Part shown: positions 1 through 26,439 of the stretch, piece by piece
Position numbering within the stretch: the stretch's first letter is position 1
Layout: every line of letters starts with the position of its first letter
Source: Bacilli bacterium
GTDB taxonomy: Bacteria > Bacillota_I > Bacilli_A > RF39 > UBA660
Direction of reading: 5' to 3'
Assembly: GCA_035387905.1 (NCBI GenBank)
Contig: DAOOOU010000001.1
Location: 1-26,439 of the forward strand
Length of the DNA: 26,439 bases
Position numbers and translations under genes: made by a program
Notes under the pieces: model-generated
What the model saw: the letters and a program-made list of their open reading frames with translations, nothing else
The model's database searches: none
Told to the model about the DNA's origin: nothing

Positions 1-439
1 CAAGTTTAATCGTTTTTTCACAACCAAAAACAGCTTCTTCAAAAGATAAATTTAGTTTAACTAAAACATCTTCACCTTTGGTTGGTCGGGAACTACTTTT
101 ACGGCTATTATTAAAGCCAAAACTACCCCCAAAGAATTCTTCGAAGATACTACCTAAATCAAAATCACTTGGATTAAAGCCCCCAAAACCACCTGCTCCT
201 CCTGGGCCACCTTGTTCAAAAGCGGCATGACCATATTGATCATAAGCCTGTCTTTTTTCTTGATCACTTAAAACAGCATAAGCTTCACCGAGTTCTTTAA
301 ATTTCGCTTCGGCATCCTTTTCTTTATTAACATCAGGGTGGTATTTTTTAGCTAATTTGCGAAAAGCACTTTTAATTTCTTGTTCGGTAGCATTTTTAGA
401 AACACCTAAAATATCATAATAATCTTTTTTATTTGCCAT
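1..439 (-). CDS. dnaJ: Chaperone DnaJ, N-terminal part (J domain, G/F-rich region); runs off the left edge of the window
   Basis: Hand translation from ATG at 439: [88 protein letters not shown]...[24 protein letters not shown] motif present; RBS-like AGGTTGAG upstream. Not in the ORF track because it is truncated. Confidence 0.98.
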
Positions 440-450
440 TATCTCAACCT

Positions 451-2253
451 CTAACTATTTTCTATTGTATCAAATAAATCTATTAAATCGGAAAAAGCTG
501 TTATTGCCTCGTCAATAATTTGGGGTTTAGTCATATCAAGGCCTAATTCTTTAATTAAATTTAGGGGATAATCACTACCACCTTTAGTTAAAAATGCTAA
601 ATACTTAGTTAACATTTCTTGATCCTGAGCCATTATTTTATGGGCAATATAAGTTGCCATACTAATTCCGGTAGCATATTGATAGTAGTAATAATTATAA
701 TAAAAATGAGGCACCGCTGACCAACCATACTGAGCATTAGGTGAAATCTTAACTTGCTTTTGATAGAACTTTTGCAATAAGTTAAGCCAGATGTTATTGA
801 TTGTTTCATTAGTTACGGTTTCATTATTCTGGAGTTTCTCATGAAGTTGAACCTCAAAGTCAGCACCCATTGTTGCTTTAAATAAATTACTATAATATAA
901 GTTTAATAAATTACTTATAATATATAATTTTTCTTGTTTATCTTTTGACTTATTAAGTAAATAATGAGCCATTATTATTTCGTTAGTTAAAGATGCTACT
1001 TCCGCAAGGAAGATACTGTGGTCATAATATTGATAAGGATTGTTTAATACTGAATAATAACAATTAATGGCATGACCTAACTCATGGGCAAGTGCGGAGA
1101 CATCATCTAATTTATTCTCATAATTAGCTAAAATAACTGGTTTAGCACTATAATTAGGCATACAATAAAAGCCTGATGCTTTGCCTTTGTTATGATAGAC
1201 ATCAATCCATCTTTCCTTAAAAGCTTTATTTATTATATTACCATAATCCTTGCCTAAAGTCCCAAGTGCTTCAATAATTATTCTTTGTGCTGTTTCATAT
1301 GGATAATCTTTATCTAAGCTACTAACTAAATTAGCATTTAAATCATAGTCAGTTAAGGTTTTTACTTTTAATTGGGTTTTTAATAATTGATAGTATTTAG
1401 TTAATACTTTAAGCTTATTATCTACGGTATTAATTAAATTGTAATAAATCTGGGGATCAAGATCATTTTTATATAATGATTCCGCTAAAGCGCTTTGATA
1501 ACCACGCGTGATTGCTTCTAAATTTTCGCTTTTGTAACAACCAATTAAATTTTCACTTAAGCAAAGGTTATAAGCTTGATACTGCTTACGATATAGTGTC
1601 GTTACCCGTTTTCTTACAGCCCTTGAAGAGCTATGAATATATTTACGGTAATTACTATTATTAAGTTCTACTTTCTGCTGATTCTCGTCAATAAAAGAAC
1701 CATATTTTATTTGGGAATTAACAATAAAGTTAAACGATTTGTAAAAACCATCAGTAATACTATTAAAATTAGTCATTAACTCTTCTTTGTCAGTTGGTAA
1801 TATATAATCAGCAAAGCGATAAATTTTTGCTAAAACAAAAGCATAAGGGGCTAAACTTGCTTCTTGGGTAAGATATTTTTTAATTACTTGATAATCAGTT
1901 TTTAATAATTCGGGTAGAATAAAACTTTGTTCGGTATTCATTTTAGTAATTAAATTAGCAATTCGCACTTGATTTTGCAGATGTTCATTATTTTCACAAT
2001 CCTCATCTTTTTTTAGATAGGTATATACAGCAATTTTTTCCATTAATAATGATAAAGCATGATAATCTTTTAAAAATTTACTTAAAGTTATAGCATCCTT
2101 AGTAATTATCCCCCGATAATTTAAGATTGCTGCGGCCTTTGTTATTAATTGCTGAACATCATGCTCAAAAGCTTCAGGTTGCTTGTAAAAATCACTTAAA
2201 TCCCACTGATATTGCTCGGCAATTTCCGCTCTTAGTTTTTGTTTTTTAGCCAT
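451..2253 (-). CDS. pepF: Oligoendopeptidase F (M3B zinc metallopeptidase)
   Basis: 600 aa. N-terminal 'YQWDLSDFY', zinc motif HELGH, third-ligand region FLAEVAS, '[14 protein letters not shown]' and '[12 protein letters not shown]' match PepF. RBS GGAGGT at about 2259-2264. Confidence 0.93.
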
Positions 2254-2270
2254 ATTTTACCTCCGCCATA

Positions 2271-2298
2271 ATTAAAAAGAGACTTAGCTCTTTTTAAT
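2271..2298 (-). terminator. Intrinsic terminator-like hairpin between dnaK and pepF
   Basis: ATTAAAAAGAG-ACTTAG-CTCTTTTTAAT, an 11-bp perfect inverted repeat with A/T tracts on both sides. Confidence 0.7.
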
Positions 2299-2300
2299 AA

Positions 2301-4118
2301 TTATTTTTCTTCGTAAGATGCTTCTTTAATTTCTTCTTCATTATTTGAAGAAACATTATCTTCATTAGGTGTTTGATTATTTTTAGCTGCTTCTTCATAA
2401 ACTTTAGTTGCTAAAGCCATTGCTTTCTCATTTAAAGCTTCCGATTTTTGTTTAATATCATCAATATCATCATCTTTTAAGGCTTTCTTCAAATCAGCAA
2501 TTTTATCTTCAACTTCTTCTTTTTCTTGATCACTAATTTTGTCACCTAAATCTTTTAAGGCTTTTTCGGTAGCAAAAATGTTACTATCAGCTTCATTACG
2601 AACTTCAGCTTCCGCTTTACGTTTTTCATCGGCTTCTTTATTAGCTTCTGCTTCTTTCATCATTTTATCAATTTCTGCATCAGATAAATTTGTTGATGAA
2701 GAAATGGTAATACTTTGGGCTTTATTAGTTCCTAAATCTTTAGCGGTAACATTAACAATCCCATTAGCATCGATATCAAATTTAACTTCAATTTGTGGTA
2801 CTCCTCTTGGTGCTGGTGGAATATCTCCTAGTTGGAAATGACCTAAGGTTTTATTATCCGCTACCATTGGTCTTTCACCTTGAAGAACATGAATATCAAC
2901 TGCTGGTTGATTATTCTCCGCAGTACTAAAGATCTGACTCTTACTTGTTGGAATAGTTGTATTTCTGGGAATTAAAACCGTCATAACATTACCTAAAGTT
3001 TCAATTCCTAGACTAAGCGGTGTAACATCAAGTAATACTAAGTCGCCCATTTCGCCAGTTAATACGCCACCTTGAATTGCCGCCCCCATAGCTACAACTT
3101 CGTCAGGGTTAACTCCTTTATGGGCTTCTTGACCTAATTCTTTTTTAACTAATTCCTGAATATAGGGGATTCTTGTTGAACCACCAACTAAAATTACTTT
3201 ATTAATATCGCTAGCTTTTAATTTAGCATCTTTCAAAGCTTTATGTACTGGCTCTAAAGTACTATCAAATAAATCACGACATAGATCTTCAAACTTAGCA
3301 CGGGTAATATCCATTTCAAAATTTACTGGTGACCCATCAACTTGGGCTATAAATGGCAAGGAAATTTGGGTTTTAGCTAACCCTGATAAATCCTTTTTCG
3401 CTTTTTCGGCAGCTTCTTTAACTCTTTGCATTGCGGCTTTATCTTTAGTGACATCAACATCAGTTTCTTTCTCAATTTGTTTAATAATATAATCCACTAA
3501 GCGATCATCAAAGTCGTCACCGCCTAAGCGATTATTACCACTAGTTGCTTTAACTTCAAAAACCCCTTCACCAACTTCTAAGATCGATACGTCAAAAGTA
3601 CCACCACCTAAGTCATAAACTAAAATGGTATGTAAATTATCTTGTTTGTCCAAGCCATAAGCTAAAGCCGCAGCTGTTGGTTCATTAATAATTCTTTCTA
3701 CTTCTAAACCGGCAATTTTACCAGCGTTTTTTGTTGCTTGACGTTCGGCATCATTAAAATAGGCCGGAACGGTAATTACAGCTTTAGTTACCTTTTCTCC
3801 TAAATAACTTTCCGCATCAGCTTTTAATTTTGCTAATATTTTAGCACTTATTTCTTCAGGTGTATATTTCTTATCATTTGCCTCTACTTTAGCTTTAGTA
3901 CCCATTTTTCTTTTAATTGAAGAAATGGTATTTTCAACATTAATTACGGCTTGACGTTTAGCCGTCTCACCAACTAATTCTTCACCTTTCTTGAAGGCTA
4001 CTACTGAAGGCGTTGTTCGATTTCCTTCACTATTAGGAATAACCTTTGGTTCACCGCCTTCTAATACAGCGACACAACTATTAGTTGTTCCTAAATCAAT
4101 GCCTATTATTTTACTCAT
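2301..4118 (-). CDS. dnaK: Chaperone DnaK (Hsp70)
   Basis: 605 aa. [47 protein letters not shown]. Short Gram-positive-type N-terminal ATPase region. Confidence 0.99.
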
Positions 4119-4140
4119 TTTTATCTTCCTTTCTTTCTCT

Positions 4141-4653
4141 CTATTCGCTAACTTTTACCATTGCGAATCTAATAACTTTTTCTTGATATAGATATCCTTT
4201 TTGTAAGACATCAATTACTTTGTGTGCTTCTATCCCAGTGACTTTCTCGGTTAGCACAGCTTCCATCGTTGTATGGTCAAAATCTTTATTTAAACAATCA
4301 ATTTCCTTAACCCCAAATTGTTCTAAAGTTGTTTTTAATTGGGAATACATCAATTTGAAACCATCTAAGAATTTAGAAACTTGATCGTCTAATACGGTGT
4401 CATCCATCTGAATGGCTCGCTCAAAATTATCTAATGTAGGTAAGATAGCTAGGATTATTGCTTCCCCATCATATTTAATAATTTCACCAATCCGTTCTTC
4501 ATAGCGGCGGCGCATATTCTGCATCTCCGCATTTAAACGTAAGAATTTATCGTTTAATAATTGATAATCATTCTTCAGTTTTGCTTTTTCTTGAAGATCA
4601 ACATTTGGTGTTGCTTCAGGAACTACTTCTTGATTATTGTTTTTTTTAGTCAT
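4141..4653 (-). CDS. grpE: Nucleotide exchange factor GrpE
   Basis: 170 aa. '[13 protein letters not shown]', '[10 protein letters not shown]', '[18 protein letters not shown]'. Lies between hrcA and dnaK. Confidence 0.97.
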
Positions 4654-4677
4654 TATTTATTTCCTTCCCTATGCTTA

Positions 4678-5670
4678 TTATTTATTTCCAATATTTTTAT
4701 TAATATATTCAAGAAGACCAACTACCCGTGCATATTCCATTCTTTTAGGTCCCACAATAGCAATTGTGCCTTCTTCGCCATTAATATTATATTTACTTTT
4801 AATGATTGTCACATTAGGATCGAATTCAGTATCTTCACCAATATAGATATTAATTCCTTGGTCTTTTTCCTCAATTTTTTTAATTAATGATTCATCTTCA
4901 AACTTATTAATAATATTCTTTATTTCGGCTGCATTGTTATATTCTGGTTGCTTTAAAATATTTGTTTTACCACTAAAGTGAACATTAGCATTGTTTTTAG
5001 TAAAATCATTAAAAGCATCATAGAAAATATTATATACCGCTTCATACTGAATAATTTTTTTAGCAATAATTGGCTTGATGTCATACTCTAAACGCATGCT
5101 AACTTCATCAATTGGGGTACCCACGAGCATCTTATTAATAATTTCACTCGTTTTAATTAGTTCTTCAATAAAGATTTCTGGAGGAATCACAAATTGTTTA
5201 TTTTCGACAATTCCTTTATTAGTACAAACTAAGGCGACAACTTTATTTTCTTCAAAGGGAATAATACTGATTTGTTGCAATGTATTATCCTTAGAATTTT
5301 TACCTAAGACAACACTCGTATAATTCGTAATATCACTGATTATTGCCATACACTGGCTAATGGTATCATTGATTGCTAACTGTTGATTATGAAATATAGT
5401 TTGCAACTTAAGCATGTCATCGCCAGTTAGTTCTTTTGGTTTCATTAAATGTTCAACATAATAACGATAACCCATTTCACTAGGTACGCGCCCTGAAGAA
5501 ATATGATTTTTTTCAATATAACCTAAGTTTTCTAAAACCGCCATTTCATTACGAATTGTAGCACTAGATATCTTGAATTTTTTGCATAACATCTTACTAC
5601 CTACTGGTTTTACTAACTTAATATATTGCTCGATAATTTCCTTAAGTAGTTCCTTTTGTCGTTCATCCAT
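4678..5670 (-). CDS. hrcA: Heat-inducible transcription repressor HrcA
   Basis: N-terminal wHTH 'ERQKELLKEIIEQYIKLVKPVGSK...SSATIRNEMAVLENLGYI...SSGRVPS..GYRYYV' and C-terminal 'GTIAIVGPKRMEY'. Start re-called at ATG 5670 (MDERQK), preceded by RBS GAGGTG. The track's TTG start at 5742 falls in the promoter. Confidence 0.97.
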   Translation of the reverse strand: MDERQKELLKEIIEQYIKLVKPVGSKMLCKKFKISSATIRNEMAVLENLGYIEKNHISSGRVPSEMGYRYYVEHLMKPKELTGDDMLKLQTIFHNQQLAINDTISQCMAIISDITNYTSVVLGKNSKDNTLQQISIIPFEENKVVALVCTNKGIVENKQFVIPPEIFIEELIKTSEIINKMLVGTPIDEVSMRLEYDIKPIIAKKIIQYEAVYNIFYDAFNDFTKNNANVHFSGKTNILKQPEYNNAAEIKNIINKFEDESLIKKIEEKDQGINIYIGEDTEFDPNVTIIKSKYNINGEEGTIAIVGPKRMEYARVVGLLEYINKNIGNK

Positions 5671-5682
5671 AAAAGTCACCTC

Positions 5683-5709
5683 TTGGCACTCTTCTTTTTT
5701 AAGTGCTAA
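5683..5709. promoter_or_regulatory. CIRCE operator (HrcA site), proximal copy with canonical N9 spacer
   Basis: Minus strand TTAGCACTT-AAAAAAGAA-GAGTGCCAA versus consensus TTAGCACTC-N9-GAGTGCTAA. Lies directly upstream of the hrcA RBS. Confidence 0.9.
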
Positions 5710-5713
5710 TAAC

Positions 5714-5742
5714 ATTATAATTGGCTTTTTAGCACTTGTCAA
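5714..5742 (-). promoter_or_regulatory. Sigma-A promoter of the hrcA-grpE-dnaK operon
   Basis: Perfect consensus on the minus strand: TTGACA (5742-5737), 17 nt, TATAAT (5719-5714). Confidence 0.92.
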
Positions 5743-5756
5743 TAGCTGAGTGCTAA
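5729..5756. promoter_or_regulatory. CIRCE-like operator, distal copy with a 10-nt spacer, overlapping the -35 box
   Basis: Minus strand TTAGCACTC-AGCTATTGAC-AAGTGCTAA. Arms are near consensus; spacer is 10 nt rather than 9. Confidence 0.75.
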
Positions 5757-5763
5757 TTTTTTT

Positions 5764-5790
5764 ATAAAAACAAAAGGTGCTTTTAGCACC
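5764..5790 (-). terminator. Intrinsic terminator after the 5793-7925 gene
   Basis: Minus strand GGTGC-TAAAA-GCACC followed by TTTTGTTTTT, immediately after the stop codon. Confidence 0.7.
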
Positions 5791-5792
5791 CT

Positions 5793-7925
5793 TTAATTAA
5801 GCTCTGTACCAGTCGTTAAATCAAACTGATGATCAACATAATTTGTTCCGTCATAGATTGAAATTGTCGCTTGATTAGAAGTAAAACTTATCTTGTAAGG
5901 TGGCTTATCTAAGTTAGCATAATCTTTAGTTGTTAACGGTAATTTGACGTTATTAATGACGTTTTGATTTTGATAATCATATAATGTTAGGGAATTTGGT
6001 TCATCGACGACAGCGACGTAATCATCATAAAGATCTACATAGATATGACTGAAATCAAGTACTTGGTTACCTTGATAATCATAAACATAGTAACGGTTGC
6101 TTTTTTTAACTTTCAAATAAAGATCAGTATAATTAACGATTTTACCATCATAAGTGATTGTACTTATCAAGTTATCAGATAATAATTTCCATTTATTATC
6201 CGTTGTTTGAACTAACATATACTTACCCAATTTTTCCATACTCGTATAATTAAAATCGTAGATAACGGCAACGCCATCTTGATCAATACTCAGCATGCCC
6301 ATTTTATTACTCTTGTTTTTGGCAACAACTTGTAAGTCATCACTTGTCACATGATTTAGAACACCACTATTAGCAGCCGTATATGTATTAACTGAAAGAT
6401 ATGTCCCCAAAACTTTTTTATTCATTAAATCATATAATTTTATTACGGTTTGACTACTTGAAGCACCACTTGGAGTATCGTAAATAAAGACAAATCTTTG
6501 ATTAATAATCGGAATCATCGCTTGGCGATTTTGATTAGTTTCTAATTCATTATTTTCATAAACCGTGTCACTTGCTGGTAAACAATTTTTGAGTCCACTA
6601 GCTAGATCTTGGTTAGGATTAGTACAAGGGTATGAGCCAATTAATATTTCTTTGGCGAGGTCTTCATAAAAATATAATTTGCCACCAAAGTAACTATAAT
6701 AAGCTAATGCTTTAGCAAATGATCCTTCTTGTAAATTAATATTGTATACTTTATCTTGTTCCTTACTTTCATTAACCGCTACCGTTAAGCGGTTATTTTC
6801 TTCACCTAAAGTTATAATTGCGGCATATTTTTTGCTAATCTCAACACCATCTTCATCATATGTAATCTCTGGATTATAAGTTGTATTAAGTAAAATAATG
6901 CCCTCTTCATTTAATTTAGTGTTATTAATATCACGAGCTAATAAACGATTTTGATCGTTAACGATTAAAAAATAAGGTCCACATAAATAAATATACTTAT
7001 TATCTTTTGCTAATTCTTTTGCCGTATGATCAGTTATGGTATATCTGCCGGAAGCATCTTTTAATTTGACATAAGTATCATTATAGCCGACTATTTGATT
7101 TTTAAAAGCAACAGCACTTAAACTACCATTGTAGTTTGCTAAATACCACTTATTACTTTTTTTAGCAATAACATAATTAGTTTTAGCATCTTGATTCTCA
7201 ATAATTCCTAAATAATCATTAGTAAATGTAATCTTCGTTTTAACTTCCGTAGCACTAATTTCTAACATGCCATACTTACCTTCACTGTCTTTAGCAATGA
7301 CATAGTCCTGAATTAAAGAATTATAAGCTTTAATTAACTGATAGTAACCTATCGTCTTTTTTGTTTTAATATTATAAAGAATAACAACTCCTGATTCAGC
7401 AGTTTTATTATCATAAATAAAGACATAATTATCAAAATAAATCTTTGACCTTAATTTTATTTCTTGCCCATCTTCAGCAAGTAATTTTGGTTTATCAAAA
7501 TCATCCTCATTATCAAGATAAGCAACATAACATAGTTTTTCGGCTTTATTTTCACAATTATAAGTACCAATTTCTTTATTATTGCTAACAAAAATTAATT
7601 TACCATCTTTATAACTATAATTATCATTGATCACAATTTTACTTGGAGTTGCAGTTTTTTTTGCTTCAGGAGCAAAATGTTTTAATAACCAAAAAGTAAC
7701 TCCGGCAATTACGATTAATAAAAGCACAACCCCACTAATTAACATTACTTTTTTCTTTTTCGATAAAGATTGCCAAAACTTTTTGATTTTTTTAAAGCAT
7801 TGTTTTTTGATTTTTGGTTCTTTACCTGCTGCTTTAATTTCGGGAGCTTGCTTTTTCTCAGCAACAACCAATTCTTTTAATTCATCTAATTTTTTAGTCT
7901 TTTCTTGATCAAAAATTTCACTCAT
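5793..7925 (-). CDS. Hypothetical membrane-anchored, beta-rich extracellular protein made of two ~305-aa tandem copies
   Basis: Start re-called at ATG 7925 (MSEIF), RBS GAGGTG. Charged cytoplasmic N-terminus, basic patch KKKK, one TM helix (VMLISGVVLLLIVIAGVTFWLL), then a Tyr/Asn/Asp-rich ectodomain with a clear internal duplication. Confidence 0.85.
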   Translation of the reverse strand: MSEIFDQEKTKKLDELKELVVAEKKQAPEIKAAGKEPKIKKQCFKKIKKFWQSLSKKKKVMLISGVVLLLIVIAGVTFWLLKHFAPEAKKTATPSKIVINDNYSYKDGKLIFVSNNKEIGTYNCENKAEKLCYVAYLDNEDDFDKPKLLAEDGQEIKLRSKIYFDNYVFIYDNKTAESGVVILYNIKTKKTIGYYQLIKAYNSLIQDYVIAKDSEGKYGMLEISATEVKTKITFTNDYLGIIENQDAKTNYVIAKKSNKWYLANYNGSLSAVAFKNQIVGYNDTYVKLKDASGRYTITDHTAKELAKDNKYIYLCGPYFLIVNDQNRLLARDINNTKLNEEGIILLNTTYNPEITYDEDGVEISKKYAAIITLGEENNRLTVAVNESKEQDKVYNINLQEGSFAKALAYYSYFGGKLYFYEDLAKEILIGSYPCTNPNQDLASGLKNCLPASDTVYENNELETNQNRQAMIPIINQRFVFIYDTPSGASSSQTVIKLYDLMNKKVLGTYLSVNTYTAANSGVLNHVTSDDLQVVAKNKSNKMGMLSIDQDGVAVIYDFNYTSMEKLGKYMLVQTTDNKWKLLSDNLISTITYDGKIVNYTDLYLKVKKSNRYYVYDYQGNQVLDFSHIYVDLYDDYVAVVDEPNSLTLYDYQNQNVINNVKLPLTTKDYANLDKPPYKISFTSNQATISIYDGTNYVDHQFDLTTGTELN

Positions 7926-7949
7926 AAAAACACCTCTATTATTTATCAT

Positions 7950-7960
7950 ATTATAACATA
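7950..7960 (-). promoter_or_regulatory. Extended -10 promoter for the repeat membrane protein gene
   Basis: Minus strand TATGTTATAAT (TRTG-n-TATAAT) between the hemW stop and the RBS. Confidence 0.6.
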
Positions 7961-7962
7961 TT

Positions 7963-9045
7963 CTAAATCATTTTAATTAAAATTTCATTCATTATATATA
8001 AGCGTTCTGGATTAATAAAAATATTACCGTTTTTATAGATTAAATCTTTGCTTTTAAGCAGTGGCTTGATGGGAAAAACCTCTTGCATATTAAGTTCGAA
8101 TTTATCAAAAAAGGCTTTCAGATTAATTCCTTCGCTTTTACGTAGGCCAAGTAATAATTCGTTTTCCATAATCGTTGCTTTACTTAACATTTCTTCTTTT
8201 AAAACATACTTACCTTGGAAATAATCAGTTAAACTTCGCGTGTTTTCGTATCTTACCCCAAAAGTATAACCATGAGCCCCCACCCCAAAGCCATAGTATT
8301 CTAAATTATGCCAATAATTTAAATTATGTTTTGCAGCATAGCCTTTTTTAGCAAAATTACTTACTTCATAATGAAGATATTTTTTTGTTGCTAATTTACG
8401 ACAGATCGTATCATACATCTGGCGGTCTAAATCTTCGCTAATCGGATTAACACAAGCTATGCCAATTTTGGTATTATCTTCGACAATAAGGGAATAAGTA
8501 CTAATATGTTCCGGTTTTAGTTTTAGAAATAAACGTAAATCTTTTTTTAAATCCTTTATTGTTTCACCAGGAATACCATAAATTAAATCAAGATTAATAT
8601 TATTAAAATGATATTGGCGAACAAGAGCAAGCTTTTCACTAACATCTTTAAAAGTATGATTACGTTCCATAAACGCTAATTTTTTACTGTTAAATGATTG
8701 AACCCCAATACTTAAGCGATTAACAGGGTAATTACTTAAAAGTTTTAATAAATTTTCCGTTAAATCATTAACATTACATTCAAAAGTAAACTCAACCTGA
8801 TCAGCTAGTTTTAGCTTGCCAATAATATCAAATAAGTATTTTAAGTCTTTTTCACTTAAAGCACTTGGTGTGCCGCCACCAATATAGATTGTTTTAATTA
8901 GCTCATCATGATACTTATCCTTAATCTCATTTACTAAAGCATTTAGATACTTTGTCACCCAAGGGCCATGCATTAATACTTTACAAAAATCACAATAAGA
9001 ACAGATATTTTGACAAAAAGGAATGTGAATATAAACACTTTCCAT
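7963..9045 (-). CDS. hemW: Radical SAM heme chaperone HemW (HemN-like)
   Basis: YIHIPFCQNICSYCDF (CxxxCxxC), IYIGGGTPS, RLSIGVQSF, YEVSNF and the HNLNYW signature typical of HemW rather than true HemN. Follows lepA as in many Bacillota. Alternative GTG start at 9054. Confidence 0.9.
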   Translation of the reverse strand: MESVYIHIPFCQNICSYCDFCKVLMHGPWVTKYLNALVNEIKDKYHDELIKTIYIGGGTPSALSEKDLKYLFDIIGKLKLADQVEFTFECNVNDLTENLLKLLSNYPVNRLSIGVQSFNSKKLAFMERNHTFKDVSEKLALVRQYHFNNINLDLIYGIPGETIKDLKKDLRLFLKLKPEHISTYSLIVEDNTKIGIACVNPISEDLDRQMYDTICRKLATKKYLHYEVSNFAKKGYAAKHNLNYWHNLEYYGFGVGAHGYTFGVRYENTRSLTDYFQGKYVLKEEMLSKATIMENELLLGLRKSEGINLKAFFDKFELNMQEVFPIKPLLKSKDLIYKNGNIFINPERLYIMNEILIKMI

Positions 9046-9060
9046 AACTTTCACCCTTCT

Positions 9061-10854
9061 TTAGTCTTTCTTTTTTAATACTGCTAAAAAAGCTTCCTGA
9101 GGAACTTCTACACTGCCGACCATCTTCATTCTTTTTTTACCAGCTTTTTGTTTTTCTAGCAACTTCCGTTTACGTGAGACATCGCCGCCATAGCATTTAG
9201 CTAAAACGTTTTTGCGCATCGCACTAATATTCTCCCGAGCAATTACTTTACTACCAACCATGGCTTGAATTGGTACTTGAAACATTTGCCGCGGAATAAT
9301 CGTTCTTAGATTTTCGACAATATCTTTACCTCGTTGATAAGCAAAATTTTTATGGACAATTAAACTTAAGGCATCCACCGTTTCACCATTAATGAGAATA
9401 TCCATTTTAACTAAACTACTTGGTAAGTAACCGCTCATTTCATAATCTAATGAAGCATAACCTTTGGTAGTACTCTTTAGAGTATCAAAAAAGTCATAAA
9501 CAACTTCTGATAAAGGTATATGATAATGAATATTAACTCGCGTTTGGTCTAAATAATCCATGGTCTTAAAGTTACCTCGTTTATTTTGACATAATTCCAT
9601 AATTGGTCCAATGTATTCTGCAGGGACAATTATACTAGTTAAAATATAGGGTTCTCTAATCTCTAAAATAGTTCCTCGATCGGGCATTTTATGAGGCGAA
9701 TCAATAGTAATTACTTCATGATTAGTTAATTCGATTTCATAAATAACACTAGGACTTGTGGCAATTATATCAAGATTAAACTCACGTTCAATCCGACTCA
9801 TAATAATTTCCATATGAAGGAGTCCCAAAAAGCCACATCTAAAACCAAAGCCTAAAGCTTCTGAAGATTCTGGTTCATAAGCTAAAGCCGCATCATTTAA
9901 TTTCAGTTTTTCTAAGGCATCTCTTAATGCCACAAACCGATTTGGTTCAACCGGAAATAAACCGGAATAAACCATTGGTTTCATTTTCTGATAACCCGGT
10001 AAACTTACTTGGGCTGGATTATTCACACTAATAATTGTGTCACCAACATTTACTTTACTAATATCTTTAATACTGGCACATAACCAGCCAACTTCACCGC
10101 AAACTAATTCGTTTTTCTTAACTTCTTTGGGCGTATTAACTCCTAACTCAACAATTTCATATTCTTTATTGGCCATCATCATTTTAATTCGCTCTTTAGC
10201 ATGAAAAACGCCATCAACTACTCTAATTAAGGCAACTACCCCACGGTAGGGGTCAAAAAAGCTATCAAAAATTAAAGCCCGTGGCGGATTATTATTTATT
10301 TGGGGACCAGGTATTCGTTCAATAACTGCTGCTAAAAGTTCTGGTACCCCTTCCCCAGTTTTGCCACTACATAAAATTATTTCTTCTTTTTTAAATCCTA
10401 AAACACTAACTAGTTCGTTAGTTACTCGCGTAATATTAGCGTTTGGTAAATCAATTTTATTGATCACCGGAATTATTGTTAAATTGTTCTTCATTGCTAA
10501 AAATAAATTAGCTAAAGTCTGGGCTTCAATCCCTTGAGCGGCATCAACTACGAGTATTGCTCCTTCACAAGCGGCTAAACTACGGCTCACTTCATACGAA
10601 AAATCGACATGGCCAGGGGTATCAATTAATTGTAAAATATATTCTTGATTTTGATAATTATATTTTAACTGCACAGCATTTAATTTAATTGTTATCCCAC
10701 GTTCACGTTCTAAATCCATATTATCAAGTAGCTGCTCTTTCATATCACGATCAGCAACCCCACCGGTAATTTCTAAGATGCGATCTGCAAGAGTACTTTT
10801 ACCATGGTCAATATGAGCAATTATCGAAAAATTACGAATGTTTTTCTGCTCCAT
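9061..10854 (-). CDS. lepA: Elongation factor 4 (LepA)
   Basis: 597 aa. [82 protein letters not shown]. Confidence 0.99.
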
Positions 10855-10910
10855 TTTCTCACCTATTACTAATTATATAATAAATATCAGGTAAAAAATA
10901 GTTTTTTATA

Positions 10911-10935
10911 AAAATGAAAAACAAGCTTTCGCTTG
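10911..10935 (-). terminator. Intrinsic terminator after the ABC exporter gene
   Basis: Minus strand CAAGC-GAAA-GCTTG (GNRA tetraloop) followed by TTTTTCATTTT. Confidence 0.75.
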
Positions 10936-10947
10936 CTTTCATGAATT

Positions 10948-12672
10948 TTAAATTTCTGAGTTATAGAGTTTTTGATAAATATCCGATTGTTTTAATAATT
11001 CTTGATGAGTACCTTTAATTACCGCTTGACCTTGATCAATAATAATTATTTCATCTGCATCTTGAATTGTTGATAAACGATGAGCCACAATAATTATTGT
11101 GTGATCAACTACTAAGTTATCAATTGTTCGTTTAATATACTCTTGAGATTCATTATCAAGGGCACTGGTGGCTTCATCAAAGAGAATTACCTTAGTATCT
11201 TTAAGTAAAGTACGAGCAATAGCTAATCTTTGCTTTTGCCCACCTGATAAATTAATCCCTCCCTCACCAATAATTGTCTCATATTGATCCGGTAAAGACT
11301 CAATATAATCAGCAATATATGCTTTTTGACAAAGAGTTTTAATTTCTTCAAGGGTAACATCAGCTTTAATTAAGGTAAAGTTTTCTCTAATTGATTTATT
11401 AAATAAATACGGATTTTGGCGAATAACAGAAATGTTTTTTCTTAATTCGGTTTCGGATAATTGAGCAATATTCTTACCATCAATGGTAATCTTACCTGCT
11501 ATCGGATCAAAGTATCTTAATAGTAAATTAAAGATTGTTGATTTACCCATCCCACTACGGCCGATAACCGCAATTTTTTTATTAGGTTCAATCTTCATCT
11601 GTAAATTATCAAGAATTAAGTTTTCGGTTGTATTATATCTAAAAGAAACCCCTTTAAATTCAATAATCCCTTGGGGATTAACTAATTTATTACGGCCGAA
11701 ACGCTCGTCAGGATAAAGAACATTGCTAGTTAGTTCATCAATCCTTTTTAAAGAAACAGTCATTTTTTGATAACTTACTCCAAACTCCGAAAATGATTCA
11801 ATAGCATCACTAATACGCCACATATACATTTCCATCATTAAGAATAGATCAAAAGCAATCTTGCCTTTAAAAAATAGATAACCACAAGTAAATAATAAAC
11901 CCCATTCGAGACAAATATAAGTGATATTTAAAGCATAATTATAAATTAATTCGGTTTTGCGAATAACTTTTTGTTCATGGTATAAGTTATCAATATTCTG
12001 CCCAATTAAGGTCATAATATTGTGCTTGATACCCAAGGCTTTAATCTCTCTAATACCATTTAAGGTTTGTGAAGTAATTTTTACATATTCATCACCACGT
12101 TTTTTAATGTTTTCTTGGGTCTCTTTAATTTTGGGATAAAAAACATTAGATAATAAATATATCGCCCCACTAAATATTACTAGTTCTATGGTTATTACAT
12201 AGGATACTTTTAAGGAAATAACGATAATTATTATGACCATGATTAATCTTGAAGCCAGTTTAATTAACCGGCTGAATAAGTCCATAATCCGATCCGGATC
12301 AGAATATATCCGATTTGTTAATTCGCCGACACTAAGGTCTTCAAATGCTTTAGTTGGTAAATTAAGAACTTTAGCAAATAAATCTTTACTAACATTATTC
12401 ATAAACTTTAACTCTAAATAATTATGATAAACATCTTTGGGAATAGTTAAGATATTATTATAAATAATAGCTGTACCATCCCAAGCCGTTAAAAATATCA
12501 AAAATGTTAACCATTCTTTATGAACGAGAGCATCAATAGCTTGTGACCATAAATACGGGTATAACAATGATTGAAAAGTAATGAAAAAAGTTAAAAAGAT
12601 ATAAATCGTTAGTTTAATTTTATCATTCTTAAAATACCGTCCTAAGACTTTAAAATATTTTAAGTTTTTCAT
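10948..12672 (-). CDS. ABC exporter half-transporter (TMD plus NBD; multidrug/peptide-efflux type)
   Basis: 574 aa. N-terminal multi-TM domain, Walker A GRSGMGKST, Q-loop, signature LSGGQKQR, Walker B ILFDEATSALD, H-loop IVAHRLST. RBS AAAGGAAG. Confidence 0.95.
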   Translation of the reverse strand: MKNLKYFKVLGRYFKNDKIKLTIYIFLTFFITFQSLLYPYLWSQAIDALVHKEWLTFLIFLTAWDGTAIIYNNILTIPKDVYHNYLELKFMNNVSKDLFAKVLNLPTKAFEDLSVGELTNRIYSDPDRIMDLFSRLIKLASRLIMVIIIIVISLKVSYVITIELVIFSGAIYLLSNVFYPKIKETQENIKKRGDEYVKITSQTLNGIREIKALGIKHNIMTLIGQNIDNLYHEQKVIRKTELIYNYALNITYICLEWGLLFTCGYLFFKGKIAFDLFLMMEMYMWRISDAIESFSEFGVSYQKMTVSLKRIDELTSNVLYPDERFGRNKLVNPQGIIEFKGVSFRYNTTENLILDNLQMKIEPNKKIAVIGRSGMGKSTIFNLLLRYFDPIAGKITIDGKNIAQLSETELRKNISVIRQNPYLFNKSIRENFTLIKADVTLEEIKTLCQKAYIADYIESLPDQYETIIGEGGINLSGGQKQRLAIARTLLKDTKVILFDEATSALDNESQEYIKRTIDNLVVDHTIIIVAHRLSTIQDADEIIIIDQGQAVIKGTHQELLKQSDIYQKLYNSEI

Positions 12673-12689
12673 ATGGTTCTTCCTTTCAT

Positions 12690-12717
12690 AAAAAATAGTT
12701 ACTAAACAGTAGCTATT
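12690..12717 (-). terminator. Attenuator terminator in the 5' leader of the ABC exporter
   Basis: Minus strand AATAGCTACT-GTTT-AGTAACTATT-TTTT: 10-bp stem with one C/A mismatch plus a U tract, ending about 18 nt before the ABC start codon. Confidence 0.75.
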
Positions 12718-12748
12718 CTATATGAAAAAAACCTTAATCGTTAACGAT

Positions 12749-12817
12749 CTAAAGACTCGTGGGCAAAGACCCACAATAGCTACTATTTATCTTTTGTTGT
12801 TGAATTTGTTTAATCAT
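12749..12817 (-). CDS. Putative leader (attenuator) peptide, 22 aa: MIKQIQQQKINSSYCGSLPTSL
   Basis: Strong RBS GAGGAG 7 nt before ATG 12817; reads ATG ATT AAA CAA ATT CAA CAA CAA AAG ATA AAT AGT AGC TAT TGT GGG TCT TTG CCC ACG AGT CTT TAG. Lies between a promoter and a terminator. Too short for the ORF track. Confidence 0.7.
   Translation of the reverse strand: MIKQIQQQKINSSYCGSLPTSL
12775..12788 (-). promoter_or_regulatory. Antiterminator strand inside the leader ORF
   Basis: AAAUAGUAGCUAUU (12788-12775) pairs over 14 nt (13 Watson-Crick plus 1 G.U) with AAUAGCUACUGUUU (12717-12704), the 5' arm and loop of the terminator. Confidence 0.75.
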
Positions 12818-12848
12818 TTTCCCACTCCTCTCTTTAAAATTCCCCTTC

Positions 12849-12877
12849 AGTTTAAATGATTTTACTTATTTTGTCAA
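12849..12877 (-). promoter_or_regulatory. Sigma-A promoter for the leader plus ABC exporter
   Basis: TTGACA (12877-12872), 17 nt, TAAACT (12854-12849). Confidence 0.8.
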
Positions 12878-12883
12878 TCTTTT

Positions 12884-14752
12884 TTAAAAACCCCGGCCAC
12901 CGCCGCCACCGCCGCCAAAGCCGCCACCGCCGCTAAAGCCGCCACCAAAACCACCACTTGTTGTTTGGACAGAGTTAGCATTTGCTGCGGAAATTGCTTG
13001 ATGAACTGCGGTATTAACACTACTACTCAAAGCATTACTCATATGCAAATAATATATAGGCATAAAATCGGTTTGGGCAGTATTCTCATTTATTTCGTTA
13101 AATCTCGTGTTCATCACCTTTTGGACTTTTCCCGCTAAACCAAAGATAACAGCATATACTAAATATCTTTCCCAAAGAATTATTTCTGGTAATTCTTTAG
13201 TATCAAAAAGGCCAAAATCATTTAAGAATCTTTTAAAAGCTAACCACTTTTGATAGTGATCATTTCCTTTAGGGGTTCTTTTGGTAAAAACAATTGTATA
13301 AATAATAAAAGGTACCACTAAAATAATTAATAACTTTGCATAAGCAAAACCAGTAATATTAGCGATTGCTGCTAACCAAATGAATAAGCCAACAAAAGCC
13401 ATGATAAAAGCATAAACTTTTACTTTTAACATTCCTTCAAAAAAACCTTGAGCTTTTGCTTCAACAACGACCTTATGGCGCCAATTACTATAACTAGTAG
13501 TAAATTCATTATAAGTTACCTTTGATTTACCGTAAGCCTTTAAACCGCTTAAGGTAAATTGCTCTTTATTACCTACTTTATTAAAAAGAAAATCAATCAG
13601 ATATTTTTCTGTATCATTTGTCTGATTATCATTTTGGTAAGTAAACTCATAATTCTTTTTTGGTAATTCTTTAACCGTAATATTCTTTTTATATATTAAA
13701 TTCATGATTGAAGCACTTAAGGCATTAGGCGTAATTCTTTTATTCATTAAATAGTCAATAACTTCAACATTATAATCTTCAATAAACTGGCGATTATATT
13801 TAGCTTTAAAAGAGTTTGGATATTCCTTATCATAGCGTTGGCGAATAACAATAAAACTCATTATTAAAAGAATCGTATATCCTAAAGCACTATATTCAAT
13901 ACCATAAAATATTTCTTTGATTCTTGCTCGTTCTTCATTGGCCAGTGCTGCTTGCTCATCCCCATAAGCAATTATCGCTTTAAAAGCATTTTGCTCAGAA
14001 CGTCTTAACGTTTTTTGATCAGTAATTAAACCTAAAGCAAAAGTTGTTCTTAAAGATAATGGTGTATTCATGGCTAAAGGACTAATTTGGGCTCTAAAAC
14101 CAATTTTATCAATAAAAGTTGCTGTCCCATTTAATGGCCCAAAAGCCCAAATTCGAAAATAATTACTTTGATCACTTTGCGGTAACAGAACTCTGATTTC
14201 AACATTAGCTATATCATCATCAAGATTTTGGCCAACAATGTTGTAATAAAATTCGGCGACATCATTATGAATTACTACAACATTATCAATATAATATTCA
14301 TAATAAAATACTTGCGTTTGATTATTCATTGCACTATAAGTTCGCAGACGATAACCATCAGTGATATCAGCAATGGTATAGTAAGCATTATTATTCTGCT
14401 TAGTCGGTAATAAATAGGTAATGTCTTTTTGTAAAAGATCAAAATTGGCTGCCGTATTTAAGATATAAGCACTAGCTTTAATATCATAAATATTAGTGGC
14501 ATTATAGATGGCGCTATTGGCAAAATCGATTTTTCCGGGTTGATAATTACTTAAAAGACTGTTTTTATATAACAAATCACGCTCATAACCATTTAATGAA
14601 CCATTAATGACAAAAGCTTCTTTAACAAAGACGTCGCCATTAGCTTGAATTTGATAATTAGCAAAATAATTAGTAATTTTATAATCAACTTCCACCGCTT
14701 TAACTACTGGGATAAACAAAAAGCAACTAAGCAAGATAAGTATTTTTTTCAT
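12884..14752 (-). CDS. DUF2207-family membrane protein
   Basis: 622 aa. Signal peptide, extracellular domain ('EFYYNIVG', 'RIWAFGPLNG'), TM helices, 'WLAFKRFL', 'WERYLVYAVIFG' and Gly-rich tail GGFGGGFSGGGGFGGGGGGGRGF. Adjacent to lemA, a common pairing. Confidence 0.88.
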   Translation of the reverse strand: MKKILILLSCFLFIPVVKAVEVDYKITNYFANYQIQANGDVFVKEAFVINGSLNGYERDLLYKNSLLSNYQPGKIDFANSAIYNATNIYDIKASAYILNTAANFDLLQKDITYLLPTKQNNNAYYTIADITDGYRLRTYSAMNNQTQVFYYEYYIDNVVVIHNDVAEFYYNIVGQNLDDDIANVEIRVLLPQSDQSNYFRIWAFGPLNGTATFIDKIGFRAQISPLAMNTPLSLRTTFALGLITDQKTLRRSEQNAFKAIIAYGDEQAALANEERARIKEIFYGIEYSALGYTILLIMSFIVIRQRYDKEYPNSFKAKYNRQFIEDYNVEVIDYLMNKRITPNALSASIMNLIYKKNITVKELPKKNYEFTYQNDNQTNDTEKYLIDFLFNKVGNKEQFTLSGLKAYGKSKVTYNEFTTSYSNWRHKVVVEAKAQGFFEGMLKVKVYAFIMAFVGLFIWLAAIANITGFAYAKLLIILVVPFIIYTIVFTKRTPKGNDHYQKWLAFKRFLNDFGLFDTKELPEIILWERYLVYAVIFGLAGKVQKVMNTRFNEINENTAQTDFMPIYYLHMSNALSSSVNTAVHQAISAANANSVQTTSGGFGGGFSGGGGFGGGGGGGRGF

Positions 14753-14770
14753 ATCTATTCACCTACTTTT

Positions 14771-14781
14771 ATTTTAGCACA
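14771..14781 (-). promoter_or_regulatory. Extended -10 promoter for the DUF2207 gene
   Basis: Minus strand TGTGCTAAAAT (TRTG-n-TAAAAT) upstream of RBS AGGTGA; no good -35. Confidence 0.5.
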
Positions 14782-14790
14782 TTTTCCCAC

Positions 14791-14816
14791 AAAAAAACTA
14801 GCAACTAGTACTAGTT
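14791..14816 (-). terminator. Intrinsic terminator after lemA
   Basis: Minus strand AACTAGTA-CTAGT-TGCTAGTT-TTTTT: 8-bp stem with one G.U plus a U tract. Confidence 0.6.
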
Positions 14817-14824
14817 CTTAATAA

Positions 14825-15388
14825 CTAAAATTGAACTTTAATATTTTCGCGCTCGGTATTTGCAACTTCAAAGAAAGTTGCTTTTTCGAAACGGAAAATA
14901 CTAGCGATGAGATTACTGGGAAACATTTCTACTTTGTTATTATATTGTAATACCCCATCATTATAGAATTGACGGGCAAAAGATATTTTATCTTCAGTAT
15001 CTTTTAAATCGCCTTGCATTTGCATAAAATTAGTATTGGCTTTCAAATCCGGGTAACTTTCAGCCAAAGCAAACAATTTAGAAATTACATTTGTCAACTC
15101 ACTATTAGCTTTCATCTCTGCTTCGGGAGTCTTAGCTGCGGTAAAACTATTGCGAGCTTCAACAACTGCGGCAAAAGTCTCACTTTCATGCTTAGCATAA
15201 CCTTTAACTGTTTCTAATAAATTAGGAATTAAATCAAATCTTCTTTTCAATTGTACATCGATTTGGGCCCATTGATCCTTTACTTTATTTCTTAGTGATA
15301 CAAGCGCATTATAATTAACAACAATAAAACCACCAATAATAAGTAATAACCCACCACCAATAATAATTATGATTAACCATCCTGGCAT
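14825..15388 (-). CDS. lemA: LemA family protein
   Basis: 187 aa. N-terminal TM helix, 'YNALVSLRN', 'WAQIDVQLKRRFDLIPNL', 'AESYPDLKAN', 'RQFYNDGV..YN', 'FPSNLIA'. RBS AGGAGGT. Confidence 0.96.
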   Translation of the reverse strand: MPGWLIIIIIGGGLLLIIGGFIVVNYNALVSLRNKVKDQWAQIDVQLKRRFDLIPNLLETVKGYAKHESETFAAVVEARNSFTAAKTPEAEMKANSELTNVISKLFALAESYPDLKANTNFMQMQGDLKDTEDKISFARQFYNDGVLQYNNKVEMFPSNLIASIFRFEKATFFEVANTERENIKVQF

Positions 15389-15413
15389 ATAATCATACCT
15401 CCTTATATTATTT

Positions 15414-15442
15414 ATTTTAGCACAAATTAATTAGATAAACAA
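15414..15442 (-). promoter_or_regulatory. Sigma-A promoter for lemA
   Basis: TTGTTT (15442-15437), 17 nt, TAAAAT (15419-15414), with extended -10 TGTG. Confidence 0.65.
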
Positions 15443-15461
15443 TAAGCGTTTATTTAATTAA
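15427..15461 (-). terminator. AT-rich hairpin at the end of the FemAB-family gene (possible terminator)
   Basis: TTAATTAGATAAAC / GTTTATTTAATTAA form a 14-bp inverted repeat with one mismatch. Overlaps the femAB stop codon and the lemA -35. Confidence 0.4.
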
Positions 15462-16670
15462 GCTTTTTATTTTCTTTAATAAATTATATATTTTATATAA
15501 AGGATGAAACCCAATTTCAAAGGAACCAAGCAGTTCTTCAACATAGCCCCCAAAACCCTTTTTAAAGTCATAAACACCATAGTCTTTACCTTTTTTATCA
15601 AATACATCTTTAATACCATAAAAGTTATAACGACGATAATTATGGGCTAAGGCATACTGAATGATATCCCATTGCAAAGCATATTGTCCGCAAAAACTCA
15701 TATATGCTTCATAACTACCACTAAATAAATAGACAACTTCATCGCCATAAAGCATAAACATAGCTCCAGCCAAGACAATAATTGGCCCTTGGGCTTTTTT
15801 TAATTGTTCAATTTGACTGATTTTTTGTTGATTATTAATTATTTCTTGGCGCATGTTTTCTTTTTTATGTTGATTAGATGCTGAGTCGGATAACGCTTCT
15901 AGTTTTTGCTTAAAATTATTATTTTCGTTAATTAAGACTTCTAAGTATTGATTACAATCTAATTCACATACTTTATAAACCACATCATCTTTAAAAGCAC
16001 GGTACATTAATTGATAATATTTTAGTGATTTATCACCAAAAGACCTTCGTTCGCAAGTTTCCGTAGTAATTTTTTTGAACTGATCTAATTCTTCATATTT
16101 TAAGGTCCTAATCTTTAATTGATACTTTGTCATGGTGCGATTAATATAATTTCTTGTACTAGGTCGCATCTCATTTAGTAACTGTTCCTTAGTTTTACCC
16201 GCTAAATCTAAACAATAAACCCATTTAACTTGGCTTGTTTCACCGATATAATTATAACCAAGCTTTGCTAATTTAGCATATAAGTGGTGGTTATTGATAC
16301 CATCAATAATATTAGCTTCAGTATCTCTTGAGATGCTTGGCAGATAAGGATCAATTATTAATTTATAACCCCCCTTAGCTTTTAAAAATAAAATGATTTG
16401 TTGGGTAAAATAAGTTAATAACTCATCATTTTCATAATCAATTAGAAAACCCTTATATGCTTCGAAGGCTTTTTTTCCTAAAAAAGTACCACTACAAGCA
16501 ACTAAACTAGCAGCAACTAATTTATTATTTTCTTCTACCCCTAACAAATACACTTCAACAGCACTATCTTTCATTCTTTGATACATCATTGGCGTTTGAA
16601 AAAAATTCTTTTGCGCAGAATCTTGACCAAACTTTTTAAATTCAAGACAACTTATTTCTCTAAAATTCAT
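15450..16670 (-). CDS. FemAB/FemX/MurM-family aminoacyl-tRNA-dependent peptidoglycan interpeptide-bridge ligase
   Basis: 406 aa. 'NFFQT', 'GFLIDYEN', 'LIIDPY', central coiled coil, 'VVYLFSGS', 'LQWDIIQYA', 'YNFYGI', 'GVYDFKKGFGG...E..G.F'. Confidence 0.92.
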   Translation of the reverse strand: MNFREISCLEFKKFGQDSAQKNFFQTPMMYQRMKDSAVEVYLLGVEENNKLVAASLVACSGTFLGKKAFEAYKGFLIDYENDELLTYFTQQIILFLKAKGGYKLIIDPYLPSISRDTEANIIDGINNHHLYAKLAKLGYNYIGETSQVKWVYCLDLAGKTKEQLLNEMRPSTRNYINRTMTKYQLKIRTLKYEELDQFKKITTETCERRSFGDKSLKYYQLMYRAFKDDVVYKVCELDCNQYLEVLINENNNFKQKLEALSDSASNQHKKENMRQEIINNQQKISQIEQLKKAQGPIIVLAGAMFMLYGDEVVYLFSGSYEAYMSFCGQYALQWDIIQYALAHNYRRYNFYGIKDVFDKKGKDYGVYDFKKGFGGYVEELLGSFEIGFHPLYKIYNLLKKIKSLIK

Positions 16671-16740
16671 ATTTACTCCTAAATTAATTATACTATATTT
16701 GACGCAAGATTGTTACCTTTTTATAGCAAGATAGTTATTA

Positions 16741-16765
16741 ATAAAAAAAATCATCAACTGATGAT
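16741..16765 (-). terminator. Intrinsic terminator after rpmF
   Basis: Minus strand ATCATC-AGTT-GATGAT-TTTTTTT. Confidence 0.75.
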
Positions 16766-16965
16766 TATTTTTCCGTATTTGTTTCTTTGTCGCCAATTTT
16801 GATAACTTCTTCGTTTTTATAATATCCACATTTAGGACATGCCCGATGTGGTCTAATTGGCGCACCACATTTAGGACAAACAGTTAATGTTCCGACTTCT
16901 TTTTTCAAATGCGTACGACGCATTCTTTTTTTAGTTTTGCTCGTTCTTCTAAAAGGAACTGCCAT
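16765..16965 (-). CDS. rpmF: 50S ribosomal protein L32 (zinc-binding C+ form)
   Basis: Start re-called at ATG 16965: [19 protein letters not shown]...CPKCG...[12 protein letters not shown]. Confidence 0.97.
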
Positions 16966-16969
16966 ATTC

Positions 16970-17443
16970 TCAATCCTTCCCTTTTTCAAGTAAGTCCGCT
17001 AGAGGAGCTAATCTTGAATCAATCTTCTTCGTTTCTTCATTTAATAATTCCCAACCTTCACCTTGCAACGCAATATCTTTATTTTCCGGTTTAGTAATTT
17101 TAATGGGAACCTCTAATAAAACATTTTGCCATAAAATAGCGATAATATCAAGTAAATTTTGTTGATTTTCATAATTTTGCCAAATACTATCTCCTTTTTC
17201 TTTAATTTCAATAGTAAATGGCTGGATGATTGGCGATAAATCAATAGCATCTTGTAAAACTAATTGACCACTGCATTTTAAATTAAGGGCTAACTCATTA
17301 TTATGATCATAATACACTTGGCCTTCGACTATACAATCCTTAACTTCATTAAGACCAGGGAAATTATAAATTTTTTGATCAAAATCCACTTTTTCATTAA
17401 TTTCAATCCCCGCTTGAGGAATTTTGCGAACATCAATTAGCAC
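16970..17443 (-). CDS. DUF177 (YceD/YlbN) family protein
   Basis: 157 aa, GTG start. '[13 protein letters not shown]', 'GEGWE', '[12 protein letters not shown]'. Conserved position upstream of rpmF. Confidence 0.9.
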
Positions 17444-17464
17444 TTTTCATCACCTGCGTCCATA

Positions 17465-17493
17465 ATTATATACCAGATACTAATTATTTTCAA
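17465..17493 (-). promoter_or_regulatory. Sigma-A promoter for DUF177-rpmF
   Basis: TTGAAA (17493-17488), 17 nt, TATAAT (17470-17465). Confidence 0.7.
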
Positions 17494-17509
17494 TTAAATA
17501 GCTATTTTA

Positions 17510-17518
17510 TGATAGAAT
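17510..17518 (+). promoter_or_regulatory. Extended -10 promoter for tmcAL, divergent from DUF177
   Basis: TG-A-TAGAAT upstream of RBS AGGAGG. Confidence 0.55.
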
Positions 17519-17534
17519 ATTTTCAGGAGGAACT

Positions 17535-18650
17535 ATGGAAATAATTGGTGTCGTTGCTGAATATAATCCTTTTCATAACGGCCATCTTTACCATCTAAAT
17601 AAGATCAAAGAACTGTATCCTCAGTCTTTAATAATCGTGGTGGTAAATGGGTATTTTATGCAACGGGGTGAAATTAGTGTTTTAACCAAAGCAGATAAAA
17701 CTAAAATTGCGCTTGATTATGGCGCTGATCTTGTTTTGGAACTACCTTTTGTTTTCGGTAGTCAATCAGCTGACAATTTTGCATATTATAGTATTAAAAT
17801 TCTTAATAACATGCGCATTACTAAACTAGTTTTTGGTAGCGAATGTAATGATGTACAGTTGTTAAAAAAAATTGCAGATGAGCAACTTAATAATCCTCAA
17901 TACCAAGAAAATGTTAGTCGTTATTTAAAGGAAGGCATTAATTATCCGACCGCTTTAGCAAAAGCGCTAAATAATAGTGCTGATTTAAATGCTCCTAATG
18001 ATCTTTTAGGAATATCATATATTAAAGCTATTAGCAAAGTTAATCCCCAAATTGAAGCCGTCACTATTGCTCGCACTAATGATTATCATGATCTTACCAG
18101 TAACGAGAAAATAATTAGTGCTAGTAATATTAGAAAAAAAATTACTCAAAAAGAAGCAGTTTCTAAGTATCTACCAGCCTATTCACAAGCCTTAATTATT
18201 GATGGTAATTATGAGAACTTATTTACTTATTTAAAATATCGCATCTTAAGTGATGATATAAGCCAGTATTTGACGGTCGATGAAGGCATTGAAAATCGAA
18301 TTAAACAACAACTAACTAAAGTTAATAGTTTCCCTGATTTAATTAAAGCAATTAAAACCAAGCGTTATACATATAATAAAATAAGCCGCATGCTAATCCA
18401 TATTCTTATTGGCTTTACCAAAAGCGATCATCATAATTGTGCTTTAACTTATACAAAAGTTTTAGGCTTTAATCAGCAAGGCCAAAAATATCTTAATGCA
18501 ATTAAAAAAGCAATTTTAATAAATTTAAAAGTAGATAAAAATTCCCCTCAATATCAATATGAAATTCGGGCTAGTCAAATCTATGATCTTATTCAAGGGA
18601 CAAATACTCTGGCCTTTGAATTAAGCAATAAACCTTTAAAAAAAGACTAA
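17535..18650 (+). CDS. tmcAL: tRNA(Met) cytidine acetate ligase TmcAL (YlbM; HIGH nucleotidyltransferase fold)
   Basis: 371 aa. GVVAEYNPFHNGHLYH, FMQRGE, GADLVLELPF, PNDLLG..Y, SASNIR, LKYRI, KTKRYTY..ISRML. Divergent from DUF177-rpmF, as for ylbM-ylbN-rpmF in Bacillus. Confidence 0.93.
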   Translation: MEIIGVVAEYNPFHNGHLYHLNKIKELYPQSLIIVVVNGYFMQRGEISVLTKADKTKIALDYGADLVLELPFVFGSQSADNFAYYSIKILNNMRITKLVFGSECNDVQLLKKIADEQLNNPQYQENVSRYLKEGINYPTALAKALNNSADLNAPNDLLGISYIKAISKVNPQIEAVTIARTNDYHDLTSNEKIISASNIRKKITQKEAVSKYLPAYSQALIIDGNYENLFTYLKYRILSDDISQYLTVDEGIENRIKQQLTKVNSFPDLIKAIKTKRYTYNKISRMLIHILIGFTKSDHHNCALTYTKVLGFNQQGQKYLNAIKKAILINLKVDKNSPQYQYEIRASQIYDLIQGTNTLAFELSNKPLKKD

Positions 18651-19780
18651 ATATTTAGTCTTTTTATATATTGCGGATTAGGAATTAACTGCTTATTTAA
18701 AGTAAGTACTTGATTGGGATAAGAACCATACATCGTTTTTTGAGTATCCCGTTTGATATTTACAATTGCTTTTTGAATGAGGGGATCAAGCATCGTCTCA
18801 TATATTTCTTTTACCTTCTTTTTATCATTAAAACGACTATAAATAGAACAAAAGTCTAGTACCGTTACATTGCCTCTTAATGATAATAGATATTCTAAGG
18901 TTTGGAAATCTAGGGATGATAAGTCTTTATGATATTCAGCAATACTATGCATAATATATTCTTTTTCTAATTCTTTCTTAGTATTTACCATCATATAATT
19001 TATAAAGTTATCAATCTTACCTTGATTTTTAATGTCTCTAATAATCCGATCATAGCTGGCATCAAGACTAATTGCCCGGTTAAAAATAATATAGGGATAA
19101 GCATTTTCATTAAGCAAATACCACATAGCTAGGGTTCTACTAGTACGGCCATTAATATCAAAATAGGGATGAATATAGACAAAATAATAATGCATGATTT
19201 GGGACTTAATAAAATAATCAGTACTTGTTGCTAAATCATTATTAGTATTTACAAAGGTAAAATATTGATCCATAAAATATTCAAGTACTGACTCATCAAG
19301 ACCCATATCGTAACTATCGTCTAGCCTGCCGTTACGCAGAATAAATACCGGGGCTTCACGATAATAAGGCCCCATTCTTTGCTCATCTTCCGGTTCAAGT
19401 AAATCTTTACTGAGAATCTGATATAGTTGGCGTAGGGTTTCTTTATTAATTTGATATCCTTGTAAAATATAGCGATAACCATTATATAAGTTTTTAATCC
19501 GATTTCGGCGATTAATATCATTTATACTAGCTGCATCCGCAATAACTTGTTCAATTAAGCGAATATCATCGGTGATTCCTTCAACCGCATTATTAGCTTT
19601 TAATTCCAAACGAAATAAAGCGGAAGTTAAAAACTCTTTAGTTTGTAAATATGGGTTTTCATCCAAAAATAATTCTAACTCCGCTTTTAATTCGTTAAAA
19701 CAATCTTTACAAATAGTCATTTGCCGTTTATCGGCTAATGGTAATGGTAAAATTATTTTTTCTTGATTGATAGTATCCAT
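18647..19780 (-). CDS. Fic/DOC family protein with a variant catalytic loop and a probable C-terminal winged helix
   Basis: 377 aa. IHPYFDINGRTSR resembles HPFx(D/E)GNGRxxR; NNAVEG resembles the inhibitory (S/T)xxxE(G/N) helix; 'GPYYR' precedes the flap. RBS GAGGGG. Confidence 0.85.
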   Translation of the reverse strand: MDTINQEKIILPLPLADKRQMTICKDCFNELKAELELFLDENPYLQTKEFLTSALFRLELKANNAVEGITDDIRLIEQVIADAASINDINRRNRIKNLYNGYRYILQGYQINKETLRQLYQILSKDLLEPEDEQRMGPYYREAPVFILRNGRLDDSYDMGLDESVLEYFMDQYFTFVNTNNDLATSTDYFIKSQIMHYYFVYIHPYFDINGRTSRTLAMWYLLNENAYPYIIFNRAISLDASYDRIIRDIKNQGKIDNFINYMMVNTKKELEKEYIMHSIAEYHKDLSSLDFQTLEYLLSLRGNVTVLDFCSIYSRFNDKKKVKEIYETMLDPLIQKAIVNIKRDTQKTMYGSYPNQVLTLNKQLIPNPQYIKRLNI

Positions 19781-19803
19781 TATATCCCCTCAATGAAGCA
19801 TCT

Positions 19804-19812
19804 ATTATAGCA
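19804..19812 (-). promoter_or_regulatory. Extended -10 promoter for the Fic gene
   Basis: Minus strand TGCTATAAT between the mutM stop and the Fic RBS. Confidence 0.55.
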
Positions 19813-19828
19813 AAAAATAATCAAATTA

Positions 19829-20647
19829 CTACTTTTTTTGACATTTAGGGCAGTAATAAGTGCTCCGCCCATTGAGTTTAGCCCTTAATATTACTGAACC
19901 ACAATTGGGACAGTTTGTTTTTTCCCGTTGATGGACTTGTAAATATTGCTGGAATTGACCAGTAACGCCTAAACTGGAAGTATAACTTTTAATTGTTGTA
20001 CCACCTAGTTCAATTGCTTGGGCAATAATCTGATTACTAGCATCAATTATTCTTTGACATTCTTTGAGGGTTAAATCTTTACCTCGTCGCCAAGGATTTA
20101 TTTGAGAAGCATAAAGGACTTCATTAGCATATATATTACCTAACCCACTAATAATCTTTTGATCCAGTAAAATACTTTTTATAGCTAGGCTTTTATTCCT
20201 TAGTTTAGCATATAAATATTTACTAGTTAGATTTTGATCATTGGGTTCAAGACCTTGTCTAGTAATAGTTTCTATAATATTTTCTGATTTTGGGATAAGT
20301 AACATCCGACCAAATTTACGGGTATCATGATAGCGAAGTTCACTATTATCAGTAAAGGTAATAATAACGTGTTCATGCTTAACTATCGGCATTTGCTGAT
20401 CTTTAAGAAAAAACTTACCTTCCATGCGTAAATGGCTAAATAAATAATCTTGTCCCAAGTCAAAAATTAACCATTTACCACGCCTTAAAATATCAATAAT
20501 TACTTTGTTTTTCAGTTCTTTGATAAATAATTCGGCATTAGGGGTAACCATTTTCTCATAAAGGACAGTGACTTTTTTTATTTTTTTATTAATTATTTGG
20601 GTTCTTAAGGTTCGACGAACGGTCTCTACTTCAGCAATTTCTGGCAT
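19829..20647 (-). CDS. mutM: Formamidopyrimidine-DNA glycosylase/AP lyase (Fpg)
   Basis: 272 aa. Catalytic N-terminal PE (MPEIAEVE), RRGK, HLRMEG, H2TH GLGNIYANE, C-terminal zinc finger CPNC...GRSTYYCPKCQ. Confidence 0.97.
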   Translation of the reverse strand: MPEIAEVETVRRTLRTQIINKKIKKVTVLYEKMVTPNAELFIKELKNKVIIDILRRGKWLIFDLGQDYLFSHLRMEGKFFLKDQQMPIVKHEHVIITFTDNSELRYHDTRKFGRMLLIPKSENIIETITRQGLEPNDQNLTSKYLYAKLRNKSLAIKSILLDQKIISGLGNIYANEVLYASQINPWRRGKDLTLKECQRIIDASNQIIAQAIELGGTTIKSYTSSLGVTGQFQQYLQVHQREKTNCPNCGSVILRAKLNGRSTYYCPKCQKK

Positions 20648-20665
20648 TTAATCCTCCTCTAATCA

Positions 20666-23236
20666 TTATTTAGCATCATACCAATTTTGACCATAATCAA
20701 TTGTTACTTTTAAAGGGACACTTAATTTTAGTGCATTTTCCATTTGGGTTTTAACAATTGCGGTTACCTGCTCTTTTTCATTATTATAAACATCAAAGAT
20801 TAACTCATCATGAACTTGTAAGACCATTTTACTTTTTAATTTTTTCTTAGTAAATTCTTGGTCAATTGCTACCATTGCTTTTTTAATAATATCGGCACTT
20901 GTGCCTTGAATTGGAGTATTTAAAGCAATTCTTTCGCCTGCTGCCCGAATCATATAGTTTTTATTATTAAGTTCATCAATTACTCGTTTACGGTTAAATA
21001 AAGTTCGGACACAGCCTTGTTCATAAGCTTCAACCACAATCTGGTCCATATATTTTTTAACTCCCGGATATAATTCTAAATATTTATCAATAAACTGCTT
21101 CGCTTCATTAGCGCTAATTTCTAAGTTTTCCCCTAAACCAAAACCACTAATGCCATAGACAATACCAAATATAACGGCTTTAGCAGTTCGTCTTTGTTCT
21201 TTAGTTACTTGATTTTCATTAATACCATAGATATCAGCCGCCACTTTAGTATGAATATCAGCATTAGCTTTAAAGGCAGCAATTAGTTCTTGAGCTTGAG
21301 CCATATGCGCTAAAACTCGTAGTTCAATTTGCGAATAATCAGCGCTGATAAATAGCTCGTTTTGGGGAATAAAGGCTTTGCGAATCCGGCGCCCTTCTTC
21401 ATCCCTGGTTGGAATATTTTGCATATTTGGTTCAACTGATGACAATCTTCCCGTGCGGGTTAAGTTTTGTTTATAAATCGTATGAACTAAACCGTCTGGA
21501 TAAACATATTTATTAAAGCCATCAAGATATGTACTATAGAGTTTTGCTAGATTTCGATACTCTAAAATTTTACTAATAATCGGATGTTGACCAGCTAATT
21601 TATGCAGGACCTTAACATCAGTCTTATAACTACCACTAATCCCTTTTTTGCCTTTACCAAGACCCATTTTATCAAATAAAATTTCTCCTAATTGTTTCGG
21701 ACTAGAAATATTAAATTCACAACCAGCTAAATTATATATTTCCCTCGAAATCAGATCTAATTTTATTTTAATTTCCGTTTTTAATTCATTAATAATATCT
21801 AAGTCAACTTTAATCCCGGTTATTTCCATTTGGGCTAAAACGTTAATTAAAGGCATTTCAATATCAAAAAAGAGCTGCTCCATATCTTCCACTTTAAGTT
21901 TACTAACAAATTGATCACGAACCGCCAGTAGATATTGTGCTTTACTAGTTAATAATGCTTCCTTATTGTTCTGACCTTCTTTAATAAATTGTTCATAAAA
22001 AATCATCGGGTAATTATCCGCATTTGCTAAATAAGCAAGATCATCTTTAATGTTGTAATTTAATAGATAAGCCGCAATCATTAAGTCAAAATTAACTGTA
22101 AAGGGTTTAATCTCTAATTTATTTAAGAGGACTATGTTCTTTTTCTGATCAAAAGTATATAAAACCTGTCCCTGTAATTTAGTTAATACTTCTTTTATTA
22201 ATTCACAGGGCACATAATATGCTTTATTTTTATCAGCTACCGCCATGCCGATAATCTTGGCTTGATGATAATTCTCATTATCGGCTTCAATATAGAAAGC
22301 AATTTCATCATCAAGTTTTAAATCGTTAACTGATTTTAATACTTGATATTCATTGCTTGACTTATTTTTAGTGGGTTGATCTGTTTTTTTCAAGATTGAA
22401 TAAAATTCTAAATCTTCTAATATTTCATAAAGCGCAGTTTTATTTTCACCTTGATATTTAATATCAGTAAGTTTAATCGCCAAAGGCACTTGGTGATAAA
22501 TGGTAGCTAGTTCTTGACTAAAAAAAGCATTTGCTTGATCATTTAATAATTTTTGTTGAAGACTACCTTTGATATTGGTAATATTTTTATAGATGTCCGC
22601 TAAATTATGATATTTTTGTAATAAATCAAGGGCGGTTTTCTCCCCAACCCCTTTTACTCCCGGAATATTATCTGAAGGATCACCGGCTAATGCTTTCAAA
22701 TCAATAATTGCTTTTGGTTCAAACCCAAAGTCTTTTTTAAAGTTTATTTCATTATAACGAATGTAGTCCTTTTGTTTTAATAATTTAACTTCAACATCAT
22801 TATTAATTAGTTGTAATAAATCTTTATCGGAAGATATAATTGTTACTTTATACTCGGTTTCTTCATCAATTATCTTAGCAATTGTACCAATAATATCATC
22901 AGCTTCATAAGGTTCTAATTCAAAATATTTAATCCCCATTGCCGTCAATAATTCTTTAGCCACAACCATTTGTTTTGTTAGTTCGATAGGAGTTGTCATT
23001 CGACCTTCTTTATAAGCGGGATATTTTGTCTTGCGAAAATTTACGCCCATATCAAAAGCAACGGCCATATAATTTGGTTCTTCTTCATAGATAATCTTAT
23101 TCATCATATTAAGAAAACCGTATAAAGCATTAGTCGGAAACCCTTTTGAATTCTTCATTAAGTTACCATTATAAGCTGTCGCATAGTAACTGCGAAACAT
23201 TAAGTTATTACCATCAACTAAGATAATTCGTTTCAT
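20666..23236 (-). CDS. polA: DNA polymerase I
   Basis: 856 aa. 5'-3' exonuclease (VDGNNLMFRSYY, YEADDIIGT, GDPSDNIPGVKGVGEKTA), degenerate 3'-5' exonuclease-like region, polymerase motifs SADYSQIELR, KAVIFGIVYG, QVHDEL. Confidence 0.99.
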   Translation of the reverse strand: MKRIILVDGNNLMFRSYYATAYNGNLMKNSKGFPTNALYGFLNMMNKIIYEEEPNYMAVAFDMGVNFRKTKYPAYKEGRMTTPIELTKQMVVAKELLTAMGIKYFELEPYEADDIIGTIAKIIDEETEYKVTIISSDKDLLQLINNDVEVKLLKQKDYIRYNEINFKKDFGFEPKAIIDLKALAGDPSDNIPGVKGVGEKTALDLLQKYHNLADIYKNITNIKGSLQQKLLNDQANAFFSQELATIYHQVPLAIKLTDIKYQGENKTALYEILEDLEFYSILKKTDQPTKNKSSNEYQVLKSVNDLKLDDEIAFYIEADNENYHQAKIIGMAVADKNKAYYVPCELIKEVLTKLQGQVLYTFDQKKNIVLLNKLEIKPFTVNFDLMIAAYLLNYNIKDDLAYLANADNYPMIFYEQFIKEGQNNKEALLTSKAQYLLAVRDQFVSKLKVEDMEQLFFDIEMPLINVLAQMEITGIKVDLDIINELKTEIKIKLDLISREIYNLAGCEFNISSPKQLGEILFDKMGLGKGKKGISGSYKTDVKVLHKLAGQHPIISKILEYRNLAKLYSTYLDGFNKYVYPDGLVHTIYKQNLTRTGRLSSVEPNMQNIPTRDEEGRRIRKAFIPQNELFISADYSQIELRVLAHMAQAQELIAAFKANADIHTKVAADIYGINENQVTKEQRRTAKAVIFGIVYGISGFGLGENLEISANEAKQFIDKYLELYPGVKKYMDQIVVEAYEQGCVRTLFNRKRVIDELNNKNYMIRAAGERIALNTPIQGTSADIIKKAMVAIDQEFTKKKLKSKMVLQVHDELIFDVYNNEKEQVTAIVKTQMENALKLSVPLKVTIDYGQNWYDAK

Positions 23237-23254
23237 ATTATCACCTTCAATTTA

Positions 23255-23265
23255 ATTATAACATA
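23255..23265 (-). promoter_or_regulatory. Extended -10 promoter for polA-mutM
   Basis: Minus strand TATGTTATAAT upstream of RBS GAAGGTGA. Confidence 0.6.
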
Positions 23266-23276
23266 AAATTTTTTAA

Positions 23277-23300
23277 TAAAAAAAAGACTTAAGGTCTTTT
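23277..23300 (-). terminator. Intrinsic terminator after the cyclophilin gene
   Basis: Minus strand AAAAGAC-CTTAA-GTCTTTT followed by TTTT. Confidence 0.65.
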
Positions 23301-23901
23301 ATTTTGCTTTAACAAAAACAATGGTCTTAATTTTTTGGGGAATTAGTGGTTTATCATTTTCATCAGTTTTAACCTGAGCAATTTGATCGACTATCTCTAA
23401 GCCAACTATTACTTTACCAAAGGCAGCATAGGAACCATCAAGATTGGGCACATTAGCTTGGCAAATAAAGAATTGGGATGATGCCGAATTATTATCATTG
23501 CCCTTACGGGCCATAGATACTATTCCCTTAGTATGGGAAAGATTATTAGTTACCCCATTACTTGTAAATTCACCCTTAATCGTTTGGGCCGAACCACCAG
23601 TGCCATTTCCTAGAGGATCACCGGTTTGAATCATAAAATTATTAATTACCCGATGAAAGATTAAACCATCATAAAATTTAGCAGCGACTAATTTCTTAAA
23701 ATTAGCAACCGTTATGGGAGTCACATCAGGATATAGTTCAATTATTAGTTGTTGCCCACTAACCATTTCTAAACGCACAAAATTAGTTGGTTCTTTACTT
23801 AAAATAAAATCATCCATGCTCTTTGCTCCTTTGCCACAAGCCGTAGCGGTTATTAAAAAAATAAAAACTATTAGTAATTTTAACAATTGTTTTTTCATCA
23901 T
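23299..23901 (-). CDS. Cyclophilin-type peptidyl-prolyl cis-trans isomerase, lipoprotein
   Basis: Start re-called at ATG 23901 (or 23898), downstream of the promoter. Signal peptide with lipobox-like TATA-C; FHRVINNFMIQTGDP, SMAR, SASSQFFI, LDGSYAAFGKV. Confidence 0.92.
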   Translation of the reverse strand: MMKKQLLKLLIVFIFLITATACGKGAKSMDDFILSKEPTNFVRLEMVSGQQLIIELYPDVTPITVANFKKLVAAKFYDGLIFHRVINNFMIQTGDPLGNGTGGSAQTIKGEFTSNGVTNNLSHTKGIVSMARKGNDNNSASSQFFICQANVPNLDGSYAAFGKVIVGLEIVDQIAQVKTDENDKPLIPQKIKTIVFVKAK

Positions 23902-23914
23902 TATCACAAAGTTA

Positions 23915-23943
23915 ATTTTACGAGAAAACAATTTTTTTGTAAA
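23915..23943 (-). promoter_or_regulatory. Sigma-A promoter for the cyclophilin gene
   Basis: TTTACA (23943-23938), 17 nt, TAAAAT (23920-23915). Confidence 0.65.
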
Positions 23944-23950
23944 GAAATTA

Positions 23951-23979
23951 TTGTTTTTTTTAATTAAAAAACTTATAAT
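23951..23979 (+). promoter_or_regulatory. Sigma-A promoter for the Y-family polymerase gene
   Basis: TTGTTT (23951-23956), 17 nt, TATAAT (23974-23979). Confidence 0.65.
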
Positions 23980-23986
23980 AATTATA

Positions 23987-23998
23987 GAACAATTGTTT
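23987..23998. promoter_or_regulatory. Putative LexA/DinR SOS (Cheo) box
   Basis: GAAC-AATT-GTTT versus the Gram-positive consensus GAAC-N4-GTTY, between the -10 and RBS of a Y-family polymerase. Confidence 0.7.
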
Positions 23999-24008
23999 GG
24001 AGGTATTT

Positions 24009-25253
24009 ATGGAAAAAACTGCTAATCGTTCCTTTTTAGCTATTGATTTAAAGAGTTTTTTTGCGGTTTGTGAATGTCTAGAACGTAATTTAGACCCTTT
24101 TACCACACCTTTAATTGTTGCTAATCCTTCGCAAAAAGGTGGGGCCATGACCCTGGCCATTACCCCCTATCTTAAGGCTCAAGGATTAAGTAGCCGCATG
24201 CGCGTTTATTTAATTCCTAAAAACATTAAATATCTTACTGCTTCGCCCCACATGAGTTTATACGAAAGAAAAAGCCGCGAAGTAATTAAAGTCTATCACG
24301 AATTTGTTGCTCCCGAAGATATGCATGTTTATTCCATTGACGAAGTCTTTATTGATGTGACCAATTATTTGGCATTATATAAAAAAAGTGCTTTAGAGTT
24401 AGCTATCGTAATCCTCGAACAGATTAAATTAAAAACTGGTTTGACTGCCGTTTGTGGCATTGGTCCTAATATCTTCTTAGCTAAAATAGCCATGGATACT
24501 GAAGCTAAAAAGAACCCTAATAATATTGCTTGTTGGCAACAAGCAGACATTCCTACTAAACTATGGCCCATTACCCCTTTAACTAAAATTTGGGGAATTG
24601 GTTTTAATTTAGCTAAAAGACTAAATAATTTAGGCATTAATTCAGTTTTTGAATTAGCACATTACGATCCTTTAAAATTAAAGACCAAGTTAGGCACGAT
24701 GGGTTTTGAATTATGGCAGCATGTTTATGGTATTGATAATAGCTTAATTAGTGATTGGCAAAAAGCCCCTAAAAATTCCTCTTATAGTCATAGTCAAGTG
24801 CTTTATAAAGACTATTATAGCCATAATATTAAAATTATTATTAATGAGATGGTTGATACCCTTGCCACTAAATTAAGAAATAATCACAAACAAGGCTTTA
24901 TTATTGGCTTTGGGATTGGCTATGCTAAAGAAATTAAAGGTGGTTTCTTTCACTATTTGAAACTAGATCAACCGACTGCCGATCAAAAAATTATCTTGCA
25001 ACACTGTTTAAATATTTTTGATTCTTATTATCAAGACTTGCCTATTAGAAAAGTATACTTAACGGTTAGTAACTTAATTACTAATAATTATTTACAACTT
25101 AATCTATTTACTGACGAAAAAACAATTAGTAATAATCAAAAAATTGATTTAACAATTGATCAAATAAATCATAAATATGGTTTAAATTGTCTTTTAAAAG
25201 CTTCGTCCTTATTAGATGATTCGACCATAAAAGCGCGTAATCAGAAAATATAA
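24009..25253 (+). CDS. Y-family translesion DNA polymerase (DinB/UmuC; YqjW/UvrX-like)
   Basis: Start re-called at ATG 24009 after RBS GGAGGT. AIDLKSFFA, YSIDE, GIGPNIFLAKIA, IWGIG and clamp-binding motif QLNLF. Confidence 0.93.
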   Translation: MEKTANRSFLAIDLKSFFAVCECLERNLDPFTTPLIVANPSQKGGAMTLAITPYLKAQGLSSRMRVYLIPKNIKYLTASPHMSLYERKSREVIKVYHEFVAPEDMHVYSIDEVFIDVTNYLALYKKSALELAIVILEQIKLKTGLTAVCGIGPNIFLAKIAMDTEAKKNPNNIACWQQADIPTKLWPITPLTKIWGIGFNLAKRLNNLGINSVFELAHYDPLKLKTKLGTMGFELWQHVYGIDNSLISDWQKAPKNSSYSHSQVLYKDYYSHNIKIIINEMVDTLATKLRNNHKQGFIIGFGIGYAKEIKGGFFHYLKLDQPTADQKIILQHCLNIFDSYYQDLPIRKVYLTVSNLITNNYLQLNLFTDEKTISNNQKIDLTIDQINHKYGLNCLLKASSLLDDSTIKARNQKI

Positions 25254-25265
25254 ATCAATAAATAA

Positions 25266-25294
25266 TTGATTTCTATTTTGCTTTATGATAATAT
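25266..25294 (+). promoter_or_regulatory. Promoter for tRNA-Ala
   Basis: TTGATT (25266-25271), 17 nt, TAATAT (25289-25294), with extended TG. The -35 overlaps a weak hairpin (AAATCAAT/ATTGATTT, 25252-25272) after the polymerase stop. Confidence 0.5.
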
Positions 25295-25310
25295 TAGTTT
25301 GCACCAATTT

Positions 25311-25387
25311 GGGGAATTAGCTCAGCTGGCTAGAGCACCACGCTTGCAACGTGGGGGTCAGGGGTTCGAATCCCCTATTCTCCACCA
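25311..25387 (+). tRNA. tRNA-Ala (anticodon TGC), CCA encoded
   Basis: Acceptor stem GGGGAAT/ATTCTCC with the G3.U70 alanine identity pair, D arm GCTC/GAGC, anticodon arm CCACG-CTTGCAA-CGTGG, T arm AGGGG-TTCGAAT-CCCCT, 3' ACCA. 77 nt. Confidence 0.98.
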
Positions 25388-25394
25388 AATGGTC

Positions 25395-25425
25395 AAAAAC
25401 TCTTTTTAAGAGTTTTTTATTTTGG
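25395..25425 (+). terminator. Intrinsic terminator after tRNA-Ala
   Basis: AAAAACTCT-TTTTA-AGAGTTTTT followed by TATTTT. Confidence 0.75.
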
Positions 25426-25459
25426 AATATTTGGAATAAGGGTAATTAAGACAAAATAT

Positions 25460-25487
25460 TTGCGTTTTTTAAATATTATGCTAAAAT
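25460..25487 (+). promoter_or_regulatory. Probable promoter for the 183-aa hypothetical gene
   Basis: TTGCGT, 16 nt, TAAAAT with extended TATG; RBS AGGAG downstream. Confidence 0.55.
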
Positions 25488-25512
25488 ATCATTATATGAT
25501 AGGAGAGAAAAA

Positions 25513-26064
25513 ATGAAATTAATTGATTTACCAAGAGAATTACAAGGTGGCATTAGAAAACCAGGCGAAACCTTTATCTTAATGGGTATGATGAGTATCA
25601 AAATAAGATATACAGAAACAATGGATATTACCTCAATTGTGGTTAATGGTGAGGAACTTGTTAATCCCATATCAATCAGAATTGAAGAAGGCAAATTAAA
25701 AGTTGATACCGCACCAATTAAAGATACTGCACCAACATTAAATAATGAGGAACTTCCAGCATTAAATAATAATGCCGCACCAGAAGAAGCTAATAACACC
25801 CCCCAACCATTAACAATTGATAGTTTGCAACCAGAATTTAGAAATGGTGTTTCTAAAGCAAGTATGGATGGCCGGCCAGCTGAAGTCTTTTCCATAATTG
25901 GAACAACCATGGTAAGAGTAGCTTATGATTCAGCAACTAGAGCTATAATATCAATTGAAGTTAATGGTGAACTAATTGAAAATCCAGCAACTATTTCCTA
26001 TATTGATGGTAAAATAAATGTCACAAAGAATATTGCTGAAGAAAAAATTACCCCAAGTTTCTAA
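25513..26064 (+). CDS. Hypothetical protein: two ~60-aa beta-rich repeats joined by a Pro/Asn/Ala/Glu linker
   Basis: 183 aa, RBS AGGAG. Repeats '...ITSIVVNGEELVNPISIRIEEGKLKV' and '...IISIEVNGELIENPATISYIDGKINV'. No signal peptide or TM helix. Confidence 0.8.
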   Translation: MKLIDLPRELQGGIRKPGETFILMGMMSIKIRYTETMDITSIVVNGEELVNPISIRIEEGKLKVDTAPIKDTAPTLNNEELPALNNNAAPEEANNTPQPLTIDSLQPEFRNGVSKASMDGRPAEVFSIIGTTMVRVAYDSATRAIISIEVNGELIENPATISYIDGKINVTKNIAEEKITPSF

Positions 26065-26077
26065 ATTTAATAAATAA

Positions 26078-26111
26078 AAAAAGGACTATTCAAAAGTGAT
26101 TAGTCCTTTTT
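26078..26111. terminator. Bidirectional intrinsic terminator between the hypothetical gene and rpoZ
   Basis: AAAAAGGACTA...TAGTCCTTTTT, an 11-bp inverted repeat with T tracts on both strands. Overlaps the last rpoZ codons. Confidence 0.8.
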
Positions 26112-26283
26112 CTAATTCTTCCAAAGCTCGGCCTAGTTCTTTTTTACTAGCATATTCCCCGTTTTTCATTTGATAGTGATTATTATTTAGCATTTGGGTA
26201 CTTCTTTTTGAAGCAATATGAACTAGTTTATACTTAGAATCAACTATGTTTAGTAACCGATCAATTGATGGATGAAGTAACAT
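26086..26283 (-). CDS. rpoZ: RNA polymerase omega subunit
   Basis: 65 aa. 'LHPSIDRLLNIVDSKYKLVHIASKR' and 'ALEEL..G' match the omega signature. Confidence 0.92.
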   Translation of the reverse strand: MLLHPSIDRLLNIVDSKYKLVHIASKRSTQMLNNNHYQMKNGEYASKKELGRALEELEKGLITFE

Positions 26284-26357
26284 TTTATCACAACCTTACA
26301 ATATCATCTTACTAAACATTATTTGTTTTACATATATTTTTCGTCAATTTTTGACAC

Positions 26358-26438
26358 TTATTTGACAATATTTCGTAAATAATCTAAAATGACAACCATC
26401 GCCCAAGTATCTTGTTGGCAGTATTCAATTAGGGCTTT
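26358..26438 (-). CDS. C-terminal end of a probable DUF2779/YprB-like (RNase H-fold) protein; begins outside the window
   Basis: Hand translation KALIEYCQQDTWAMVVILDYLRNIVK*. The L.eYC..DT.AMv motif is recalled from that family; only 26 residues are visible. Confidence 0.55.
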   Translation of the reverse strand, partial: KALIEYCQQDTWAMVVILDYLRNIVK

Positions 26439-26439
26439 T

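Follow-up and report, generated by a model that had tools for sequence, protein, structure and literature searches.

In Bacillus subtilis, the gene vmlR encodes an ABC-F ribosome-protection factor and is preceded by a leader with a uORF of 3 codons; induction results from arrest of a ribosome at initiation on this uORF (Takada et al. 2022, PMC9226507). In the bmrB-bmrCD system of the same species, slowed translation of the leader leads to the antiterminator, while loss of leader translation results in more termination (Reilman et al. 2014, PMC4191407). The tlrB (yxjB) leader of B. subtilis needs a C-terminal arrest motif (RYR) in its peptide as well as tylosin, and the SD of the gene is also sequestered; the completed RNA structure would block the leader's own translation, so that initiation has to fall within a time window (Yakhnin et al. 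2019, PMC6851288).

Here, we describe 211 bases 5′ of an ABC exporter gene, located in a window (the whole stretch of DNA that was analysed) of 26,439 nucleotides. The kind of switch is already familiar, but the RNA family is uncatalogued so far. Most likely, the position of the ribosome decides on transcription of the exporter gene via competing RNA hairpins. We consider it highly probable that this leader is a ribosome-dependent transcription attenuator; the specific logic by which early arrest of the ribosome would switch the exporter ON, which is predicted by folding models, has about even chances, and as a compromise for both parts jointly, the complete reading appears likely.

The leader resembles that of vmlR in the order of its parts: promoter, SD and uORF, an anti-antiterminator helix involving the uORF start region, an antiterminator with a small apex hairpin, an intrinsic terminator and the gene, which in this instance specifies a membrane ABC exporter and not an ABC-F protein. 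With bmrB-bmrCD, it would share ribosome-mediated attenuation before an ABCB-type exporter and a leader ORF, tens of codons long, that does not signal through its peptide; however, bmrCD is a heterodimer pair where the locus described here has a single half-transporter gene, and the leaders are not homologous.

Elements of the leader and transcription of the exporter gene

The features of the locus are all on the minus strand and are given in the order of transcription.

12849..12877 (-): sigma-A-type promoter; -35 TTGACA at 12877-12872, 17-nt spacer, -10 TAAACT at 12854-12849
12815..12842 (-): conserved mRNA 5′ end GAAUUUUAAAG with the leader translation initiation region (S1), by family consensus; SD GAGGAG at 12830-12825, GUGGG at 12825-12821, AUG at 12817-12815
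12749..12817 (-): leader ORF, ATG start, 22 codons plus stop, MIKQIQQQKINSSYCGSLPTSL, by sequence reading and translation
12775..12788 (-): antiterminator strand A, leader codons 10-15, AAAUAGUAGCUAUU, by complementarity to the 5′ arm and loop of the terminator
12759..12774 (-): decoy hairpin inside the ORF; S1′ GUGGG at 12774-12770, S2 CCCAC at 12763-12759
12725..12754 (-): hairpin H3 over the leader stop codon (12754-12732; -3.5 kcal/mol by folding), with U7 at 12731-12725
12690..12717 (-): predicted intrinsic terminator; T5 at 12717-12708, loop at 12707-12704, T3 at 12703-12694, U tail to 12690
12672..12686 (-): exporter ribosome-binding site AAAGGAAG at 12686-12679 and start codon at 12674-12672, by sequence reading
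10948..12672 (-): regulated gene for a half-size ABC exporter of 574 amino acids (transmembrane domain plus ATPase), by Pfam ABC_membrane and ABC_tran
10917..10940 (-): terminator ending the transcription unit, by terminator scan

An initial annotation of this DNA had proposed the promoter, the SD with its 22-codon ORF, the terminator just before the exporter ribosome-binding site and a 14-nt complementarity between leader and terminator, and each of these was found where it had been placed; the promoter also appears in the promoter listing. A near-consensus -35 box, a 17-nt spacer (18-nt in three cases) and a -10 box at an equal distance from the leader ATG occur in 49 of the 52 related leaders compared, and 42 have an extended TG.

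Transcription is predicted to start at about 12843-12841 (minus strand), and the conserved block GAAUUUAAAG would make up the first ~10 nt of the mRNA. The family consensus over the 5′ region reads GAATTTAAAG, AGGAGTG(A/G)GAA and ATG. Contigs from two metatranscriptome libraries extend from 10956/10968, just within the 3′ end of the exporter gene, to 12822, slightly downstream of the predicted start; they cover the leader plus the exporter gene and, being assembled contigs without a depth profile, make read-through RNA visible. The adjacent upstream gene has zero coverage in the RNA contigs, although the DNA libraries do cover it. By the RNA contigs and the promoter conserved in 49 relatives, the gene has its own promoter, with the leader located between the promoter and the gene.

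The product of the regulated gene is indeed an ABC exporter, as annotated initially. ABC_membrane and ABC_tran are the only Pfam domains on it above curated cut-offs, with no peptidase (C39) or accessory domain. Among PDB entries, ABCB1-type exporters and MsbA are its best relatives, none of the NCBIfam equivalog cut-offs is reached, and NCBIfam and PDB provide no specific substrate name. No regulator gene adjoins the exporter locus.

The terminator hairpin (AAUAGCUACU / GUUU / AGUAACUAUU at 12717-12694) is located 31 nt past the stop of the ORF, followed by a U run to 12690. Its stem is weak in the window's copy (nine pairs, one C-A mismatch, -4.0 kcal/mol), and the hairpin is not among the terminators listed by a simple scan of the window. 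Strand A is complementary over 14 nt (one G-U) to T5 plus the loop; the A:T5 duplex reaches -16.5 kcal/mol, as compared to -6.2 +/- 1.8 in 3000 dinucleotide shuffles of the ORF, none of which attains the observed value.

S1′ is a copy of the leader's SD-to-AUG spacer, and S2 (CCCAC) can pair either with S1′, in the decoy hairpin (-7.8 kcal/mol), or with the GUGGG of S1. The latter pairing, S1:S2, is a long helix that joins the leader's own ribosome-binding site to the 3′ end of the ORF, with compensatory changes in relatives; in the window's copy, it consists of just 5+3 pairs (-11.5 kcal/mol). The initial annotation had the antiterminator and the terminator right but overlooked these two further conserved helices. 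H3, which the initial annotation lacks as well, is a candidate for the apex hairpin of an antiterminated fold, or for a weak first terminator or pause site. H3-like hairpins were spotted by eye in several relatives.

A family of covarying leaders before one exporter

In one family of uncultured Bacilli with small genomes, about 50 species, belonging to about 38 genera, have this same leader before their ortholog of the 574-amino-acid ABC exporter. The architecture was recognised by eye in five of the first seven orthologous loci; the covariance model R1 matches 50 ortholog loci from about 38 genera, with one match in the genome of the window itself and none upstream of the paralog loci searched. 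In a genome scan across species, all 19 testable matches are followed by the same exporter ortholog. Each leader found precedes an ortholog of the exporter gene, none any other gene. A degenerate pattern scan of the species genomes is unsuitable for counts, most of the matches listed being due to chance (20 of 80 loci are real by the model). The covariance model search of 93 genomes from 23 other families of the class, with stricter filters, gave no match. A cmscan of the leader region against Rfam (E<=10) returned chance-level matches to unrelated families only, none near the gathering score. This distribution and the Rfam result bear out the earlier suggestion of an uncatalogued riboregulator family in an uncultured lineage.

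Screening of 54 candidate leaders gave a hairpin with a U run at the equivalent place in 44, with energies from -4 to -16 kcal/mol; in most leaders, it is located 0-35 nt past the ORF stop. Strand A corresponds to leader codons ~10-19 across the family (ORF nt about 30-58 in the 44 leaders). All four helices, that is, antiterminator, terminator, S1:S2 and decoy S1′:S2, covary, each with its own partner. Among the 44 leaders, cognate A:T5 duplexes are more stable than non-cognate ones (-9.3 vs. -5.9; 0/5000 permutations); the same holds for S1:S2 (-15.0 vs. -10.8; 0/5000), and S1′:S2 is likewise cognate-specific (0/3000). Four control region pairs gave no signal in the same test. On a MAFFT alignment not fitted to the structure, 71% of cells are paired for A:T5, with two-sided changes, 87% for the terminator (two-sided changes in 9 of 10 pairs), 82% for S1:S2 (6 of 11 pairs) and 68% for S1′:S2. 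Taken together, S1:S2 and the terminator have 84% of cells paired and two-sided changes in 15 of 21 pairs (0/500 shuffles), and A:T5 with S1′:S2 has 70%, which drops to 37-52% in the shift controls. The terminator and the antiterminator share one strand, T5, and both helices covary with their partners, in line with the compensatory changes that the initial annotation had expected among leaders of homologous exporters. A closing helix extended to the extreme 5′ end, with GAAUUUAAAG pairing to the region after S2, was considered and rejected, as it showed no signal in the cognate-pairing test.

About seven relatives (L077, L098, L113, L120, L170, L043 and L046) have S1, S1′, S2 and the ORF but no terminator, which implies that this module also has a role independent of termination. 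It could accordingly be argued that control is mainly post-transcriptional, with little termination: S1/S1′/S2 and the ORF would determine the half-life of the mRNA or its translation downstream, both as a 5′ stabiliser and as a ribosome-binding site that closes itself. S1:S2 is located no more than about 15 nt from the predicted 5′ end, which would suit such a function, as would the weak terminator of the window's copy and the read-through RNA in two metatranscriptomes. However, A:T5 and T5:T3 covary in 44 leaders, which is expected only if the choice between terminator and antiterminator matters, and the pairing of the region upstream of T5 with the exporter ribosome-binding site is not cognate-specific; we consider this explanation unlikely. 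The U7 of H3 does pair with the exporter ribosome-binding site in the minimum free energy (MFE) fold of the window's copy, but across 43 leaders the pairing lacks cognate specificity, and conserved sequestration of that site is therefore unsupported.

The frame of the leader ORF also supports attenuation by the ribosome. An ATG ORF of 19-41 codons runs through A, S1′ and S2 in all 53 leaders, compared with 0 and 1 open leaders for the two remaining frames; its ATG is always located 7-10 nt past GGAG, and the stop codon lies 0-14 nt past S2 in most leaders. By its sequence, this short ORF with SD and start codon is maintained as an ORF, and we propose that it is well translated. This argues against a translation-independent switch (a riboswitch or the target of an RNA-binding protein) in which the ORF would be incidental. 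Such a switch would be compatible with the conserved blocks ACUACUAU / AUAGUAGU and the 5′ GAAUUUAAAG plus the conserved pairing. Against it stand the open frame with near-consensus SD and ATG at fixed spacing, and no Rfam family matches; moreover, the conserved parts are helices and the ribosome-binding site, with no conserved unpaired core for a ligand pocket, which makes it quite improbable.

The leader peptide is not conserved: each of the three reading frames is used across the S2 segment (23/18/12), and peptides differ even within a genus (L001 vs. L002), despite exporters that are 73% identical. A conserved nascent-peptide arrest motif of the ermC, tlrB or msrD type is absent from the leader peptides of the family. 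That the small ORF, immediately upstream of an ABC exporter, encodes a peptide exported or sensed by the transporter (a bacteriocin or signal peptide) is very improbable in view of this variation, of the exporter lacking a peptidase domain and of peptides in which no leader or double-glycine motif was seen. In the window's leader, CAA occurs at codons 4, 6, 7 and 8, directly before strand A, as might be expected of a trp/his-type attenuator sensing glutamine or Gln-tRNA via these four codons. The Gln run is restricted to the window's copy; most other leaders of the family have 0-2 scattered Q and no other codon is repeated there, and what is regulated is an exporter gene rather than an operon for biosynthesis. 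We have rejected an amino-acid-sensing attenuator (trp, his or leu type) for want of a conserved codon run outside the window's copy, and glutamine sensing is hardly credible. The idea that a repressor binds the inverted repeats as operators in the DNA, for which one may quote the sequence-conserved palindrome of the terminator arms and its third half-site in the leader, is equally implausible, given that the sites are located about 60-150 bp downstream of the promoter and always followed by a U run, that three-way compensatory changes preserve RNA pairing including G-U pairs, meaningless in DNA, and that no regulator gene is adjacent.

Ribosome position and the predicted choice of fold

For the ribosome-dependent attenuator, we folded 44 leaders with ribosome footprints and recorded the terminator probability by P-site position. 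The footprint on the ORF overlaps the switch strand, and masking A results in the terminator fold in the model. In most leaders, the terminator probability is about 0.9 for the naked RNA and about 0.9 with a ribosome on strand A, while with the P site at codons 1-5, about half of the 44 leaders have a value near 0. Before transcription of T3, the model has T5 paired with the leader ORF in 41 of 44 leaders if a ribosome is at the start, vs. 19 of 44 for naked RNA. The MFE folds display a three-way-junction antiterminator. For L069, L096, L126 and others, the model stays in the terminator fold throughout.

In the window's copy, the terminator is predicted only with the P site at codons 7-17, and the naked RNA adopts the read-through fold at equilibrium. 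Because of this, together with its weak terminator and very strong antiterminator, the window's copy may be leaky. The initial annotation had predicted that occupancy of codons ~8-19 favours termination and that absence of initiation switches the exporter ON. In the model, the former holds; the latter applies to the window's copy but fails for the family, since S1:S2 and the decoy fold the untranslated leaders of most relatives into the terminator state. Its claim of mutually exclusive folds is supported for A:T5 and the terminator, which have T5 in common; exclusion between S1:S2 and A:T5 follows only from the model of nested structures, and these two helices could coexist as a pseudoknot, except where their strands overlap (L123, L066, L072). 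On the whole, a leader-peptide attenuator in which the ribosome arbitrates between exclusive folds is supported by the comparative evidence of covariation and ORF conservation, and by footprint folding.

The mechanism we propose is as follows. A strong, probably constitutive promoter would produce an mRNA with the 22-codon ORF in its first ~150 nt. If A:T5 forms, the T5:T3 terminator would be blocked and RNA polymerase would enter the exporter gene. A normally moving ribosome would cover A while T5 and T3 emerge, and transcription would stop; a ribosome that slows down or stalls while at the start codon or within the first ~5 codons would leave A free, with the exporter ON. In the second switch of the family, S2 would pair either with S1, in the long helix that goes with the terminator fold, or with S1′ in the local hairpin, the putative apex of the antiterminated fold. 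A ribosome held on S1 would promote the read-through fold, and an unoccupied leader would shut its own ribosome-binding site and terminate. We infer the coupling of the two switches, the timing of ribosome and polymerase, and termination at the hairpin. The likely signal would be impaired initiation or early elongation, caused for instance by ribosome-targeting antibiotics; by analogy with the known systems, antibiotics or translation stress may be what induces the exporter.

A tentative extension, possible but the less probable option in our judgement, is that S1/S1′/S2 act as a sensor of ribosome occupancy and a kinetic timer, with the initiating ribosome as "ligand". The decoy S1′ would briefly hold S2 and so keep the leader ribosome-binding site open for one pioneer ribosome. 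Were that ribosome held on the start region, the decoy would persist and stack under A:T5, giving read-through; if no ribosome arrived, S1 would displace the decoy, the leader would close and transcription would terminate. If true, the timer would tell an initiation-arrested ribosome from both "no ribosome" and "moving ribosome" without an arrest peptide, and it would be the module retained alone in relatives that lost the terminator.

Relation to known attenuators and meaning for the host group

The thermodynamic model yields for the exporter leader the same predicted logic as described for vmlR. Their uORFs differ: in the exporter leaders, it has 19-41 codons and extends across antiterminator strand, decoy and anti-RBS strand. 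Also unlike vmlR, the anti-antiterminator helix is formed by the SD-AUG of the uORF itself and the uORF 3′ end, and a decoy copy of the RBS-spacer is present. The TTNTTT pause motif after the hairpin occurs in just 11 of the 53 exporter leaders. We have rejected such a NusG-type motif after the decoy hairpin as a family feature; it is absent from the window, and the U-rich sequence that follows S2 more plausibly belongs to S1:S2, where its partner is the purine-rich SD region. With its longer uORF and no similarity in sequence or in Rfam, which need not include a vmlR model, the exporter leader does not qualify as a homologue of the vmlR/lmo0919 type.

Increased termination when the bmrB leader is not translated matches the prediction for the family that naked RNA terminates; the bmrB terminator is located inside a 53-codon ORF, unlike those of most exporter leaders, which follow the stop. 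The tlrB leader is alike in having a leader peptide and a terminator, and S1:S2 of the exporter leader sets the same time-window constraint; it is unlike in its conserved peptide motif and in the sequestration of the gene's SD, for which the exporter leaders offer no conserved counterpart.

If the antibiotic link fails, the leader would be an ordinary attenuator. In either case, it adds a well-supported, uncatalogued family of cis-regulatory RNA with four covarying helices and a conserved uORF. Three design features are unusual: its own ribosome-binding site serves as a switch strand, a decoy copy of that site is present, and there is no conserved peptide. As such, it would be a compact natural example of how arrest at initiation or early elongation may be sensed. 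The hosts constitute a large group of uncultured small-genome Bacilli of gut and wastewater, in which gene regulation is almost unstudied, and the leader marks an otherwise anonymous ABC exporter of these bacteria as a gene probably switched by the state of translation, that is, a candidate inducible efflux gene.

The leader and its neighbourhood

The single gene for a 574-aa ABC exporter is preceded by a 211-nt intergenic gap, in which the initial annotation had placed a leader-peptide transcription attenuator. The promoter, the SD sequence, the 22-codon ORF, the hairpin with its U run and the exporter ribosome-binding site (RBS) are each present as claimed when the minus strand is read. The same 211 nt also hold a hairpin within the ORF, a complementarity between two segments termed S1 and S2, and a hairpin at the stop codon, which had gone unlisted.

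Features of the locus, in the order of transcription
15450-16670, minus strand: FemAB-family gene, preceding the LemA/DUF2207 pair
14825-15388, minus strand: LemA gene, paired with the DUF2207 gene, upstream of the leader
12884-14752, minus strand: DUF2207 membrane-protein gene, upstream neighbour of the leader
Between the DUF2207 and exporter genes, minus strand: 211-nt gap with the leader
12877-12849, minus strand: promoter, TTGACA - 17 nt - TAAACT
12830-12825, minus strand: leader SD, GAGGAG
12825-12821, minus strand: S1, GUGGG, between leader SD and AUG, complementary to S2 (CCCAC)
12817-12749, minus strand: leader ORF, ATG start, 22 codons
12788-12775, minus strand: strand A (codons 10-15), 14-nt pairing with the 5′ arm and loop of the terminator hairpin
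12774-12759, minus strand: GC-rich hairpin within the ORF, GUGGG/CCCAC (S1′/S2), −7.8 kcal/mol
12754-12732, minus strand: stop-codon hairpin, followed by seven U (12731-12725)
12717-12694, minus strand: terminator hairpin AAUAGCUACU/GUUU/AGUAACUAUU (arms T5 and T3), 31 nt past the ORF stop, U run to 12690
Minus strand: exporter RBS, then the exporter ATG at 12674
10948-12672, minus strand: ABC exporter gene (Pfam ABC_membrane and ABC_tran)
10940-10917, minus strand: terminator closing the exporter unit
9061-10854 and 7963-9054, minus strand: lepA and a hemW/HemN-like radical SAM gene, downstream of the exporter

The exporter is an ABCB/MsbA-like half-transporter for which no specific family assignment was found; as lepA and the hemW/HemN-like gene come after it, exporter and leader lie directly upstream of the conserved lepA-hemW block. 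The DUF2207 protein has a Gly-rich C-terminal tail.

Since S2 is complementary to the GUGGG of S1 as well, its partner within the ORF, S1′, is a copy of the spacer of the leader's own ribosome-binding site. The claimed complementarity between codons 10-15 and the terminator was borne out: the duplex of A with T5 and loop has an energy of −16.5 kcal/mol, as compared to −6.2 ± 1.8 kcal/mol in dinucleotide-shuffled ORFs (0/3000 as low), and it is, as stated, stronger than the terminator's own stem, a weak hairpin of −4.0 kcal/mol with one mismatch. The whole leader folds better than shuffles (z = −2.9). An Rfam search of the region matched no family, even at E ≤ 10.

The stop-codon hairpin and its seven U (12725-12754, minus strand) resemble a weak intrinsic terminator or pause site some 35 nt ahead of the main terminator, and comparable layouts are visible in several relatives (leaders L004, L007 and L002). 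GAAUUU(U)AAAG (12832-12842, minus strand), with which the mRNA is predicted to begin (~10 nt), is among the leader's best conserved blocks in relatives; no cognate-specific pairing partner for this block was found within the leader.

Distribution, covariation and the leader ORF

The source assembly measures 0.62 Mb (72% complete, 31% GC), and DNA runs containing this stretch come from activated sludge, wastewater, bioreactors, digesters and, in one case, freshwater. Relatives carry NCBI labels that include “MAG: Bacilli bacterium”, Clostridium sp. CAG:914 and Candidatus Coprovivens (Bacilli incertae sedis). An exporter ortholog (40-73% identity) occurs in 108 of the 401 genomes sampled from the family, and upstream DNA was examined for about 105 of these. 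Of the seven complete orthologous loci inspected first, five had the same leader layout by eye. A covariance model, R1, derived from 36 leaders aligned with MAFFT, matched 50 ortholog loci in about 38 genera (by genus labels) and gave a single match in the window's own genome. It had no match ahead of any paralogous ABC locus examined and, under stricter filters, none in 93 genomes from 23 other families of the class. A degenerate pattern scan of all species genomes returned mostly noise, with at least 20 matches confirmed by R1; among the confirmed matches listed, the same exporter ortholog followed in all 19 that had downstream DNA. This exclusive association across searches makes leader and exporter one evolutionary unit. 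The strong promoter is conserved: in 49 of 52 leaders, a near-consensus −35 (mostly TTGACA) and a −10 precede the leader ATG at a constant ~30-34 nt, with a spacer of 17 nt (18 nt three times) and an extended TG in 42.

Homologous leaders had been proposed as a check, and they provide it, with compensatory changes in the helices and a conserved uORF. A cognate test set the duplex energy that an element reaches with its own partner against the energies it reaches with partners from other leaders. Cognate pairing was stronger for S1:S2 (−15.0 versus −10.8 kcal/mol; 0/5000 permutations), for the leader ORF with T5 (−9.3 versus −5.9 kcal/mol; 0/5000) and for the S1′ region with S2 (−7.4 versus −5.7 kcal/mol; 0/3000). 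Four control pairs gave no difference: 5′ end/post-S2 region, upstream-of-T5/exporter RBS, leader ribosome-binding site/terminator and early codons/T5. In the MAFFT alignment, which is not fitted to any structure, 84% of the cells of S1:S2 and T5:T3 are standard pairs, with two-sided changes in 15 of 21 pairs (one S1:S2 position is AU/GC 15/11); 0/500 shuffles paired as highly, and shifted registers drop to 43-56%. For A:T5 and S1′:S2, 70% of cells are paired and 17 of 18 pairs have two-sided changes. Relatedness of the sequences inflates such shuffle tests; the register-shift controls and explicit examples, namely GCAGGAU/AUCCUGC (L056), AAGGAAAAUG/CAUUUUCCUU (L089), GAGUGUUA/UAACACUC (L077) and an S1:S2 of 14 bp (L065), nevertheless argue that the covariation signal is real. 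In relatives, S1:S2 spans SD and AUG over 9-19 bp at −14 to −21 kcal/mol, and a U-rich stretch past S2 pairs with the purine-rich SD region.

All 53 annotated leaders have an ATG 7-10 nt past GGAG, and their ORFs, 19-41 codons long (median 28), span A, S1′ and S2; alternative frames from the same start open equally far in 0/53 and 1/53. The first leader screen had itself required 19 codons or more, yet such an ORF is present in all 50 R1 matches with a complete 5′ end. The stop codon lies 0-14 nt past S2 in most leaders. The peptides are dissimilar even within the genus (MIKQIQQQK... in the window, MSRFMREKV... in L002, with exporters 73% identical), the CAA (Gln) run of the window leader is absent from every relative compared, and the conserved S2 segment is read in all three frames (23/18/12). 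Selection, therefore, acts on translation of the leader and not on its peptide sequence.

Predicted folds, proposed mode of action and transcripts

Forty-four leaders were folded through the terminator stem while a stretch of 28-32 nt was barred from pairing at every possible P-site codon; these are equilibrium calculations of nested structures only. In naked RNA, the modelled terminator probability is about 0.9 in most leaders, with S1:S2 formed (mean 0.81). With a ribosome at the start or the first ~5 codons, it drops almost to 0 in about half of these leaders; the minimum free energy fold then has A:T5 closing a three-way junction around the S1′:S2 hairpin and the stop-codon hairpin. A ribosome covering A returns the modelled probability to about 0.9, and one covering S2 at the ORF end often restores the antiterminator; several leaders stay in the terminator fold throughout. 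At the decision point, when T5 is made and T3 is not, the leader ORF pairs with T5 in 41/44 leaders if a ribosome sits on the start and in 19/44 if none does.

The window copy has the strongest A:T5 and the weakest terminator of the set, as well as a short S1:S2 (5+3 bp, −11.5 kcal/mol), and consequently only a P site at codons 7-17 keeps it from reading through in the model. This agrees with the proposal that occupancy of codons ~8-19 favours termination and suggests a leaky or derepressed copy. The proposal that lack of initiation switches the exporter on holds for this copy in the model and fails for most relatives, whose naked RNA is modelled to terminate. The same-genus L002 is canonical in the model, its terminator probability dropping from 0.91 in naked RNA to about 0-0.1 once a ribosome occupies codons 1-2. 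S1:S2 and A:T5 cross and might be present together in a pseudoknot; only an overlap of strands makes it physically certain that one excludes the other, as in L123, where A = S2, and in L066, L072, L079 and L065, where A overlaps S1′. L123 (genome G333), ahead of a 41%-identical ortholog, is a divergent leader missed by the covariance model, where UCAUGGGAUUUA is both SD-AUG partner and antiterminator strand in a four-segment 1:2 / 2:3 / 3:4 design.

We consider the leader probably a ribosome-dependent transcription attenuator, in which the hairpin and U run would end transcription. The decoy S1′ would occupy S2 right after synthesis, leaving S1 open for the first ribosome. A ribosome moving at normal pace would cover A while T5 and T3 emerge, so that transcription stops; one delayed at the start or first codons would free A and hold S1 off S2, so that the antiterminated junction forms. 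Without ribosome entry, S2 would shut the leader's own ribosome-binding site, with termination as the outcome. That early ribosome arrest switches the exporter on is about an even call.

According to the main rival, the S1/S1′/S2 module would chiefly affect the stability of the mRNA or the translation of the leader. In its favour are some seven relatives (L077, L098, L113, L120, L170, L043, L046) in which promoter, uORF, RBS:ORF-end helix and decoy hairpin are kept and neither a terminator nor an antiterminator strand can be recognised; the module seems to be useful by itself there.

RNA that reads through the leader is present. Two activated-sludge metatranscriptomes each yielded one assembled contig (strand and local depth not included), spanning 10956 or 10968 to 12822, i.e., from just inside the exporter 3′ end to ~20 nt past the predicted start. 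The upstream neighbour gene, covered in DNA libraries, has no metatranscriptome contig; for its part 12884-13300, both metatranscriptomes gave zero, with contigs present for the exporter. This fits a promoter located at 12877-12849, transcripts passing the attenuator and a monocistronic unit closed by the terminator 10940-10917. The contigs may stem from DNA carry-over, against which their sharp boundaries argue. In DNA runs, the many short contigs from unrelated organisms, loose at both ends, over the GGC-rich stretch 12896-12933 (the glycine tail) are a mapping artefact and no junction.

Relation to known attenuators

Closest in logic is the vmlR leader of B. subtilis, whose uORF lies within an anti-antiterminator helix; a small hairpin forms the apex of its antiterminator, it has an intrinsic terminator, and in its inducing state the ribosome is arrested at initiation (PMC9226507). 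Closest by the gene controlled is bmrB-bmrCD, where the antiterminator is favoured once translation of a leader ORF of no specific sequence slows down, and termination rises when leader translation is lost (PMC4191407). With tlrB, the leader shares that the completed structure would block leader translation too (PMC6851288). The Rfam search of the region found no homology to any of the three. Unlike them, the exporter leader has a long uORF across all mobile strands, employs the SD-AUG of that uORF as a strand of the switch and carries the decoy S1′. The family has no conserved arrest peptide, a TTNTTT pause motif occurs, unconserved, in only 11/53 leaders, and sequestration of the exporter RBS is unconserved in the cognate test of the leader regions. 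The kind of switch is textbook; the family is unusual in architecture and well supported. Its natural signal would be impaired initiation or early elongation, possibly caused by ribosome-targeting antibiotics.
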